In this document: positions 1 through 64,000 of the stretch, one piece after another
How positions within the stretch are numbered: position 1 is the stretch's first letter
Layout of the letters: each line of letters starts with the position of its first letter
From: Candidatus Limivicinus sp.
GTDB taxonomy: Bacteria > Bacillota > Clostridia > Oscillospirales > Oscillospiraceae
Assembly: GCA_045592365.1 (NCBI GenBank)
Contig: JAZNUQ010000073.1
Location: forward strand, 18,912-82,911
DNA: 64,000 nucleotides
Direction: 5' to 3'
Notes under the pieces: model-generated
What the model saw: the letters and a program-made list of their open reading frames with translations, nothing else
Database searches by the model: none
What the model was told of the DNA's origin: nothing
Made by a program: the position numbers and the translations under genes

Positions 1-72
1 ATGTATTCCCCGGAGGCTGCCGCAGCAGTCCCCGGATGTATTGTAACACTCAAATGTTAATAAATATATATC

Positions 73-840
73 TCAGTCCACGGAAAACATTTCCCCCGCG
101 GCGCCATCGTACCATACACGGTTGAGATACAGTCCCTGAGGCGGCATTGTAGGGCCGGTAAGCCGCCGGTCGCCCTTTTCAAGGAGCATGGGTATCTCTT
201 CGGGTATGAGCTTGCCGTAGGAGGCATATACCATGGTACCTACCATGGCTCTGCACATATTGTAGAGAAAGCCGTTTGCACAGATGGACACTGTAATAAT
301 ATCCCCGTTTTTTTCGGCTTTACACCAATGCACGGTGCGCACGGTGGTTTTTGTCTGTGTTCCCTCGCTGCGCACGGCGCGAAAATCGTGAGTTCCCTCA
401 AAGGCCTTCGCCGCCGCCTGCATAAGCTCCATGTCCAGATGCTGGGGATAGAAGCACACCCGCTTTTCAAGGAAGGGATCACGGATATTGCTGTTTAATA
501 TCTTATAGATATATTCCTTTTTTATGCATGAGCTGATGGCGTTGAAGTCATCCTCCACCTCCACAGCGTCCACCACGGCAATGTCCCCGGGCAGGCGGCT
601 GTTCACCGCAAGGGGCAGCCTGTCTGTGGGGATGCGGCAGTCGGTGCGGAAGTTGGCGCAGTAGCGCAGGGCGTGAACTCCCGCGTCGGTGCGCCCGCAG
701 CCCACAGCCTTGACCGGGTGACCGCAGGTTTTCTCCAGCGCCTCCTGCAGAGTCTGACAAACGCTTATATCGTTTTTCTGTATCTGCCAGCCGTGGTAGC
801 GGCTGCCGTCATATTTAAGACGAAGGGCGATATTCCTCAT
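73..840 (-). CDS. truA: tRNA pseudouridine(38-40) synthase TruA
   Basis: ORF 73..855. N-terminus MRNIALRLKYDGSRYHGWQIQ and catalytic GRTDAGVHA motif. Start set at the internal ATG (840), which gives the canonical N-terminus. Confidence 0.9.
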   Translation of the reverse strand: MRNIALRLKYDGSRYHGWQIQKNDISVCQTLQEALEKTCGHPVKAVGCGRTDAGVHALRYCANFRTDCRIPTDRLPLAVNSRLPGDIAVVDAVEVEDDFNAISSCIKKEYIYKILNSNIRDPFLEKRVCFYPQHLDMELMQAAAKAFEGTHDFRAVRSEGTQTKTTVRTVHWCKAEKNGDIITVSICANGFLYNMCRAMVGTMVYASYGKLIPEEIPMLLEKGDRRLTGPTMPPQGLYLNRVWYDGAAGEMFSVD

Positions 841-844
841 TGAC

Positions 845-1642
845 TTAAATTCCAAATTTCTTCATAAAAATCAAAAGCGCAAGAACGCCGAAGCCCAGCA
901 GCAAGGCCACATAGTCTCTCAGCTTCATCTTAAGCTGCTTCATCCTTGTACGCCCCTTGCCGCCGTGATAGCAGCGGCTCTCCATGGCTACCGCCAGCTC
1001 ATCCGCCCTGCGGAAGGCCGACACGAAAAGCGGCACCAGTATGGGCAGCAGAGCCTTTGCACGCTCCAGAAGATTTCCCGTTTCAAAGTCTGCGCCTCTG
1101 GCCTTCTGAGCGGAGATTATCTTGTCGGTCTCCTCGATAAGGGTGGGAATAAAGCGCAGAGCCATACTCATCATTATTGTAAGCTCGTGAACAGGCAGCT
1201 TTATCACCTTCAGCGGGCTCAGCAGCTTCTCAAGCCCGTCGGTAAGGTCGATGGGGCTGGTGGTATAGGTCAGCAGGAAGGTGCCGGTTATAAGCAGCAT
1301 GATGCGCAGTATCATCTGGGCTGCCCGCTCAAGTCCCTCCCAGGTGATTATCCAGCCGGGTATAATGGGAGTACCCTGAGTGTAGAAGATATTCAGCACG
1401 CCCGTAAGCACGATGATGAAAACCATGGGCTTTAAGCCCTTGAAGATGTTCTTGAATTTAATGTGGGAAATTGCAAGGCACAGCGCGGTAAGCCCGAACA
1501 CCAGTGCGTAGGAAATCCAGCTTGCAGCCTGAAACAGCGCCGCAATATAGACCACCACAAGAATGAGCTTTGTGCGCGCGTCAAGGCGGTGAACCACGGT
1601 GTCACCGGGAAAATACTGTCCCAGAGTAATGTCCTTAAGCAT
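845..1642 (-). CDS. ecfT: energy-coupling factor (ECF) transporter transmembrane component EcfT
   Basis: 265 aa polytopic membrane ORF directly downstream of two ECF-type ATPases and upstream of truA, the conserved Firmicutes ecfA1-ecfA2-ecfT-truA order. Confidence 0.85.
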   Translation of the reverse strand: MLKDITLGQYFPGDTVVHRLDARTKLILVVVYIAALFQAASWISYALVFGLTALCLAISHIKFKNIFKGLKPMVFIIVLTGVLNIFYTQGTPIIPGWIITWEGLERAAQMILRIMLLITGTFLLTYTTSPIDLTDGLEKLLSPLKVIKLPVHELTIMMSMALRFIPTLIEETDKIISAQKARGADFETGNLLERAKALLPILVPLFVSAFRRADELAVAMESRCYHGGKGRTRMKQLKMKLRDYVALLLGFGVLALLIFMKKFGI

Positions 1643-2496
1643 CAGCCCACCCCCCTTGCTTTGAGCACAGCTTCCTTAAGCTGCTCATGGGTATAGATGG
1701 AGCCCTCCAGCGCCATGCCCTGTCGGCGAAGCTCCATGGCAAGAGCGGTGGCTCTGGGAACTGCCAGAGAGTGCTCCACCAGCTTTTCAGGCTGGGCAAA
1801 AACCTCCTCAGGCGTTCCGTCCATAAGCACGCCGCCGTCGCTGAAAACGATGAGCCTTTCGGCAATGCAGGCCATATCGTCCATATTATGGCTGACGATA
1901 ATAACGGTGGAGCCGGTCTTTTCCCTGTATGCGCATATATTCTCAAGTATCTGGCGGCAGCCTGCCGGGTCAAGTCCCGCAGTGGGCTCGTCCAGAATAA
2001 GCACCCTGGGGCGCATGGCTATAACGCCTGCAATGGCGATGCGCCGCTTCTGACCGCCGGAAAGCTCCAGCGGTGAGCGCTCAAAAAGCTCCTCCTCAAC
2101 ACCGGCAAAGGCCGCGGCCTCACGGACACGCTGATCGATCTCCTCTGCGCTCAGCTTCATATTGGTGGGGCCGAAGGCAATATCCCTGTACACAGTCTCC
2201 TCAAAGAGCTGATACTCCGGGTACTGGAACACAAGGCCCACCTTCCACTTAACATCGCGGCGGGAGTGCTTGTCCCTGTTTATATCCTCACCGCAGCAGA
2301 GCACACGGCCACTGCTGGGGCTCAGCAGGGCGTTAAGGTGCTGGATAAAGGTGGACTTGCCGGAGCCGGTGTGACCGATGATGCCGCAAAGCTGCCCCTC
2401 CGGGATGGAAAGGCTTATATTGTCTATGGCTGTTTTCTCAAAGGGAGTGCCTGCGCTGTAAACATGGCGTAGGTTTTCCACTGTTATCACTGACAT
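1642..2496 (-). CDS. ecfA2: ECF transporter ATP-binding protein EcfA2
   Basis: Walker A GHTGSGKST, ABC signature LSGGQKRR, Walker B LILDEPTAGLD. 1-nt overlap with ecfT. Confidence 0.9.
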   Translation of the reverse strand: MSVITVENLRHVYSAGTPFEKTAIDNISLSIPEGQLCGIIGHTGSGKSTFIQHLNALLSPSSGRVLCCGEDINRDKHSRRDVKWKVGLVFQYPEYQLFEETVYRDIAFGPTNMKLSAEEIDQRVREAAAFAGVEEELFERSPLELSGGQKRRIAIAGVIAMRPRVLILDEPTAGLDPAGCRQILENICAYREKTGSTVIIVSHNMDDMACIAERLIVFSDGGVLMDGTPEEVFAQPEKLVEHSLAVPRATALAMELRRQGMALEGSIYTHEQLKEAVLKARGVG

Positions 2497-2515
2497 TATT
2501 TCTCTCCGAAACTGA

Positions 2516-3352
2516 TTATTTGCCCTGTCTTTGAGCTATCTGGGCAGCGCAGCTTTCAATGCTGAGGGTGCTCATGTCAAGCCCCCAGCCCTCTTTGTTG
2601 AGCTCATGGATAAGTCTGGTAGTCTCAGGCACGCTGAGCCCCTCGCTCTCCATCATTTCCACCTGTGCGAAAATGTCCGCAGGCCGGCCGTCAGCTCTGA
2701 CGCTGCCGTTTGACATGACTATGAGCCTGTCCGCATGGACGCATTCCTCCATGTGGTGAGTGATGAGCACCACGGTCATGCCCTGTTCCCGGCAGAGCCT
2801 TATAACGGTGGACACCACCTCCTGCCGCCCCTGAGGGTCAAGCATGGCGGTAGGCTCGTCCAGAACGATGATGCGCGGCTGCATGGCAAGCACGCCCGCT
2901 ATGGCAATGCGCTGCTTCTGCCCGCCGGAGAGCAGATGGGGCGCATGCCGCCTCAGCTCATACATATCCACCAGCTTAAGAGCCTCATCCACACGGCGGC
3001 GTATCTCATCCGGCTCAACACCCAGATTTTCCGGCGCGAAGGCCACATCGTCCTCCACCACATTGGCTACTATCTGATTGTCCGGGTTTTGAAACACCAT
3101 GCCCACATTGCGTCGAAGCTCGATAAGCGTATCCTCGTTGGCGGTGTCGATGCCCGCCACGGTAACAGAGCCCTCATCCGGCACAAGAATGGCGTTTATG
3201 TGCTTTGCGAGGGTGGACTTGCCGGAGCCGTTATGCCCCAGCACCGCCACAAAGCTGCCCTCTTCTATCTGAAGACTTACTCCGCAGAGACTTTCCATAT
3301 CGTCTCCGGGATAAGTAAAATGTACATTTTCAAAACTGATTATGGAACTCAA
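2516..3352 (-). CDS. ecfA1: ECF transporter ATP-binding protein EcfA1
   Basis: Walker A GHNGSGKST, signature LSGGQKQR, Walker B IVLDEPTAMLD. First gene of the ecf module. Confidence 0.9.
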   Translation of the reverse strand: MSSIISFENVHFTYPGDDMESLCGVSLQIEEGSFVAVLGHNGSGKSTLAKHINAILVPDEGSVTVAGIDTANEDTLIELRRNVGMVFQNPDNQIVANVVEDDVAFAPENLGVEPDEIRRRVDEALKLVDMYELRRHAPHLLSGGQKQRIAIAGVLAMQPRIIVLDEPTAMLDPQGRQEVVSTVIRLCREQGMTVVLITHHMEECVHADRLIVMSNGSVRADGRPADIFAQVEMMESEGLSVPETTRLIHELNKEGWGLDMSTLSIESCAAQIAQRQGK

Positions 3353-3392
3353 AATTCTTTTTCCTTTCGGTATATTGCGTTTCTACGCGCCT

Positions 3393-3539
3393 GTCATTGC
3401 GAAGGAGCGAAGCGACTGCGGCAATCCGTCTCCCCCAAATCAAAGCCCGGCGCAGCGGGTTTGATTTGGAGAGGAATTTCAATGTCATCGGTCGGTGTGC
3501 CGCCGCCTTGCGGCTGCACATGACCTCATGGCATTGAAA
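3393..3539. repeat. GC-rich modular hairpin element (GTCATTGCGA box plus two further hairpins)
   Basis: GTCATTGCGAAGGAGCGAAGCGACTGCGGCAATCCGTCTCCCCC (3393-3436). CAAATCAAAgCCCG-n-CGGGTTTGATTTG (about 3437-3469). A long imperfect hairpin runs from ATTTCAATG to CATTGAAAT (3477-3539). Confidence 0.7.
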
Positions 3540-3547
3540 TGACGAGG

Positions 3548-4411
3548 CTATCTGCTTTCCCAGCGACATGTGGCGCCGCAGGGCAGCACCAGACCGCTGT
3601 CGGTAACGGGCAGTCCCAGCTCCTGAGCGTCGGAGCGCCCGCCGAATTTCTTTGTGAATATGCTCTCGGTAACATAGCTGAGCACCGAGGCGGAAAGGCC
3701 GGTGGTATAGGAATTTATGATTACAAACAGAGGGTCATCACTGAGGACGCCGGCGCACAGTGACACAAAGGGCCACAAATTCTGCTCCAGCTTCCAGACC
3801 TCACCGCCGGGGCCTCTGCCGTAGGAGGGCGGGTCCATAATAATGGCGTCATACTTTCTGCCGCGGCGTATCTCCCGCTCCACAAACTTGGCACAGTCGT
3901 CCACTATCCAGCGGATAGGTGCTTCCGAAAGGCCGGAGGAAGCGGCATTTTCCTTGCCCCAGGCGACCATGCCCTTGGCAGCGTCCACATGGCAGACGGT
4001 GGCGCCCGCCTTGGCACAGGCGACGGTGGCGCCGCCGGTGTAGGCAAAAAGGTTCAGCACGCTTATGGGTCTGCCGGCAGCGCGTATCTTGGCCATTGCC
4101 CAGTCCCAGTTTGCGGCCTGCTCGGGGAAAATACCGGTATGCTTGAAGTTCATGGGCTTTACATTGAAGGTGAGCTCACCGTAATGCAGCTTCCAGTCAG
4201 CAGGCAGGGAGCCCTTGTCCCAGCTTCCGCCGCCGGTTTCGCTGCGGTGGTAGCGGGCGTCCCTGTCGTTCCAGTGGGGGTTGCGGCGTGGAGTTTCCCA
4301 TATCGCCTGAGGGTCGGGACGCACAAGATAGTACTTGCCCCAGCGCTCCAGCTTTTCACCCTTTGAGCAGTCAAGCAGCTCAAAATCCTTCCATTTATCC
4401 GCAATATACAT
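3548..4411 (-). CDS. class I SAM-dependent methyltransferase (RlmI/YwbD-like catalytic domain)
   Basis: 287 aa. Glycine-rich SAM-binding segment VLNLFAYTGGATVA followed by DPPSYGRG, typical of this rRNA-methyltransferase-like family. Confidence 0.7.
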   Translation of the reverse strand: MYIADKWKDFELLDCSKGEKLERWGKYYLVRPDPQAIWETPRRNPHWNDRDARYHRSETGGGSWDKGSLPADWKLHYGELTFNVKPMNFKHTGIFPEQAANWDWAMAKIRAAGRPISVLNLFAYTGGATVACAKAGATVCHVDAAKGMVAWGKENAASSGLSEAPIRWIVDDCAKFVEREIRRGRKYDAIIMDPPSYGRGPGGEVWKLEQNLWPFVSLCAGVLSDDPLFVIINSYTTGLSASVLSYVTESIFTKKFGGRSDAQELGLPVTDSGLVLPCGATCRWESR

Positions 4412-4473
4412 AAGATACCTCGTATGCCATAGTAATTCAGATTATTTTATCATTAATTAGCACCCGGGTCAAC

Positions 4474-4512
4474 AAAAACCCTGACAGATTTCACAAAATC
4501 CGTCAGGGTTTT
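4474..4512 (-). terminator. intrinsic terminator after the binding-protein gene
   Basis: ACCCTGAC-n16-GTCAGGGT, followed on the minus strand by TTTTTG. Confidence 0.6.
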
Positions 4513-4525
4513 CTATTAAAAATTA

Positions 4526-5326
4526 TTAATGGCAGTTGTAATAGTAAAGCGCCGTGCTGTCAGTCAGAACCGCGTCGCATCTGCCGGAGTACAAATACTC
4601 AAAGCACTCGGTGGTGCCGCCGGCAAGTCGGGTTATCTGCCCCAGACGCTTATGGAGCTTACCGTCGGACATGAGAGCCTCCATTGCCTCGTCGGTGGAG
4701 CACATTGCCATGTTCCTGCCGCTGAGCTTCAGGGAATTCCACACGCTTGAGCCCTCCCGGGAGGCCACCACAATGTCGTTTTTCACATAGGGGCCGTACT
4801 GTGCATACTTGCCTGCGTCTATTTCCTCCTGATTGAGGGCTATACCGCCCCATGCACAGTCGATATTGCCGGAGGAAAGCTCAACATAGACATCCTCCTT
4901 CTCTATCTGCTGTATCTTCAGCGTCCAGCCCAGGCGCTCGCACATTGCGGTTGCAAGCTCCACATCGTAGCCCCAGTAGTCACCGTTGGCAATATATGCC
5001 ATGGGGAAGGAGTTAATATCCACACCGATTATAAACACTCTGGGCTCAGGCATTCCCTTCGTTGCAAGAGCCTCCGGGTTCTTATCAAAGTTCACTATCC
5101 TGTCACCGAACCATTTGGCTGTAAGTGCGTCTATGGTGCCTTCCGCCGCCATGGTTTCAAGGGCAGCCTTCACATAATCATATGTACTGTCCCCGTTTCT
5201 GAAAGCAAGGGAATACTCCTGCTCCACAAGGGTCATTACAGTTTTAACGCCGTATGAGCTGCTGCCGCAGGCGCACATGCTCAAAGCCATGCACAGCACC
5301 AGCAGCAGGGCGACGATCTTTTTCAT
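4526..5326 (-). CDS. ABC transporter substrate-binding lipoprotein (amino-acid, family 3)
   Basis: Lipoprotein signal MKKIVALLLVLCMALSMCACGSS with lipobox Cys, plus a periplasmic-binding-protein type 3 body. Start moved to ATG 5326, which is preceded by AAGGTGGG. Confidence 0.75.
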   Translation of the reverse strand: MKKIVALLLVLCMALSMCACGSSSYGVKTVMTLVEQEYSLAFRNGDSTYDYVKAALETMAAEGTIDALTAKWFGDRIVNFDKNPEALATKGMPEPRVFIIGVDINSFPMAYIANGDYWGYDVELATAMCERLGWTLKIQQIEKEDVYVELSSGNIDCAWGGIALNQEEIDAGKYAQYGPYVKNDIVVASREGSSVWNSLKLSGRNMAMCSTDEAMEALMSDGKLHKRLGQITRLAGGTTECFEYLYSGRCDAVLTDSTALYYYNCH

Positions 5327-5404
5327 CCAATCCCACCTTTGCCGCACAATAATACAGTAATACGCGGCACAATTCAAGCTGTTTTTATTATTAATCCGTT
5401 AATT

Positions 5405-6469
5405 TTATTTTCTGCGCCGTGAAGCGCTGCGGCGTCTTGATTTTGCGCCGATATTCTCCACCGTCTGCATTATGCCCAGCACCAGCGCACCCAGCACACA
5501 GGGCAGGCTTATGTATGCCGCCAGCTTTGCAAGACTGTCGTAAACACCGCCCTCCTCAGGCTTTTCCACCACAGGCTCCGCAGCAGGCATCACCTCCGGG
5601 GTCGGAAGCGCCTCGGGAGTTGGTGTAGGCTGGGGCTGCGCCTCCTGAGCCGCTATAAGCGCCTCAAGGCGCTTGTCCAGCTCAAGTGTGTAGTTTACCA
5701 GCATCTCTGCCGCGTCACCCATCAGAGCATCCTCATAGTGCAGATACTCGGTCATAACCGTCACCACTATGGGGTTTGGAGTGTAGATTATGCCGCCTAT
5801 ATGGTAAAACTCCTCAAGAGCGCCATATTTCTGGGCTATCTCGTACTCATCGTTCAGATTGCGGCGCAGGTACTGGCCGGGGCTTGCCCGCAGCAGCTTT
5901 TCATGCACACCGGGGTAATCCTCAGGGCTTCGGCGCAGCGTGTCAAAAACATCCAGCACATAGACGGGGTTAACATAGCCGTAGTCCATAAAGTCCGGGT
6001 CGTATTCCTCCGCTTTCATGGAGGAGTACTTCATGCTGTCCGCTCTCCAGACGGCATCTCCACCCAGATAATTGCGCATCACATGAGCCCATTCGTTATT
6101 GGAGTGGACGAGGATAAGCTCCTCGGCCTCCTCCAGCTTCATGCCCTTTATCTCGGTTTCCTTTGTTATCTCGCCGCTTTTGACCTTTTCGGCCATAAGC
6201 ATCATAAGAGGCACCTTGTACATGCTGCCTGCGTAGTACCATTCGTCCCGGTTATAATACCAGCGTTCACCGGTGGCGGTGTAGCAGTAGCCTATGCTGA
6301 TATTGCCGCCGTCTATTTCATGCTCGGCGATAAAATCCTCCATCAGCGCATCAAGCTCCGCCGGGTCAATAACGGAAAGCTCCTCCGTATCCGCATAGGC
6401 GGTGCAGCTCGGGCAAAGCACAGCCGCACAGAGCAGCAGGCACAGCAGCCCTTTATATATTCTTTTCAC
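5405..6469 (-). CDS. secreted serine hydrolase, class A beta-lactamase-related, with C-terminal membrane anchor
   Basis: Signal peptide, S-x-x-K (SMYK), SNN and KYG motifs, a Pro-rich linker (QPQPTPTPEALPTPE), then a C-terminal TM helix and an RRRSASRRRK tail. Confidence 0.7.
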   Translation of the reverse strand: MKRIYKGLLCLLLCAAVLCPSCTAYADTEELSVIDPAELDALMEDFIAEHEIDGGNISIGYCYTATGERWYYNRDEWYYAGSMYKVPLMMLMAEKVKSGEITKETEIKGMKLEEAEELILVHSNNEWAHVMRNYLGGDAVWRADSMKYSSMKAEEYDPDFMDYGYVNPVYVLDVFDTLRRSPEDYPGVHEKLLRASPGQYLRRNLNDEYEIAQKYGALEEFYHIGGIIYTPNPIVVTVMTEYLHYEDALMGDAAEMLVNYTLELDKRLEALIAAQEAQPQPTPTPEALPTPEVMPAAEPVVEKPEEGGVYDSLAKLAAYISLPCVLGALVLGIMQTVENIGAKSRRRSASRRRK

Positions 6470-7761
6470 AGGCTCAGCCCCTCTCCGCTGCGGCGAAAGC
6501 TCCTGGAATAAAAAAGCTCCGCAGCCCTGATAAGATATGCGGTATCCTCCGCACCGGCAGTTTCCAGGGCAGAATGCATTGCAAGCTGAGGAAGTCCGAT
6601 GTCAACACAGTCAATGGACACATGGGAGGAGCTTATATTGCCCAGAGTGGAGCCGCCGGGCAGATCGCCGCGGTTGGAATAGCGCTGCACCGGCACCCCC
6701 GCCTCCCTGCATATCTCTGCAAACACCGCCGTTGACACGGCGTCCGATGTATAGCGCTGGTTTGCGTTAAACTTGATGACCACGCCGCCGTTGAGCACCG
6801 GCCTGTCATTACGGTCGGAATACTCAGGGTGATTGGGATGCACCGCATGTGCATTGTCCGCCGAGACCATGAAGCTGTTGGCAAGGGCCGTGTGCAGGCT
6901 TCTGCCAAAGCAGGCGCAGAGCCTCTCCAGAACATGGGAAAGGAAGCCTGAATCTGCCCCCTGCTTTGTACCGCTGCCTACCTCCTCATTATCAAACACG
7001 CTGAGCACAGACACGCTGCCGCCGGGTGCGGAATTCAAAAAGCCCTTCATGCAGGCAAAGACGCACTGCAGATCGTCAAGTCTGGGAGAGGATATAAATT
7101 CATCCTCCGCGCCCCACATAAAGCCGGGGGCTCTGGGATAAAGGAAAAGGTCCTTTGATATAATGTCCTCCTCCTTAACACCGGCGGCCTCTGCTATTAT
7201 CCCGTCAAGGCTCAGCTCTGACGAGGCGCTTGAAATAAGGGGCAGCATATCAACATTGGGATTAAAGCTCTTTCCGTCGTTTACGCTTCTGTCCATGTGA
7301 ATGGCCACATTGGGTATCATAAGCAGGTCCCTATCGATGTTCACCAGCTTGCTTGCAATGCCCTTTTCGCTCCTTATGGCAATTCTGCCGGCAAGGGACA
7401 GGGGCCTGTCCATCCATGAGGAGAATATCATGCCGCCGTAGCGCTCCACATTAAGCTGGGTATAAAGACCGGCTGCCTTAACGGACGCATTGTCCTTAAC
7501 GCGGAAGGAAGGTGCGTCACTGTGAGCTGCCATTATCATAAAGCCTGCGAAATCGGCTCCGGGAATGCTGAAAGCGATGATGGAGGAGGCGTTTCGGCGG
7601 ACAAAGTAGCTGCCCGGCGCGGAAAGCTCCCAGTCCTGCCACTCGTAAAGCTCGGTAAAGCCCTTGCTTACAAGCTCACCGGCTATATTTTCCACCGCGT
7701 GAAAGGCAGTGGGGCTTGCATTTATAAAATCAAAAAGCTCTTTGTTTATCTGCTTGTTCAT
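6466..7761 (-). CDS. M18 family aminopeptidase
   Basis: 431 aa. N-terminus ELFDFINASPTAFHAV and overall M18 (aspartyl aminopeptidase-like) architecture. 4-nt overlap with the downstream hydrolase gene. Confidence 0.85.
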   Translation of the reverse strand: MNKQINKELFDFINASPTAFHAVENIAGELVSKGFTELYEWQDWELSAPGSYFVRRNASSIIAFSIPGADFAGFMIMAAHSDAPSFRVKDNASVKAAGLYTQLNVERYGGMIFSSWMDRPLSLAGRIAIRSEKGIASKLVNIDRDLLMIPNVAIHMDRSVNDGKSFNPNVDMLPLISSASSELSLDGIIAEAAGVKEEDIISKDLFLYPRAPGFMWGAEDEFISSPRLDDLQCVFACMKGFLNSAPGGSVSVLSVFDNEEVGSGTKQGADSGFLSHVLERLCACFGRSLHTALANSFMVSADNAHAVHPNHPEYSDRNDRPVLNGGVVIKFNANQRYTSDAVSTAVFAEICREAGVPVQRYSNRGDLPGGSTLGNISSSHVSIDCVDIGLPQLAMHSALETAGAEDTAYLIRAAELFYSRSFRRSGEGLSL

Positions 7762-7831
7762 TGCGTATCTCCCTGTAACAGTCTAACTTTTATTGTATCA
7801 CATATTTCAGCGTTTGAACATAGATAAATAT

Positions 7832-7868
7832 AAAAAAGCTCTCCCTTCCGGCCGAGGGAAGGGAGAGC
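7832..7868 (-). terminator. intrinsic terminator after ygjV-like gene
   Basis: GCTCTCCCTTC-n9-GAAGGGAGAGC, followed on the minus strand by TTTTTT. Confidence 0.8.
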
Positions 7869-7887
7869 CTTAGTCCGAAGTCTGGGC

Positions 7888-8388
7888 TTATTTCTTTTTT
7901 GGCTTAAGCACCGCGATCAGGGTGGTAATGAAAATTATAAGGTTTGATACCACACCCACGGCATTGTAAATTGCAAAGTTAAAGCAGAAAAACATTGCCG
8001 CGCAGAAAAGGAAGGATATTTTCAGCGCCCGCTCATTATCCTTGAAGCGAAAAACGGCAATAGTGTACTGGAAATTTGCTATCACCGGCAGCAGCCCCAT
8101 GAAGCCGAGATTATTGAAGGCCACACCCAGCACCACACCCAGAGCCACAAACAGCCACTCCAGCGCCTTGCTTTTTTTGCCGCTCATGGCAAAAATATTT
8201 CGAAGCAGGCTCACGAAATTCTGCACCGCGCCGCTGTATCCGCCAAGTATAGCCGTACCCACGCCGTATATCACCTGGCTTATGCTCTGAAACAGCAATA
8301 CATCCTTCGTGCTTTTGCGGGTGGAGCTTACCGAGTCCGTTATCATTGCAAGCAGGCTGCAAACATTGCCTGTAATTATATTTAACAT
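7888..8388 (-). CDS. YgjV family inner membrane protein
   Basis: 166 aa, 5 predicted TM segments. N-terminal GNVCSLLAMITDSVS...LLFQSISQVIY pattern typical of YgjV-family proteins. Confidence 0.65.
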   Translation of the reverse strand: MLNIITGNVCSLLAMITDSVSSTRKSTKDVLLFQSISQVIYGVGTAILGGYSGAVQNFVSLLRNIFAMSGKKSKALEWLFVALGVVLGVAFNNLGFMGLLPVIANFQYTIAVFRFKDNERALKISFLFCAAMFFCFNFAIYNAVGVVSNLIIFITTLIAVLKPKKK

Positions 8389-8522
8389 AGCTATCCCCTT
8401 TCAGACTAATACAATATACACCATGAGGCAAGGCTGCGCAAGTGTGAGCGCAATTTATTATTTACTTCTGTTTTTTGAAGTGGTAATATAGATATGTTTT
8501 AGTCCAATAAAGGAGCACAGCC

Positions 8523-9938
8523 ATGAGAAAAACCAAGATTATCTGCACCATCGGTCCGGCCAGCGAAAGCCCCGCCGTTTTCAGACAGATGTGCCTTGAG
8601 GGCATGAATGTGGCAAGACTGAATTTCTCCCACGGCACCCATGAACAGCACAAGGAAAAAATCGACATGATAAAGGCCGTTCGGCAGGAGCTCAATCTGC
8701 CCATCGCCATCATGCTTGACACCAAAGGGCCGGAATACCGTATAGGCACCTTTGCCGAGGGCAGGATAAGCCTTGAGGACGGGGCGGAATTTACCTTCAC
8801 CACCAGAGATGTTCCGGGTGATGAGAGCATAGTGTCGGTAAGCTACAAGGGGCTTTGTGAGGATCTCTGTCCCGGAGATACGGTGCTTGTCAATAACGGC
8901 CTTGTTATCTTCCGGGTTGAAAGTATAGACGGCTGCGACATTCACTGCCGCGTTGTCACCGGCGGTGTTCTCAGTGACCGCAAGAGCATGAGCTTCCCCG
9001 GCAAGGTGATGCGTCAGAAATATCTCAGCGAGCAGGATAAGGCCGACCTTCTTTTCGGCATTGAAAACGATGTGGACTTTGTCGCCGCCTCCTTCGTCTC
9101 CGGCAAGCAGGACCTGCTTGATTTGAGGGGCTTTCTCAATGCAAACGGCGGCGAGGAGATAGAGATAATCGCCAAGATAGAAAACCAGTCCGGTGTTGAC
9201 AACATAGACGAGATATGCACCGTCTGCGAGGGCGTTATGGTTGCCCGCGGCGACCTGGGCGTTGAGGTTCCCTTTACGGAGCTGCCCGCGATCCAGAAAT
9301 ATCTGATCGATAAATGCCGCATGCTGGGTAAGCGTGTAATAACCGCCACCGAAATGCTTGAAAGCATGATAAACAATCCCCGCCCCACCAGAGCAGAGAT
9401 AAGCGATGTGGCAAACGCGGTTTACGACGGCACCAGCGCCATCATGCTCTCCGGCGAGTCTGCCGCAGGCAAATACCCGGTGGAGGCTGTGCGCGTTATG
9501 AGCCGCATCGCCGAGGAAACCGAGCGCCACATCGACTATACCCGTCATTTTCAGACCCGCACCTTTGAGATAGACAATCGGGTGGACGCCATCTCCCACG
9601 CAGCCTGCACCATGGCTATTGACCTTAAGGCCAAGGCGCTTATAGTTACCTCTCTCAGCGGCCTTACCGTTCGTATGGTCTCCCGCTTCAGAATACCCAT
9701 CACCATTTTGGGCCTTGCCACCGGCAAAAAGGTATGGTATAAGCTGGCACTCTCCTGGGGTGTGCTGCCGCTGCTGACGGAGCAGTTCCCCAACATGGAG
9801 GTGCTCACCTTCTACGCTGTACGCCTTGCCAAAACAGAGCTTTGCCTCAAGAATGGCGACACCGTGGTTATTACCGGTGGCAACACCAGCGGCGCCAGCG
9901 GCAACACCAATGTGCTGAGAATTGAAACAATTTCATAA
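8523..9938 (+). CDS. pyk: pyruvate kinase
   Basis: MRKTKIICTIGPAS, NVARLNFSHG and MVARGDLGVE motifs. RBS AAAGGAG lies upstream. Confidence 0.95.
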   Translation: MRKTKIICTIGPASESPAVFRQMCLEGMNVARLNFSHGTHEQHKEKIDMIKAVRQELNLPIAIMLDTKGPEYRIGTFAEGRISLEDGAEFTFTTRDVPGDESIVSVSYKGLCEDLCPGDTVLVNNGLVIFRVESIDGCDIHCRVVTGGVLSDRKSMSFPGKVMRQKYLSEQDKADLLFGIENDVDFVAASFVSGKQDLLDLRGFLNANGGEEIEIIAKIENQSGVDNIDEICTVCEGVMVARGDLGVEVPFTELPAIQKYLIDKCRMLGKRVITATEMLESMINNPRPTRAEISDVANAVYDGTSAIMLSGESAAGKYPVEAVRVMSRIAEETERHIDYTRHFQTRTFEIDNRVDAISHAACTMAIDLKAKALIVTSLSGLTVRMVSRFRIPITILGLATGKKVWYKLALSWGVLPLLTEQFPNMEVLTFYAVRLAKTELCLKNGDTVVITGGNTSGASGNTNVLRIETIS

Positions 9939-9943
9939 ACACA

Positions 9944-9975
9944 AAAAAGGAACAGACAGGGTCTGTTCCTTTTTC
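9944..9975. terminator. bidirectional terminator between pyk and the ABC-2 permease gene
   Basis: AAAAAGGAACAGAC-agg-GTCTGTTCCTTTTT. Confidence 0.85.
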
Positions 9976-9978
9976 ATA

Positions 9979-10596
9979 TCAGAATTCCCTTTTTTTATAA
10001 AACCGCACCGACAGATACCAGCCCAGAGCATATATCACAATCGAAGCAAGGCACACGGCGCCCAGAGGCAGAGTGGGCTGTATCTGCAAATCCCCGCCTA
10101 GAAGCCTTGAGGCTATAAGGCTTGCAGCGCACACAATGCCTATCATCACATAATAGGCTATCCTGCCCTTTTCCACGCCGAGCCTGAACACAAATGGCAG
10201 GCAGGCTGTGGTGGATACCGTAAACACGATTATGATAAGCTGCGCCAGCACCGCAAGCGTCGAGAGGCTCTCACCTCTGTAACGCAGCATGACACCGTGG
10301 GAAAGGCAAATCACCAGCAGTATTGCCAGATGCAAAAGCAGACCTATAAGGTATTTTACCGACACAAGCTGCTCTCTTGTGTAGGGCAGCGTGCCGCAAT
10401 ACTGCTGCCAGCGGCTGCGCTCGTCATAGGCAAGGAGATTTACCGGTATTATGCCGCAGAGCATGCAGGGGTAAAACACAAAAAACAGGTTCTCCCTGTC
10501 CAGATGTGAAAACACCAGGAACACAAGAGAGATAAACAGATAGGCACGGCAGTGCTTTTTTACCATGTACCAGTCCTTTAACAGAAGCCCCTTCAT
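9979..10596 (-). CDS. ABC-2 type transporter permease
   Basis: 205 aa, 6 TM segments. 4-nt overlap with the upstream ABC ATPase, in a YtrA-type operon. Confidence 0.7.
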   Translation of the reverse strand: MKGLLLKDWYMVKKHCRAYLFISLVFLVFSHLDRENLFFVFYPCMLCGIIPVNLLAYDERSRWQQYCGTLPYTREQLVSVKYLIGLLLHLAILLVICLSHGVMLRYRGESLSTLAVLAQLIIIVFTVSTTACLPFVFRLGVEKGRIAYYVMIGIVCAASLIASRLLGGDLQIQPTLPLGAVCLASIVIYALGWYLSVRFYKKREF

Positions 10597-11438
10597 TTTT
10601 CCGCCTCCTTGACCATAAATACAAACAGCTCCTCAATGCTGACGGGGCTTGCCTCAATGTCAGCAGGCAGCGCCGCTCTCAGCACCAGCGCCTCAGCCCC
10701 GTAGGGGTTCAGCTTTTTGTGCAGCACGGCCTGGGCCGGTAGCTCCTTCAGCTTTTCCGCAGAGCAGTGGACAAGGCCGTAATCAGCAAGCAGCCTGTCC
10801 TTCTCCTCACACAGCAGCAGCTTTCCCCGGTGCAGAAAGGCCACATAGTCACAGAGCTTTTCAAGGTCGCTGACTATGTGGGAGGAGATGAGAATGGAGT
10901 GGCCCTCGTCCCGGGTAAAGTCCATGAACATTTCCAGCACCTGATCTCTCACCACCGGGTCAAGTCCGGAGGTGGCCTCGTCAAGTATAAGCAGCTTTGC
11001 CCCGTGGGACATGGCGACGGCAATGCCCAGCTTCATCTTCATGCCCCGGGAAAGCTCCCTGAACTGCTTGTTCTCCGGGACAGAGAGCTTTTGCAGCAGG
11101 CGGCTGTATTCCGCATCATTCCAGTTTTTGAAGCTGTGCTTCATAACACGCCCAAGCTGTCGCGCGTTCAGGCACTCGGGTATGCCCACCTCATCCGGTA
11201 CAATGCCGATGTCCTCCTTAAGAAGACGCATATCTCCGCCGTTTTCACGCCCCAGAATGCGAATGCTGCCCTCGTCCTTTTTTATCATATCAAGAATGAG
11301 CTTGACGGTGGTACTTTTGCCGGCGCCGTTTTCACCGATAAGTCCCATAATGCATCCGCTGGGCAGCGTCAGCTCCAGCCCCTCCAGCTTAAAGTCCGGG
11401 TAGCTCTTGGTAAGCTTTCTTATTTCAAGTGCGTTCAT
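10593..11438 (-). CDS. ABC transporter ATP-binding protein
   Basis: Walker A GENGAGKST, signature LSRGMKMK, Walker B LILDEATSGLD. Confidence 0.9.
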   Translation of the reverse strand: MNALEIRKLTKSYPDFKLEGLELTLPSGCIMGLIGENGAGKSTTVKLILDMIKKDEGSIRILGRENGGDMRLLKEDIGIVPDEVGIPECLNARQLGRVMKHSFKNWNDAEYSRLLQKLSVPENKQFRELSRGMKMKLGIAVAMSHGAKLLILDEATSGLDPVVRDQVLEMFMDFTRDEGHSILISSHIVSDLEKLCDYVAFLHRGKLLLCEEKDRLLADYGLVHCSAEKLKELPAQAVLHKKLNPYGAEALVLRAALPADIEASPVSIEELFVFMVKEAEK

Positions 11439-11812
11439 ATGTCCTCCTCCATGCAGAAATCGAGCATCGCCCGTATGTCCTCTTTTGTAAGGCGGCAGGA
11501 GGCTGAAAGCCTGACTATCTCCTCCATGTGCCGCTCAATTTTCTTGAGATTTTCCTCCCTCAGCAGCTCCACATTCTTCTCCGCCACATAGCAGCCCTTG
11601 CCCGGCAGGGTATATATAAAGCCCTCCTTCTCAAGCTCCTCATAGGCACGCTTTGTAGTAATGAAGCTGATGCGAAGATCCTTCGCCAAAGCACGAATAG
11701 AGGGCAGCATTTCGTGCTCCTTAAGCCCTCCGCCGATGATCTGGCTTTTTATCTGGGAATAAATCTGGTCGTATATGGGCGCTCCGCTTTTGTTGTCTAT
11801 CAATATCTGCAT
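11435..11812 (-). CDS. GntR family transcriptional regulator, YtrA subfamily
   Basis: 125 aa. GntR winged-helix pattern (PIYDQIYSQIKSQI..G.L....LPSIRALAKDLRISFITTKRAYEELE) with a short C-terminal domain. First gene of the operon with the ABC transporter. Confidence 0.9.
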   Translation of the reverse strand: MQILIDNKSGAPIYDQIYSQIKSQIIGGGLKEHEMLPSIRALAKDLRISFITTKRAYEELEKEGFIYTLPGKGCYVAEKNVELLREENLKKIERHMEEIVRLSASCRLTKEDIRAMLDFCMEEDI

Positions 11813-11822
11813 TTAATTGCTC

Positions 11823-11863
11823 CTGTTATAACTGTATATGCTCATTATATACAGTTATAACAG
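11823..11863. promoter_or_regulatory. perfect 16-bp inverted repeat operator (CTGTTATAACTGTATA-n9-TATACAGTTATAACAG)
   Basis: Arms 11823-11838 and 11848-11863 are exact reverse complements. The repeat overlaps the promoter of the YtrA-type operon. Confidence 0.8.
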
Positions 11864-11872
11864 CTGTGTCAA
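11844..11872 (-). promoter_or_regulatory. sigma-A type promoter of the ytrA-like operon
   Basis: On the minus strand: TTGACA (11872-11867), 17 nt spacer, TATAAT (11849-11844), about 30 nt upstream of the GntR start. Confidence 0.8.
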
Positions 11873-11878
11873 GTAATA

Positions 11879-11907
11879 AGACCGCGGTGCATAACCGCGG
11901 TCTTTTG
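11879..11907. terminator. orphan GC hairpin (AAGACCGCGGT-gcata-ACCGCGGTCTTTT)
   Basis: 11-bp perfect stem with a T-run on the plus strand. No plus-strand gene lies upstream, so it may instead insulate the ytrA promoter from upstream minus-strand transcription. Confidence 0.5.
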
Positions 11908-11992
11908 CTCTGTAATAATGTTCGCCGCATTTGAAGAAGGCAAGCCAAAGTGCTGCAATGGTCACTTCCCGATTCTATTATACTTATAGTCA

Positions 11993-12126
11993 TTACTTTA
12001 TGTAAACTATGTTATGTATATTGTTTTATGTAATGCTTGAAATTGTGTATCTCCTGTTATACAATAAATTTTATTCCAATATTAATAATTTATGTTATCA
12101 GTTTTATGTCTACTATTTTATGTAAC
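11993..12126. repeat. two triplets of 14-nt phased TTTATGT repeats in an AT-rich intergenic region
   Basis: TATGT cores at 11999, 12013, 12027 and at 12091, 12105, 12119, exactly 14 nt apart within each triplet. The triplets are 64 nt apart. Confidence 0.8.
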
Positions 12127-12201
12127 TTTATCGCTGTACGTGAGACTTGAGCAAAGGCCGCCCAATCCGTTTTCTTTTGACAGCAATATTTTTTCAGAAT
12201 T

Positions 12202-12231
12202 AAACCGCCATCCCCTCGGGGATGGCGGTTT
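12202..12231 (-). terminator. hairpin downstream of galM
   Basis: AAACCGCCATCCCC/GGGGATGGCGGTTT stem immediately after the galM stop. The U-tract is weak. Confidence 0.5.
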
Positions 12232-12242
12232 ACATAATCTAA

Positions 12243-13280
12243 TTATATCAATTCAAATTTAAATACCGTTTCGCTGTGGAGCTTTTCCCCCGCCTTAAGC
12301 ACGGGAGATGCAAAGTCCGGGCAGTTAATGGCATTGGGGAAATACTGTGTCTCAAGGCAGAGGGCGGAATACTTACCCATCCGGCTGCCGTTTTTACCCT
12401 CCCGGTCGGTAAGGAAATTGGAGGTATAAAGCTGCACGCCGGGAAGGTCGGTGCTGACTGTCATGGCGATGCCGCTTTCCGGGCTTACAAGCCTCGCCGC
12501 TTCCCCTGAGGACAGCACGAAATTATGGTCATAGCCGCCGAAAAGACGGGTCTGGGGATGATCCTCCCCTATGTGCTTGCCCACAGGCTTTGCCTCGCGG
12601 AAGTCAAATACCTCATCAACGGGCAGTATTTTGCCGGTAGGCAGACAGCCGCCGTCATTTTCCAGATAGGCGTCGGCGTTTATCTTAAGCAGATGTGAAA
12701 GAATGTTCCCCTCCCCCGCCAGATTGAAATAGCTGTGATTTGTAAGGCTCACAGGGCAGTCCTTGTCGGTCCCGGCCTCGTAGACTATACTCAGAGCATT
12801 GTCATCGCTGAGGCTGAAGCTGACCAGAACACTGAGATTGCCCGGGTATCCCTCCTCCCCATCCGGTGACAGGTAGGAGAATACCAGCCTCTCGGCGGCG
12901 TCCGTATCAGACTTTTCCACGCCCCTGCAGCTCCATATCCGTCTGTCAAAGCCGGTTTTTCCGCCATGGAGATGGTTTTCCCCATCGTTTATGTACAGGG
13001 AATATTCCCTGTCATTGAGGGTGAATTTGCCACGACCGATACGGTTTCCCACTCTGCCTATGGTAGCTCCCACATAGCCGTCGCCGTTTTCATAGCCGGA
13101 AACATTGTCGTAGCCCAGCACCACATCGGTGAGACGGCCATTTCTGTCCGGCAGCTTCAGCGCCTGTATGGTGGCCCCGTAATCAATTACGGTAAGCTCC
13201 GCGCCTGCGGAGTTAAACAGGGTATATGCCTTTATTTCCCTACCCTGTGCGGTATGGCCGAATAAACTGACTTTTACCAT
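12243..13280 (-). CDS. galM: aldose 1-epimerase (galactose mutarotase)
   Basis: ORF 12243..13313. GalM family pattern (GRVGNRI, HLHGG, NHSYFNL). Start set at ATG 13280, preceded by AGGGGAG; the longer start would overlap the upstream gene. Confidence 0.85.
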   Translation of the reverse strand: MVKVSLFGHTAQGREIKAYTLFNSAGAELTVIDYGATIQALKLPDRNGRLTDVVLGYDNVSGYENGDGYVGATIGRVGNRIGRGKFTLNDREYSLYINDGENHLHGGKTGFDRRIWSCRGVEKSDTDAAERLVFSYLSPDGEEGYPGNLSVLVSFSLSDDNALSIVYEAGTDKDCPVSLTNHSYFNLAGEGNILSHLLKINADAYLENDGGCLPTGKILPVDEVFDFREAKPVGKHIGEDHPQTRLFGGYDHNFVLSSGEAARLVSPESGIAMTVSTDLPGVQLYTSNFLTDREGKNGSRMGKYSALCLETQYFPNAINCPDFASPVLKAGEKLHSETVFKFELI

Positions 13281-13302
13281 GTGATGCTTCTCCCCTCTGT
13301 CT

Positions 13303-14268
13303 TTAAATTCCATTTACAACATTTCTGGGCGTTCCGGCCAGAAATGCCTTAATATTTGCCTCGCTGCAGTCCATTATGCGCTGTCTGCTCTCTTTGGGCG
13401 CCCAGCTTATATGGGGGGTTATCAGACAGTTTTTGGCGCTGAGCAGCGGGTTATCGTCACAAACCGGCTCGTCTGTCATAACATCCAGCCCTGCGGCGTA
13501 GACCTTGCCGCTGTTGAGAGCGTCGGCCAGATCCTGCTCAACTATGAGCTTGCCGCGGCTGTTATTGATGATAATAACGCCGTCCTTCATTTTTGCAATG
13601 CTGTCCTTATTTATCATGCCGGTGTTTTCCGGAAACAGCGGGCAGTGCAGGGATATAACATCCGACCTGCGGTAAAGCTCATCCAGCTCCACATAATCGG
13701 CAATCAGCGCGCCGCTTTCGCTGCGGCTGCGGTTATATGCGATAACATTCATACCGAGAGCCCGGGCAATTTTGCCTACGGCCTGTCCGATACGGCCAAA
13801 GCCTATTATGCCCATGGTCTTGCCGTCCAGCTCTATAAGGGGATAGTCCCAGAAGCACCAGTCACCCGCTCTCTGCCAGCGTCCCTTTTTCACCTCATCC
13901 GAGTGATGACCCACATGACCGCATATCTCCAGCAGCAGCGCTATGGCATACTGGGCAACGGAGGCAGTGCCGTAGGCCGGCACATTGGAAACGGGTATGC
14001 CCTTTTGGGCTGCGTACTTGTAGTCGATGGGGTCATAGCCTGTTGCCTGCACGGTAATGTAGCGGATATTGGGGCAGGCGTCGATAACGGCTCTGCTGAC
14101 TCTCGACTTGTTTGCAACAACTATCTCCGCATCTCCGATGCGGCGGATGACCTCCTGCTCGTCATCGGTGGAGTGGTCGAAAACCTTCAGCTCACCCAAA
14201 GCCTCAAGCTGAGCCCAGCTCAGATCGCCGGGGTTTTCTGTATAGCCGTCTATAACACAAATCTTCAT
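13303..14268 (-). CDS. D-isomer specific 2-hydroxyacid dehydrogenase (glycerate/hydroxypyruvate reductase-like)
   Basis: NAD-binding GIIGFGRIGQAVG, and a catalytic region with NNSRG and ITPHISW. Confidence 0.85.
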   Translation of the reverse strand: MKICVIDGYTENPGDLSWAQLEALGELKVFDHSTDDEQEVIRRIGDAEIVVANKSRVSRAVIDACPNIRYITVQATGYDPIDYKYAAQKGIPVSNVPAYGTASVAQYAIALLLEICGHVGHHSDEVKKGRWQRAGDWCFWDYPLIELDGKTMGIIGFGRIGQAVGKIARALGMNVIAYNRSRSESGALIADYVELDELYRRSDVISLHCPLFPENTGMINKDSIAKMKDGVIIINNSRGKLIVEQDLADALNSGKVYAAGLDVMTDEPVCDDNPLLSAKNCLITPHISWAPKESRQRIMDCSEANIKAFLAGTPRNVVNGI

Positions 14269-14288
14269 ATATTAGCTCCCTCTGCAAT

Positions 14289-15566
14289 TCAGTTCAAAAG
14301 CGCGGCTGCGGCGCTGCCGGGCAGCGTAGTCTCATAGCCCACCTTCAGCACTGCATAGTGTCCGCAGATTTTGGCCGCGTATTCATCCAGAAAGGCCTCA
14401 AGCATGGGCTTATAGCAGCGGCTCTTCTGAACCAGTGAGCCCTCGGCACACACGCACACCGGCCTGTCCCTGTCCCTGCCCTCGCCGGTAAGCAGCATAA
14501 TGGCAAGAAGATTTGTGCACATACATCTGGCGGAGCGCTCAAACAGGGCGCGGCTCAGAGTCTGAACAAAGGCGCCGTCCTCAGCGTCATCGCTTATCTG
14601 GCTGAGCTTTTCGCCCATGGACCAGGCGTCTATGTAGGAGGAGTCAATTTTGCCAAGCTCCATGACGCTTTTGCTGCCCTCTGCGCTGAGAAGACCCTCT
14701 GCGGCGGCGGCACGGAGCATTATTCTGCACAGCTCGCCCAGGTACACTCCGGCGGTGAGCTTTTCAAAGAGCTTGGAGCCGGGAACATTACTCTGAGCGT
14801 CCAGCTCAAGGTCAAAATCGCCCCGCTCTATTCCGTCATAAAGGCCGGATTCCAGATTGACTATGGTGCCTGCATCCTCAGCTCTGCCCAGCTTTGTAAG
14901 GCGCTTCATGGGCAGGGAGCAGCAGGTATTGGTGCCGGTGCCGCTTACCTGACCTATAAAGCCGCCGTATTGGCTCTTGTCCAGAACTGCGGAGCCGCCG
15001 AGAAGCACCGCCACGGTGTCGTTGAGAATAACGACCCGCTTGCCGGTCTTTCCTCTGCGCTCAAGCTCCTTCACCAGAGAGGCGCCCACCAGCTTGCCCT
15101 TGCAGTCCTTTACCACCACTTCCTTGTCGATGCTGATAACCTTACCGTCAATGTCCGGGGTTATCTCGGCGGTGTAGGAAAAGCAGAAGCCGATTTTATC
15201 CGCGCGGTCTATAATGGGCATGATGCTGTCCGCCACGAAGCCTATGAACTCGTCCCAGCCCACCGGCTCCTTTATGCCGGGCATGGGGCTTCGCCAAAGC
15301 GCCTCCACCTTTGCCCCCTCCTGCGTGAAGGTGACCAGCGCACGGCGGAAATTGGTGCCGCCGGCGTCAATAACAATGGCGGGGGCGTCAAGAGGCACCA
15401 CGCCGTCATTGCTCAGGTAGGTCGCTATCATAGGCACCTGCTCACCGTGCTTTTCAAGGCCGCGCTGCAAGGATGCACACATCTTCACCGCCGCCTCCGC
15501 CGGGTTTGTGCGCCGGGGGCTCATGCCGTGTCTTTCCAGAAAATCCAATGCCTTTTTGCTTTCCAT
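14289..15566 (-). CDS. hexokinase family protein (eukaryotic-type hexokinase fold)
   Basis: IDAGGTNFR phosphate-1 motif, LNDTVAVLLG, and GTGTN, as in hexokinase_1/2 domains and unlike ROK glucokinases. Confidence 0.8.
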   Translation of the reverse strand: MESKKALDFLERHGMSPRRTNPAEAAVKMCASLQRGLEKHGEQVPMIATYLSNDGVVPLDAPAIVIDAGGTNFRRALVTFTQEGAKVEALWRSPMPGIKEPVGWDEFIGFVADSIMPIIDRADKIGFCFSYTAEITPDIDGKVISIDKEVVVKDCKGKLVGASLVKELERRGKTGKRVVILNDTVAVLLGGSAVLDKSQYGGFIGQVSGTGTNTCCSLPMKRLTKLGRAEDAGTIVNLESGLYDGIERGDFDLELDAQSNVPGSKLFEKLTAGVYLGELCRIMLRAAAAEGLLSAEGSKSVMELGKIDSSYIDAWSMGEKLSQISDDAEDGAFVQTLSRALFERSARCMCTNLLAIMLLTGEGRDRDRPVCVCAEGSLVQKSRCYKPMLEAFLDEYAAKICGHYAVLKVGYETTLPGSAAAALLN

Positions 15567-15601
15567 GTCAGTTCTCCCTGTTATTTCTCCCTGTCTAAAA
15601 C

Positions 15602-15628
15602 AATACCGGCAGTTTTGCTGCCGGTATT
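15602..15628 (-). terminator. intrinsic terminator after the SPFH gene
   Basis: AATACCGGCAG-ttttg-CTGCCGGTATT stem followed on the minus strand by GTTTTAG. Confidence 0.6.
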
Positions 15629-15645
15629 ATCCGATTGTTCCTGCT

Positions 15646-16542
15646 TTACTCTGCCTTGTCTTCCTTGACAGCTTCGATTATGCCGCTTGCAAGACCGGCC
15701 AGTCCCTGAATTTCGCTGGGAATGATTATCTTGGTGGCTCTGCCGTTGGAGGCTGCGGTAAATGCCTCAAGAGCCTTTATGCGGATGACAGCATCGGTGG
15801 GGCAGGCCTCGTTAATGAGCCTGATACCCTCTGCGGTAGCGCTCTGCACCTTCAGGATAGCCTCGGCTTCACCCTCGGCCTCCAGTATCTGCTGCTGCTT
15901 CTTTGCGTCGGCACGGAGAATGGCGGATTCCTTTTCGCCCTCTGCCTCAAGAATGGCGGCGCGCTTTTCACCCTCGGCGCGGAGGATGGCCTCACGGCGT
16001 TCACGCTCTGCCTTCATCTGCTTTTCCATTGCGTTCTGGATTTCCTTGGGGGGCAGAATGTTCTTGAGCTCAACGCGGTTGACCTTGATGCCCCAGGGGT
16101 CGGTGGCCTCGTCAAGAATAGCGCGCATCTTGGTATTGATTATGTCGCGGCTGGTAAGGCACTGGTCAAGCTCCAGATCGCCAATGATGTTACGCAGGGT
16201 GGTTGCAGCCAGATTTTCGATAGCGACGATGGGCTGCTCAATGCCGTAGGTGTAGAGCTTGGGGTCGGTTATCTGGAAGTAAATGACAGTGTCAATCTGC
16301 ATGGTGACATTGTCCTTGGTGATAACCGGCTGGGGCGGGAAGTCCGCCACCTGCTCCTTGAGGGAAACTATCTTTGCAACTCTCTCAAGGAAGGGCACCT
16401 TGATGTGGATACCCACATCCCAGGTCATTCTGTATGCGCCCAGACGCTCAAGCACATATGCCTTTGCCTGAGGCACGATACGGATGTTGCGGATAAGGAT
16501 TAAGATGATGAGAAGAATAAATACTATCAGAACTATTTCCAT
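15646..16542 (-). CDS. SPFH/Band 7 (stomatin-like) domain protein
   Basis: N-terminal TM helix and an SPFH core (IVPQAKAYVLERLGAY...TKDNV...D). Charged coiled-coil tail rich in AEGE/AIL repeats. Confidence 0.9.
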   Translation of the reverse strand: MEIVLIVFILLIILILIRNIRIVPQAKAYVLERLGAYRMTWDVGIHIKVPFLERVAKIVSLKEQVADFPPQPVITKDNVTMQIDTVIYFQITDPKLYTYGIEQPIVAIENLAATTLRNIIGDLELDQCLTSRDIINTKMRAILDEATDPWGIKVNRVELKNILPPKEIQNAMEKQMKAERERREAILRAEGEKRAAILEAEGEKESAILRADAKKQQQILEAEGEAEAILKVQSATAEGIRLINEACPTDAVIRIKALEAFTAASNGRATKIIIPSEIQGLAGLASGIIEAVKEDKAE

Positions 16543-16559
16543 TATATTTCCTCCTTTGA

Positions 16560-17000
16560 TTATTCGGCCAATTCAACTATGAGCTTCACGCCCTCTATTC
16601 TAAGCGCCTTTACGGTGCTTCCTGCGGGGATTATAACATCCTCATCGTGGCTTCGTGCTGTCCACACCTTGCCGGCAACGGACACGGCGCCTGCCGCCAT
16701 GAGATTGTTTATCTCCTCCGTAACAACACATTCCCTGCCTATTACCATATCTGCATTGGTAGGCTGGACCTTGCTGTTTACATACTTCTTTGCCAAAGGT
16801 CTTGTGAGGCAAAGGCTGAGTATGGACAGAACCAGAAACCACACTATCTGCAGCCACAAAGGCGCATGCAGCATGGCGGACACAAAAGCGCCCAGTGCTC
16901 CAAACGCAAACCAAATAGACACCAGACCCGGCACAAGAGCCTCGACCACAAGCAGTGCCACCATGGCTATAAGCCAGAAAGCGGCCATACTCTCAAACAT
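16560..17000 (-). CDS. NfeD family membrane protein
   Basis: 146 aa, three N-terminal TM helices plus a C-terminal OB-like soluble domain. Sits immediately upstream of the SPFH gene, the classic NfeD-SPFH operon. Confidence 0.85.
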   Translation of the reverse strand: MFESMAAFWLIAMVALLVVEALVPGLVSIWFAFGALGAFVSAMLHAPLWLQIVWFLVLSILSLCLTRPLAKKYVNSKVQPTNADMVIGRECVVTEEINNLMAAGAVSVAGKVWTARSHDEDVIIPAGSTVKALRIEGVKLIVELAE

Positions 17001-17187
17001 AAATTGCCTCCCTTCCGCCGCGTTAACGCAGCATGTCTTCCTTTACATTATATATTGTGCCGCCCCAATTATCAATACCCGCAGCACCCGGCAAATTGTG
17101 AAATTTTTTCTTCTGGCAGTTTTACGCTTTACTTTTTTAAAACGGTGATGTAAGATATAGAAAAACAATTCCCACACGGAGGTAATT

Positions 17188-17481
17188 ATGAACAAGCTGC
17201 CCAAGAAGCCCCGCAACGAGAACATGTACAAGGCCATACTGACCCTGAAGAATGTTGAGGAATGCATGAGCTTTTTTGATGATCTCTGCACCGTTACCGA
17301 GCTTATGGCAATGGAACAGCGCTTTCAGGTTGCATGCTGCCTCAACAAGGGCATGATCTACAACGACATTCTGGCGGAGACCGGCGCCTCCAGCGCCACC
17401 ATCAGCCGCGTCAACCGCTCCCTTCAGTACGGTAACGACGGCTATGCCACGGTTTTCGCCCGCATGGAGGATAAGAAGTGA
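17188..17481 (+). CDS. YerC/YecD family TrpR-like protein
   Basis: 97 aa. LCTVTELMAMEQRFQVA and TGASSATISRVNRSLQYG motifs characteristic of YerC/YecD. Confidence 0.85.
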   Translation: MNKLPKKPRNENMYKAILTLKNVEECMSFFDDLCTVTELMAMEQRFQVACCLNKGMIYNDILAETGASSATISRVNRSLQYGNDGYATVFARMEDKK

Positions 17482-18209
17482 GCTGCTACGGCCCTCTGGC
17501 CGCATGGTATGATCAGCTTACGGGGGATGTGCCCTACAAAGAATTTGCAGACTATTACGAGGCGGAATTTGCCCGCGACGGCGGTCAGTTCCGCCTTCTG
17601 CTGGATTTTTGCTGCGGCACGGGCACACTTACCTGTATGCTTTCTCAGCGCGGCTACGAAATGATAGGGGTGGACGCCTCGGTGGATATGCTGATGCAGG
17701 CAAGGGAAAAGGCCGCCGAGCAGGGACAGAGCATTCTCTTTCTCTGTCAGGACGCATCGGAGCTTGACCTGTACGGCACGGTGGACGCTGCCGTTTGCTC
17801 TCTTGACGGCATGAACTATCTGCCCGGTGATGTGCTGCCGGAGCTATTTGACAGGCTGCGGCTCTTTGTGCGTCCCGGCGGGCTGGTGATATTCGATATA
17901 CGCCCGGCTGAGTGGCTTCGCGCTCTGGACGGGGAGATTTTTGTTGACGAAAACGAGGATGTTTTCTGTATATGGCGCTCCGACTTTGACGAGGAGGAGG
18001 GCGCCGTGATATACGGGATGGATATTTTCAACCGCAAGGGCAGGCTGTGGCAGCGCAGCAGTGAGGAGCATCTGGAATACGCCCACAGTGAGGAATATCT
18101 GCGCACCGTGATGGAAAAATCCGGCTTTGGAGATATTCGCTTTACGGCCGACTGCCCTCAGGGCAACATGGGCCGTGTATTTGTTACGGCAAAAAGAAAG
18201 GACATTTGA
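17478..18209 (+). CDS. class I SAM-dependent methyltransferase
   Basis: SAM motif I LLDFCCGTGTLT. 4-nt overlaps with both neighbouring genes. Confidence 0.8.
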   Translation: MSCYGPLAAWYDQLTGDVPYKEFADYYEAEFARDGGQFRLLLDFCCGTGTLTCMLSQRGYEMIGVDASVDMLMQAREKAAEQGQSILFLCQDASELDLYGTVDAAVCSLDGMNYLPGDVLPELFDRLRLFVRPGGLVIFDIRPAEWLRALDGEIFVDENEDVFCIWRSDFDEEEGAVIYGMDIFNRKGRLWQRSSEEHLEYAHSEEYLRTVMEKSGFGDIRFTADCPQGNMGRVFVTAKRKDI

Positions 18210-19096
18210 TTATGGACAGAATAATCCGCGCCACCGCAGGTGACGGCTTTATAAAAATGGCGGTAATAGAGGCAAGGGACATGGTGGAAAGAGCCAGAGA
18301 GATCCACGGCTGCTCCCCTACCGCAATTGCAGCCCTTGGGCGCACGCTCTGCGCCGCCTCCCTTATGGGCGAAATGCTCAAGGAGGAAAAGGCAAGCCTT
18401 ACCATACGCATTAACGGCGGCGGCCCCATCGGCAGCATCGTCGCAGTATCCGACTCGGCAGGCTATGTCCGCGGCTATGCGGAAAATCCCGCCCTTGAGC
18501 TGCCTCTGCGCTCCGACGGCAAGCTGAATGTGGGCGCTGCGGTGGGTGTTGACGGCATGCTTACAGTCAGCCGCGACCTTGGCCTGCGCGAGCCCTACAT
18601 CGGCTCCACCGAGCTTGTAAGCGGTGAGATAGCCGAGGATATTACCCGCTACCTGCTGGAAAGTGAGCAGGTTCCCTCCGCCTGCGCCCTTGGCGTGCTG
18701 GTGGACACCGACCTCTCCGTAAGAGCTGCAGGCGGCTTCATCGTGCAGCTCATGCCCGGCGCTCCGGAGGAGTATATAGACAAGCTGGAAGACAATATAT
18801 TTATGATGGATCAGCTCACCACCGTTCTGGACGAGGACGGGGTGGAGGAGCTTTTTGCTCAGGTGCTCAAGGGCTTTGAGTATCACACCGTAGGCCAGGT
18901 GCCTGTGGGCTACCGCTGCTATTGCAGCAGGGAGAGAGTTGCGGAGGCGGTAAGCTGCATTGACAATGCCGAGCTTGAGGACATTATCTCCGGGCAGAAG
19001 GATGTGGAAATAAGCTGCCAGTTCTGCGATGAGGTGTACAGCTTCTCCCCCGCCCAGCTTCAGGAAATTCTGGACGGCAAAAAAGAGCAGAAATAA
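18206..19096 (+). CDS. hslO: Hsp33 family redox-regulated chaperone HslO
   Basis: Hsp33 body plus a C-terminal zinc-centre pair, CYCSRERV and CQFCDEVY. Confidence 0.92.
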   Translation: MIMDRIIRATAGDGFIKMAVIEARDMVERAREIHGCSPTAIAALGRTLCAASLMGEMLKEEKASLTIRINGGGPIGSIVAVSDSAGYVRGYAENPALELPLRSDGKLNVGAAVGVDGMLTVSRDLGLREPYIGSTELVSGEIAEDITRYLLESEQVPSACALGVLVDTDLSVRAAGGFIVQLMPGAPEEYIDKLEDNIFMMDQLTTVLDEDGVEELFAQVLKGFEYHTVGQVPVGYRCYCSRERVAEAVSCIDNAELEDIISGQKDVEISCQFCDEVYSFSPAQLQEILDGKKEQK

Positions 19097-19123
19097 AAAT
19101 TTGGAAAAAATTAAAATAAGATA

Positions 19124-19152
19124 TTGACAAGTTCGTTTTTTTACTGTATTAT
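19124..19152 (+). promoter_or_regulatory. sigma-A promoter of the tRNA operon
   Basis: TTGACA (19124-19129), 17 nt spacer, TATTAT (19147-19152), about 17 nt before tRNA-Val. Confidence 0.75.
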
Positions 19153-19168
19153 AACGAAGCTGTCGCGC

Positions 19169-19245
19169 GGGAGCATAGCTCAGCTGGTTAGAGCACCTGC
19201 CTTACAAGCAGGGGGTCACTGGTTCGAGTCCAGTTGTTCCCACCA
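19169..19245 (+). tRNA. tRNA-Val (anticodon TAC)
   Basis: Hand-folded cloverleaf. Acceptor GGGAGCA/TGTTCCC, anticodon loop CTTACAA, T-loop TTCGAGT, encoded CCA. Confidence 0.9.
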
Positions 19246-19258
19246 TCTTATTTAATAA

Positions 19259-19334
<76 letters not shown>

Positions 19335-19357
19335 CCCGCCTGAAATGGCGGGTACAT

Positions 19358-19433
19358 GCGGGCATAGCTCATCCGGTAGAGCGCCACCTTGCCAAGGTGG
19401 AGGTAGCGAGTTCGAGCCTCGTTGCCCGCTCCA
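19358..19433 (+). tRNA. tRNA-Gly (anticodon GCC)
   Basis: Acceptor GCGGGCA/TGCCCGC, anticodon stem-loop CCACC-TTGCCAA-GGTGG, T-loop TTCGAGC, encoded CCA. Confidence 0.9.
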
Positions 19434-19474
19434 AAAACAGATTTGCGGGCGACAGCGGCCCGCAAATCTTATAT

Positions 19475-19549
19475 GGCGCCATAGCCAAGTGGTAAGGCAG
19501 CGGACTGCAAATCCGCGATTCCCCGGTTCAAGTCCGGGTGGCGCCTCCA
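19475..19549 (+). tRNA. tRNA-Cys (anticodon GCA)
   Basis: Acceptor GGCGCCA/TGGCGCC, anticodon loop CTGCAAA, T-loop TTCAAGT, encoded CCA. Confidence 0.9.
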
Positions 19550-19550
19550 A

Positions 19551-19588
19551 AAATCCTGAATGCAGCAGCGTTCAGGATTTTATTTTTT
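19551..19588 (+). terminator. intrinsic terminator of the tRNA operon
   Basis: AAATCCTGAA-n10-TTCAGGATTT stem followed by TATTTTTT. Confidence 0.8.
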
Positions 19589-19653
19589 CACTTTTCTTAT
19601 TATATAAGCGGTGCTAAAATGAAGATGTATCCCGCCCGCTGACAGGAGGCACT

Positions 19654-20814
19654 ATGAAAAGAATTATATCATTCATCATAGCCATTCTGCTTCTACTGTC
19701 CCTCTGCGCCTGCGCGGCGACAGAGCCGCCGAAAGCGCCCGAAAGTATTTATCTTGAGGACTATGAGCAGCTTTGGGCAGACCTGCGGGTAAATTACCCC
19801 TTTTTCCCGGTGCTTGAGGCACAGGGCATAGATGTTAACGCCGTATACGAGCAATACCTACCCTATGCAGAAGGCTGCAGCGACACGGCGCAGTTTATGG
19901 AAATATTAGACCTTATGTTTGCAAAGCTCCGCTGCTTTGCCCATCTGTCTCTTATCCGCCGTGACAGATATGAGACTATGCTGAGCACTCTTTCCCAATA
20001 CGGCGGCTTTGAGCCCTGGCTCAAGGTGCTCAATGCCCCCGCTACCGCCGCAGCCTACGCTAAGCTCCCGCACGCGGATACCGCCTCCCCCTCCGCTCAA
20101 AGCGCCGGGGTGGAATTCAAATATTATCCGGACATTTACACCGCCTATTTCCGTTTCCCTGCCATGTATCCCGACTACGCCGCCCATGAGTGGCTTATTG
20201 CCGACAAGCTCTCAGAAATCCGGCATCTTGAGCACATAATTATTGATGTGACCGGCAACCCCGGCGGCAGCACCGCCTATTGGGAGAATGTGATAGTCCG
20301 TCCCTTCGGAGGGGTATATGAGGGCAGCTTCCGTGTATTTTATCAGGCCTCGCCCATTAATGAGCTTTATTACTCCGGCAGGGAGCTTTTGCCTCTTGAC
20401 GGCAGCGCCCCGGCCTTTGCCTCAGAGCTTGAGGCAGAGTATATGGAGCTTACAGCCATCGGCGGCGACTACGGTCAGCCCTCGCTTTCATCCGGCGCAG
20501 AGGCCAGACGCTGGGTGCTTATCGACAGGCACAGCTAATCCGCGACGGAGCATTTTGCAGCCTTCTGCAAGCTGACAGGCTGGGCAAGCCTTGTGGGTGA
20601 GCCCGGCGGCGGTGACGGTATGGGCGGCCAGCCTGTGCTGCTTTCCCTTAAAAACACGGGACTTCTTATATATTTCAGCACAGCCATGGGTGAAAACCCC
20701 GACGGCAGTCTGAACACCGCAGGCGGCGTAAAGCCCGACTACCCCTGCCCTCCGAAAGAGAATATAAGCGCTCTTGAATACTGTCTTGAGCTTATAGAAA
20801 AAGGAAGTGCATGA
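19654..20814 (+). pseudogene. S41 family peptidase (lipoprotein) interrupted by one in-frame TAA
   Basis: ORFs 19654..20538 and 20593..20814 are in the same frame. Reading through TAA (20536-20538) gives VLIDRHS*SATEHFAAFCKLTGWASLVGEPGGG, a contiguous S41 active-site region. The N-terminus carries lipobox LSLCAC. Confidence 0.75.
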
Positions 20815-20828
20815 GGCACTTCCTTTTT
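20798..20828. terminator. bidirectional terminator between S41 and MATE genes
   Basis: GGAAGTGC-n5-GCACTTCC stem flanked by an A-run and a T-run. It overlaps both stop codons. Confidence 0.7.
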
Positions 20829-22171
20829 CATTCAAGTCTTTTTCTCTTATACCACAAATAATAGGGCAGCATCACGCTGAGCATTCCGCCAAGCCACGAC
20901 ACCGGCTCTGCCAGAAACAAGGCGTCGGTTCCGATGTAGAATATCACCAGCTTTGCCATCAGAGCCCTGAGCACGCATTCGGCTATGCCGGAAACCATTG
21001 ACCATACAGAGATTTCCATAGCCTGAAGGGTGTTGCGGTAAACCTGTATCATGTAGAGTATGGGCAGGGACAGCGCCATAATGCTCAGGTAATAAACCGC
21101 CACCTCCATAGCCTCCGCCGTGCCCGCCTCGGCAGCGTCCAGAAACAGCAGGATAAGCGGCCGCCTGCAAAGGAGCACCGTAAGCCCCACCGCAGCCGAC
21201 AGCAGAAGGGCAATAAGCGCAGACGCCCTTACGCCCCGCTTCACCCTGAGCTTTTCCCCGGCGCCGTAGTTTTGTGCAAGGAAGGTGGAGCAGGCAAGGC
21301 CAAGGGAAATTGCGCTGCTCTCCATAAGACCGTAGAGCTTGTTTGGGGCGGTGTAGCCCGCGATAAAGGCGCTGCCCTGCAAATTAACTCCGGACTGTAC
21401 GATAATGCCGCTAAGACCGATGATTATATACTGACAGGCAATGGGAATGCCGAAAAGAAGCATATCCCGCCCAAGGCGTCCGCCATGGAAAAAGGCCTCC
21501 CGGTCAAAGGATACACAACGGGTTTTGCCAAGGCGGAAAAAGCAGTAGCCAAAGGCCACGCACTGAGCCAGCACCGAGGCTATGGCCGCCCCTTCAATGC
21601 CCCGGTCAAAGCCGAAAATAAACAGAATATCAAGACCAATATTCAAAACGGCGGCTATTACCATAGCCGTGAGCGGCGTTTTGCTGTCACCCAATGCGCG
21701 CAGTATTGAAGCGGACATATTGTAGGCCGCCACCACCGGCGTGCCTGCGGTGATTATCATAAGGTAGGCGCAGGCTCCGGAAAACAGCTCCTCCGGAGTT
21801 TCCAGCAGCCGCAGCAGCGGCCTTGCGCATGCAAGCCCCGCCAGCGTCACCAGAAGGCCTATAACAAGGCAGAGCCTTGCAGCCGCCGCAATGGCACGGT
21901 TCATTGCGGCGTAGTCCTTTTCCCCGAAGGCGCGGGAAACAAAGGTGGAAAAGCCCTGACACAGGCCTATCATGCTCCACAGGATAAGCCATGTGACCCA
22001 GTCGGTGCTGCCCACGGCGGCAAGAGCCTTCACCCCCAGACCTCTGCCCACAATTGAGGCGTCCGCAATATAATAAAGCTGCTGGCCTATATTTGTAATT
22101 ATAAGGGGCAGGGCAAAGCCCAGAATGTGCTTCATCGGGCTGCCCGCGGTCATATCTCGCGTTCTGTCCAT
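20828..22171 (-). CDS. MATE family efflux transporter
   Basis: 447 aa, 12 TM. N-terminal ...PLIITNIGQQLYYIADASIVGRGLG typical of MATE/NorM. Confidence 0.9.
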   Translation of the reverse strand: MDRTRDMTAGSPMKHILGFALPLIITNIGQQLYYIADASIVGRGLGVKALAAVGSTDWVTWLILWSMIGLCQGFSTFVSRAFGEKDYAAMNRAIAAAARLCLVIGLLVTLAGLACARPLLRLLETPEELFSGACAYLMIITAGTPVVAAYNMSASILRALGDSKTPLTAMVIAAVLNIGLDILFIFGFDRGIEGAAIASVLAQCVAFGYCFFRLGKTRCVSFDREAFFHGGRLGRDMLLFGIPIACQYIIIGLSGIIVQSGVNLQGSAFIAGYTAPNKLYGLMESSAISLGLACSTFLAQNYGAGEKLRVKRGVRASALIALLLSAAVGLTVLLCRRPLILLFLDAAEAGTAEAMEVAVYYLSIMALSLPILYMIQVYRNTLQAMEISVWSMVSGIAECVLRALMAKLVIFYIGTDALFLAEPVSWLGGMLSVMLPYYLWYKRKRLE

Positions 22172-22302
22172 GCTACCATCCTGTAAGATGAATTATGGGC
22201 ATTATAGCATAGAGGGACATGGTTTGGTAGTATTATTCCTCTTGTTTTGTCAAAACTTGGTGGTATAATGGAAATGTTAAATTCAAATTCGTGAGGAATA
22301 CC

Positions 22303-23688
22303 ATGCCGTTTCTTAAAAAGCTATTTGCCCCGGTGGACATGACCGAGGGCAAGCCCTGGGAAAAAATCCTGTTTTTTGCCCTTCCGCTGCTTATAGGCAA
22401 CATCGCCCAGCAGCTTTACAACACGGTTGACAGCATAGTTGTGGGTCGGTATGTAGGCGATAACGCCCTTGCCGCCGTGGGCAGCGCCGCTCCAATTATC
22501 AATCTGCTTATCGTACTTTTTGTAGGCGTGTCAACAGGTGCTACCATCAAGGTTTCCCAGTATACGGGAGCGAAGGACAGGGAGGGTCTTTCCGGCACCA
22601 TAGCCAACAGCATCGTTCTCACAGTTATCGCATCTGTCATAATCAGCGTGCTGGGTCTTCTCCTTTCCCGCCCCATGCTCATCATGCTCGGCACCCCGGA
22701 AAGCATACTGGACTGGTGCGCCGACTATCTTAAAATCGCCTTTATAGGCTGCGTCGGCTCTGCCTTTTACAACATTCTGGGCGGTATTCTGCGGGGTCTG
22801 GGCGATTCGGTGTCCTCCCTTATATTCCTGCTGATCGCCTGCGTGCTGAACATCATCCTTGATATATGGTTCGTGGCGGGCTTTGACATGGGTGTTGCGG
22901 GTGTGGCCCTTGCCACCGTGATTGCCCAGGCCGTCTCCGCCATACTCTGCGCCGCCAAGCTGTTTTCCATGAGCAAGCTGTTTGAGATACGCCCGGAGCA
23001 TATGCGCCTTAAGCAGAAATATGCCGGCAGCATAATCCGTCTGGGTATTCCCTCCGGCGTTACTCAGGCCATCTTCTCCACCTCCATGATTTTGGTTCAG
23101 GCGCTGACCAACAGCTTCGGTGAGCTTATGATAGCGGCAAATGTCATTGTAATGCGCATAGACGGCTTCGCCATGATGCCCAACTTCTCCTTCGGGACGG
23201 CGCTGACCACCTACGCGGGACAGAATGTGGGTGCAAAACGGCTTGACCGTGTAAAGGAAGGCGCTAAGCAGGGTACCTTCATGGCTCTTGCGGTTTCCCC
23301 CGCCATCACGCTTGTGCTTATCTTCTTCGGCAAGTACCTTATGATGATTTTCACCGACACGCCCCAGCTTATTGAGCGCGCCGCAAAAATGCTGCGTATT
23401 CTGGCTGTGGGCTACATAGCCATGGCTGTTCTTCAAAGTCTGGCGGGTGTAATGCGCGGCGCAGGCGACACGGTGCGCCCCATGTGGGTGTCCATCGTGC
23501 AGACCATAGGCATACGCATGCCTCTTGCCTATCTGCTGTGCTACCTGACCCGCTCAGAGCTTAACCCCACCGGACGCTGGGAAATGCTGCCCCTGTCGCT
23601 GGTGATTGCATGGATATGCGGCACTCTTGCCACCGTTTTCTTCTACAAGCGGGGCAAATGGCGCGATATGGCAATGATGAGAAAATAA
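22303..23688 (+). CDS. MATE family efflux transporter
   Basis: ORF 22291..23688. PLLIGNIAQQLYNTVDSIVVGRYVG motif, 12 TM. Start placed at ATG 22303 after GAGGAA. Confidence 0.9.
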   Translation: MPFLKKLFAPVDMTEGKPWEKILFFALPLLIGNIAQQLYNTVDSIVVGRYVGDNALAAVGSAAPIINLLIVLFVGVSTGATIKVSQYTGAKDREGLSGTIANSIVLTVIASVIISVLGLLLSRPMLIMLGTPESILDWCADYLKIAFIGCVGSAFYNILGGILRGLGDSVSSLIFLLIACVLNIILDIWFVAGFDMGVAGVALATVIAQAVSAILCAAKLFSMSKLFEIRPEHMRLKQKYAGSIIRLGIPSGVTQAIFSTSMILVQALTNSFGELMIAANVIVMRIDGFAMMPNFSFGTALTTYAGQNVGAKRLDRVKEGAKQGTFMALAVSPAITLVLIFFGKYLMMIFTDTPQLIERAAKMLRILAVGYIAMAVLQSLAGVMRGAGDTVRPMWVSIVQTIGIRMPLAYLLCYLTRSELNPTGRWEMLPLSLVIAWICGTLATVFFYKRGKWRDMAMMRK

Positions 23689-23724
23689 AGGATGCAGGGC
23701 TTAAGCCCTGCATCCTTTATTTTG
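23688..23724. terminator. bidirectional terminator
   Basis: AAGGATGCAGGGC-ttaa-GCCCTGCATCCTT perfect stem between convergent genes. Confidence 0.8.
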
Positions 23725-24517
23725 GTCTTACCGTTTTGTCCTCTATTATAAGCTCGCCGGCCTTGGCAAGAGTTCTCAGTCTTGCCCGGACAGGCTCTCT
23801 CGTGTGCTCATAGCTCTGTACCTTTTTCGTAACGCCAAGCTCGTCCATAAATATTTCGATGGCCTGCTCTATCTCCATGGGCATAGACACCGTAAGGCGC
23901 AGCTTTTCGTATAGCTCCAGCTCCTTTTGGATGTTTTCATCCACAAGGGCGGAAAACTCATCCGGCGGCAAAACCGCCTCATGTGCTGCCACGAAATAAT
24001 CGCAGTGCATACAGCGCAGCTTCTCCATGCTGAGTATCGCCTGCTCCACATCCTCAATGTAGGGCAGCTTTGACTGGCTCAGAAGCGGCTGGGATATTAC
24101 CGCATCCCCCACAAAGCACACATTGTCCGGCGTAATAAGGGCAAGCTGCCCCGGTGAATGCCCATAGGCATCAACAGCCTCAAGCTCCGCGCCGAAAAAG
24201 CTCTGCCTGCCCGGGCGGAGCAGAGCGTAGGGATAGCCCTCATGCCTGAAGCGGAAGGGCTCCTCGGTCATGTAAATCTTTGCGCCGAAATCCCGGTGCA
24301 GGGCAAGATTGTTTGCCACATGGTCCGGATGCATGTGGGTGCAGAGCACAGCTTTGATCCCAAGCCCTTCCCGGCGAAAAAATTCCAGCATTTCATCATC
24401 CTGCTGCACGCCGCTGTCTATCAGCAAAAGCTCAGTGTCTGACAGGAAATAAAGGCCGATAAGCGCCCCATGCCTTGAAATATATGAAGTTTTACCCTTT
24501 ACCGTCCTTATTTCCAT
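23717..24517 (-). CDS. MBL-fold metallo-hydrolase
   Basis: HMHPDH (HxHxDH) zinc motif, plus later conserved His/Asp residues. Confidence 0.8.
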   Translation of the reverse strand: MEIRTVKGKTSYISRHGALIGLYFLSDTELLLIDSGVQQDDEMLEFFRREGLGIKAVLCTHMHPDHVANNLALHRDFGAKIYMTEEPFRFRHEGYPYALLRPGRQSFFGAELEAVDAYGHSPGQLALITPDNVCFVGDAVISQPLLSQSKLPYIEDVEQAILSMEKLRCMHCDYFVAAHEAVLPPDEFSALVDENIQKELELYEKLRLTVSMPMEIEQAIEIFMDELGVTKKVQSYEHTREPVRARLRTLAKAGELIIEDKTVRPK

Positions 24518-24548
24518 ACAAGTGCATACCTTATGTCAAACAAAATTC

Positions 24549-24577
24549 TTTACAGCTTTTATGAATTAGTGTAAAAT
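24549..24577 (+). promoter_or_regulatory. sigma-A promoter of the aminoacylase operon
   Basis: TTTACA (24549-24554), 17 nt spacer, TAAAAT (24572-24577). Confidence 0.65.
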
Positions 24578-24610
24578 GTAGGGGATTATTTTTTATTTTT
24601 CGGATCGCTT

Positions 24611-25969
24611 ATGAAAATCATCATCAGGAACGGTCATATTATAGACCCAAACAGCAAAATTGACAATATACAGTCTCTGTACATTGACGGCGGCAGCATC
24701 TGCGCCCCCTTCAATGAAGCGGAGGCGGACAGCATCATCGACGCTGCCGGTAAGATAGTCTGCCCCGGCTTTATCGACATGCACATGCACGAAGACCCGG
24801 TGCTGCCTGACGGAAGCATATACGCCCATGAGGAAAAGGCGGTTTTCAACTGCATGCTGCGCATGGGCGTCACCACCGCCATTGCCGGCAACTGCGGCGA
24901 AAACGAATATCACCCGGCGGATTACCTTGACCTTGTGGACGCTCAGGGTACGGCGGTGAATGTGGGCATGCTGGCGGGGCATGAGTTTTTCCGCAACGCA
25001 GCAGGCGGCAATGACCGCTACGCCTCCATAAGCCAGGCTCAGACCGCCCAGGCCGCAGCCGGAATGGAGGACTGCCTGCGACGGGGCTGCCTCGGCATAT
25101 CCTACGGCATACGCTATGTACCAGGCATGGATACAAAGGAGCTTTATGAGACGGCAAAGGCCGCGAAAAAATATGACGCTCTTATTGCCGCTCACATCCG
25201 CAGCGACGCCGAGGAGGTTTTTGATGCCACGGATGAATTTCTCGGCACGGTGGCACAGCTTGGCTGCCCGGTGGAGCTTTCCCATATCGGCAGCATGGCA
25301 GGCTTCGGTCAGATGGAGCGCTTTCTCCGTCAGGTGGACGGCTACCGTGAACTAAATCCCCGCATAGGCTGCGACTGCTATCCCTACGCAGCCTACGCCA
25401 CAGGCATAGGCTCGGCCACCTTTGATGAGGGCTGGCACAAGCGCTACGGCTGCGATTATTCCGTGGTGGAACTGGCTGAGGGCGAATACCGCGGGCAGCG
25501 CTGCACCGAGGAGCTTTTCCGCAAGGTACGCCGTGAGCATCCCGACTGCATTGCCATCGCCCATGTTATGCTTCAGGAGGAGGTTGACATGGCCTACCGG
25601 CACGATAGCGTCTGCCTCGGCAGCGACGGCTCACTGAACCGTGGTCAGGGGCACCCCCGGGCGGCCTCCGCCTTCCCCCGCTTCATCGCCCGCTATGTGC
25701 GCGGCGGCGGCATGAGCCTCAGTGAGGCGGTGGAGATACTAAGCTGCCGGGCAGCACGGCTTCTGGGGCTTGAAAGCAAGGGCAGGCTCTCCGAGGGCGC
25801 CGATGCGGATGTGGTCATCTTCGACCCGGAGAGGATCGAGGACCGCTCGGATTTTGCTTCTCCCCTCACTCCCCCGGTCGGCATAGACTATGTGATCGTA
25901 AACGGCATCATCGCCGCCAAGGACGGCGTAATTTTAAATCCCCGGGCGGGAAAATCCGTACGAAAATAA
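24611..25969 (+). CDS. amidohydrolase family protein, N-acyl-D-amino-acid deacylase (D-aminoacylase)-like
   Basis: PGFIDMHMHED metal motif, C-terminal ADADVVIFDP, and a length of about 450 aa typical of D-aminoacylases. Confidence 0.75.
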   Translation: MKIIIRNGHIIDPNSKIDNIQSLYIDGGSICAPFNEAEADSIIDAAGKIVCPGFIDMHMHEDPVLPDGSIYAHEEKAVFNCMLRMGVTTAIAGNCGENEYHPADYLDLVDAQGTAVNVGMLAGHEFFRNAAGGNDRYASISQAQTAQAAAGMEDCLRRGCLGISYGIRYVPGMDTKELYETAKAAKKYDALIAAHIRSDAEEVFDATDEFLGTVAQLGCPVELSHIGSMAGFGQMERFLRQVDGYRELNPRIGCDCYPYAAYATGIGSATFDEGWHKRYGCDYSVVELAEGEYRGQRCTEELFRKVRREHPDCIAIAHVMLQEEVDMAYRHDSVCLGSDGSLNRGQGHPRAASAFPRFIARYVRGGGMSLSEAVEILSCRAARLLGLESKGRLSEGADADVVIFDPERIEDRSDFASPLTPPVGIDYVIVNGIIAAKDGVILNPRAGKSVRK

Positions 25970-25985
25970 TTTTTGGAGGTAATAT

Positions 25986-27374
25986 ATGGAAAACAAGAAA
26001 AACACCGGCGGCAAGCTGAAGAAGGAGCTTGGCCTGTTCTCCGGCGTGAGCCTTGTGGCAGGCATGACCATAGGCTCCGGCATCTACTATCTGGGCAGCT
26101 ATGTGCTTGAGCGCACCAACATGTCCATGGGCATGGCTCTTATCTGCTGGCTGGTAGGCGGCCTTGTGAGCATTCTGGGCGGCCTGTGCTTTGCGGAGCT
26201 TGGCGCGGAAATGCCCGTCACCGGCGGTCTTACCACCTATCTCTCCAAGGCATACCACCCCATGCTGGGCTTCATTAACGGCTTTGCAGGCTTTCTGCTG
26301 ATAGCCAGCGGCTCCATTGCAGCCCTTGCAATTGCGGCAGTGACCCAGTTTGCCGAGATTTTCCACTTCAGCCAGCTTACCGTCAAGCTGCTTGCAATCG
26401 CCATTATCGTGATTTTCACCCTGCTTAATCTGCGTGGCGTCAAGTTTGGCGCAGCCTTCCAGAATTTCTCAATGGTGGTTCGCGTTATCCCTCTGGTGCT
26501 TGTCATTTTCGTGGGTCTGTTCTTCGGCACCCAGCAGCCCGACCTGAGCCCCGCCACCGCCTTTCAGGGTGAAAAGGCAGGCTTTGCCGACGCTGTCAAG
26601 ATGATAGCCTTTGCCACCTTTGCAAGCCTCTGGGCCTATGAGGGCTGGACGAACCTGAACACCGTTGCAGGCGAAATGAACAAGCCCCGCCGTGATATTC
26701 CCCTTGCAATCATTATCTCCATGGGCTTTATCACCCTTGTTTACACGCTCTTTAACCTTGCGATCTACCGCATCATCCCCGCAGGCGAGGTAAACTCCAT
26801 GATAGCCGGCGGCAACCTCTACCTTGGCACCGAGGCCGTAGGCCGCATCCTTGGCGGCGTTGGCAAATGGGTGGTGCTTATCGGCATGTTCATCGGCATT
26901 ATCGGCACCGTCAACGGCGACTGCCTTGTGTTCCCCCGTACATACTACGCCATGGCAAAGGGCGGCTACTTCTTCAAGTCCATGGGTCAGGTCAATGACC
27001 GGGGCGTGCCTGCAAACGCAACCCTTGCCTCCTCCGCAATGGCCATCATCCTTGTTTGCTTCAACTCCCTCCAGTCCCTTACCGACTGGCTCATCACCGT
27101 CAGCGCCCTTATAAACCTGCTGGCCATTATCGCGGTTCTGGTGTTCCGCTTCCGCTTCCCCGACATGGAGCGTCCCTACAAGGTATGGGGCGGTATCCCC
27201 GTCATTCTGCTGACCGTGGCCTGCTTCCTTGTACTGCTTATAAACAACTTTGTTGAGGATCCCATCACCTCTCTCAAGGGTCTTATCATCATCGCAATAT
27301 GCATCCCCATGTACTTCGTTTTCCGCAAGGCAAACGGCGGCAAGGAGTACGACACCGACCTTATCGACAACTGA
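25986..27374 (+). CDS. APC family amino acid permease
   Basis: 462 aa, 12 TM. N-terminal GSGIYYLGS and AELGAEMPVTGG motifs of APC superfamily carriers. Confidence 0.85.
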   Translation: MENKKNTGGKLKKELGLFSGVSLVAGMTIGSGIYYLGSYVLERTNMSMGMALICWLVGGLVSILGGLCFAELGAEMPVTGGLTTYLSKAYHPMLGFINGFAGFLLIASGSIAALAIAAVTQFAEIFHFSQLTVKLLAIAIIVIFTLLNLRGVKFGAAFQNFSMVVRVIPLVLVIFVGLFFGTQQPDLSPATAFQGEKAGFADAVKMIAFATFASLWAYEGWTNLNTVAGEMNKPRRDIPLAIIISMGFITLVYTLFNLAIYRIIPAGEVNSMIAGGNLYLGTEAVGRILGGVGKWVVLIGMFIGIIGTVNGDCLVFPRTYYAMAKGGYFFKSMGQVNDRGVPANATLASSAMAIILVCFNSLQSLTDWLITVSALINLLAIIAVLVFRFRFPDMERPYKVWGGIPVILLTVACFLVLLINNFVEDPITSLKGLIIIAICIPMYFVFRKANGGKEYDTDLIDN

Positions 27375-27383
27375 GGCCGAGCC

Positions 27384-28142
27384 ATGAACAAAGCGGATAT
27401 TACTGCCCGTCTTGAGGCTCTGCCGGGACATGTGGGCTTTTACTTTGAAGACCTTGTAAGCGGTGACAGCTTCGGCTTCAACGCAGAGGATGAGTTTTTT
27501 GCCGCCAGCGTCATAAAGCTGCCCATCTACGCTGTGATTATGAAGCTCTGGGCCCAGGGCAGGCTGGATATTTATGAGAAAATCACCTGCACCGACAGAG
27601 ACAAGGTGCCCCCCTGCGGCGCATTGTACTTTTTCACCGGGAATGTGCAGACGGATATAAACACCCTCTGCGGCCTTATGATAAGCATATCCGACAATGC
27701 GGCAACAAATCTTCTTATTAACCGTCTGGGCATTGATTTTCTCAACGCCCGCTTCAGGGAAATCGGCCTTGAGAAGAGCCATATCGAGCGTCTGCTCTTT
27801 GACCGGGAGGCGTCCCTGCGCGGCTGCGAAAACCGCATTGTCCCCGCTGAGATAGGCGCGCTGCTGAAGGCCGTATATGAGCACAGCTTCGTGAATGAGG
27901 AAATTTCCGCCCGGATGGAAAAGCTGCTGCTGGAGCAGCAGATAAACCACAAGATACCCGGCTATCTGCCCGAGGGCACCCCTGTTGCCCACAAAACCGG
28001 CGAGGATGACGGTATCACAAACGATGTGGGCATAGTCTACGGGGAAAAGCCCTTTATAATCTGCTTTGCCTCAAACAATACCCATGTACCCACGGCGGAA
28101 ATCGCCCTGAGAGAAATCTCACTTGAGCTTTATAACAGATAA
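27384..28142 (+). CDS. class A beta-lactamase-related serine hydrolase, no signal peptide
   Basis: All three class A motifs are present: SVIK, SDN (ISDNAATN) and KTG (HKTGED). The N-terminus is hydrophilic, so the protein is predicted cytoplasmic. Confidence 0.8.
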   Translation: MNKADITARLEALPGHVGFYFEDLVSGDSFGFNAEDEFFAASVIKLPIYAVIMKLWAQGRLDIYEKITCTDRDKVPPCGALYFFTGNVQTDINTLCGLMISISDNAATNLLINRLGIDFLNARFREIGLEKSHIERLLFDREASLRGCENRIVPAEIGALLKAVYEHSFVNEEISARMEKLLLEQQINHKIPGYLPEGTPVAHKTGEDDGITNDVGIVYGEKPFIICFASNNTHVPTAEIALREISLELYNR

Positions 28143-28144
28143 CA

Positions 28145-28180
28145 AGAATGCTCTGAGCCTATGCTCAGGGCATTCTTTAT
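28145..28180 (+). terminator. intrinsic terminator
   Basis: 14-bp stem AGAATGCTCTGAGC/GCTCAGGGCATTCT (one G-U pair) followed by TTTATT. Confidence 0.75.
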
Positions 28181-28195
28181 TGACGCGAAATCAAC

Positions 28196-28279
28196 ATTTA
28201 ACCAAAATGTTAAATAAGCTATTGACATGGACGCAGGTTTATGCTAATATACATTTAACAATTAGGTTAAATGTTAAAT
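28196..28279 (+). promoter_or_regulatory. promoter flanked by two ATTTAAC-N6-GTTAAAT palindromes (putative ArsR/SdpR operators)
   Basis: Palindromes at 28196-28215 and 28253-28272, plus an extra GTTAAAT half-site at 28273-28279. Between them: TTGACA (28222-28227), 17 nt spacer, TGcTAATAT (-10 at 28245-28250). Confidence 0.75.
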
Positions 28280-28291
28280 GAGGTGAGCGCA

Positions 28292-28558
28292 ATGGGACTT
28301 CAAAGCACACTAAAGGCTCTGTCCGACCCGATACGCCGGGAGATACTGGGAATGCTTAAGGCAGGCAGGCTCTCCGCCGGTGAGATTGGGGAGCATTTCC
28401 CGGTGACGGGGGCCTCGGTATCCCGGCATTTGTCGGTGCTTAAGGAGGCCGACCTTATACGGGACAGCCGGGAGGGAAAATTCATATACTACGAGCTTAA
28501 CGCCTCCGTATTGGAGGAGATAATGCTCTGGCTCAGTCAGCTGAAAGGAGATGTCTGA
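28292..28558 (+). CDS. ArsR/SmtB family transcriptional regulator (SdpR-like autorepressor)
   Basis: LKALSDPIRREILGML...SAGEIGEHFPVTGASVSRHLSVLKEADLI winged-helix pattern. Start at ATG 28292 after GAGGTG. Confidence 0.85.
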   Translation: MGLQSTLKALSDPIRREILGMLKAGRLSAGEIGEHFPVTGASVSRHLSVLKEADLIRDSREGKFIYYELNASVLEEIMLWLSQLKGDV

Positions 28559-28559
28559 T

Positions 28560-29642
28560 ATGTTCAAAAGGGAAAACCGTTTAAATCTTATACTGTCCTC
28601 TCTGGCAGTACTGCTGCCCATGGCGGCGGGACTTGTCTTCTGGGATAAGCTGCCGGAGCTCATGCCCCGGCACTGGGATCTCACGGGGCAGGCCGACGGA
28701 TACTCCTCAAAGGGCTTTGTTGTTTTCGTGCTGCCGCTTATTATGCTGGCTGCACATTGGCTTTGCATCCTCGTCACCGCAGCGGATAAAAAGAACCGTG
28801 ACCAGAACAAAAAGGTCTATAACATGGTGCTGTGGATAATGCCTCTGCTTACAAACGCTCTTGCGGTATTCTTCTGTGTGATAAACAGCGGCAGGGAGCC
28901 CTCCATGAGCATCACACTTATTGCCATGGCTCTTGCCTTTGTCATCATCGGCAACTATCTGCCCAAGTGCCGCCAGAACCGCACCATAGGCATCAAGATA
29001 AAATGGACCCTTGCCAACGAGGAAAACTGGAACGCCACCCACCGCTTTGCCGGGCGTGTATGGGTAATCGGCGGCATAGTGCTGCTGCTCTGCGCCCTGC
29101 TGCCCGAGAAGTATGCGATGACCGCCATGCTTATTGCCATAATCCCTCTGGCTGTGATACCCGCAGTTTATTCATGGCTCTACTACAAAAAGCAGGCGGA
29201 GACAGGCCGCGCCCCCAAAAAGGCGAAAATTGCCATGAGCAAAACCGAACGCACCATTTTCATAACGGTCACGGCTTTGGTAGCGGCATTTATCCTGTTC
29301 ATGTCCTTTGCAGCTAGGCTGAGCTTTGTCTATGATGAAAGCGCCCTCACCGTGGACGCTACGCTCTGGTCGGATATACGCCTTGAATATGCGCAGATTG
29401 ACAGCATTGAGTACCGCGCCGGGGGCGTACCCGGCAGCCGCATTAACGGCTACGGCTCCGGCAGGCTTCTGATGGGTCTTTTCAAAAACAATGAGCTTGG
29501 TACCTACACCCGTTACAGCTACACCAGATGCGAAAGCGCCATACTTATAAACTGCGGCGGCGACTGGCTGGTGCTAAGCGGCGAAAACGAGGCCGAGACG
29601 CAGTCCATGTACGAACAGCTGCTTTCAAGGCTTGAGCCTTGA
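28560..29642 (+). CDS. SdpI/YhfL family membrane protein with DUF1648-like N-terminus and C-terminal PH-like soluble domain
   Basis: N-terminal segment with a W-D-K-LP..MP.HW pattern and multiple TM helices containing N.IGI...WT (SdpI motif). A C-terminal domain of about 110 aa follows two further TM helices. Overlaps sdpR-like stop. Confidence 0.7.
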   Translation: MFKRENRLNLILSSLAVLLPMAAGLVFWDKLPELMPRHWDLTGQADGYSSKGFVVFVLPLIMLAAHWLCILVTAADKKNRDQNKKVYNMVLWIMPLLTNALAVFFCVINSGREPSMSITLIAMALAFVIIGNYLPKCRQNRTIGIKIKWTLANEENWNATHRFAGRVWVIGGIVLLLCALLPEKYAMTAMLIAIIPLAVIPAVYSWLYYKKQAETGRAPKKAKIAMSKTERTIFITVTALVAAFILFMSFAARLSFVYDESALTVDATLWSDIRLEYAQIDSIEYRAGGVPGSRINGYGSGRLLMGLFKNNELGTYTRYSYTRCESAILINCGGDWLVLSGENEAETQSMYEQLLSRLEP

Positions 29643-29658
29643 GAAAGGAGAAGAAATC

Positions 29659-30513
29659 ATGGTTCCGCTTACATCCTTATTTGCCTGCGTGGTCACGCTG
29701 CTTGTAAGTCTTGTGCTGCCGCCTGTAATTTTGCTTGTATTTGCCCTTAAGAATAAAAAGCAGGGCATTGTTTCCGCCTGGCTTTTGGGCGCCTGCGGCT
29801 TTGTGATGCCCCAATTGCTTATCCGCCTTCCTGTTCTGACATTTTTGCAGGGGCAGAGTTGGTTTGCCTCCTTTGCGGAAAACCATGCTTTTCTCTATGT
29901 GCTTTCCCTTGCCTTTACTGCGGGGCTTTTTGAGCTGGCAGGCCGCTTTGCCGCGGCCAAAAACATGGAGAATACACTGAGCCGCAAGAGCATCTCATTG
30001 GCCGTTGAGAACAAACTGAGCTGGAAGCGCGCTCTGGCTGCCGGCCTCGGTCACGGCGGCATAGAGGCAATGCTGCTTATAGGCATGACCTATGTAAACA
30101 ATCTCATATATATCGTGATAATTAACAGCGGCTCCTTTGAGGCCCTCCTCGCTCAGTCTGCTGCCCTTGGTGTGGATGTGAGCCGGCTTGAGCTTATTCG
30201 CTCTCAGCTTATCGGCAGCTCCCCCGCCCTGTTCCTGCTGGCAGGCTTTGAGCGGCTGCTGGCTATGATAAATCATCTTGCCATGAGTACTCTTGTGTGC
30301 TACGGCGTAGCGCACAAGAAGACAGGCGTCTGCCTGCTGCTCTGTCTTGTGATGCACACCGTTTTGGATCTGAGCACCGGCATCTCTCTGGTGCTGCCCC
30401 AAAACACCGCTTATCTGCTCATATATGCTATCCTTACGGTCATGGCTGTACTTTCCCTGCTTATTCTGAAAAGGCTGCACAGCCTTTGGCAGAAAGGTAC
30501 CCCCTGCCCATGA
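29659..30513 (+). CDS. YhfC family intramembrane metalloprotease
   Basis: Polytopic protein with FELAGRF, GHGGIEAM and ERLLAMINHLAMS motifs, matching the YhfC (DUF2324) E/H pattern. Start at ATG 29659 after AGGAG. Confidence 0.7.
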   Translation: MVPLTSLFACVVTLLVSLVLPPVILLVFALKNKKQGIVSAWLLGACGFVMPQLLIRLPVLTFLQGQSWFASFAENHAFLYVLSLAFTAGLFELAGRFAAAKNMENTLSRKSISLAVENKLSWKRALAAGLGHGGIEAMLLIGMTYVNNLIYIVIINSGSFEALLAQSAALGVDVSRLELIRSQLIGSSPALFLLAGFERLLAMINHLAMSTLVCYGVAHKKTGVCLLLCLVMHTVLDLSTGISLVLPQNTAYLLIYAILTVMAVLSLLILKRLHSLWQKGTPCP

Positions 30514-30523
30514 TAATTATGAT

Positions 30524-30560
30524 AAAAGCCAGACTGCCTTTGCAGTCTGGCTTTTACTGT
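30524..30560. terminator. bidirectional terminator
   Basis: AAAAGCCAGACTGC-ctt-GCAGTCTGGCTTTT between convergent genes. Confidence 0.8.
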
Positions 30561-30570
30561 TTTTGCCGGT

Positions 30571-31437
30571 TTATTCACCTATTATGCTGTCCATGGGGAT
30601 GTTCAGCAGATTTCCGCTGCTGCCGCCGTTAACAAGAGGCAGCTCGCCGTTCCAGTTGTCGATGAACTTATTCTCCAGCACGGCCTCGGTAAGGGATTCT
30701 GAGATAAGGCGGTTTGCCTCGGCCTCAGCCTCGGCACGGATAAGCTGGGCGTCAGCCTCGGCCTGAGCCCTGATACGCTCGACCTCTGCGGCGGCCTCGG
30801 CCTCGATCTTGGCAGTCTCCGCCTCGGTAAGGGCGCGAAGGCGGTTCTGCTCGGCTACCTGCTTTTCCTCAACGGCGTTGGTGAAGGCGTCGGTAAAGTC
30901 CATGTCCTCGATGGAGGTGCTGACTATCTCGATATTGTACTTTTTGAGGGAAGCGGTCAGCTCCTCCTCGATCTGGGCGGCAAGGTCGGTGCGCTGGCCG
31001 ACCAGAGCCTCGGCAGAGTACTTGGCGGTAACCACCTTGGTGGCCTCGGTGATGCAGGGAGTGATTACGGTATCGTAGTAGCTGATGCCGATGGTGCTGT
31101 ATATCACCTGAGCGTTTGCCTTGTTGATCTGGTAGTTCACGGTGAATACCATGCTTACCTCCTGAATGTCGGAGGAGAAGCAGGAGAGATTGACGGTCTG
31201 CTTCTGGATACGGTTATCCATCATCACTACCTTCTGCCAGGGCAGCTTCATATGTACGCCGGCGTCAAAGGTGTAGTCCTCAACGGAGCCGAAGGTGGTC
31301 ACAACACCTGTGTGGCCTGTGGGTACGGTGGTGACGCAGGCCAGAGCAATTATCGCCGCAACGACCAGCACCGCAACTGCAACAGCCAGTATGCCCACCT
31401 TTTTAACGGCGCGGGGATTTGAATTATTCACTTTCAT
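30571..31437 (-). CDS. prohibitin/SPFH domain membrane protein
   Basis: N-terminal TM helix, SPFH core, and an Ala/Glu-rich coiled-coil tail (AEAAAEVERIRAQAEADAQLIRAEAEAEA). Confidence 0.85.
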   Translation of the reverse strand: MKVNNSNPRAVKKVGILAVAVAVLVVAAIIALACVTTVPTGHTGVVTTFGSVEDYTFDAGVHMKLPWQKVVMMDNRIQKQTVNLSCFSSDIQEVSMVFTVNYQINKANAQVIYSTIGISYYDTVITPCITEATKVVTAKYSAEALVGQRTDLAAQIEEELTASLKKYNIEIVSTSIEDMDFTDAFTNAVEEKQVAEQNRLRALTEAETAKIEAEAAAEVERIRAQAEADAQLIRAEAEAEANRLISESLTEAVLENKFIDNWNGELPLVNGGSSGNLLNIPMDSIIGE

Positions 31438-31619
31438 TTTCCTTTCTATTTTGTGATTGAGTATATTTTAGCACTTTTATGTGCTGAATTTAAAAACAGA
31501 TTGTAAACATGAAAGCGGCCTGAAAAGGGCGCATGTTTGCGCTTTTTACCGTCGGCTTGACCCCGGCGTGAATTGCGTGCTAAAATATATTCAGAATTTC
31601 AAGAGAGGCAGGCATTCTC

Positions 31620-32243
31620 ATGAGTATGACCGTCAGCAAAGAACAGCTTGAGCTATGGGCAGAGGGAAATGCAAAAATTAAGGCTCTTACGCAGTCGGAG
31701 TATCTGCCCCTGCTGCTGGAAGCCTATGAAACGCTTGATACCGCAGCCCTTTTCAGGAGCCGCACTCACGGTCGGGGGCATATTGAGCGCACAATGCTGC
31801 TGGGGGCGCTGATCGCCCACGGAGAAGCACTGCCCGCAGACATTACAAGGCTTCTGCTTTTGTGCTGCTCATATCACGATGTGGGCAGGATAAACGACTG
31901 TGTGGACAATCAGCACGGTCAGCGTTCGGCAGACAAGATTCTGTCAGGGCCTCTGCAAATGAAATTCAGCCGTTTTTCGGCCTTGGACTTTTCCATTGCC
32001 CTTGCAGCGATAAGCGCCCACAGCATATCCGATATGCAGCTTGAGCCTATGATGAACCTGTACTCTATCCCGGCGGGTCTGCGCCCGCGCTGCCGCCTCC
32101 TTGCCCATAGACTCAAGGATGCGGACAATCTGGATCGGGTGCGCATTCACGACCTTGACCCACGGCATCTCCGCTGCCCCACGGCAATCGCGCTGGCAGA
32201 CGATGCACAGTGGATATTTGACAATTATCCCCACCGGGTATAA
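31620..32243 (+). CDS. HD domain-containing protein
   Basis: His...HD pattern: RTHGRGHIERT ... CCSYHDVGR ... DADNLDR. Confidence 0.65.
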   Translation: MSMTVSKEQLELWAEGNAKIKALTQSEYLPLLLEAYETLDTAALFRSRTHGRGHIERTMLLGALIAHGEALPADITRLLLLCCSYHDVGRINDCVDNQHGQRSADKILSGPLQMKFSRFSALDFSIALAAISAHSISDMQLEPMMNLYSIPAGLRPRCRLLAHRLKDADNLDRVRIHDLDPRHLRCPTAIALADDAQWIFDNYPHRV

Positions 32244-32247
32244 AGCC

Positions 32248-32277
32248 ATCCGCACCGAAAACGGTGCGGATTTTTCT
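32248..32277 (+). terminator. intrinsic terminator
   Basis: ATCCGCACCG-aaaa-CGGTGCGGAT followed by TTTTTCT. Confidence 0.85.
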
Positions 32278-32278
32278 G

Positions 32279-32307
32279 TTGACATTTTATACTGTGCGTT
32301 GTATAGT
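32279..32307 (+). promoter_or_regulatory. sigma-A promoter of padR operon
   Basis: TTGACA (32279-32284), 17 nt spacer, TATAGT (32302-32307). Confidence 0.75.
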
Positions 32308-32326
32308 ATTGCACGAGGTGAGGTAT

Positions 32327-32653
32327 ATGGATATACAGCTCAAGAGGGGTCTTCTTGAGGTCTGCGTGCTGGCGGCCATAAAGGATGAGGCCTCCTACGG
32401 CTACCGCATAATAAAGGACATAAAGCCCTTTGTTGAAATTTCGGAATCGACCCTCTACCCCATTCTCCGCAGGCTTGAGGCAGCGCAGCTTCTTACGGTT
32501 CGCTCGGCGGAGCATAACGGGAGACTGAGGAAGTATTATCAGATAAGCCCTTCGGGGCTCAGTCGGCTTGAGGCCTTTAAAGAGGAATGGAAAGAGATAA
32601 TGAGCATATATTCTTTTGTTACAAGGGAGGGAACGGAAAATGACCAGGGCTGA
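32327..32653 (+). CDS. PadR family transcriptional regulator
   Basis: LKRGLLEVCVLAAIKDEASYGYRIIKDI...STLYPILRRLE is the canonical PadR pattern. Start at ATG 32327 after GAGGTGAGG. Confidence 0.9.
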   Translation: MDIQLKRGLLEVCVLAAIKDEASYGYRIIKDIKPFVEISESTLYPILRRLEAAQLLTVRSAEHNGRLRKYYQISPSGLSRLEAFKEEWKEIMSIYSFVTREGTENDQG

Positions 32654-33227
32654 ATTTCTTTCGGAGCTTCGCCGGAGACTTGGCTCCCTGCAGGAGGCGG
32701 ACATACGCAGTTCTCTTGATTATTACGCAGAGATGATTGACGAGCGCATGGAGGATGGCATGACCGAGGCAGAAGCTGTTGAGGCCATAGGCGGCGTTGA
32801 GCAGGCAGCAGAGCAGATTCTGTCCGAAATCCCACTGCCCCTGATTATTAAAAGCAATGTGAAGCAGCGGGGAAAGCTGCGCCCGTGGGAGATCGTGCTG
32901 CTTATTCTGGGCTCCCCACTGTGGCTGTCTCTGCTGGCGGCAGTTTTTGCGGTGGCGCTGGCGGTATTTGTATCCTTGCTGGCGGTTATTATTTCCGTAT
33001 TTGCCGCAGCACTGGCACTGGCAGTCTCCGCCTTGGGTATTGCAGTGGGCAGCATAGTGCTTCTCTTTGTAAAGGGCTTTGTTCCCGCCATAATGTTTAT
33101 CGGCGCTGCCCTTATGTGTGCCGGCCTCGCGCTTTTGTTCTGGCCCCTTGTAAAGCTCATGTGGAAGGGGCTTGTGTGGCTTTGCAGCAAGCTCATTCTG
33201 GCTGTAAAGCGTTTCTTTGCAGGCTGA
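32640..33227 (+). CDS. DUF1700 domain membrane protein
   Basis: MTRAEFLSELRRRLGSLQEADIRSSLDYYAEMIDE N-terminal domain followed by TM helices. Follows padR, as is usual for this family. Confidence 0.8.
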   Translation: MTRAEFLSELRRRLGSLQEADIRSSLDYYAEMIDERMEDGMTEAEAVEAIGGVEQAAEQILSEIPLPLIIKSNVKQRGKLRPWEIVLLILGSPLWLSLLAAVFAVALAVFVSLLAVIISVFAAALALAVSALGIAVGSIVLLFVKGFVPAIMFIGAALMCAGLALLFWPLVKLMWKGLVWLCSKLILAVKRFFAG

Positions 33228-33238
33228 GGAGGTAGAAA

Positions 33239-34204
33239 ATGAAGTACAGAATTGTAATTATAGCTCTTGTTATCTTCGCCCTTGGCGCAGTGCTCTTTTT
33301 CGGCGCATGGGCAAGCATGGACTTTGGCTCTGTTGAGCTTTCCCCGGTGAAATGCGAAAAGAAAAGCCTTGTTATCTCCGACAGCTTTCACAGTGTATCA
33401 ATCACCGTGGCTGCCGACGATGTACACATCGAGCCCTCTCCCGACAGCATCTGCCGCGTGGAATACACTGACTGCAGCAGAGCGGTATACAAAATCTCCG
33501 TGGAAAATGGCTGCCTCACAATAAAGCAGGAGCATACCAAAGGCAGGAATGGGCGCGGCGGCATGGGGTTTTCCGTCGGCGCTGAGGACAATATGCTTAT
33601 TATATTCCTGCCCCGGGGAAGCTATAAGGAGCTTTGCGCAAATCTTGCCTCGGCTGACTTTTACGCAGGAGCCGGCTTTGACTTTGAGACTGCGGAGATA
33701 AACTCAGCCAGCGGTGATATGGACATTGGCGCCGTGGTCACCGGCAGCCTCAGCGCACACAGCGCCAGCGGTGATATGCGCGTAGGCGGCCTTGAGCTTG
33801 ACAGTATTGAGCTGGATACCGCCAGCGGTGATATTGAGCTGGGCGATATAAGCTGCGGCATAATTGAGATACAGAGCACCAGCGGTGACATTGAGCTGAG
33901 GGATGTAAGCTGCGGCAGCCTTGAGGTACAGAGCGCCAGCGGCGCACAGCAGCTTTACAATGTGCTTTGCAGGGCTGAGCTGAGGCTTGAAAGCACCAGC
34001 GGTGATATGCGCCTTGAGCGCTGCGACGCAGCCTCCCTTGAGCTTGAAAGCACCAGCGGCTATATATCCGGCATTCTCCTCAGCGGCAAGGATTTTGATG
34101 TTAGCAGCACCGGCGGCAGCATACGCCTGCCTGAAAGCTCCGGCAGCTGCAAATGCCGCATAAAAACCGTCAGCGGAGACATTGATTTTTCCATAGCGCC
34201 TTGA
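33239..34204 (+). CDS. DUF4097 family beta-strand repeat protein
   Basis: N-terminal TM helix, then repeated S(A/T)SGD(I/M) strands (about 8 copies). Third member of the PadR-DUF1700-DUF4097 triad. Confidence 0.8.
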   Translation: MKYRIVIIALVIFALGAVLFFGAWASMDFGSVELSPVKCEKKSLVISDSFHSVSITVAADDVHIEPSPDSICRVEYTDCSRAVYKISVENGCLTIKQEHTKGRNGRGGMGFSVGAEDNMLIIFLPRGSYKELCANLASADFYAGAGFDFETAEINSASGDMDIGAVVTGSLSAHSASGDMRVGGLELDSIELDTASGDIELGDISCGIIEIQSTSGDIELRDVSCGSLEVQSASGAQQLYNVLCRAELRLESTSGDMRLERCDAASLELESTSGYISGILLSGKDFDVSSTGGSIRLPESSGSCKCRIKTVSGDIDFSIAP

Positions 34205-34268
34205 ATTACACCGTGGTATGTCATATAATTTATGTGACTTACCACGGTTATCTTTATTGAAGGGAGAA

Positions 34269-34910
34269 ATGAATATGTTATTCGGAAACTGGTCCTTTGC
34301 CCCGGAAGCACAGCGGGCAATAGCCGCCGTGCGCGACCCGTCAAACTTCCATTGGTCAATCCTTACCCTCTTTGCCATCGTTATGATAATCTACTCCAAC
34401 GAGATTAAGGCGAAGAACTACAAGGCAGTTGCCTCGGCACTTATGCTGTACAGCATCCACTGGCTCTACGAGATTGCAAACGCGGTCATCTGCCACCTAA
34501 GCGGCTACGCTCTGTGGACGGTCTCCCCGGAGAGTACCAGCTTCATCCTGCTTATCGGCGTCAGCGCGGAGCTTTCACTGATGTTCTCCATCGCGGGCTT
34601 CACCTGCAAGCTGCTGCCCGAGGATAAGAACATGAAGATACTGGGCATCAACAACCGCTGGTTTTTTGGCATAGGCTTTGCCCTGTTCTGCGCCGTGTTT
34701 GAGATTTTCCTTGCATGGACACCGGCCTTTATCTGGGTCTACCCCTGGTGGGGCGCCCTGCCTGTGTTTGTCACCACCTATATTCCCTTCTTCGTGGGGG
34801 CATATCTTGTGTATGACCTGCCGGCAAAGAAGCAATTTGTTGCGGTGGGCAGCCTGATGGCGCTGAACATCGTGCTGCTTATGGTGCTGGTTCCTCTGGG
34901 CATTATATAA
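34269..34910 (+). CDS. hypothetical polytopic membrane protein
   Basis: About 213 aa with 6 hydrophobic segments. ATG 34269 is preceded by GGGAG. No recognisable motifs. Confidence 0.6.
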   Translation: MNMLFGNWSFAPEAQRAIAAVRDPSNFHWSILTLFAIVMIIYSNEIKAKNYKAVASALMLYSIHWLYEIANAVICHLSGYALWTVSPESTSFILLIGVSAELSLMFSIAGFTCKLLPEDKNMKILGINNRWFFGIGFALFCAVFEIFLAWTPAFIWVYPWWGALPVFVTTYIPFFVGAYLVYDLPAKKQFVAVGSLMALNIVLLMVLVPLGII

Positions 34911-34989
34911 AATATTGCAGAAATTCCGGCGTCGGCTCACATAAATATTTGCTATTTTGACTATTTTATGTGCTAAAGTGCAAAAACTG

Positions 34990-35018
34990 TTGACAAGAAA
35001 CTGTCACAGTCCTATAAT
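34990..35018 (+). promoter_or_regulatory. consensus sigma-A promoter of the metNIQ leader
   Basis: TTGACA (34990-34995), exactly 17 nt spacer, TATAAT (35013-35018). Confidence 0.85.
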
Positions 35019-35047
35019 TCAGGCATACCTAAAAGGAGCGAACAGCA

Positions 35048-35161
35048 ATGCGTTACACTTTTGTTGTTAACAGCATGATGGCTATGATGATGCGCATGTT
35101 CAGCATGTGCATGATGATGCGCGCCCGAATTTGCAGTTCGCTTTGTTTCACAGTCGTCTGA
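35048..35161 (+). CDS. 37-codon Met-rich leader ORF (MRYTFVVNSMMAMMMRMFSMCMMMRARICSSLCFTVV), candidate attenuator peptide
   Basis: AGGAG (35034-35038) lies 9 nt before the ATG. Codons 10-24 contain 10 AUG. The ORF sits between the promoter and the terminator, upstream of metN. It is below the 60-aa cut-off of the ORF track. Confidence 0.7.
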   Translation: MRYTFVVNSMMAMMMRMFSMCMMMRARICSSLCFTVV

Positions 35162-35182
35162 GTTCAGTATTGAATTTACATG

Positions 35183-35217
35183 ACCGGGAAGCATGCGAGC
35201 TTCCCGGTTTTTTTATT
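35183..35217 (+). terminator. intrinsic terminator (attenuator) in the metNIQ leader
   Basis: ACCGGGAAGC-atgcga-GCTTCCCGGT perfect 10-bp stem followed by TTTTTTATTT. It lies 21 nt after the leader stop and about 26 nt before the metN ATG. Confidence 0.85.
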
Positions 35218-35242
35218 TGTCCGGTAGGAGTTGAAAGAAAGA

Positions 35243-36232
35243 ATGATAGAGCTCAAACACCTCAGCAAAACCTTCCACACGACGGAAAAGGACATAGTCG
35301 CGCTGGAAGACATCAATCTCACCATTAACGACGGGGAAATATTCGGCATCATCGGTCTGTCCGGCGCCGGAAAAAGCACCCTTGTGCGCTGCATAAATCT
35401 GCTGGAGACCCCCAGCTCCGGTGAGGTCATAATTGACGGCAGCAGCATAACGGAGCTTCCCCGCAAGGAGCTTTTGAGGCTGCGCCAGAATATAGGCATG
35501 ATATTCCAGAGCTTCAATCTTCTGGAGCAGCGCAGTGTGCTGAGAAATGTCTGCTATCCGCTTGAGATTGCAGGCGTTGCCAAGGCTGAGGCCAGGGCAA
35601 GGGCTCAGGAGCTTTTAAAGCTGGTGGGTCTTGAAGACAGAGCCAAATCCTATCCCTCTCAGCTCTCCGGCGGTCAGAAGCAGCGTGTTGCCATTGCAAG
35701 AGCCCTTGCAACAAAGCCCAAGTATCTGCTTTGCGACGAGGCCACCTCCGCCCTTGACCCCAACACCACCCGCTCCATTCTTGAGCTGCTTAAGGAAATA
35801 AACGAAACGCTGGGCGTTACTATTATAGTGATAACCCACGAGATGAAGGTCATCGACCAGATATGCGACCGCGTGGCGGTCATTGACCAAAGCCATATCG
35901 CTGAGGAAGGCCGGGTCAGTCAGGTGTTCACCAATCCCCGGTCCCGGATAGCCCGTGACCTTATAATCCCCAGAGACAGGGCGGTGCTGGACACCAAGGG
36001 CGGCAGAAAGCTGCGCCTTACCTTCAATAATGAGTATTCAAACGCCCCTGTCATCTCCAACATGGTTCTGGAGTGTCAGGCGCCTGTAAATATACTTTTT
36101 GCAGACACCAAGCAGTTTGAAGATCACATCTACGGTCACATGATAATCGAGCTTCCCAGTGACCCCAGACAGGCGGACAAAATTCTTGTCTGGCTTAAGG
36201 GCAGCAATATTGAATGGAGAGAGGAGGTATAA
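35243..36232 (+). CDS. metN: methionine ABC transporter ATP-binding protein MetN
   Basis: MIELKHLSKTF start, Walker A GLSGAGKST, signature LSGGQKQR, and a C-terminal NIL domain. ORF track start (TTG 35231) replaced by ATG 35243. Confidence 0.9.
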   Translation: MIELKHLSKTFHTTEKDIVALEDINLTINDGEIFGIIGLSGAGKSTLVRCINLLETPSSGEVIIDGSSITELPRKELLRLRQNIGMIFQSFNLLEQRSVLRNVCYPLEIAGVAKAEARARAQELLKLVGLEDRAKSYPSQLSGGQKQRVAIARALATKPKYLLCDEATSALDPNTTRSILELLKEINETLGVTIIVITHEMKVIDQICDRVAVIDQSHIAEEGRVSQVFTNPRSRIARDLIIPRDRAVLDTKGGRKLRLTFNNEYSNAPVISNMVLECQAPVNILFADTKQFEDHIYGHMIIELPSDPRQADKILVWLKGSNIEWREEV

Positions 36233-36235
36233 ATA

Positions 36236-43363: not shown

Positions 43364-45373
43364 ATGAAAGCAAGCATAAAGCGCCCCCTTGCCCTGCTGC
43401 TGGCTCTGGTTCTGGCGGTAATGGGCTGCATGATGATAGCCCACGGAATACAGACCGACCACGGCAGCATAGAGGTATCTCAGGGCATACTTGAAACCGA
43501 GCTTGGTGAGCTTACATACAAGCTCTATGTGCCGGACAATGCCACGGCGGCAAGCCCCGCCCCCGGTGTTCTGCTGCTGCACGGCTACCAGAACGACAGT
43601 GAAACCTGTGCCGCCTACTCCATTGAGCTGGCAAAGCGGGGTGTGGTGGTACTGTCTCTGGACGAGTACGGTCACGGCCGCACCAGCGTTGGACTTCTCA
43701 GCCGCGGCTATGTCAATCAGCGGGTAAAGGTCAACTTCGGTGAGGACAGCGTGGAGGACGGTACCTTTGTTGAGGTTGGCAGCACCAAGCGCTACCGGCT
43801 GCTTATGAATTTCTCAAACCTCAGCTTCTTTGATGAACGCTACACTGTGGACAGTGCAGGCAACACCATAGCCGACAGCTCCTGCGGCGGCATTGCTGCC
43901 TATGCGCTGCTTGCGGGTATGGAGAATGTGGACGCAAGCCGCCTTGGTGTCAGCGGGCACTCCATGGGTACATGGTCGGGCTGGTCGGTAGCGGCGGCCT
44001 ATTCCGGCGCCACCGATGAGGCCGGCAATGATATAAGCCCCAAGGCCACCGTTTTGCAGTGCGGTGAGCTTTTCAGGGAAAGCGCCTACGATGCGGAGAA
44101 TATCCGCTTCAACAATGTGCTGCTTTTGCAGGCACTGTACGATGAATTCAGCTATTTCAGGGACTATAAGCCCTTCCTTACCGACGACGTGCTTCACAGC
44201 GAGCTGAGAGCGGAGTTTCTGGGCTGTGAGCCTTCAGAGGCCGCATGGAACAGCAGCTTCGGCAGCTTTGAAGACGGCAGCGCCCGCCGCATGGAGCTTT
44301 TGAAGACCAACCACCGTCTGACCACCCATGACAAAAACGGCATGGCTGCAGCTCTGGAGTGGTTTGACAATGCCCTTGGCTTTGAAAAGAGCCTTGCATA
44401 CACCGACCAGAGCTATATGACCAAGGAGCTTCTGGTATTTGCAGCAATGCTCCTTGCAATCGGGGCAATGCTGCCTCTGATGGAGCTGCTGCTGAATACG
44501 GAGGCCTTTGCCCCGGTAGCTCAGCCTCTGCCCGCCGCCGAAGGGATACTGCCCAAAAAGCGCTGGTGGAAGAATGCGGTCATAACCATGCTTATCGCCG
44601 CTGTCACCTATCCCTTTATGACCCAGCTCGGTCATGCGCTGTTCCCCTTCCCGGAAAGTGTATTTCGCATGACCATAGGCGACGGCTTTTTGTGCTGGTA
44701 TCTGCTGCTTATCGCAATAATGCTCATCACCACCGCAAGCTCTGTCCGCAAGGCTAAGAAGCAGGGCAGGACGCCCGACTGGCACGGTCTGGGTCTTGCC
44801 GGTGCAGAGGGCAAGGGCATAGACTGGTCACTGTGCGGCAGGGGCGCGCTGCTGTCGCTGTGCATGCTGGCGCTTATGTATGTGCTGGTGTGGCTGTGCG
44901 AAAAGCTGTTCATGCTGGACTTCCGCTTTATATGGCCCTTCTTCAAGAGCTTTACACCGGAACGCTTTATACAGTTTGTAGTCTATCTGCCCTTCTTTGC
45001 ACTGTTCTTCGTGCTCAACAACAGCAAGATATTTGCCGGTATGCGCAGTGAGGCCACCTACCGCAAGGGCGCGGCGGGCTTCTTCTCCTGCTGGTGGCGC
45101 AGCGCCATGCTTATGGTGGGCGGCATACTCCTTATAGTACTTATTGAGTATATCCCCTTCTTTGCCGGCATAGGCCCCGGAGCAGACCTGCTCTTTGGCT
45201 CCACCTTCGGCGGTCCCTTTATGAGCATACTCATAGTGTTCGTGCCTCAGGTGCTGGTGTTCAGCCTCCTTTGCACCTACATCTACCGGCGCACCGGCAA
45301 TGTTTATACCGGGGCAATAACGGTTGCATCCATGGCAGCCTGGGTCATCACCGGCGGCTCGGCAATACTGTAA
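43364..45373 (+). CDS. alpha/beta hydrolase fused to a C-terminal polytopic membrane domain
   Basis: N-terminal TM/signal anchor, nucleophile elbow GHSMG (G-x-S-x-G), then about 300 aa with 7-8 hydrophobic helices. Start set at ATG 43364 (MKASIKRP). Confidence 0.7.
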   Translation: MKASIKRPLALLLALVLAVMGCMMIAHGIQTDHGSIEVSQGILETELGELTYKLYVPDNATAASPAPGVLLLHGYQNDSETCAAYSIELAKRGVVVLSLDEYGHGRTSVGLLSRGYVNQRVKVNFGEDSVEDGTFVEVGSTKRYRLLMNFSNLSFFDERYTVDSAGNTIADSSCGGIAAYALLAGMENVDASRLGVSGHSMGTWSGWSVAAAYSGATDEAGNDISPKATVLQCGELFRESAYDAENIRFNNVLLLQALYDEFSYFRDYKPFLTDDVLHSELRAEFLGCEPSEAAWNSSFGSFEDGSARRMELLKTNHRLTTHDKNGMAAALEWFDNALGFEKSLAYTDQSYMTKELLVFAAMLLAIGAMLPLMELLLNTEAFAPVAQPLPAAEGILPKKRWWKNAVITMLIAAVTYPFMTQLGHALFPFPESVFRMTIGDGFLCWYLLLIAIMLITTASSVRKAKKQGRTPDWHGLGLAGAEGKGIDWSLCGRGALLSLCMLALMYVLVWLCEKLFMLDFRFIWPFFKSFTPERFIQFVVYLPFFALFFVLNNSKIFAGMRSEATYRKGAAGFFSCWWRSAMLMVGGILLIVLIEYIPFFAGIGPGADLLFGSTFGGPFMSILIVFVPQVLVFSLLCTYIYRRTGNVYTGAITVASMAAWVITGGSAIL

Positions 45374-45394
45374 GGGTAGCCTGATGTAATCACA

Positions 45395-45432
45395 AATAAA
45401 AGAGACAGCCTGTCGGCTGTCTCTTTTATTTG
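45395..45432. terminator. bidirectional terminator
   Basis: AAAAGAGACAGCC-tgtc-GGCTGTCTCTTTT between convergent genes. Near-identical to the hairpin at 49143-49172. Confidence 0.8.
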
Positions 45433-45444
45433 TTATAAGAACAT

Positions 45445-46647
45445 TCAAATCGTGCTACCCGGAACCTCGATCACCACATCGGACACGGGGAAGGAGGAGC
45501 AGGGGTGGATGTAGTTAAAGTCCAGATCGGCGGCGCGTCGTCCGTCGGTCTTTTCGGGGATAAATACCTTGCCGGAAAGGAGCTTTGAGCGGCACCATCC
45601 GCATTCACCGCTGCGGCAGCGGGAGGGAGCGGCAATACCTGCACGCTCCAGCGCAACCAGCAGAGGCTCGTCGGCAGAGGCCTCCACCTCATACTCGTTT
45701 GCGTACTGCACAACCTTCAGCTTAAAGCTCTTGCCGCGCATATCCTGAGGATAGCCGGGCTGGTTCCAGGGATCCTTGATCGCGCCGAACATCTCACGGC
45801 GGACGAATTTACGCCGCAGGCCCAGCTTTGCAATCTCCCCGTCAAGGAAGTTGTACATGGCCTGAGGGCCGCACATGAATATGCTGTACTCACCGTCTCC
45901 TGCGTACTTCTTAATAAGCTCGGCGGTAATGAAGCCGTGCTCGTAGCCTGCCTTTTCCTCGTCGGAGAGCACATGGACAACATGCACCTTTTCACAGGCG
46001 GCACATACCTCGTCCAGCTCCTTTTTGTAAACAATGCCGTCCTCGGTGCGTGAGCCGAAGATAATAGTCAAATCGAAGTCCTCATGCCCGTCCCTTATGG
46101 CGTAGGCCATGCCCATAAAGGGGGTAATGCCGCTGCCGCCGGCAAGGGCGATGACCTTTTTGGCATCACGCAGAGGCTCATAGTACAGGTGACCCTGAGG
46201 GCCGGAGATGGTGACTGCCTGACCCTCCTGCCAGTTGTCCTGAATGTAGGGAGACACATAGCCTGCATCGTCACGCTTGACGGTGATATGGTACTCGCCC
46301 TGCTTTGCCAACTCCGGTGAGGAGCAAAGGGAGTAGGAACGGGTGGTAACAGTGTCGCCAATGGGTACGGACACGGACACATACTGGCCTGCTCTGAACA
46401 GCGCAAGGCGGCTGCCGTCGGGGGTTTTAAGCACGATGGTTTTTGCATCCGGGCCGTTCTGCCGGATTTCGGAAATGACTACCTCCTGCTTTACCGGGTG
46501 GTGCTGCTTTGCCTTTTCGTTGGTGGTGAGAACCTTGGGCAGAGGAGCGGCAGAGCTTGCCTGAATGTGCTTTTCTCTGACCTTGGTAATATTCTTGAAC
46601 TTCAGCATATCCAGCTTGCCGATAAGTCCTACCTTAACATATGCCAT
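45445..46647 (-). CDS. ferredoxin-NAD(P) reductase-type flavoprotein with C-terminal 2Fe-2S ferredoxin domain
   Basis: FAD motif RSYSL, NAD motif LAGGSGITP, and the C-terminal cluster motif CRSGECGWCRSKLLSGKV. Confidence 0.8.
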   Translation of the reverse strand: MAYVKVGLIGKLDMLKFKNITKVREKHIQASSAAPLPKVLTTNEKAKQHHPVKQEVVISEIRQNGPDAKTIVLKTPDGSRLALFRAGQYVSVSVPIGDTVTTRSYSLCSSPELAKQGEYHITVKRDDAGYVSPYIQDNWQEGQAVTISGPQGHLYYEPLRDAKKVIALAGGSGITPFMGMAYAIRDGHEDFDLTIIFGSRTEDGIVYKKELDEVCAACEKVHVVHVLSDEEKAGYEHGFITAELIKKYAGDGEYSIFMCGPQAMYNFLDGEIAKLGLRRKFVRREMFGAIKDPWNQPGYPQDMRGKSFKLKVVQYANEYEVEASADEPLLVALERAGIAAPSRCRSGECGWCRSKLLSGKVFIPEKTDGRRAADLDFNYIHPCSSFPVSDVVIEVPGSTI

Positions 46648-46650
46648 GAA

Positions 46651-48195
46651 TTATGCCTCCTTCTCTTCTCTGGCCATGTCGCCCACGGTGAGTCTGGCCA
46701 TGGTGTTGCCGCTGAATATGGCGGAGTTGTAGCCGTCGCCGCGGATGCTGTGTGCACCCACAAAGCGCAGACCCTTCACCTCATACTCGCTGCCCATCAT
46801 CCTCATACGGGCCATCATGGAATCCCAGCCGTCCAGCTCATAGCCGTAGGCTGCGCCCTGGGGGACATTGACAAAGTTGCACATGGTCCAGGGGGTGGCA
46901 ACCTCTATCTCCTCGATGTAGGGGGTGATCTCCACGCCCAGCTTCTGCTCGAAGCGCTCAATCATGCGCTTTGCAAGGCGGTTCTTCGTCTCAACATAGT
47001 CGTCCTCCTCCACATTGGCCCAGTCATCGTCCATGTAGGTGGTGGTAAGGCTGATAACGCAGGTACCCTCGGGGGAGAAGTTGGGATTTACGGTGTTGTA
47101 GCAGACGGGGACCATGTTCAGGTTAGTCTCCATCTTCTTGCCGCTCTCGTATTCCTTGACGGAGTCGGCGCTTTCGGGCATGAATATGGAGTAATCCTTA
47201 AGCCCCAGTTCCTCTGCGCTCTTGTCAAGACCCAGATATACAACGAACATACGGGCGGAATACTTGCGGGCGTTGGCCAGCTTTATCATGCGCTGGGGGA
47301 TGACCTCCTGAGGCACCATGTTGGCGTAGACCATGGAGGGATTGGCGTTACAGATAATGTGGCGCGTTTCGATTTCGCCCCGGTCGGTAACAAGGCCGCA
47401 AACCGCCTTGTCCTCACCGAAGAGTATCTTCTCTGCGGTGCAGTTAAACCATGCGGTGCCGCCCATTTCACGGAAGCGCTCCAGCATGCCGGTGGTAAGC
47501 TCGTGGCTGGTTTTGTCGGGTATCCATGCGCCATAGCGCACATAAAGGTTAACCATGTTGGAGTACTGGAGATAGGACAGGCGGTCTGCGTCCACGGCAA
47601 GATAACCCCAGTAGGTGTTCATAATGTCCTGCGCCAGAGGGGGCATTTTAAGGGCGTTAAAGACCTTGTTGACGGGATAGCTGCCCACGCGCAGGAAGTT
47701 GGGGAAATGCTCCATCATGTAATCGGGATCGGTGTTGCCGTTAACGGCCAGAGAGTAGTTGCCGGCATCCAGCAGCTCCTGACCTATCTCGAAGAAGTCC
47801 TCAATGGACTTGCGGCAACCGGGAACATACTTTTCCATAGCGTCGGTGAAAGCCTCCACGCCGCAGGGCAGAGTTGCGTCAATGGGGGTCTTGCCATCGC
47901 TGGCGGTGGTGATAACGCGGAAGTTTTCCGGCACGATGTGGCCTTTCAGCTTCACGCCGTAATCGTCCACAACAAACTTGCGGCAGTTGGCAGGGTTTTC
48001 CTCTGTGCCCCACTCACACAGCTCATGCAGAGCGGTCTCAAACTCGAAGCGGCCTCTTCTGAAGCTGGAGGCGCAGCCACCGGGGACATTGTGCTTTTCG
48101 ATAAGCAGGGTCTTTTTGCCCTCAAGGGCCATTTTGCATGCCGCGGCCAGACCGCCGTTGCCGGCGCCGATGACCACGCAATCAAACTTTGGCAT
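46651..48195 (-). CDS. NAD(P)/FAD-dependent oxidoreductase, phytoene desaturase (CrtI)-like family
   Basis: N-terminal dinucleotide fold DCVVIGAGNGGLAAACKMALEGKKTLLIEKHNVPGG. About 514 aa, as in CrtI-like enzymes. Confidence 0.8.
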   Translation of the reverse strand: MPKFDCVVIGAGNGGLAAACKMALEGKKTLLIEKHNVPGGCASSFRRGRFEFETALHELCEWGTEENPANCRKFVVDDYGVKLKGHIVPENFRVITTASDGKTPIDATLPCGVEAFTDAMEKYVPGCRKSIEDFFEIGQELLDAGNYSLAVNGNTDPDYMMEHFPNFLRVGSYPVNKVFNALKMPPLAQDIMNTYWGYLAVDADRLSYLQYSNMVNLYVRYGAWIPDKTSHELTTGMLERFREMGGTAWFNCTAEKILFGEDKAVCGLVTDRGEIETRHIICNANPSMVYANMVPQEVIPQRMIKLANARKYSARMFVVYLGLDKSAEELGLKDYSIFMPESADSVKEYESGKKMETNLNMVPVCYNTVNPNFSPEGTCVISLTTTYMDDDWANVEEDDYVETKNRLAKRMIERFEQKLGVEITPYIEEIEVATPWTMCNFVNVPQGAAYGYELDGWDSMMARMRMMGSEYEVKGLRFVGAHSIRGDGYNSAIFSGNTMARLTVGDMAREEKEA

Positions 48196-48220
48196 ATAAA
48201 TTCCTCCTTGTAGTCTTTAT

Positions 48221-48231
48221 TGGTAATACCA
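48221..48231. promoter_or_regulatory. FadR/GntR-type operator TGGTAATACCA
   Basis: Perfect palindrome 26 nt upstream of the CrtI-like start codon. Matches the t.GT-N-AC.a GntR-family operator pattern. Confidence 0.65.
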
Positions 48232-48319
48232 CACAAAAATCGCTGAAACAAGTATATTGCAAAATCTTTAACAGCTCAAGCAGCTTTGCAAATTTCGTAG
48301 GAAAAGCCAATTATCCTCC

Positions 48320-48376
48320 TTTACATTTGTATATTTACGCAGTATAATCTATACCGTATTAATCTGGTATTACCAG
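48320..48376 (+). promoter_or_regulatory. promoter of the FadR-type regulator gene with downstream operator CTGGTATTACCAG
   Basis: TTTACA (48320-48325), 17 nt spacer, TATAAT (48343-48348), then the 13-bp perfect palindrome at 48364-48376. Confidence 0.7.
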
Positions 48377-48392
48377 CTACACGGAGCATATT

Positions 48393-49097
48393 ATGGGATT
48401 TACTAAAATTACCGCCCTGTCCTATACGGACCTGTTTGTTCAGCAGATAGAGAACATGATACTTTCCGGAGAGCTTGCCGTAGGTGAGCAGCTTCCTCCG
48501 GCAAGGGAGCTGTCTGTAAAAATGGGCGTCAGCCGCCCGGTTATAAGTGCGGGGCTTGTGGAGCTTGAGAAGCTGGGCTTTGTGGAAATAGTACCCCGTC
48601 AGGGGGTCTATGTCAGCGACTACCGGCGCAAGGGCACGGTGGAAACGCTGGTCGCCATCATGCGCTACAACAGCGGCACCATGCGAAAAAGTGAGGTGCG
48701 CTCACTTTTGCAGGTTCGTGAGCAGCTTGAATGTCTATGCGCCCGTCTGGTCATTGAAGGTGCCTCCGACGAGGAGCTGGAGGCGCTGGGCAGCATTCTG
48801 GATGAAATCAAGGCCGCAGACGATGTGGATGCGGCAACGGACGCGGTATTTCGTTTTTACCATGAGCTGGCCATACTCTCGGGCAATGTGCTTTTGCCCC
48901 TTATGTATTACAGCTTCCGCTCTCCGGGCATATATCTATGGACCCTTTACTGCAAGCGAAACGGCATTCAGGCCATGTACCAGCTTAAGCTGGGCTTTTA
49001 CAGGGCGCTTCTCAACCGCAACACGGAGGAGGCGCTGGAGCGCATACACTTTATCATGCAGAACGCTCTGGACAATCTCAGCATCTACGGCGCCTGA
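48393..49097 (+). CDS. GntR family transcriptional regulator, FadR (FCD domain) subfamily
   Basis: N-terminal GntR HTH (GEQLPPARELSVKMGVSRPVISAGLVELEKLGFV) plus a helical C-terminal FCD-like domain. Confidence 0.85.
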   Translation: MGFTKITALSYTDLFVQQIENMILSGELAVGEQLPPARELSVKMGVSRPVISAGLVELEKLGFVEIVPRQGVYVSDYRRKGTVETLVAIMRYNSGTMRKSEVRSLLQVREQLECLCARLVIEGASDEELEALGSILDEIKAADDVDAATDAVFRFYHELAILSGNVLLPLMYYSFRSPGIYLWTLYCKRNGIQAMYQLKLGFYRALLNRNTEEALERIHFIMQNALDNLSIYGA

Positions 49098-49100
49098 GAA

Positions 49101-49125
49101 GGGCAGGCACCCGCCCTGCCTTTTC
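49101..49125 (+). terminator. weak intrinsic terminator
   Basis: GGGCAGG-n7-CCTGCCT followed by TTT. Confidence 0.5.
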
Positions 49126-49142
49126 AGTATTCACTATTACCT

Positions 49143-49172
49143 AAAAAAAGAGACAGCCTACCGGCTGTCTCT
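49143..49172 (-). terminator. intrinsic terminator (minus strand)
   Basis: AGAGACAGCC-tacc-GGCTGTCTCT preceded on the plus strand by AAAAAAA, which is the U-run on the minus strand. Confidence 0.75.
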
Positions 49173-49184
49173 TTCAATATGTAC

Positions 49185-49568
49185 TTACTTTTTCTCTGCC
49201 TTTGCCTTTGCAAGCAGCTCAAAGTTGTAGCGTATCTTTTTCTGCTCACCGGCCCAGAAAATCTTGCGGGTGAAGGGCAGATTATTGAGGAAGGGCCACA
49301 GCAGATGTACGACAAAGGGATATATCTCCTTTTTGCCCTTTGCCATACCCTTTACCATGCAGTCGGCAATGTACTCAGGCTTCTGGATGGGGAAGGGTCT
49401 CTTAATGTCCACACCGCCCTTGGCACGCTCCTCATAATAGTCCATCATCATTTCCGTAGCCTCGCCGTTTACCTGCCCAAGGCTTATCTCGGCGGCGGTC
49501 ATGACGGTTCTGTTTCTTATATTCATTGTGCCTATGCTCATAGGCGAGCTTAAAAGTTCAAATGCCAT
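49185..49568 (-). pseudogene. chimeric remnant: about 55 N-terminal aa of an Old Yellow Enzyme-type flavin oxidoreductase joined to an unrelated C-terminal tail
   Basis: N-terminus MAFELLSSPMSIGTMNIRNRTVMTAAE...YYEERAKGGVD is the canonical OYE/enoate-reductase start, but the ORF is only 127 aa. The remainder (PEYIADCMVKGMAKGKKEIYPF...) resembles the C-terminal tail of short-chain dehydrogenases. Confidence 0.5.
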
Positions 49569-49697
49569 CTGAAAACCTCCCGAATAAATCTGTGTTAATT
49601 ATATAATTTTTAACATTCCGCAGCAATATGTCTTTGTTATTTCTTGTTTTTGCATAAAAAACGGTATTTTTAATTTACAACAAGGCTGCACAAGTGT

Positions 49698-49744
49698 TTG
49701 ACACTTCGGCATAGTTTTGTTATACTGTCCAAAGCAATTGGACA
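49698..49744 (+). promoter_or_regulatory. sigma-A promoter with overlapping TetR-type operator TGTCCAA-n5-TTGGACA
   Basis: TTGACA (49698-49703), 17 nt spacer, TATACT (49721-49726). Inverted repeat at 49726-49744. Confidence 0.7.
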
Positions 49745-49767
49745 CATGTGCAAAGGTGGTTGTCAGC

Positions 49768-50388
49768 ATGAAAAAAGCCCGTACCGAGCTTGCAAATTCA
49801 AAAAACGGGGAGGCCATTTCTCTTGCCGCCCGTGAGCTTATAAAGGAAAAGGGCTATCAGGGCGTAACGGTGCAGGATATATGCACGCGCTCCGGTGTAT
49901 CCCGTTCCTCTTTTTACAGTCTTTTCTCCGGCAAGGACGATGTGCTTATAAAAATGGTTCGTTCCCTCAAGGAGGACAGCGACAGGATACTCTCCCACTT
50001 TGTCACCGCCCGCAACGACCTTGAGCGGATATGGTGGCTGTATGATACTTATCTCAATGTGGCGCGGGATTTCAGCCCTGACATCATGGTGTCCTTTCTC
50101 TCGGTGGATGCGCAGAACGACATAGGCTTTCTTGAGCAGTTTTATCTGTACAATGACTGGTTCAAGACCCTTGTCAAAAGCTGCCAGCGTCAGGGTATTA
50201 TCCGCAACAGCAGCAGTCCCGAGGAGCTGGTGGCCGCAGCGGTTTATTCCGCCTTCGGCACGGTGCTGGAGTGGTGCAGAAAGAAGGGCAGCTTTGACCT
50301 GCGTGAGCACAGCTTCACAGCACACGAGGCCATATATGATGTTCACCCGGATTACCGGGGTATCTGGCGCAGCATGGAGGTAAACTGA
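49768..50388 (+). CDS. TetR/AcrR family transcriptional regulator
   Basis: HTH AARELIKEKGYQGVTVQDICTRSGVSRSSFYSLF. Start at ATG 49768 after AGGTGG. Confidence 0.85.
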   Translation: MKKARTELANSKNGEAISLAARELIKEKGYQGVTVQDICTRSGVSRSSFYSLFSGKDDVLIKMVRSLKEDSDRILSHFVTARNDLERIWWLYDTYLNVARDFSPDIMVSFLSVDAQNDIGFLEQFYLYNDWFKTLVKSCQRQGIIRNSSSPEELVAAAVYSAFGTVLEWCRKKGSFDLREHSFTAHEAIYDVHPDYRGIWRSMEVN

Positions 50389-50389
50389 A

Positions 50390-51214
50390 ATGGCAAGAAT
50401 AATTGAAATAGACGATTTCAACGCCCCGGAGCTGGATATTTACGCCAGACTTACGGAAAATCAGCTTGTAAACCGGCAGGAGCCAAAAAACGCCATGTTC
50501 ATAGCGGAAAGCCCCGTGGTTATAGAGCGGGCTCTGGATGCAGGCTATGAGCCGGTGAGCCTTTTGATGGAGCGCAGGCATGTGGAAAATCAGGCAAAGG
50601 CGGTTATTGAGCGCTGCGGCGATGTGCCGGTATATACCTCTACCCTTGATGTGCTTACCCAGCTTACAGGCTTTAAGCTGACAAGGGGCGTGCTGTGTGC
50701 CATGCGCCGCAGGGCGCTTCCCTCTGCGGAGGATATTTGCCGGGGCGCAAGGCGGATAACGGTGCTTGAGAATATAATGAACCCCACCAACCTTGGTGCT
50801 ATTTTCCGCTCGGCAGCGGCTCTTAATATGGATGCGGTGCTGCTGACCCCCGCCTGCTCCGACCCGCTGTACCGGCGCTCTGTCCGGGTCAGCATGGGCA
50901 CGGTGTTTCAGGTGCCATGGGCGTGGCTTGGGGATGATGTGAATGACTGGCCCCACCCGGGGCTTGAGCGGCTTAAGGCCATGGGCTTTAAAACCGCAGC
51001 CATGGCGCTGCGCGATGACAGCGTCAGCATAGACGACAAGGAGCTCATGGCGGAGGATAAGCTGGCCATAGTCCTTGGCACCGAGGGCGACGGTCTTGCC
51101 GATGAGACAATAGCCAAATGCGACTATACGGTGCGCATCCCCATGTCACACGGAGTTGATTCGCTGAATGTACCCGCCGCCAGCGCGGTAGCCTTCTGGC
51201 AGCTTGGGAAATAA
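50390..51214 (+). CDS. TrmH/SpoU family RNA 2'-O-methyltransferase
   Basis: SpoU motifs NPTNLGAIFRSAAA, IVLGTEGDGL and IPMSHGVDSLNV. Confidence 0.85.
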   Translation: MARIIEIDDFNAPELDIYARLTENQLVNRQEPKNAMFIAESPVVIERALDAGYEPVSLLMERRHVENQAKAVIERCGDVPVYTSTLDVLTQLTGFKLTRGVLCAMRRRALPSAEDICRGARRITVLENIMNPTNLGAIFRSAAALNMDAVLLTPACSDPLYRRSVRVSMGTVFQVPWAWLGDDVNDWPHPGLERLKAMGFKTAAMALRDDSVSIDDKELMAEDKLAIVLGTEGDGLADETIAKCDYTVRIPMSHGVDSLNVPAASAVAFWQLGK

Positions 51215-51215
51215 A

Positions 51216-51248
51216 TGAAAAACAGCCTCCCCTGGAGGCTGTTTTTCA
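51216..51248. terminator. bidirectional terminator
   Basis: AAAAACAGCCTCC-cct-GGAGGCTGTTTTT between convergent genes. Confidence 0.85.
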
Positions 51249-51249
51249 T

Positions 51250-51705
51250 TTATTCAAGCTCAAATATTCCTTCCACCTCAACGGAAATACCGCCGGGCAG
51301 GGCTGCAACTCCGATAGCGGAGCGGGCATGACGCCCTGCCTCACCGAAGGTCTCCGCAAAAAGCTGGGATGCACCGTTTATAACAAGGTGCTGTCTGTCA
51401 AAATCCGGCTCGCTTGCCACAAAGCCAAGGAGCTTCACCACCTGCTTTATTCTGTTCAGGTCGCCCAGATATGCGTGAAGCACCGCCAGCATGTTTATTG
51501 CGGCATATCTTGCCCCAAGCTGAGCCTGGGCAATATCATCGTCCTTTGCAAGGCTGCCCTTTATAACGCAGTCACCGGAGATGCTGCCCTGTCCGGACAC
51601 GAACAGCAGCTTCCCTGTCTGAACCACATTCTTGAACATACCGATGGGCGCAATCACCTCCGGCAGCTCCACACCCTGCTGTCTCAGTCTTTCATACACA
51701 TCCAT
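51250..51705 (-). CDS. RidA/YjgF family protein
   Basis: ORF 51250..51720. YjgF fold pattern (LLFVSGQG, ARSAIGVAALP..ISVEVE). ATG 51705 preferred, although GTG 51720 would overlap the upstream stop. Confidence 0.8.
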   Translation of the reverse strand: MDVYERLRQQGVELPEVIAPIGMFKNVVQTGKLLFVSGQGSISGDCVIKGSLAKDDDIAQAQLGARYAAINMLAVLHAYLGDLNRIKQVVKLLGFVASEPDFDRQHLVINGASQLFAETFGEAGRHARSAIGVAALPGGISVEVEGIFELE

Positions 51706-51716
51706 GGCCGGCACCC

Positions 51717-52532
51717 TCACATTTTCTCAATGCACCTGAGTATCAGTGCCTGAAGCACATGCCCCTGACGCTGGCCTATCTCGATAACCTCTTCCTCGGT
51801 GAGCTTCTGATCAAGAACGCCTGCTGCCATATTGGTTATCAGCGAGAAGGCAAGCACCCTGATACCGGCATGGGCGGCGATGGTGACCTCAGGCACGGTG
51901 GACATGCCCACGGCGTCAGCGCCAAGGATGCGGAAGGCCCGTATCTCCGCCGGCGTCTCGTAGCTGGGGCCGGTGCAGGCAAAATATACTCCCTTGCGCA
52001 GCTTTATGCCCAGCTCCTCAGCGGCAGCGGCAGCGATTTTCCGAAGCTCCGGGGTGTAGGTATAGGTCATGTCGTTGAAGCGGGGGCCAAACTGAGAGGC
52101 ATTTTCACCGATGAGAGGATTGGTGCCCTGGAAGTTTATGTGATCTTCAATGAGCATTATATCGCCCACATTGAAGTCAAAATTAACTCCTCCGGCGGCG
52201 TTTGTTACAATAAGCGTCTCAATCCCCAAGAGCTTCATCATACGGATTGGGAAGGCAATGTCCTCCATGGGGTGACCCTCGTAGAAGTGGAGCCTGCCCT
52301 GCATGCATACCACCTTTTTGCCGCCCAGAGAGCCGCAGACGAGCTGACCCTTGTGCCCCGGTGCGGTGGAGCAGGCCATGTGGGGTATTTCCTTATAGGG
52401 TATCTCAATTTTACTCTCTATCTTCTCTGCAATGCCGCCAAGGCCGCTGCCCAGTATAATACCGATTTCCGGCTTAAAGCCTATTATGCCGCTTACATAT
52501 TCCGCGGCCTGCCTGATTTTTTCGTAGCTCAT
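51717..52532 (-). CDS. purine nucleoside phosphorylase, PNP/MTAP family (PunA-type)
   Basis: GIILGSGLGG, GRLHFYEGH and TNAAGG motifs of trimeric PNP/MTAP enzymes. Confidence 0.85.
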   Translation of the reverse strand: MSYEKIRQAAEYVSGIIGFKPEIGIILGSGLGGIAEKIESKIEIPYKEIPHMACSTAPGHKGQLVCGSLGGKKVVCMQGRLHFYEGHPMEDIAFPIRMMKLLGIETLIVTNAAGGVNFDFNVGDIMLIEDHINFQGTNPLIGENASQFGPRFNDMTYTYTPELRKIAAAAAEELGIKLRKGVYFACTGPSYETPAEIRAFRILGADAVGMSTVPEVTIAAHAGIRVLAFSLITNMAAGVLDQKLTEEEVIEIGQRQGHVLQALILRCIEKM

Positions 52533-53872
52533 TTATTTAACTCCTTCAGTATCCTGTTTACGGATATTTCCGCATTTGCAATCACCCGCTCAATGTCGAT
52601 GGTGGTGTAAACCCCGTCCCTGTACAAAACCCGTCCGTCGGCCATTGTAAGGCACACATCGCTGCCCTGAGCGGAATACACCAGATTGTGAAGCATATCG
52701 TGGCAGGGATGCATATAGGGTCTGCCCTGTACCTCAAGCACCGCAAGGTCAGCCCTGAAGCCCTCCTTTATCAGGCCGCAGTCCTGTCTTCCCTGAGACA
52801 GAGCCCCCGCTCTTGTACAGGCATAAAGCGCCTGCCTTGCGCTGATGGCGGTGGGATCCCCGGTGGAGCCCTTGAAGACAATGGCAGCCAGCTTCATCTC
52901 CTCAAACAGGTTGAGATTATTGTTGCTGGCGACGCCGTCGGTGCCCAGCGCGTAGTTAATACCCTTTTCAAGCATCTTCGGTGCCGGGCAAAAGCCGCTT
53001 GCCAGCTTAAGATTGCTGACAGGGCAGCTTGCAACGGTAACGCCCTTTTCAAGCAGTATCTCCATGTCCTCTTCCTCCACCCACACGCAGTGTGCGGCGG
53101 TGGCGGGCACATCGAAGGCACCGTTATCCAGAAAATATTTTGCCGGGCTTCTGCCGCCTCTGCGAGCCTTGCATTCTTCATGCTCAGCCCTGGTTTCCGA
53201 CAGGTGCAGGTGCATATTCAGCCCCAGCTCCTTTGCAAGCGCCGCCATCTGACCCACGGTTTTTTCCGTAGAGGTATATTCCGCGTGGATGGAAAGGTCG
53301 GTTTTAAGCCGCCCGCCGCCGGCGCCGTTATACTCCGGCACAACCTGCATTATCTGCCGGTAAATGGGAAGCTCCTTAAGCTCACTGTCATCAAAACAGG
53401 TCATGGGCAGAGCCATGTTCATTTTGATGCCGCTTTCAAGGACGGCTCTGGCGTTTGCCTGAGCGTCAAAATACATGTCGGTGCAGCCCACCACGCCAAA
53501 GCGCAGCATCTCGGCAGCGGCAAGCATGGCTCCGTTATATACCGCCTCGTTGTCCAGCCTTGCCTCAAAGGGGAAGATGTGCTTATTGAGCCACACATCC
53601 AGCACCTCGTTTTCGGCGTAGCCCCGCATAAGGGTCATGGCGTTGTGGCTGTGGGCATTGTATAAGCCGGGTATCATGAGCTTCCCCACCCCGTCGTAAC
53701 TTTCGCCGTAATCGGCATCCGGGGCACAGTCACCGATATAGGCAATGCGCTCATCCTTTACGCCCACGAAGCAGTCCGGGCGGAAGTTAAAATTCTCGTC
53801 TATGATGCCAATGTTTTTGAAAAGCACGGTATCACCCTTTCTCAAAATCCTCTGCGGCAAGGGGTCGGCCAC
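52529..53872 (-). CDS. mtaD: 5-methylthioadenosine/S-adenosylhomocysteine (5'-deoxyadenosine) deaminase-like amidohydrolase
   Basis: MtaD pattern: LFKNIGIID...GLYNAHSHNAMTLMRGY, HLSET. An alternative GTG start at 53827 would remove the 41-nt overlap with the upstream gene. Confidence 0.8.
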   Translation of the reverse strand: MADPLPQRILRKGDTVLFKNIGIIDENFNFRPDCFVGVKDERIAYIGDCAPDADYGESYDGVGKLMIPGLYNAHSHNAMTLMRGYAENEVLDVWLNKHIFPFEARLDNEAVYNGAMLAAAEMLRFGVVGCTDMYFDAQANARAVLESGIKMNMALPMTCFDDSELKELPIYRQIMQVVPEYNGAGGGRLKTDLSIHAEYTSTEKTVGQMAALAKELGLNMHLHLSETRAEHEECKARRGGRSPAKYFLDNGAFDVPATAAHCVWVEEEDMEILLEKGVTVASCPVSNLKLASGFCPAPKMLEKGINYALGTDGVASNNNLNLFEEMKLAAIVFKGSTGDPTAISARQALYACTRAGALSQGRQDCGLIKEGFRADLAVLEVQGRPYMHPCHDMLHNLVYSAQGSDVCLTMADGRVLYRDGVYTTIDIERVIANAEISVNRILKELNK

Positions 53873-54527
53873 CGGCCTTCACGCCCAGCCTTTGACGAAT
53901 GTCCACAAGCTCCTGGACCTGAGCGCGGCTGAGAATATGCGGCTTCACGTTAAGGAAGCCCAGCTTCTCCATCACCTGCGCGCAGCACTCCAGCGTCTCC
54001 ATGCGGTAGTAGGCCTCAATGCCGGTTCTGCCCCATGTAAGGGCGCCGTGGTTTGCCAGCAGCAGGGCGTTATAGTCCCGGCAGAAGGGCGCCACGCTCT
54101 CTGCAACACCGGCAGTTCCGGTGGTGGCGTAGTCCGCCACAGGCACAACGCCAAGGCCGATAACCGACTCGGTCATCAGCGCAAGCTCAAGGGGTACGCG
54201 GGCAATTGCAAAGGCGGTGGCGGTGACGGGATGGGCGTGAACCACCGCGCCCACCTCGGGGTTTTCCTTGTATACGCGAAGGTGCATGCCGGCCTCGGAG
54301 GAGGGCTTCATGCTCCCCTCAAGAACATTTCCGTCCATATCAAGGCAGATAAGCATGTCCTCGGTCATATAGCCCTTGGAAACGCCCGCCGGGGTGACCC
54401 ACACACGGTTTTCCCCAACGCGGATGCTGATGTTTCCGTCGTTTGCGGCCACATAGCGCCGTTCAAACATGCGCCTGCCTATCTCAATAATCTGTTCTCT
54501 TGCCTCTTTGTCACTGGGGTATATCAT
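53832..54527 (-). CDS. class II aldolase/adducin family protein (MtnB dehydratase or 5-(methylthio/deoxy)ribulose-1-phosphate aldolase)
   Basis: NDGNISIR, GAVVHAHP and LLANHGALTWG motifs of the class II aldolase family. Lies 2 nt downstream of mtnA. Confidence 0.8.
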   Translation of the reverse strand: MIYPSDKEAREQIIEIGRRMFERRYVAANDGNISIRVGENRVWVTPAGVSKGYMTEDMLICLDMDGNVLEGSMKPSSEAGMHLRVYKENPEVGAVVHAHPVTATAFAIARVPLELALMTESVIGLGVVPVADYATTGTAGVAESVAPFCRDYNALLLANHGALTWGRTGIEAYYRMETLECCAQVMEKLGFLNVKPHILSRAQVQELVDIRQRLGVKAGGRPLAAEDFEKG

Positions 54528-54529
54528 GC

Positions 54530-55597
54530 TCAGCCCTCCCCGAAGAGCTTTTTAAAGCCCTCGTCAAAGGGCGCTCTTACTATGCCCTTTTCGGTGACAA
54601 AGGCGGTGATAAGCTCCCTGTCGGTCACATCGAAGGCCGGATTATATACCTTGACTCCCTCGGGAGCCATGCGCTTTTCATACCACATTTCGGTGACCTC
54701 ATGGTCGGGGCGCAGCTCTATCTCAATGTCATCCCCGGTGGGACAGCTCATGTCAATGGTGGACATGGGCGCGCACACATAGAAGGGAATGCCGTAGTGC
54801 TTTGCAAGGATGGCAACGCCTGAGGTGCCTATCTTGTTCGCAGCGTCGCCGTTTGCCGCCACACGGTCGCAGCCCACGAACACAGCCTGCACCCAGCCCT
54901 TTTTCATAACGGAGGAGGCCATATTGTCGCAGATAAGGGTAGTGTCCACTCCGTCTGCAACCATCTCATAGGCGGAGAGCCTTGCCCCTTGCAGAAGGGG
55001 TCTTGTCTCGTCGGTGAAGACCCGGAAGCTCATACCCTTTTCCCGTCCCAGATGTACAGGGGCAAGGGCGGTTCCGTAGCGGGTGGTGGCAAGCTGACCT
55101 GCGTTGCAGTGGGTCAGTATACCGTCCCCGTCCTTTATGAGTGTCAAACCGTTTTCACCTATGGCGCGGCATACGGCAATATCCTCGTCCCGTATTCTGA
55201 GAGCCTCGGCGCGAAGAAGCTCCTTGAGCTCTGCACTTGAGCAGTCATTGGACCTTACCACATCGTGCATACGCTCCAGAGCCCATGAGAGGTTCACCGC
55301 CGTGGGTCTGGAGGACACCAGATAGTCCTTTATCCGCGCAAACTCCCTGTCAAAATCCTCTCTGGGCATGTCCTCAAGGCGGCACACCACACAGTATATG
55401 CCTATTGCCGCCGCAACACCGATTGCGGGAGCGCCGCGGACGCGGAGCTTATAAATGGCCTCGTAAATATCCTCAGCCCTTGAGAGACTGAGCATCACCG
55501 TCTCTGCGGGCAGCTTCGTCTGGTCGATTATCACGAGCTCCTTTGTGGCCTCATTCATGGTGACGGTATCCCGTCTCAGTATATTGTCTTTCTGCAT
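54530..55597 (-). CDS. mtnA: S-methyl-5-thioribose-1-phosphate isomerase
   Basis: [19 protein letters not shown] and [18 protein letters not shown] motifs of the MtnA/eIF-2B family. Confidence 0.9.
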
Positions 55598-55626
55598 GGC
55601 TGCCTCCGTATTTGCTTATTTTTATC

Positions 55627-55656
55627 ATTTTACCCCATGGCACAAATCAGTGTCAA
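55627..55656 (-). promoter_or_regulatory. sigma-A promoter of the mtnA operon
   Basis: On the minus strand: TTGACA (55656-55651), 18 nt spacer, TAAAAT (55632-55627). The leader is only about 25 nt, which leaves no room for a riboswitch. Confidence 0.7.
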
Positions 55657-55714
55657 GGAAATGCTGGAACTTGGATGAAATATGTAGTACAATATAAAAA
55701 ACCGAAATAATAAA

Positions 55715-55850
55715 GGCTTCCCCCCTCAACAGGGGCCCCCGCAAAAGGCTTGACCTTTTGTGGGGAAAGGAAGAACAATGTCATCCGCCGACTTTCTGGC
55801 CCTGCGGGGCTGAAAGTGGCTTGATGGCGTTGTTCTGACGCGTCCCCCCC
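55715..55850. repeat. GC-rich hairpin cluster in intergenic gap
   Basis: CCCCT-caac-AGGGG and CCCCGCAAAAGG-cttga-CCTTTTGTGGGG hairpins (about 55721-55765). Also words shared with 37868-37945: GTCGG(CG)GATGA, CATTGT, GTCAGAACAA. Confidence 0.55.
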
Positions 55851-55854
55851 AAAG

Positions 55855-55893
55855 CGGCAAAAAACTGCCCCACCCACAGGGTGAGGCAGTTTA
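55855..55893 (-). terminator. intrinsic terminator after chrA
   Basis: AAACTGCCcCACC-n-GGTGAGGCAGTTT, with TTTTTT on the minus strand. Confidence 0.7.
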
Positions 55894-55905
55894 CTGCATT
55901 ACATA

Positions 55906-56481
55906 TCAAAATCCAAAGGCTATGCCGACTGCGGCAGACAGGGCGATGAACACCACCGGGTGCAGACCCTTGGTTTTCTTCACAAAGCGGGTCAGCACGA
56001 TAAGCAGCGCCGCCAGCGCCAGCGCCTTGAAATTCACAAGGTCGGCAAGCTCTCCCGTGGCGGCAAAAAGCTCCGTGTCAAGCAGCGCCACCTTCACCAC
56101 CAGCAGCCCCGCCGCGGCGATAAGCCCCACCGAGCAGGGGCGAAGCCCGTAGAAGGCAGCGTCCACATAGCGGTTTGACCTGAAGGCCGCAAGAGCCTTG
56201 GCGATAAGCAGAACAACGATGACGGAGGGGGTCACGAGCCCCAGCGTTGCAACAACGGAGCCGGCTATGCCGGCAGTTTCAAAGCCCACATAGGTGGCCA
56301 TGTTTACCCCGATGGGGCCGGGTGTGCTCTCGCTGACGGCTATCATATCCGCCAGCATTTCATGGCTGAACCAGCCGGTGCTGTCGCTCATGGCGTAGAG
56401 GAAGGGAAGCGTTGCCATGCCCCCGCCCACGGCGAAAAGCCCGGTTTTGAAAAACTCGATAAACAGTCTCAGGTATATCAT
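55906..56481 (-). CDS. chrA: chromate transporter (CHR family, short-chain half)
   Basis: FKTGLFAVGGGMATLPFL and PGPIGVNMATYVG motifs. 191 aa. Confidence 0.85.
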   Translation of the reverse strand: MIYLRLFIEFFKTGLFAVGGGMATLPFLYAMSDSTGWFSHEMLADMIAVSESTPGPIGVNMATYVGFETAGIAGSVVATLGLVTPSVIVVLLIAKALAAFRSNRYVDAAFYGLRPCSVGLIAAAGLLVVKVALLDTELFAATGELADLVNFKALALAALLIVLTRFVKKTKGLHPVVFIALSAAVGIAFGF

Positions 56482-57020
56482 TTGCCCCGCACCCCCAGCC
56501 TTGTAAAGAGGATGCCCGCCGCCGCGCAGAATACCACGAACAGCACCGGGGAAATGTCAAACACCGCCGACAGCACGAAGACCCCAAGGCAAAGCAGCAG
56601 CGCTGCCTTATCCTTGACGGCGGACTTCCACAGCTTCACCACGGCATTGAAGATAAGCACGCACACGCAGACACGAATGCCTGCAAAGGCGCTTTTCACC
56701 GCCGGGATATGGGCAAAATTCGTGAGGATGCCCGCAATGAGGCATATTATCACCAGTGAGGGAAAAACCATGCCCAGGGTTGCAAACACGCCGCCCCAGA
56801 CGCCGGCCACCTTGTGGCCTATAAAGGTCGCCGTATTCACCGCGATGATGCCGGGAGTGCACTGACCCACGGCATAATAGTCCATAAGCTCCTCGCTTGT
56901 GGCCCAGTGGCGCTTCTCCACCACCTCACGCTCAAGAATGGGTATCATGGCGTAGCCGCCGCCGAAGGTCAGCGCGCCCATTTTGGCACATACGCAGAAC
57001 AGCTCCCAGAGCTTTTTCAT
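56478..57020 (-). CDS. chrA: chromate transporter (CHR family, short-chain half)
   Basis: LTFGGGYAMIPILEREVVEKRHW..GQCTPGIIAVN. Start set at ATG 57020 (MKKLWELF), giving an ATGA overlap with the pgm-like stop. Confidence 0.85.
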   Translation of the reverse strand: MKKLWELFCVCAKMGALTFGGGYAMIPILEREVVEKRHWATSEELMDYYAVGQCTPGIIAVNTATFIGHKVAGVWGGVFATLGMVFPSLVIICLIAGILTNFAHIPAVKSAFAGIRVCVCVLIFNAVVKLWKSAVKDKAALLLCLGVFVLSAVFDISPVLFVVFCAAAGILFTRLGVRGK

Positions 57021-58744
57021 TTGCTCAGTTCCTCGGCAAAGGCGCTGTAAGCTGCCATGCGCTCGCTGCACTGCTCACGGCTTTCGCCGCGCACAAGCAG
57101 ATAGACCTTTATCTTGGGCTCGGTGCCGGAGGGACGGATAATGAAGGTGCAGCCGTCGTTAAGCTCGAAGTAGAGCACATTGGAGCCTGCAAAGGGGGTC
57201 CTGTCCACCTTGCCCAGACCTGCAACAAATATGCTGCCGTCCAGATAGTCTCTCAGGCGGATAACCTCCTGACCGGCGATCTCCCGGGGAGGATCGTTTC
57301 TCAGCTTCTTCATGAGAGCCTGCATCTTCTGCACGCCGTCAACGCCGGGCATAACCAGGTTCAGGGTCTTTTCCATGAAGTAGCCGTACTTCTCGTACAG
57401 AGCGTCGATGGCGTCAAGGAGGGTCATGCCCTGCTTCTGGTAATATGCAGCCATCTCAGCCACCAGCAGAGAGGCGGTGACGGCGTCCTTGTCGCGGACG
57501 AAGTCGCCCATCATGTAGCCGTAGCTCTCCTCAAAGGCGAAAATGTACTTGTGGCTCTTTTCCGCATCCCACTTTGCAACCAGCTCTGCCATGAACTTAA
57601 AGCCGGTGAAGGTCTCCTCAAAATGCACGCCGTTTGCCTCGGCAACGGCTCTTGCCATGCCGGTGGAAACGATGGAGCACATTGCGCCGGGATTTTCGGG
57701 CATGGCGCCGGTTCTGCGGCGGGCGTTGATAACATAGTCAAGCAGCAGCACGCCCATCTGGTTGCCGGTGATGGTAACATACTCATCGCCGCGGCGCACC
57801 ATGGTGCCGATACGGTCGGAGTCGGGGTCGGTGCCGATTATCAGGTTGCTGTCCACCTGCTTTGCCAGCTCCACCGCCAGATAGAAGCCCTCGGGATTTT
57901 CCGGGTTGGGGCTTGCCACGGTGGGGAAATTGCCGTCAATGACCATCTGCTCGGGCACGGGGAACAGGTGCTTCACACCAAGGCGGCGCAGCACCTCGGG
58001 AACCATCTTGTAGCCGCAGCCGTGGAAGGGAGTGTACACGATGCGAAGCTCGTCTGCGACCTCCTTCACAAGCTCGGTGTCAATGGCCTGCTCCATGACC
58101 TTTGCCATGAATATCTCGTCGGTCTCTTCGCCCAGCATGATAATTCTGCCGTCCTTAAGGGCCTCGTCAAAGTCGCAGGTCTTGAAGCCTGTGAAAATGT
58201 CGTTGGCCTCCATCTGGCGGGCGATGAACTCGGCCTTCTGAGGGGGAAGCTGAGCGCCGTCGGACCAGTAGACCTTGTAGCCGTTGTATTCCTTGGGGTT
58301 GTGGCTTGCGGTGATGTTAAGACCTGCGGCAGCGCCGTAGTGGATAACCGCAAAGCTCAGCTCGGGGGTGGGGCGCAGCGCGTCAAACAGGCGCACGCGG
58401 ATGCCGTTGGCAGCCATGACGCAGGCGGCCTCACGGGCAAAGTCCGCGCCGTTGAGACGGCAGTCGTAGGCAATGCAGATGCCCTTCTCCTTGGCCTGCT
58501 GACCCTCGTCGGCGATAACATCGGCGAAGGCCTGAGTTGCGTGGCGGATAATATGCACATTCATGTTGTGCAGGCCCACCTTCATGGTGCCGCGAAGACC
58601 GGCGGTGCCGAACTCCAGGGGTGCGTAGAAGCGGTTTTCGATTTCCTTTTCGTCGTCTGCGATGGCGTTGAGCTCAGCCCATTCCGCCTCGCTGAGTGCG
58701 GGGCTGTCCAGCCAGCGCTGGTATTCTGCCTTATAATTGCTCAT
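57017..58744 (-). CDS. phospho-sugar mutase (alpha-D-phosphohexomutase family; phosphoglucomutase/phosphomannomutase)
   Basis: Active-site TASHNPKEYNGYK, Mg loop GTDPDSDR, sugar loop FEESYG. Start at ATG 58744 (MSNYKAEY). Confidence 0.9.
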   Translation of the reverse strand: MSNYKAEYQRWLDSPALSEAEWAELNAIADDEKEIENRFYAPLEFGTAGLRGTMKVGLHNMNVHIIRHATQAFADVIADEGQQAKEKGICIAYDCRLNGADFAREAACVMAANGIRVRLFDALRPTPELSFAVIHYGAAAGLNITASHNPKEYNGYKVYWSDGAQLPPQKAEFIARQMEANDIFTGFKTCDFDEALKDGRIIMLGEETDEIFMAKVMEQAIDTELVKEVADELRIVYTPFHGCGYKMVPEVLRRLGVKHLFPVPEQMVIDGNFPTVASPNPENPEGFYLAVELAKQVDSNLIIGTDPDSDRIGTMVRRGDEYVTITGNQMGVLLLDYVINARRRTGAMPENPGAMCSIVSTGMARAVAEANGVHFEETFTGFKFMAELVAKWDAEKSHKYIFAFEESYGYMMGDFVRDKDAVTASLLVAEMAAYYQKQGMTLLDAIDALYEKYGYFMEKTLNLVMPGVDGVQKMQALMKKLRNDPPREIAGQEVIRLRDYLDGSIFVAGLGKVDRTPFAGSNVLYFELNDGCTFIIRPSGTEPKIKVYLLVRGESREQCSERMAAYSAFAEELSK

Positions 58745-59054
58745 TTTCCGTGCTCTCCTCTTCACATAATTTTACAGCATCTTGAAACAGGGTACAGGGT
58801 ACATATATATCTGCGCCGTTGCCGCTCATCCCCAGCACCACGCGGCCGAAGCCGCCGTCGCCGGGATAAACGCGCAGGCAGGGTATCCCATAGGCCTCCA
58901 GCATGTTGACCGTCAGCTCGTCCTCCATGTCAACACATTTTTTCCTGCAAAGGAAAAGCGGCTCGACCGGCTCTCCTCCTTCATCCTTGGGCCAGCGCTT
59001 ATAAAGCTCGCCCACAATGGCTCTGCCCCATTGGGCCTTTTCCATTTTGTTCAC
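58731..59054 (-). CDS. hypothetical protein
   Basis: 107 aa ORF packed tightly between rlmH and the mutase gene. No recognised motif. Confidence 0.5.
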   Translation of the reverse strand: MNKMEKAQWGRAIVGELYKRWPKDEGGEPVEPLFLCRKKCVDMEDELTVNMLEAYGIPCLRVYPGDGGFGRVVLGMSGNGADIYVPCTLFQDAVKLCEEESTENEQL

Positions 59055-59055
59055 C

Positions 59056-59538
59056 TCATTTATGGTATCGGGAGCCCTCGTTTATCTTGAAGCCCCGGTA
59101 TATCTGCTCTGCCAGCATGACCCTTGCAAGATGGTGGGGAAAGGTCATCCTGGACATGCTCAGGCGCATATCCGCCCGCTTTTTGACGCTTGGCGAAAGG
59201 CCGAAGCTGCCGCCGATTATAAAGCACAGCCTTGGCTTGCCGGAGTTTTCCCTCTCCCGGATCATTCTGCCCATATCCTCGCTGGGACACTGGCTGCCCT
59301 CCACGCACATGGCGCACACAAAGGCGTCCGGCGGAATGCTCCTCATTATCTCCGCCGCCTCCCTTTCAAGAGCTGCGGCGATCTCCTTTTCGCTTGGGCT
59401 GTCCCCCAGACGCTGCTCGCTGAGCTCGACGCATTCAAAGCGGCAGTAGGCCTGAAGACGCTTTGCGTATTCAGCGAAGGCGTCGATATAAAAGCGCTCG
59501 CGCATTTTGCCCACGCATACGAGCCTTACATTGAGCAC
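59056..59538 (-). CDS. rlmH: 23S rRNA (pseudouridine1915-N3)-methyltransferase RlmH
   Basis: 160 aa. VCVGKMRE...Y.KRL start and C-terminal LSMSRMTFPHHLARVMLAEQIYR, characteristic of RlmH (SPOUT). Confidence 0.9.
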   Translation of the reverse strand: MLNVRLVCVGKMRERFYIDAFAEYAKRLQAYCRFECVELSEQRLGDSPSEKEIAAALEREAAEIMRSIPPDAFVCAMCVEGSQCPSEDMGRMIRERENSGKPRLCFIIGGSFGLSPSVKKRADMRLSMSRMTFPHHLARVMLAEQIYRGFKINEGSRYHK

Positions 59539-60317
59539 GCTTCCACCTCATTATCGGAAATTTTAACACAGAGCCTGCCCAGCACCGGCGCGCAGTAAAG
59601 CTCCGCGCCGCTGCCCTCAAGACTGCGCATAGTCTCGGACATGGCTTTAGCCGGGCTGTTGTTTTCCCGGCTCAGATGGCCCAAAATCACCCGCCTTGTG
59701 CCGGACTTTACAAGTCTTGCGGCAAGGGCGGCGCAGTCGGCGTTTGAAAGATGCCCCCGGGGTGACAGGATGCGTCTTTTCAGGTACACGGGGTAGCTGC
59801 CGTAGCGGAGCATTTCCTCGTCGTGGTTTGCTTCCAGCAGCACCGTGTCCGCGCCGGAAAGCCCCTGCTCCACCTCCTCGCTCACATGACCCATGTCCGT
59901 GGCGACGGCAAATATCCCATCGGCTTCAATTCTGTATCCAACACTCTCATCGGTATCGTGGGGAGTGTGAAAGGCCAAAATATTCATGCCCGCAATCTTA
60001 AAGCTCTGCCCCACGGGTATCACCGTCATGTGCTCGCGGCTGTCCGGCAGCATGCCCTCCAGCCTGTAAGCCACGGTGCGCGGCGCGTAGAGCCTTACAG
60101 CGTGCTTTTTTATAAGGGTCTTAAGACCCATAATATGGTCGGAGTGCTCATGTGTGATGAGCACTCCGTCAATATCCTCAATACCAAGGTTCACTTCCCG
60201 CAGGCAGGCCTCGATCCGCCTTGCGGAAATGCCCGCGTCCACAAGCACATTCCCCGCCCTGCCGGAGATAAGCAGGCAGTTGCCGCTTGAGCCGCTGGCG
60301 AAAACGAAAACGCGCAT
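59526..60317 (-). CDS. MBL-fold metallo-hydrolase (YycJ/WalJ-like)
   Basis: GSSGNC, ITHEHSDH and GHLSN motifs. Confidence 0.8.
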   Translation of the reverse strand: MRVFVFASGSSGNCLLISGRAGNVLVDAGISARRIEACLREVNLGIEDIDGVLITHEHSDHIMGLKTLIKKHAVRLYAPRTVAYRLEGMLPDSREHMTVIPVGQSFKIAGMNILAFHTPHDTDESVGYRIEADGIFAVATDMGHVSEEVEQGLSGADTVLLEANHDEEMLRYGSYPVYLKRRILSPRGHLSNADCAALAARLVKSGTRRVILGHLSRENNSPAKAMSETMRSLEGSGAELYCAPVLGRLCVKISDNEVEACSM

Positions 60318-61630
60318 CAGCTTACGGCGACGATTTTTTCCGAGCCGTCGGGCTCATCGGGAAAATCCACCAGCTTGATGTCCGCTCCGAGGGCGGTGAG
60401 CTTGCCCACGAAGTTTTCGTAGCCGCGCTCGATAAAGTGAATGTCCTCAATAACGGTGGTGCCGCTGGCGCACATGCCGGCAATGACCATGGCAGCGCCC
60501 GCTCTCAGATCGCAGGCCTGAACCAGCGCGCCGGTGAGACTTGTGCAGCCCTCAAACACGGCAACACGCCCGTCCACATGAATTTCCGCGCCCATCTTGC
60601 GAAGCTCGTTTACATACTTGAAGCGGTTATCGTAAATACCCTCGGTTATAACGGAGGTGCCGTTTGCAAGGCTCAGCAGGGTACCCATCTGGGGCTGCAT
60701 GTCCGTGGGGAAGCCGGGGTAAGGCAGGGTCTTGAGGTTGACGCGGCGCAGGGTGCTTGCGCTCTTCACCAGCACCGAATCCTCATATTCCTGCACGATG
60801 GTGCCGGTCTCACGGAGCTTTGCGCTTATGCACTCAAGGTGCTTGGGCACAACATTCTTCACCAGCACCTCACCGCCGGTGGCAGCGGCGGCTACCATGT
60901 AGGTGCCGGCCTCTATCTGGTCGGGGATGATGGTGTAGGTGCCGCCGTGGAGCCTGTCGGTGCCGTTTATCTTGATGGTATCGGTACCTGCCCCGCGAAC
61001 ATCCGCACCCATGGTGTTGAGGAAGTTTGCAAGGTCAACGATGTGGGGCTCACGGGCGCAGTTTTCAATGATGGTGCGGCCCTGTGCCAGCACCGCCGCC
61101 AGCATAATGTTCATGGTGGCGCCCACGGAAACCTTGTCAAGGTATATCCTTGTGCCGTGGAGCTTGCCGTCCCTGGTGTCGGCATAGACAAAGCCGTTTT
61201 TCACATCCACCTCGGCGCCGAGGGCGGTCATGCCCTTGATGTGCTGCTCGATGGGTCTAACACCGAAGTTGCAGCCGCCGGGCATGGTGGTCTTTGCCTT
61301 GCCGAAGCGGCCCAGCATAGCGCCTATAAGGTAGTAGGAGGCTCTTATCTTACGGGTAAGCTCGTAGGGAGCGTCCTGATAATGCACATCAGTGCAGTCA
61401 ATTTCGATAACACCGCTGCTTATGAAGCGTACCTTTGCCCCAAGCTGGGAAAGGATGGTAAGCAGCATGTCGGTGTCGCTTATCTGAGGGATGTTTTCGA
61501 TGCGGCAGACGCCGTTGACCATCAGCGCTGCGGGTATGATTGCCACGGCTGCATTCTTTGCGCCGCTTATCTCCACTTCACCGTGCAGCGTTGTGCCGCC
61601 GTTAATAACATATTTCTCCAAGATTTGCAC
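60317..61630 (-). CDS. murA: UDP-N-acetylglucosamine 1-carboxyvinyltransferase
   Basis: L.GEVEISGAKNAAVAIIPAAL start, GGCNFGVRPIEQHI with the active-site Cys, and PGFPTDMQ. Confidence 0.95.
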   Translation of the reverse strand: MQILEKYVINGGTTLHGEVEISGAKNAAVAIIPAALMVNGVCRIENIPQISDTDMLLTILSQLGAKVRFISSGVIEIDCTDVHYQDAPYELTRKIRASYYLIGAMLGRFGKAKTTMPGGCNFGVRPIEQHIKGMTALGAEVDVKNGFVYADTRDGKLHGTRIYLDKVSVGATMNIMLAAVLAQGRTIIENCAREPHIVDLANFLNTMGADVRGAGTDTIKINGTDRLHGGTYTIIPDQIEAGTYMVAAAATGGEVLVKNVVPKHLECISAKLRETGTIVQEYEDSVLVKSASTLRRVNLKTLPYPGFPTDMQPQMGTLLSLANGTSVITEGIYDNRFKYVNELRKMGAEIHVDGRVAVFEGCTSLTGALVQACDLRAGAAMVIAGMCASGTTVIEDIHFIERGYENFVGKLTALGADIKLVDFPDEPDGSEKIVAVS

Positions 61631-61727
61631 CTTCCAATACTCTTGAGCCGGCGCTCAGGCCTGCCCAATGTGTGATTTTAGCATATATAGCAGTAAATAG
61701 CAAGTCTTTTAACAATATACTGGGTTT

Positions 61728-62279
61728 TCAGCAGCCTATGCCCTGTTTTTTCAGGTATTTTTCCGCCTTGAGTGCGGCCACAACGGTCTTTGCATCCTCT
61801 ATCTCCCCGGCCATGACCAGCTCCACCAGCCTGCTCAGGGGCATGCGCTCCACATTCAGATACTCGTCCTCGTCCGGGTGGCATTCACCCCTGTGAAGCC
61901 CCAGCGCCAGATACACATGCAAAACCTCATCCGTGATTCCCGGTGAAGTGCAGCAGCAGCCGAGGCTTATGAGCTTATCCGCCGTGTAGCCCGTCTCCTC
62001 GGACAGCTCCCTTTCAGCGCACAGCAGCACATCCTCTCCCCGCTCCAGCTTGCCTGCCGGGGCCTCCAGCATCATTCTGCCAAAGGGGTAGCGAAACTGC
62101 CGCACAAGGGTCACAAAGCCCTCCTCGTCCACCGGCAGCACCGTCACGCCGCCGGGGTGCTCCACCACCTCACGCCTGACGATCTTGCCGTTGTGAAGCT
62201 GAGCCCTGTCCAGACGCACGGTAACGATCACGCCCTCGTACTTCACTTCACCGTCTATCCGTTTTTCTTCAAAGTCCAA
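61728..62279 (-). CDS. NUDIX hydrolase (ADP-ribose pyrophosphatase-like)
   Basis: Nudix box GKLERGEDVLLCAERELSEETG. Confidence 0.85.
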   Translation of the reverse strand: MDFEEKRIDGEVKYEGVIVTVRLDRAQLHNGKIVRREVVEHPGGVTVLPVDEEGFVTLVRQFRYPFGRMMLEAPAGKLERGEDVLLCAERELSEETGYTADKLISLGCCCTSPGITDEVLHVYLALGLHRGECHPDEDEYLNVERMPLSRLVELVMAGEIEDAKTVVAALKAEKYLKKQGIGC

Positions 62280-62463
62280 AACGGCGCTCCCCCCTTTTCA
62301 CATAATTGTTCCGATTTACATAATAACCACGAACAGTATATCACAGGCTATTTGCGATTTCCATATTTTTTATATGGAAAATTCAAAAAAATTCGTTATT
62401 ATTTAGGTAAAAGCAACTTTTTTATTAACAAAAATTGCAAATTTAGTGTAGAGAGGTTTCATT

Positions 62464-62682
62464 ATGGTTACATATTGCCTTGACGACGGCTGCCTTGCCG
62501 CCATAGCGGATGAGGAGGAGCTGGAGTATGCGGGGGCGCTTGTGCGCGCCTGTCTTGAGGGCAGCGGCATCCGTCCCTGGGAGAAGCTGGAGCTTGATGC
62601 CTTTTCCCTTAACGGCAGAACCCTGCTGCTTGCCCGCCCCGCCCCCGCAGGAAGGCCTCGGCGGTATCGGCTTAAAAATTAG
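62464..62682 (+). CDS. hypothetical small protein
   Basis: 72 aa ORF preceded by GAGAGG 7 nt upstream. GC-rich coding style. No recognised motif. Confidence 0.45.
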   Translation: MVTYCLDDGCLAAIADEEELEYAGALVRACLEGSGIRPWEKLELDAFSLNGRTLLLARPAPAGRPRRYRLKN

Positions 62683-62690
62683 ACTTTTAT

Positions 62691-62745
62691 TTTCCTTTCC
62701 GATGTGCTACAATAAAATGTAGCAGCATTCTGCGGGAAAGGAAGT
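62691..62745 (+). promoter_or_regulatory. long imperfect hairpin overlapping the smpB ribosome-binding site
   Basis: TTCCTTTCCG...ATGTGCTACA-ataaa-TGTAGCAgCAT...CgGGAAAGGAA. The 3' arm contains the GGAAAGGAAG Shine-Dalgarno sequence of smpB. Confidence 0.55.
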
Positions 62746-62751
62746 GAGAAT

Positions 62752-63216
62752 GTGGCCAGAGAGAAGGGCACCAAGGAGATAGTCTCCAACCGCAAGGCCT
62801 TTCACGAGTATTTTGTGCTGGAGCGCTTCGAGGCGGGCATAGAGCTTGCCGGCACCGAGGTCAAGTCCATCCGGGCCGGCACCGAGAACCTGAAGGACGC
62901 CTTCTGCACCGTCAAGGACGGTGAGCTGTTTGTACGGGGCATGCACATAAGTCCATACGAGCACGGCAACATTTTCAACCGTGACCCTGTGCGCCCGCGC
63001 AGGCTGCTTATGCACAAGCGCGAGATTATCAAGCTCAACAGCCGCATCATGCAGGACGGCGTGGCTCTCATTCCCCTGTCGCTGTATTTCAGAGACGGGC
63101 GTGTAAAGGTGGAGCTTGGGCTGTGCAAGGGCAAGAAGCTCCATGACAAGCGGGACAGTGAGGCTGACCGCCAGTCGAAGCGTGATATTGAGCGTGCAAT
63201 GAAAGAGCGAATGTAA
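62752..63216 (+). CDS. smpB: SsrA-binding protein SmpB
   Basis: NRKAFHEYFVLERFEAGIELAGTEVKSIR and LLMHKREI motifs. GTG start. Confidence 0.95.
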   Translation: MAREKGTKEIVSNRKAFHEYFVLERFEAGIELAGTEVKSIRAGTENLKDAFCTVKDGELFVRGMHISPYEHGNIFNRDPVRPRRLLMHKREIIKLNSRIMQDGVALIPLSLYFRDGRVKVELGLCKGKKLHDKRDSEADRQSKRDIERAMKERM

Positions 63217-63235
63217 TCGCAGAAAGGAAAGAATT

Positions 63236-63754
63236 ATGGCAAATCCCATCGTGACCTTCGAAATGGAAGACGGCGGCATTATGAAGGCCGAGCTTTACCC
63301 CTCCGTTGCTCCCAACACCGTAAACAACTTCATCTCCCTTGTCAGCAAGGGCTTTTATGACGGTCTTATTTTCCACCGTGTAATTTCCGGCTTTATGATC
63401 CAGGGCGGCGACCCCAAGGGCACCGGCATGGGCGGCCCCGGCTACTGCATCAAGGGCGAGTTCACCATGAACCGCTTCCAGAACGACCTGAAGCATGAGC
63501 GCGGCGTGCTTTCCATGGCGCGCACCATGGCACCCAACTCCGCAGGCAGCCAGTTTTTCATCATGCATGAAAACTCCCCCCATCTGGACAGGCAGTATGC
63601 AGCCTTCGGCAAGATAATCGAGGGTATTGAGGTTGTGGACAAGATAGCCGGCACCCGTGTTGACTATAATGACAGACCCAGAACTCCTCAGGTCATGAAG
63701 AAGGTCAGCGTTGAGACCTTCGGTGAGGTTTACCCCGAGCCTGAAAAGTGCTGA
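63236..63754 (+). CDS. ppiB: peptidylprolyl isomerase, cyclophilin type
   Basis: FHRVISGFMIQGGDP, GVLSMAR and SQFFI motifs. Confidence 0.92.
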   Translation: MANPIVTFEMEDGGIMKAELYPSVAPNTVNNFISLVSKGFYDGLIFHRVISGFMIQGGDPKGTGMGGPGYCIKGEFTMNRFQNDLKHERGVLSMARTMAPNSAGSQFFIMHENSPHLDRQYAAFGKIIEGIEVVDKIAGTRVDYNDRPRTPQVMKKVSVETFGEVYPEPEKC

Positions 63755-63786
63755 GGGAACAAAAAGCCTTTTTCACCGTCACATAG

Positions 63787-63962
63787 CTGAGGGATAGTCT
63801 TGGCTCTCCCTTTGGGAGAGCTGTCACAAAGTCCGTTCCCTCATGGGCTCCCCTTGTCAGGGGAGCTGGCGCGAAGCGCCTGAGGGGTAGTCTTGGCTCT
63901 CCCTTTGGGAGAGCTGTCACGGCAAACGAGACCCCCATTGAAGGCATTACCTTCAATGGGGA
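63787..63962. repeat. tandem 41-nt direct repeat (40/41 identical, 93-nt period) with internal hairpins, plus a flanking hairpin
   Basis: CTGAGGG(A/G)TAGTCTTGGCTCTCCCTTTGGGAGAGCTGTCAC at 63787-63827 and 63880-63920. Each copy contains GCTCTCCC-ttt-GGGAGAGC. Between them lie GCTCCCC-ttgtca-GGGGAGC and GGCGC-gaa-GCGCC. CCCCATTGAAGG-catta-CCTTCAATGGGG is at 63933-63961. Confidence 0.85.
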
Positions 63963-64000
63963 GAGGAAGAAGGAATGAACCAAGCGCAGTTTGCGGCGTG

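What the first reader, a model, noticed from the sequence alone, without database searches (positions are those of the whole stretch)
34990..35245. Met-codon-rich leader ORF plus terminator upstream of metNIQ: candidate ribosome-mediated methionine attenuator
**Seen directly.**
- A textbook promoter (TTGACA, 17 nt, TATAAT; 34990-35018) drives a leader of about 220 nt.
- The leader starts with AGGAG (35034-35038), then 9 nt, then ATG (35048), opening a 37-codon ORF: MRYTFVVNSMMAMMMRMFSMCMMMRARICSSLCFTVV.
- Codons 10-24 contain 10 AUG codons, and the ORF also has 3 Cys codons.
- ATGATGATGCGC occurs twice, at 35084-35095 and 35111-35122.
- 21 nt after the TGA stop comes a perfect 10-bp GC-rich hairpin with a U-run (35183-35217). 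The metN ATG follows at 35243.

**Interpretation.** The layout of promoter, regulatory-codon-rich mini-ORF, terminator and cognate amino-acid genes is the hallmark of trp/his/leu-type attenuation, here applied to methionine uptake. To my knowledge Firmicutes met genes are classically controlled by S-box (SAM-I), SMK or T-box RNAs, and I see none of their conserved cores in this leader.

**Antiterminator.** By eye, CGCATG-TTC (35093-35101, inside the Met run) can pair with GAAgCATGCG (35188-35197, the terminator 5' arm and loop). That is 9 bp with one bulge. It is a candidate antiterminator, but I could not establish a convincing four-segment model without folding software.
Basis: partly seen in the sequence, partly recalled or inferred. 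Interest (0 to 1): 0.9.

Follow-up and report, generated by a model that had tools for sequence, protein, structure and literature searches.

The report
Methionine-codon leader peptide attenuator of metNIQ
A short, methionine-codon-packed mini-gene with a switchable terminator sits in front of a methionine importer operon and is conserved across gut and rumen Oscillospiraceae, which points to a trp/his-style attenuator for methionine, an amino acid for which I found no such leader described.

Summary

No Rfam family explains the leader.

The arrangement is conserved. In 80 orthologous metN loci from Oscillospiraceae genomes, 71 carry a Met-rich mini-ORF. Among the 67 aligned leaders:
- All have a strong Shine-Dalgarno sequence, a near-consensus promoter and a terminator.
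- 585 of 588 ATG triplets are in frame.
- Indels keep the frame only up to the last Met codon.

An antiterminator is predicted in 66 of 67 leaders. It pairs the 3' end of the mini-ORF with the terminator's 5' arm and loop. It lies outside the footprint of a ribosome stalled in the Met run, and under a ribosome sitting at the stop codon. The same ORF segment can instead pair with the leader's own Shine-Dalgarno region.

Two sister loci carry a T-box in the same position, apparently with an AUG specifier.

Best reading: ribosome-mediated transcription attenuation that senses Met-tRNA supply. This is a new family within a known mechanism. No expression data exist.

The parts
34990..34995 (+). -35 hexamer TTGACA
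   Evidence: 12/12 consensus with a 17-nt spacer; a promoter scoring at least 10/12 is found in 67/67 related leaders, and it ends 29-37 nt before the leader ATG in 62/67.
35013..35018 (+). -10 hexamer TATAAT. The inferred transcript start is near 35025.
35033..35043 (+). Segment 1: the leader's Shine-Dalgarno region, AAGGAGCGAAC. It can pair with segment 2.
   Evidence: AAGGAG is present in 51/67 leaders, mostly 8-11 nt before the start codon. The window MFE pairs 35035-35043 with 35136-35144. In the partner-swap test the native pairing scores -15.0 against -11.1 permuted, p = 5e-5.
35048..35161 (+). Leader ORF, 37 codons plus TGA
   Evidence: Start codon is ATG in 64/67 and GTG in 3/67. Between the start and the last Met codon, 8/9 indel events are multiples of 3, against 1/7 after it.
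35075..35119 (+). Regulatory Met-codon run: 10 AUG in codons 10-24
   Evidence: The family has a median of 9 internal Met codons, range 6-12. 585/588 ATG triplets are in frame.
35090..35112 (+). P1 hairpin inside the Met run: AUGCGCAUG / loop UUCAG / CAUGUGCAU
   Evidence: 97.7% of cells are paired over 67 sequences. Only pair-preserving one-sided changes occur. The variable codon is always YRC (Cys, Arg, Tyr or His), which points to an RNA-level constraint.
35136..35157 (+). Segment 2: the 3' end of the leader ORF. It is the 5' strand of the antiterminator and can alternatively pair with segment 1.
   Evidence: Its core starts 19-22 nt after the last run codon in 65/67 leaders. The stop codon lies -6 to +30 nt from the core start.
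35159..35178 (+). Small apical hairpin that includes the stop codon. It caps the antiterminator helix.
   Evidence: A hairpin of variable sequence sits at this position in related leaders.
35182..35198 (+). Segment 3: the terminator's 5' arm plus loop. It pairs either with segment 2 or with segment 4.
   Evidence: Window pairs are 35138-35141 with 35195-35198, 35144-35149 with 35188-35193, and 35153-35155 with 35182-35184.
35182..35218 (+). Intrinsic terminator: hairpin 35182-35209, then a T run
   Evidence: Terminators were found in 70 of 71 leaders by the script and in the remaining one, L045, by the script. Across the family 94.8% of cells are paired and 10/11 pairs change on both sides.
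35243..36232 (+). metN: ABC ATPase with a NIL domain
   Evidence: best hit TIGR02314 ABC_MetN, 359.6 bits, below the strict equivalog cut-off. ABC_tran plus NIL.
36236..36916 (+). metI: permease
   Evidence: best hit is the MetI subfamily; BPD_transp_1.
36925..37758 (+). metQ: substrate-binding lipoprotein
   Evidence: MetQ/NlpA family; Pfam Lipoprotein_9, 226 bits.

Best explanation
This is a ribosome-mediated (leader-peptide) transcription attenuator that sets metNIQ expression according to the supply of charged elongator Met-tRNA.

A near-consensus promoter starts a transcript whose first feature is a well-initiated 37-codon ORF. Codons 10-24 of that ORF hold 10 AUG codons.

- **Methionine scarce.** The leading ribosome stalls in the AUG run. 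The 3' end of the ORF (segment 2, 35136-35157) starts about 21 nt past the last run codon, so it stays uncovered. It pairs with the terminator's 5' arm and loop (segment 3, 35182-35198) as these emerge. This forms a long antiterminator hairpin, and RNA polymerase reads on into metNIQ.
- **Methionine plentiful.** The ribosome runs to the stop codon (35159) and covers segment 2. Segment 3 then pairs with segment 4 (35199-35209), and transcription ends at the T run.
- **No ribosome on the leader.** Segment 2 pairs with the leader's own Shine-Dalgarno region (segment 1, 35035-35043). This again leaves the terminator free to form and shuts off further initiation.

Shown by computation: the elements, their conservation, the coding signature, the alternative pairings and their geometry. 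Inferred: stalling at AUG codons, the timing between ribosome and polymerase, and the response to methionine.
For: **Anatomy in the window.**

**No known RNA family.**

**Conservation.**
- 71 of 80 orthologous metN loci (68-84% MetN identity) carry a Met-rich mini-ORF.
- Every one of them has an intrinsic terminator after the stop codon: 12-48 nt downstream in the 67 aligned leaders.
- A promoter scoring at least 10/12 is present in 67/67 aligned leaders.

**Evidence for translation.**
- AAGGAG in 51/67 leaders, mostly 8-11 nt before the start codon.
- 585/588 ATG triplets are in frame.
- 8/9 indel events are multiples of 3 up to the last Met codon, against 1/7, 2/9 and 7/25 in the other regions.

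**Antiterminator.**
- Core pairs are 82-90% paired, against 19-63% when the partner columns are slid.
- It is predicted in 66/67 partial transcripts. At least 12 nt are paired in 60/67, against 37% when segment 2 is shuffled.
- Partner-swap tests are specific to native pairs for the core (p = 5e-5), the distal part (p = 2.5e-4) and segment 1 with segment 2 (p = 5e-5). Controls give p = 0.41 and 0.58.

**Geometry.** Segment 2 starts 19-22 nt after the last run codon in 65/67 leaders. The stop codon is always within -6 to +30 nt of the start of segment 2.

**Linkage.**
- Every sampled context is leader, then metN, metI, metQ, whatever genes lie upstream.
- This includes a diverged paralogue.

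**Regulator swap.** L028 and L029 carry a T-box at the same place. Read against the T-box consensus, its specifier appears to be AUG.
Against: - There are no transcript, ribosome-profiling or reporter data. Almost all relatives are metagenome-assembled genomes.
- The antiterminator core is mostly conserved sequence, so true covariation there is modest: 20 cells changed on both sides against 8.6 in shuffles, and 5 pairs against 4.8.
- The shuffled-segment control already gives at least 8 paired nt in 67% of cases.
- The sequences are phylogenetically related, so the permutation p-values are optimistic.
- In fixed alignment columns, segment 1 with segment 2 is only 58% paired, because the register differs between clades.
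- Methionine starvation should also limit initiator tRNA charging. That would reduce leader translation and favour termination, so the response may only work under mild limitation.
Confidence: 0.8

Rival explanations
1. The leader peptide is a ligand-sensing arrest peptide of the TnaC, SpeFL or plant CGS1 type. In this reading the nascent Met-rich chain, with methionine or SAM bound in the exit tunnel, stalls the ribosome near the end of the ORF. tRNA charging is not the signal.
For: The peptide motif M-C-M-M-M-R-A-Q-K is well conserved. A ribosome stalled near the stop codon would cover segment 2 and favour termination, which has the right sign for repression by methionine.
Against: - After the Met run the reading frame is not preserved: 1/7 indel events are multiples of 3.
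- Six leaders stop before segment 2.
- The variable codon inside the run is Cys, Arg, Tyr or His, but always YRC, which is an RNA-level constraint rather than a peptide-level one.
- A run of 6-12 codons for the cognate amino acid is the signature of hungry-codon sensing.
- The conserved R-A-Q-K tract is not ruled out as peptide-level.
Confidence: 0.07
2. The AUG-rich tract is an untranslated RNA element. It could be an unrecognised riboswitch, or a binding site for a TRAP-like or other RNA-binding protein that recognises repeated AUG triplets. In this reading the ORF is incidental.
For: The tract forms a conserved hairpin, P1, with 97.7% of cells paired. The leader folds well, z = -3.7. CAUG is self-complementary, so AUG repeats carry structure.
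Against: - A strong Shine-Dalgarno sequence sits at optimal spacing, with an ATG or GTG start, in all 67 leaders.
- 585/588 ATG triplets are in one frame.
- Indels preserve the frame exactly as far as the last Met codon.
- The stop codon is always positioned next to segment 2.
- There is no Rfam match.
- Known TRAP sites need 2-3 nt spacers between triplets (established knowledge of B. subtilis TRAP).
Confidence: 0.05
3. The ORF encodes a functional small Met/Cys-rich hydrophobic protein, for example a membrane partner of the transporter or a metal- or oxidant-buffering peptide. In this reading the terminator is only a partial insulator.
For: About 200 clusters of homologous small proteins exist in public data. 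The peptide is hydrophobic and always linked to metNIQ.
Against: - The C-terminus is not conserved as a peptide, and six leaders stop before segment 2.
- Only the AUG codons and the RNA pairing are constrained.
- A strong terminator lies between the ORF and metN in all leaders, together with an alternative antiterminator.
- No Pfam or NCBIfam family matches.
Confidence: 0.04

Closest known systems
Classical leader-peptide attenuators of enterobacterial amino-acid operons (trpL, hisL, leuL, thrL, ilvL, pheL)
   Same: The layout matches: promoter, a short translated ORF rich in codons for the cognate amino acid, alternative antiterminator and terminator hairpins, an intrinsic terminator, then the regulated operon. 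The geometry also matches. A ribosome stalled at the regulatory codons leaves the antiterminator strand free, and a ribosome at the stop codon covers it.
   Different: - The amino acid is methionine. I found no described leader for it, and the window's leader matches no Rfam family.
- The target is an importer, not a biosynthetic operon.
- The host is a Clostridia lineage.
- The segment that competes for the antiterminator strand is the leader's own Shine-Dalgarno region, not the regulatory-codon segment.
- The regulatory codons lie in the enclosed loop and form their own hairpin.
Leader-peptide attenuators reported in Firmicutes and Actinobacteria
   Same: These show that ribosome-mediated attenuation occurs in Gram-positive bacteria and can replace T-boxes. 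The examples are:
- the His leader before hisS/hisZ in bacilli (PMC2965389);
- the leucine-rich ilv-leu leader of S. aureus (PMC5794164);
- the leu/phe leader of Lactococcus (from my own knowledge);
- the Cys-codon leaders before cys/cbs in Actinobacteria (PMC1262725).
   Different: Different amino acids and no sequence relation. The actinobacterial Cys leaders lack a recognisable terminator (PMC1262725), whereas this family has a strong one in every member.
Met-specific T-box leaders and S-box (SAM-I) riboswitches upstream of metNIQ-type transporters in Firmicutes
   Same: Same regulated genes and the same output, control of an intrinsic terminator. The T-box also reads tRNA-Met charging. Two sister loci, L028 and L029, carry a T-box in this very position, and its specifier appears to be AUG.
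   Different: There is no T-box or SAM aptamer in this leader. The sensor here is a translating ribosome, not an RNA that binds tRNA or SAM.

Membership tests
Ribosome-mediated (leader-peptide) transcription attenuator | A short ORF with its own ribosome-binding site lies directly downstream of the promoter and upstream of the regulated genes. | tested here: met
   AAGGAG 35033-35038, ATG at 35048, a 37-codon ORF. The promoter ends 29 nt upstream of the ATG. This is conserved in 67/67 aligned leaders.
Ribosome-mediated (leader-peptide) transcription attenuator | The ORF is enriched in codons for the amino acid handled by the regulated genes. | tested here: met
   10 AUG in codons 10-24. The family median is 9, range 6-12. 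Downstream lies metNIQ.
Ribosome-mediated (leader-peptide) transcription attenuator | The ORF is actually translated, as shown by coding constraints. | tested here: met
   585/588 ATG triplets are in frame. 8/9 indel events are multiples of 3 up to the last Met codon, against 1/7 after it. This is indirect evidence. No ribosome profiling was available.
Ribosome-mediated (leader-peptide) transcription attenuator | An intrinsic terminator lies between the leader ORF and the first structural gene. | tested here: met
   Hairpin 35182-35209 plus a T run. A terminator was found in all 71 leaders. 10/11 pairs change on both sides.
Ribosome-mediated (leader-peptide) transcription attenuator | An alternative antiterminator is mutually exclusive with the terminator. 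| tested here: met
   35136-35157 pairs with 35182-35198. It is predicted in 66/67 partial transcripts, with core pairs 82-90% paired and native partner specificity at p <= 2.5e-4. The support is moderate, because the shuffled control is high.
Ribosome-mediated (leader-peptide) transcription attenuator | Ribosome position decides the fold: a stall at the regulatory codons frees the antiterminator strand, and a ribosome at the stop codon masks it. | tested here: met
   The segment 2 core starts 19-22 nt after the last run codon in 65/67 leaders. The stop codon is -6 to +30 nt from that core start in 67/67. The footprint sizes are taken from established knowledge, not measured here.
Ribosome-mediated (leader-peptide) transcription attenuator | Read-through responds to the supply of the amino acid or charged tRNA and depends on leader translation. 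| not testable with these tools
   This needs Term-seq, northern blots or reporter fusions in a leader-bearing isolate.
T-box leader (RF00230) | A match to the covariance model, including the specifier loop and the T-box sequence. | tested here: not met
   No hit in the window at the gathering score or at E <= 10. The same model does find L028 and L029, at 99.8 and 95.7 bits.
SAM riboswitches (SAM-I/S-box, SMK and others in Rfam 15) | A match to any SAM aptamer covariance model. | tested here: not met
   No hit at the gathering score or at E <= 10 in 34900-35300. Nine related loci also gave none.

The most novel reading that the evidence does not exclude
This is the first recognised methionine-sensing leader-peptide attenuator. 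It is a conserved family, with about 200 small-ORF clusters, all unannotated, in gut and rumen Oscillospiraceae. It controls methionine import by ribosome stalling at a run of AUG codons, and its anti-antiterminator is the leader's own Shine-Dalgarno region. It would show that hungry-codon sensing can work for the one amino acid that is also needed to start translation of the sensor itself.
Probability: 0.65. Interest if true: 0.72.

Novelty: new variant of a known kind. Interest (0 to 1): 0.68.

Why it matters
- Methionine genes in Firmicutes are textbook examples of control by S-box riboswitches, T-boxes or protein regulators. Neither the reviews and comparative studies I read (PMC2965389, PMC1262725) nor Rfam 15 list a methionine leader peptide.
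- A conserved Met-codon attenuator fills that gap. It also shows a ribosome-based sensor and a T-box swapping places in front of the same operon within one family.
- It raises a testable question about mechanism. The sensor's own translation starts with Met-tRNA, so how does it stay responsive during methionine limitation?
- It gives a function to a family of about 200 unannotated small-ORF clusters in gut and rumen metagenomes.
- It marks methionine import as tightly regulated in abundant but poorly studied Oscillospiraceae.

Tried and rejected
It shows no partner specificity across the family (p = 0.97), and it lies inside the footprint of a ribosome stalled in the run.
- **Known RNA families.** Rfam gave nothing at the gathering score or at E <= 10, and nothing in nine related loci.
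- **Cysteine sensing through the Cys codons.**
  - The first 'Cys' position in the run varies as Cys, Arg, Tyr or His but is always YRC, which keeps the P1 pair.
  - The second position is UGC or CGC.
  - The C-terminal Cys lies in the RNA-constrained segment 2.
  - I therefore read these as RNA-level constraints. A minor Cys contribution is not excluded.
- **Antisense reading.** The 60-codon ORF on the minus strand (35194-35012) has a His run only because CAT is the reverse complement of ATG. By reading the sequence, it has no Shine-Dalgarno sequence and no T run after the hairpin on that strand, and the genes called on that side are on the + strand.
- **The same leader in front of other methionine genes.**
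  - The window has no second Met-dense ORF on the + strand.
  - All 20 genuine hits of the metagenome pattern scan and all sampled peptide contexts precede metN-type genes.
- **Loci without a leader.**
  - In five of the loci without a leader (L049, L064, L068, L075, L076), an upstream gene runs to just before metN. I read it as metQ but did not verify that. These loci are therefore not comparable.
  - L043 has another ABC gene upstream.
  - None of these six has a known RNA.
I used a profile of 33 leaders instead.
- **The exact window peptide** is not on record in the assembly index.
Full report
**1. The observation**

Reading 34700-35500 confirms each element.
- TTGACA 34990-34995, a 17-nt spacer, TATAAT 35013-35018. 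This is the only 12/12 promoter match in 34000-38500.
- AAGGAG 35033-35038.
- ATG at 35048, opening a 37-codon ORF, MRYTFVVNSMMAMMMRMFSMCMMMRARICSSLCFTVV, with TGA at 35159-35161.
- Ten AUG codons in codons 10-24 (35075-35119).
- ATGATGATGCGC at 35084-35095 and 35111-35122.
- A hairpin at 35182-35209 (11 pairs, 7 G-C) followed by a T run.
- The metN ATG at 35243.

The leader RNA folds better than all 200 shuffles, z = -3.7. No other ORF on the + strand of the window has such a density of Met codons.

The three downstream genes give MetN, MetI and MetQ/NlpA as their best family matches. They carry the domains ABC_tran plus NIL, BPD_transp_1 and Lipoprotein_9. The MetN and MetI scores fall below NCBI's strict cut-offs, so I call this a metNIQ-type transporter.

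**2. Not a known RNA**

Rfam 15 finds only tRNAs in the window at the gathering score. In 34900-35300, matches up to E = 10 are chance hits to snoRNA and sRNA models, all with E above 2. Nine related loci also give nothing.

**3. Conservation**

A search with MetN returned 80 loci (68-84% identity) from one-genome-per-species bacterial assemblies. Nearly all are Oscillospiraceae or 'Candidatus Limivicinus' metagenome-assembled genomes from gut and rumen. Flintibacter faecis and a Lawsonibacter isolate are also among them.

- In 71 loci a Met-rich mini-ORF lies upstream of metN. The consensus is MRxxxxNSMMMGMMCMxxMCMMMRAQK...
- Every one of these leaders has an intrinsic terminator after the stop codon. 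In the 67 aligned leaders it starts 12-48 nt downstream.
- All 67 aligned leaders have a promoter scoring at least 10/12; 42 score 12/12. In 62 of them it ends 29-37 nt before the leader ATG. The mini-ORF is therefore the first feature of the transcript.

The nine loci without a recognisable leader break down as follows.
- Two have too little upstream sequence. One of them still shows the end of the ORF.
- In five, an upstream gene ends just before metN. I read it as metQ but did not verify that.
- One has another ABC gene upstream.
- Two (L028, L029) carry a T-box leader in the same place. Read against the T-box consensus, the specifier position appears to be AUG.

A profile of 33 leader peptides found about 200 clusters of 29-62 aa proteins in public data. 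None has a Pfam domain, and the only source name is 'hypothetical protein'. Contexts sampled from four clusters are always leader, ABC_tran plus NIL, BPD_transp_1, Lipoprotein_9, with different upstream neighbours.

A DNA pattern scan of metagenome contigs gave 20 genuine leaders among 120 loci. The rest are ATG microsatellites. All 20 are followed by a metN-type gene. In L129 and L182 that gene is a diverged paralogue (42% identity), followed in L129 by an M20-type amidohydrolase gene.

**4. Is the ORF translated?**

- AAGGAG is present in 51/67 leaders. The rest have AAGGA, AGGAG, GGAG or AAGG. Spacing is 8-11 nt in 60/67.
- The start codon is ATG in 64 leaders and GTG in 3.
- Between the start codon and the last Met codon, 585 of 588 ATG triplets are in frame.
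- In alignment A1, 8 of 9 distinct gap events between the start codon and the last Met codon are multiples of three. This compares with 1/7 in the rest of the ORF, 2/9 in the 5' UTR and 7/25 between the stop codon and the terminator.

The frame is therefore preserved exactly as far as the Met run. Beyond it, conservation is at the RNA level. Six leaders (L035, L039, L056, L062, L073, L079) place the stop codon before the conserved 'SPCFIS' sequence, and that sequence persists as untranslated RNA.

**5. Alternative structures**

*Terminator.* 94.8% of cells are paired, and 10 of 11 pairs change on both sides.

*P1 hairpin inside the Met run (window 35090-35112).* 97.7% of cells are paired. Only pair-preserving one-sided changes occur. 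The variable codon is Cys, Arg, Tyr or His but always YRC. This explains the 'Cys codons' as an RNA constraint. Its role is not established. It could be a pause hairpin, or simply a by-product of CAUG palindromes.

*Antiterminator.* The 3' end of the ORF (segment 2) pairs with the terminator's 5' arm and loop (segment 3). In the window the pairs are 35138-35141 with 35195-35198, 35144-35149 with 35188-35193, and 35153-35155 with 35182-35184, at -15.4 to -16.6 kcal/mol. A small hairpin that includes the stop codon caps the helix.
- Across the family the two core helices are 89.9% and 82.2% paired, against 19-63% when the partner columns are slid.
- I folded each transcript from 13 nt past the last run codon to the end of the terminator loop. 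This mimics a ribosome stalled in the run with the 3' arm not yet made. The antiterminator appears in 66/67 leaders, with a median of 16 nt of segment 3 paired.
- With segment 2 shuffled, at least 12 nt are paired in 37% of cases, against 60/67 for the native sequence. Mean energy is -14.6 against -18.5 kcal/mol.
- I ran partner-swap tests on 39 representatives below 80% identity. They are specific to native pairs for the core (p = 5e-5) and for the distal part (p = 2.5e-4). Two negative controls give p = 0.41 and 0.58.

*Segment 1 with segment 2.* The leader's Shine-Dalgarno region (35035-35043) pairs with 35136-35144 in the window MFE. This pairing is the most partner-specific of all: -15.0 against -11.1 kcal/mol, p = 5e-5. 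It is also well above shuffled sequence, mean z = -2.5. In fixed alignment columns it is only 58% paired, because the register differs between clades.

**6. Geometry**

The segment 2 core begins 19-22 nt after the first base of the last run codon in 65/67 leaders, and exactly 21 nt in 52. That is beyond the roughly 12-15 nt a ribosome protects downstream of its A site (established knowledge). The stop codon lies between -6 and +30 nt of the core start in all 67 leaders, and at +21 in 42. A terminating ribosome would therefore sit on segment 2, or directly abut it in the three +30 cases.

**7. Mechanism**

Together these results give the classical logic. Stalling at hungry AUG codons leads to pairing of segments 2 and 3 and to read-through. 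Completed translation, or no translation, leads to pairing of segments 3 and 4 (plus 1 and 2) and to termination.

The steps from 'pairing possible' to 'stalling happens and decides termination' are inferred. One point is specific to methionine. Initiation of the leader itself needs charged initiator tRNA, so severe starvation should favour the untranslated, terminating state. The long AUG run may make the switch respond to mild limitation first.

**8. Rivals**

- *Ligand-dependent arrest peptide.* Disfavoured by the loss of frame conservation after the run and by the leaders that stop early.
- *Untranslated AUG-repeat RNA.* Disfavoured by the Shine-Dalgarno, start-codon and frame evidence.
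- *Functional small protein.* Disfavoured by the unconserved C-terminus and by the terminator/antiterminator pair.

**9. Comparison and novelty**

The system works like the trp, his, leu, thr and phe leaders, and it meets every sequence-level criterion of that class. Its differences are:
- the amino acid sensed;
- the target, an importer rather than a biosynthetic operon;
- the host lineage;
- the use of the Shine-Dalgarno region as the competing segment.

Full-text searches found no methionine leader-peptide attenuator. A genome-wide attenuator survey mentions methionine only under T-boxes and SAM riboswitches (PMC2965389). A comparative study of Actinobacteria reports Cys leaders but nothing for methionine (PMC1262725). 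The searched library omits most subscription journals, so prior description cannot be fully excluded.

I rate this as a new variant, a new family, of a known kind.

Noticed in passing
L028 213-450 and L029 985-1223: In two sister Oscillospiraceae genomes (MetN 76% identical), the Met leader ORF is replaced by a T-box leader at the same position. Read against the T-box consensus, the specifier appears to be AUG. A ribosome-based sensor and a tRNA-binding RNA sensor have therefore swapped in front of one operon.
   Followed up: partly
L129 5800-10060 (minus strand) and L182: A typical Met leader (MRNNRHSFMMMAMHMCRMCMMMRAQNSASPD) precedes a diverged metNIQ-like paralogue, with 42% MetN and 36% MetI identity. 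In L129 this is followed by a 400-aa gene that looks like an M20-type amidohydrolase, judged from its sequence. The leader may therefore control a second importer, possibly for a methionine derivative.
   Followed up: partly
L007, L008, L009, L025, L039: between the terminator and metN: In these loci the terminator-to-metN spacer is 127-315 nt instead of about 20-60 nt. In L007-L009 it contains GC-rich palindromic insertions, for example GCTCCCCTTGGCAGGGGAGC, that look like small repeat elements. No Rfam family matches.
   Followed up: partly
window 35012-35194, minus strand: A 60-codon antisense ORF with a His run (HHHAHAEHAHHHSHH). It is the mirror image of the Met run, because CAT is the reverse complement of ATG. 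It has no ribosome-binding site or terminator on that strand, so it could mislead gene callers or His-leader searches.
   Followed up: yes
window 34218-34910, + strand: A 230-aa hydrophobic ORF with no Pfam or NCBIfam match lies between the DUF4097-like gene and the leader promoter. In the closest relatives (L210-L213) that gene is followed directly by the leader, so this ORF looks like an insertion specific to the window's genome.
   Followed up: no
L049, L064, L068, L075, L076: upstream of metN: In these loci (mostly labelled Lachnospiraceae) an upstream gene ends just before metN. I read it as metQ but did not verify that. A GC-rich hairpin (CTCCGGGGAG...CTCCCCGGAG) sits in the short gap in four of the five. 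Whatever regulates these operons would lie upstream of that gene and was not examined.
   Followed up: no
window 19169-19546 and 38102-38174: A cluster of four tRNA genes, and a single tRNA gene just downstream of metQ (Rfam RF00005). Their anticodons were not determined.
   Followed up: no

What the first reader, a model, noticed from the sequence alone, without database searches (positions are those of the whole stretch)
51250..55656. Five-gene operon mtnA-aldolase-mtaD-PNP-ridA: deaminase-route salvage of MTA/5'-deoxyadenosine (DHAP-shunt-like)
**Seen directly.** Five co-directional genes have 2-nt gaps or overlaps, behind one promoter (TTGACA, 18 nt, TAAAAT) with a very short leader. They are MtnA isomerase, a class II aldolase/adducin-family protein, an MtaD-type adenosine-analogue deaminase, a PunA/MTAP-family phosphorylase and RidA.

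**Established biochemistry of these families.**
- MtaD/DadD converts MTA or 5'-deoxyadenosine to the inosine analogues.
- PNP-type phosphorylases release 5-(methylthio or deoxy)ribose-1-phosphate.
- MtnA isomerises this product to the ribulose-1-phosphate.
- Class II aldolase-family members then either dehydrate it (MtnB, classical Met salvage) or cleave it to DHAP plus (methylthio)acetaldehyde or acetaldehyde (the DHAP shunt).

**Inference.** No mtnC/D/W/X-type genes are present in the window, and the O2-dependent MtnD step is unavailable to strict anaerobes. I therefore favour the aldolase (shunt) reading, fed by a deaminase plus an inosine-type phosphorylase rather than by MtnN/MtnK or MtnP. 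The co-transcribed RidA is not part of described versions of the pathway.
Basis: partly seen in the sequence, partly recalled or inferred. Interest (0 to 1): 0.6.

Follow-up and report, generated by a model that had tools for sequence, protein, structure and literature searches.

The report
Deaminase-first salvage operon for 5'-deoxyadenosine
A gut or rumen Oscillospiraceae bacterium carries a real five-gene operon that most likely clears the toxic radical-SAM by-product 5'-deoxyadenosine by deaminating it, removing the base and splitting the sugar into DHAP plus acetaldehyde; this is an undescribed entry variant of a known pathway, and its RidA gene is a strain-specific passenger.

Summary
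**Observation: confirmed.** Five minus-strand genes (mtnA, class II aldolase, MtaD-type deaminase, PunA-type phosphorylase, Rid-family protein) run from a near-consensus promoter to a strong terminator. Junctions are +2, +4, -4 and +11 nt.

**Interpretation: largely supported.**
- No MtnN, MtnK or MTAP scored over cut-off, and MtnC, MtnD, RuBisCO-like protein, LuxS, DeoB and SpeE were not found. The genome is 86% complete.
- It has AhcY and at least 18 radical-SAM enzymes, so 5'-deoxyadenosine is the likely main substrate.
- The aldolase is not MtnB. Its clade sits beside MtnA and MtnK in about 140 loci, but it is separate from the characterised Ald2, DrdA and FucA (about 30% identity).
- The core mtnA-aldolase-deaminase-PNP is kept in relatives at 68-87% aldolase identity.
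- Other genera of the family built the same four activities from a different isomerase/aldolase pair.
- In the family sample, PunA and MtnN are largely complementary.

**RidA is not part of the pathway.**
- It is found only in this strain.
- The fifth gene elsewhere is an Fe-alcohol dehydrogenase, a phosphomutase or two unknown genes.
- Its homologues sit beside PLP enzymes.

**Novelty.** This is a new variant of a known kind. This scan has already noted deaminase-first DHAP-shunt operons on other DNA (Negativicutes, Phascolarctobacterium, Bacteroidales).

The parts
55627..55656 (-). Sigma-70-type promoter, TTGACA-18 nt-TAAAAT. The -10 box ends 29 nt before the mtnA ATG.
   Evidence: It matches 11 of 12 positions and is the best site in the region. 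The -35 box and spacer lie in a 36-nt stretch that is 100% identical in relative L183, and the -10 box is conserved too.
54530..55597 (-). mtnA: 5-(methylthio or deoxy)ribose-1-phosphate isomerase, 355 aa.
   Evidence: TIGR00512 412 bits (cut-off 279) and NF004326 444 bits (cut-off 271). PF01008. It is the only copy in the genome.
53832..54527 (-). Class II (metal-dependent) aldolase, 231 aa. Predicted 5-deoxyribulose-1-P / methylthioribulose-1-P aldolase of 'clade A'.
   Evidence: - PF00596 172 bits; no NCBIfam equivalog is over its cut-off.
- Glu78, His97, His99 and His160 align with the catalytic Glu and metal His residues of FucA and DrdA.
- Homologues lie next to MtnA and MtnK.
52529..53827 (-). 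MtaD/DadD-type amidohydrolase, 432 aa, GTG start. Predicted 5'-deoxyadenosine / MTA deaminase.
   Evidence: - PF01979 187 bits.
- Best solved relatives: P. aeruginosa PA3170 (4gbd/4dyk, 213 bits), Cv1032 MTA/SAH deaminase (4f0r) and TM0936.
- The HxH, HxxE, His and GTDG motifs are conserved in that alignment.
51717..52532 (-). PunA-type trimeric purine nucleoside phosphorylase (inosine/guanosine type), 271 aa. Its ATG overlaps the deaminase stop codon (ATGA).
   Evidence: TIGR01700 353 bits (cut-off 293); the MTAP model scores only 91 against 275. It is the only PunA in the genome. The 6-oxopurine Asn (SLITN) is kept.
51250..51705 (-). Rid-family protein (PF14588 subgroup, Arg105 equivalent present), 151 aa. 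It is a strain-specific fifth gene and probably a passenger.
   Evidence: - PF14588 65.5 bits; the RidA model TIGR00004 scores 35 against 106.
- Apart from 99%-identical short contigs, the nearest homologues are at most 61% identical. They sit just upstream of PALP enzymes.
- It is absent from L183, L006 and L185.
51209..51255 (.). Bidirectional intrinsic terminator: a 22-bp perfect hairpin flanked by A/T runs. It lies between the operon and the convergent SpoU-methylase gene.
   Evidence: -31.1 kcal/mol, z = -6.7, with 0 of 200 shuffles folding as well. The spurious miRNA-like Rfam hits on both strands reflect this hairpin.

Best explanation
The operon encodes a deaminase-first variant of the DHAP shunt, which disposes of 5'-deoxyadenosine and MTA.

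**Proposed steps**
1. The MtaD-type deaminase converts 5'-deoxyadenosine, made by the genome's 18 or more radical-SAM enzymes, and any MTA to 5'-deoxyinosine and methylthioinosine.
2. The PunA-type phosphorylase releases hypoxanthine plus 5-deoxyribose-1-P or methylthioribose-1-P.
3. MtnA isomerises this to the ribulose-1-P form.
4. The class II aldolase cleaves it to DHAP plus acetaldehyde or 2-(methylthio)acetaldehyde.

**Shown here**
- Gene identities, operon anatomy and conservation of the four-gene core.
- No canonical entry enzyme (MtnN, MtnK, MtnP) over cut-off, and none of the methionine-regenerating enzymes searched for (MtnC, MtnD, RuBisCO-like).
- The genomic company of the aldolase clade.

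**Inferred**
- Every substrate and product.

The Rid-family gene is a recently inserted passenger, co-expressed but not a pathway step. The operon looks like two older modules joined together: deaminase+PunA and MtnA+aldolase. These modules occur separately in many genomes of the same family.
For: **Enzyme identities**
- MtnA and PunA pass their curated equivalog cut-offs.
- The deaminase's closest solved relatives are all MTA, SAH or 5'-dAdo-type deaminases, and its catalytic motifs are intact.
- The aldolase keeps the catalytic Glu and the three metal His residues.
- The aldolase fails every MtnB model.
- In the tree it lies far from true MtnBs.

**Company of the aldolase clade**
- At 45-61% identity it sits next to MtnA, often with a TIGR01767-passing MtnK and sugar transporters.
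- Hosts include Neobacillus, Sporosarcina, Paenibacillus, Clostridium, Hungatella and others.
- These are the cluster types defined as 5-deoxyribose / DHAP-shunt clusters (PMC6079011).

**Conservation of the core**
- The four-gene core is kept at 87, 73, 70 and 68% aldolase identity.
- These copies form a monophyletic subclade with 100/97 support.
- One relative adds a YqhD-like Fe-ADH. That fits reduction of the aldehyde product.

**Independent assembly**
- G112 and G105 carry PNP-deaminase-MtnA'-aldolase' built from a different isomerase and aldolase lineage.
- That aldolase falls in the larger clade that also holds FucA, Ald2 and DrdA.

**Own genome (86% complete)**
- MtnN and MTAP models gave only hits below cut-off. 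MtnK, MtnC, MtnD and RuBisCO-like protein were not found.
- AhcY is present, so SAH is handled separately.
- At least 18 radical-SAM genes are present.

**Family sample of 150 genomes**
- PunA is found in 82 of 114 genomes lacking MtnN, but in only 8 of 36 genomes with MtnN.
- 23 of 32 genomes with this aldolase carry PunA.
- Deaminase and PunA are adjacent in at least 10 family genomes.
Against: - No enzyme activity or transcript was measured.
- The PNP is a standard inosine/guanosine-type enzyme. The one 5'-OH-contact change I examined (human His257 to Glu) is family-wide rather than operon-specific, so nothing in its sequence points to 5'-deoxy substrates.
- The aldolase is only about 30% identical to the characterised Ald2 and DrdA and falls in a different clade. 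No member of its clade that I know of has been assayed.
- The deaminase passes no equivalog cut-off, and a second MtaD-like paralogue exists at G000:C40.
- The genome is 86% complete, so absences are provisional.
- No other species among 40 sampled in the genus carries the aldolase, and most of them also lack MtnN. The operon is therefore not the genus's general solution.
- The family-level co-occurrence counts are not phylogenetically independent.
Confidence: 0.68

Rival explanations
1. The same enzymes mainly degrade ordinary adenosine and inosine. The route would be adenosine to inosine to hypoxanthine plus ribose-1-P, then MtnA converts ribose-1-P to ribulose-1-P, and the aldolase cleaves it to DHAP plus glycolaldehyde. 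This would use nucleoside ribose without a phosphopentomutase.
For: - PunA is an ordinary inosine/guanosine-type PNP.
- No DeoB phosphopentomutase was found in the genome.
- The aldolase scores 98 bits against the haloarchaeal ribulose-1-P aldolase model NF053831.
- MSP enzymes of B. subtilis have been reported to act on ribose (Nakano 2013, cited as ref 58 in PMC10986504; not read here).
- TM0936-group deaminases also accept adenosine (my own knowledge).
Against: - The Ru1P-aldolase score is far below its cut-off of 300.
- The aldolase clade travels with MtnK kinases that pass the methylthioribose-kinase equivalog and with MtnA. This is the signature of 5-deoxy / 5-methylthio pentose handling (PMC6079011).
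- A PGM2-like phosphomutase sits nearby or adjacent in five contexts (window, L006, L052, L067, L114). It could supply phosphopentomutase activity, which would make an aldolase route for ribose-1-P unnecessary.
- The genome also has a DeoD-type PNP next to a nucleoside transporter for bulk nucleosides.
Confidence: 0.15
2. This is classical or anaerobic methionine salvage. The class II aldolase-family protein would be an MtnB dehydratase, and sulfur from MTA would be recycled to methionine.
For: MtnA passes the salvage_mtnA equivalog, and the aldolase-family protein gives weak hits to MtnB models at 94-98 bits.
Against: - All MtnB models score below their cut-offs.
- True MtnBs form a distant outgroup.
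- No MtnC, MtnD or RuBisCO-like protein was found.
- No spermidine synthase was found, so there is little endogenous MTA.
Confidence: 0.04
3. The Rid-family protein is a true fifth pathway component, for example quenching a reactive enol, enamine or imine species formed from the sugar or aldehyde products.
For: It lies tightly behind the PNP, with an 11-nt gap, its own GAGG ribosome-binding site and a shared terminator. The Arg105 equivalent needed for imine hydrolysis is present (alignment).
Against: - It is found only here and on 99%-identical short contigs.
- The closest relative, which shares downstream synteny (SpoU), lacks it. Other relatives carry Fe-ADH or PGM in that position.
- Homologues at 55-61% identity all sit directly upstream of PLP-dependent PALP enzymes, which is the classical Rid context.
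- The hydrolytic deaminase releases no free imine (established amidohydrolase mechanism).
Confidence: 0.08
4. The deaminase/PNP half mainly serves purine (hypoxanthine) salvage or SAH clearance, and the adjacency to mtnA-aldolase is incidental.
For: The deaminase-PunA pair is common in the family without a neighbouring aldolase. TM0936-type enzymes deaminate SAH (PDB names).
Against: - AhcY is present for SAH.
- The four genes stay together across 68-87% identity relatives.
- The same four activities were assembled a second time from different isomerase and aldolase lineages.
- 23 of 32 aldolase-bearing family genomes have PunA.
Confidence: 0.05

Closest known systems
DHAP shunt / 5-deoxyribose salvage. 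Examples: R. rubrum and R. palustris MtnP-MtnA-Ald2; ExPEC E. coli Pfs + MtnK-MtnA-Ald2; B. thuringiensis DrdK-DrdI-DrdA (PMC6079011, PMC10986504, PMC12632272).
   Same: - It has an MtnA-type isomerase followed by a class II metal aldolase, predicted to give DHAP plus acetaldehyde or methylthioacetaldehyde.
- It has an operonic layout.
- It occurs in genomes that lack the rest of methionine salvage.
- An aldehyde-reducing ADH accompanies it in one relative.
   Different: - Entry is through an adenine-ring deaminase plus an inosine-type PunA phosphorylase, with hypoxanthine released. Described versions use MtnN+MtnK or MtnP, with adenine released.
- The aldolase belongs to a separate clade from the assayed Ald2 and DrdA, at about 30% identity.
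Methanocaldococcus jannaschii DadD (5'-deoxyadenosine deaminase), MtiP phosphorylase and MTR-1-P isomerase network (Miller et al. 2014 and 2018, as summarised in PMC6302742).
   Same: The order of the first three reactions is the same: deaminate, phosphorolyse the inosine analogue, isomerise.
   Different: - It is archaeal.
- MtiP is of the MTAP family, not PunA.
- Its genes are not, to my knowledge, reported as one operon.
- The product is proposed to feed 6-deoxy-5-ketofructose-1-P for aromatic amino acid synthesis, rather than simple aldol cleavage by a co-encoded class II aldolase.
Pseudomonas aeruginosa MTA deaminase PA3170 plus methylthioinosine phosphorylase PA3004 (Guan et al. 2011 and 2012, cited in PMC6302742).
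   Same: The deaminase is the best solved homologue (4gbd/4dyk, 213 bits). The logic of deamination before phosphorolysis is the same.
   Different: The P. aeruginosa phosphorylase is MTAP-like, it is not in an operon with MtnA and an aldolase, and it feeds the full methionine salvage pathway.
L-fucose / L-rhamnose 6-deoxyhexose catabolism (FucA plus the FucO lactaldehyde reductase).
   Same: It uses a class II aldolase that cleaves a 1-phospho-ketose to DHAP plus a short aldehyde. FucA is the best PDB match (4c24, 99.6 bits). An Fe-ADH partner is seen in relative L185.
   Different: No fucose isomerase, kinase or permease is present. The aldolase falls outside the FucA clade and scores below the FucA cut-offs.

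Membership tests
DHAP shunt (as described in R. rubrum, E. coli, B. thuringiensis) | An entry step by MtnP, or by MtnN plus MtnK/DrdK, giving 5-deoxy- or methylthio-ribose-1-P and adenine. | tested here: not met
   No MtnK was found. MtnN scores only 36 bits (cut-off 74), and MTAP scores only 91 bits (cut-off 275), that hit being the PunA itself. A deaminase plus PunA is proposed to do the job. The genome is 86% complete.
DHAP shunt (as described in R. rubrum, E. coli, B. thuringiensis) | An MtnA/DrdI isomerase encoded next to the aldolase. | tested here: met
   TIGR00512 412 bits against 279. A 2-nt gap separates it from the aldolase.
DHAP shunt (as described in R. rubrum, E. coli, B. thuringiensis) | An aldolase orthologous to the characterised Ald2 or DrdA. 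| tested here: not met
   It is 31% identical to E. coli ATCC 25922 Ald2 and scores 85 bits against DrdA (6btd). It forms a separate clade A (96/88), distinct from the FucA/Ald2/DrdA clade.
DHAP shunt (as described in R. rubrum, E. coli, B. thuringiensis) | Cleavage of 5-deoxyribulose-1-P or MTRu-1-P to DHAP plus an aldehyde. | not testable with these tools
   This needs an enzyme assay. Indirect support comes from the clade's linkage to MtnA and MtnK and from the Fe-ADH neighbour in L185.
Class II (metal-dependent) aldolase/adducin superfamily | The PF00596 fold with a catalytic Glu, three metal-binding His residues and phosphate-binding Asn/Thr/Ser-Ser. | tested here: met
   - PF00596 172 bits.
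- N29, T45, S76-S77-E78, H97, H99 and H160 are invariant across 15 homologues.
- They align with the KPSSE, HxH and ANHG motifs of FucA and DrdA.
MtnB methylthioribulose-1-P dehydratase (classical methionine salvage) | Scores over the MtnB equivalog cut-off and clusters with bona fide MtnB, with downstream MtnC/D or MtnW/X present. | tested here: not met
   - TIGR03328 94 against 137; NF006672 97.5 against 226; NF005244 68 against 281.
- MtnBs form a distant outgroup.
- No MtnC, MtnD or RuBisCO-like protein was found. mtnX was not searched.
MTA / SAH / 5'-deoxyadenosine deaminases (amidohydrolase cog0402, TM0936/PA3170/DadD group) | Amidohydrolase fold, HxH + His + Asp metal site and catalytic Glu, with closest relatives inside this group. 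| tested here: met
   PF01979 187 bits. The top seven PDB hits belong to this group or are unnamed amidohydrolases next to it, while guanine deaminase scores only 83 bits. The motifs are conserved in the 4dyk alignment.
MTA / SAH / 5'-deoxyadenosine deaminases (amidohydrolase cog0402, TM0936/PA3170/DadD group) | Substrate preference for 5'-deoxyadenosine or MTA. | tested here: inconclusive
   No equivalog is over its cut-off: DadD model NF005557 291 against 522; MTA/SAH model NF012037 211 against 779. The papers giving specificity residues were not held.
PNP-I / PunA trimeric inosine-guanosine phosphorylase | Passes the PNPH equivalog, and the 6-oxopurine-selecting Asn (human Asn243) is present. 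| tested here: met
   TIGR01700 353 against 293 and NF006054 383 against 218. The SLITN motif is kept. The human numbering is from my own knowledge.
MTAP / MtiP 5'-methylthio-nucleoside phosphorylases | Scores over the MTAP or MTIP equivalog cut-offs. | tested here: not met
   TIGR01694 91 against 275 and NF006599 76 against 223.
RidA (archetypal enamine/imine deaminase) | Passes the Rid-family detoxifying-hydrolase model (TIGR00004) and has the Arg105 equivalent. | tested here: inconclusive
   TIGR00004 scores 35 against 106, so it is not archetypal RidA. It does belong to PF14588 (65.5 against 35), and the Arg in 'HARSAIG' aligns with 'HARAAVG' of 3d01 and PA0814. It is best described as a Rid-subfamily protein.

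The most novel reading that the evidence does not exclude
Two readings are not excluded, and they could both hold.

(a) The deaminase + PunA module, with a so far unassayed 'clade A' class II aldolase, is the main route for 5'-deoxyadenosine disposal in MtnN-less gut and rumen Oscillospiraceae. That would make it a third, hypoxanthine-releasing entry to the DHAP shunt, assembled at least twice independently.

(b) More radically, in this DeoB-less genome the same four enzymes also carry ordinary nucleoside ribose (ribose-1-P to ribulose-1-P to DHAP + glycolaldehyde). That would be a bacterial counterpart of the haloarchaeal ribulose-1-P aldolase route, working without a bisphosphate intermediate.

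The probability given is for (b). I put reading (a) at about 0.6.
Probability: 0.15. Interest if true: 0.7.

Novelty: new variant of a known kind. Interest (0 to 1): 0.5.

Why it matters
- **A gap it would fill.** 5'-Deoxyadenosine inhibits radical-SAM enzymes, which strict anaerobes use heavily. How MtnN-less Clostridia remove it is not covered by the two described DHAP-shunt entries (MtnN+MtnK, or MtnP).
- **What the route would change.** It would recover the base as hypoxanthine, the sugar as DHAP and a C2 aldehyde. That explains why many Oscillospiraceae pair an 'MTA/SAH deaminase' with an inosine-type PNP.
- **Annotation.** It would correct routine labels such as 'L-fuculose-phosphate aldolase', 'chlorohydrolase' and 'RidA operon'.
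- **Enzymology.** It flags an unassayed aldolase clade that has replaced Ald2/DrdA in many Bacillota clusters.
- **Method.** The RidA result is a caution: tight operon membership in one strain is not evidence of pathway membership.

Tried and rejected
1. **A PNP active-site signature for 5'-deoxy substrates.** The human His257 equivalent is Glu here, but it is Glu, Gly or His across unlinked family PunAs too. I rejected it as evidence.
2. **An earlier paralogue check used a mis-framed deaminase query**. Redone, it revealed a second MtaD-like gene at C40.
4. **Primary papers not held.**
   - North et al. 2020 (mmi.14459 / PMC7237333).
   - Miller 2014 (PMC3957708).
   - Guan 2012 (PMC3567251).
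   - A PMC id I recalled for Hitchcock 2013.
   - As a result I could not check whether North 2020 already lists a deaminase variant or this aldolase clade. I also could not obtain the specificity-determining residues of the deaminase.
5. **Beaudoin's aldolase tree is an image**, so its clade membership could not be compared with mine.
6. **Genome contigs and metagenome-contig scans with the aldolase.** They returned only relatives at 66% identity or less. The closer relatives came from exact-protein look-ups.
7. **A complementary MtnN/operon pattern within the genus.** None was found. 0 of 40 species have the aldolase, only 5 of 40 have MtnN over its cut-off, and most have neither.
8. **A riboswitch or leader upstream.** None was found.
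9. **The 447-aa deaminase ORF from GTG 53872.** Rejected in favour of GTG 53827, on the basis of homologue lengths.

Full report
**1. What is in the sequence**

The minus strand between 55656 and 51209 carries five ORFs.

| Gene | Coordinates | Key score |
|---|---|---|
| MtnA | 55597-54530 | TIGR00512 412 bits, cut-off 279 |
| Class II aldolase-family protein | 54527-53832 | PF00596 172 bits; no NCBIfam equivalog over cut-off |
| Amidohydrolase deaminase | 53827-52529 | PF01979 187 bits |
| PunA-type purine nucleoside phosphorylase | 52532-51717 | TIGR01700 353 bits, cut-off 293; MTAP model only 91 |
| Rid-family protein | 51705-51250 | PF14588 65.5 bits; RidA model TIGR00004 35 against 106 |

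- Homologue lengths of 430 aa for the deaminase and 151 aa for Rid fix two starts: GTG 53827 and ATG 51705.
- With those starts the junctions are gaps of 2, 4 and 11 nt and one ATGA overlap.
- The promoter TTGACA-18-TAAAAT (55656-55627) matches 11 of 12 positions and is the best site in the region.
- The 36 nt around the -35 box and spacer are 100% identical in a relative whose aldolase protein is only 87% identical, and the -10 box is conserved too.
- A 22-bp perfect hairpin at 51209-51255 (-31.1 kcal/mol, z = -6.7) ends the unit opposite a convergent SpoU-methylase gene.
- No known RNA leader is present.

**2. Genome background**

The window lies in a 2.03-Mb, 109-contig MAG that is 86% complete. 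An earlier scan note and the names on homologous proteins point to gut or rumen Oscillospiraceae / Ruminococcaceae.

Not found, or only below cut-off:
- MtnK.
- MtnN over cut-off. The one weak hit is a DeoD-type PNP beside a nucleoside ABC transporter.
- MTAP over cut-off.
- MtnD/ARD.
- Enolase-phosphatase MtnC.
- RuBisCO-like protein.
- LuxS.
- DeoB.
- Spermidine synthase.

Found:
- An intact AhcY.
- At least 18 radical-SAM genes.
- An AraD-like epimerase as the only other class II aldolase-family gene.
- A second MtaD-like deaminase paralogue, 37% identical, next to murT/gatD on contig C40.

Three consequences follow:
- SAH has its own route.
- MTA has no obvious major source.
- 5'-Deoxyadenosine is produced, and no canonical disposal enzyme was found.

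**3. The aldolase**

*Catalytic residues.* It keeps the phosphate-binding residues, the catalytic Glu78 and the metal ligands His97, His99 and His160 of FucA and DrdA.

*Model scores.* It scores below every curated model:
- MtnB: 94 against 137.
- FucA: 122 against 250.
- OtnC: 124 against 250.
- Haloarchaeal Ru1P aldolase: 98 against 300.

*Genomic company.*
- I examined about 140 related loci at 45-66% identity from species-representative genomes, metagenomes and family genomes.
- The gene sits next to an MtnA gene in most of them.
- A kinase and sugar transporters often accompany it.
- The Neobacillus kinase passes the methylthioribose-kinase equivalog at 463 against 275.
- These are the kinase-isomerase-aldolase clusters defined as 5-deoxyribose / DHAP-shunt clusters by Beaudoin et al. 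(PMC6079011).

*Tree.* I built maximum-likelihood trees using:
- E. coli ATCC 25922 Ald2, FucA, YgbL and the epimerases.
- B. thuringiensis DrdA and S. pneumoniae FucA, taken from the PDB alignments.
- Three over-cut-off MtnBs.

The trees show:
- The window's protein falls in a well-supported clade A (96/88) with all the MtnA- and MtnK-linked homologues.
- Clade A is separate from the FucA/Ald2/DrdA clade.
- Clade A is also separate from the epimerases.
- MtnB lies far away.
- Identity to Ald2 is 31%.

The protein therefore works in the same genomic role as Ald2 and DrdA but is not their orthologue. I could not establish whether this clade has been assayed or catalogued, because North 2020 is not held and Beaudoin's tree is an image.

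**4. The deaminase and the phosphorylase**

*Deaminase.*
- Its best solved relatives are:
  - P. aeruginosa PA3170, the MTA deaminase, at 213 bits.
  - Unnamed amidohydrolases.
  - Chromobacterium MTA/SAH deaminase.
  - Thermotoga TM0936.
- All metal and catalytic motifs are conserved in those alignments.
- Guanine deaminase scores only 83 bits.
- No equivalog cut-off is passed, so substrate preference remains inferred.

*Phosphorylase.*
- It is a typical trimeric PNP and keeps the 6-oxopurine Asn.
- I tested whether the residue that contacts the 5'-OH in human PNP (His257) is altered specifically in operon-linked copies.
- It is Glu here, but it is also Glu in most unlinked PunAs of the family. 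This is no evidence either way.

**5. Conservation and modularity**

Exact-protein look-ups of closer aldolase relatives show the same core order, mtnA-aldolase-deaminase-PNP, at four levels of identity.

| Locus | Aldolase identity | What follows the PNP |
|---|---|---|
| Window | 100% | Rid |
| L183 | 87% | Two unknown genes |
| L184 | 73% | The contig ends at the gene after the deaminase, probably the PNP |
| L006 / L007 | 70% (23 contigs) | A PGM/PMM-family phosphomutase |
| L185 | 68% | A YqhD-like Fe-alcohol dehydrogenase (295 bits to PRK15138) |

- These aldolases form a monophyletic subclade (100/97) nested among MtnA-only and MtnK-linked members. The deaminase/PNP linkage is therefore derived.
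- An aldehyde reductase is what one would add to a pathway that releases acetaldehyde or methylthioacetaldehyde.

In a 150-genome sample of the family:
- The clade-A aldolase is present in 32 genomes.
- PunA is present in 90.
- MtnN over cut-off is present in 36.
- PunA occurs in 82 of 114 MtnN-negative genomes but in only 8 of 36 MtnN-positive genomes. The odds ratio is 0.11. Relatives are not independent, so the p-value is not to be trusted.
- 23 of the 32 aldolase genomes have PunA and 4 have MtnN.

Further points:
- The deaminase and PunA are adjacent, away from any aldolase, in at least 10 family genomes.
- Two other genera, G112 and G105, carry PNP-deaminase-MtnA'-aldolase' in a different order.
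  - Their isomerase is only 35% identical, yet it passes NF004326.
  - Their aldolase falls in the larger clade that also holds FucA, Ald2 and DrdA.
- G143 has aldolase'-PNP-MtnA'.
- The same four activities have thus been brought together at least twice from non-orthologous parts. This is the strongest comparative argument that they act in one pathway.
- Within the window's own genus, none of 40 other species has the aldolase. The operon is an accessory trait shared with the L183 lineage, which keeps the downstream SpoU synteny.

**6. RidA**

- The Rid protein has the Arg105 equivalent. It belongs to the PF14588 subgroup, alongside 3d01 and PA0814.
- Apart from 99%-identical short contigs, its nearest relatives are at most 61% identical.
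- In all three contexts inspected they lie immediately upstream of a PLP-dependent PALP enzyme, with amidohydrolases, peptidases and ABC transporters. This is the classical setting for quenching enamines and imines.
- The closest operon relative lacks it.
- I conclude that it is a recent insertion that rides on the operon's promoter and terminator, not a pathway step.

**7. Mechanism proposed**

1. Hydrolytic deamination of 5'-deoxyadenosine (and MTA).
2. Phosphorolysis to hypoxanthine plus 5-deoxy(methylthio)ribose-1-P.
3. Aldose-ketose isomerisation by MtnA.
4. Metal-dependent retro-aldol cleavage to DHAP plus acetaldehyde or 2-(methylthio)acetaldehyde.

Steps 1 to 3 mirror the M. jannaschii DadD-MtiP-isomerase network and the P. 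aeruginosa MTA deaminase / MTI phosphorylase pair, as summarised in PMC6302742. Steps 3 and 4 are the DHAP shunt (PMC6079011; PMC10986504; PMC12632272). The last of these, from 2025, still lists only MtnN/Pfs and MtnP as the enzymes that process MTA and 5dAdo in prokaryotes. My full-text searches found no paper describing a deaminase-fed bacterial DHAP-shunt operon.

**8. Rivals**

- **Ordinary nucleoside breakdown (confidence about 0.15).** The operon would handle ordinary adenosine and inosine, with ribose-1-P going to ribulose-1-P and then to DHAP plus glycolaldehyde.
  - *For:* the lack of DeoB and the ordinary nature of the PNP.
  - *Against:* the MtnK company of the aldolase clade, and a PGM2-like phosphomutase that recurs near the system (window 57017-58765, L006, L052, L067, L114) and could serve as a phosphopentomutase.
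- **Classical methionine salvage (about 0.04).** Effectively excluded.
- **A functional role for Rid (about 0.08).**
- **Incidental adjacency of the two halves (about 0.05).**

**9. Verdict**

- It is a new variant of a known kind.
- This scan has already recorded deaminase-first DHAP-shunt operons in Negativicutes, Phascolarctobacterium and Bacteroidales. I did not check those AI notes, and they are not independent evidence. They do indicate that the theme is widespread.
- Specific to this case:
  - A PunA rather than an MTAP-like phosphorylase.
  - The distinct aldolase clade.
  - The modular and twice-assembled architecture.
  - The variable fifth gene.

Noticed in passing
window 57017-58765 (-); also L006:10870-12375, L052:9178-10911, L067:9298-10983, L114:10755-12494: A PGM/PMM-family phosphomutase recurs next to or near the mtnA-aldolase(-deaminase-PNP) genes in five contexts. 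In the window it is a 582-aa gene that looks PGM2/PgcA-like by its length; that subgroup was not tested. The genome has no DeoB, so this may be its phosphopentomutase for the ribose-1-P made by PunA and DeoD.
   Followed up: partly
L238:3261-7078 (G112), L239:6543-10368 (G105), L237:5433-7980 (G143): Other genera of the same family carry a parallel operon, PNP-deaminase-MtnA'-aldolase'. Its isomerase is only about 35% identical. Its aldolase falls in the larger clade that also holds FucA, Ald2 and DrdA. This is an independent assembly of the same four activities.
   Followed up: partly
G000 contig C40, about 7450-8736 (+): A second MtaD-like amidohydrolase, 37% identical to the operon's, stands alone downstream of murT/gatD-like genes and upstream of a PHP phosphoesterase. 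Its role relative to the operon deaminase is unknown.
   Followed up: no
window 55635-55670 (-) against L183 about 5865-5900: A 36-nt stretch covering the -35 box and the spacer (AAGTTCCAGCATTTCCTTGACACTGATTTGTGCCAT) is 100% identical between two genomes whose aldolase proteins are only 87% identical. This suggests an operator or another constrained regulatory site.
   Followed up: no
L183:10068-13713: In the closest relative, the position held by rid is occupied by two large ORFs of 531 and 676 aa with no Pfam or NCBIfam match.
   Followed up: no
L216-L222 (metagenome contigs): There is a conserved cluster in which a Rid (PF14588) gene lies directly upstream of a PALP (PLP) enzyme, with amidohydrolase / M20 peptidase genes and an oligopeptide or sugar ABC transporter. 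It looks like a peptide or amino-acid-derivative catabolic module in Oscillospiraceae and their relatives.
   Followed up: no
PunA proteins of L187-L215 and window 51717-52532: In most Oscillospiraceae PunA-type PNPs the residue equivalent to human PNP His257, which contacts the 5'-OH, is Glu (sometimes Gly). Copies that are only 45-48% identical (L077, L078, L099) and solved bacterial PNPs keep His. The effect on 5' specificity is unknown.
   Followed up: partly
G000 against 40 same-genus genomes: None of 40 other species in the genus has the clade-A aldolase, and only 5 have MtnN over its cut-off. Most of the genus therefore has neither of these 5'-deoxyadenosine routes. How these species dispose of it is open.
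   Followed up: partly
L125:4291-5097 and L124 (human gut contigs): At 65-66% aldolase identity, an approximately 268-aa ORF with no Pfam match lies between mtnA and the aldolase. No deaminase or PNP follows.
   Followed up: no
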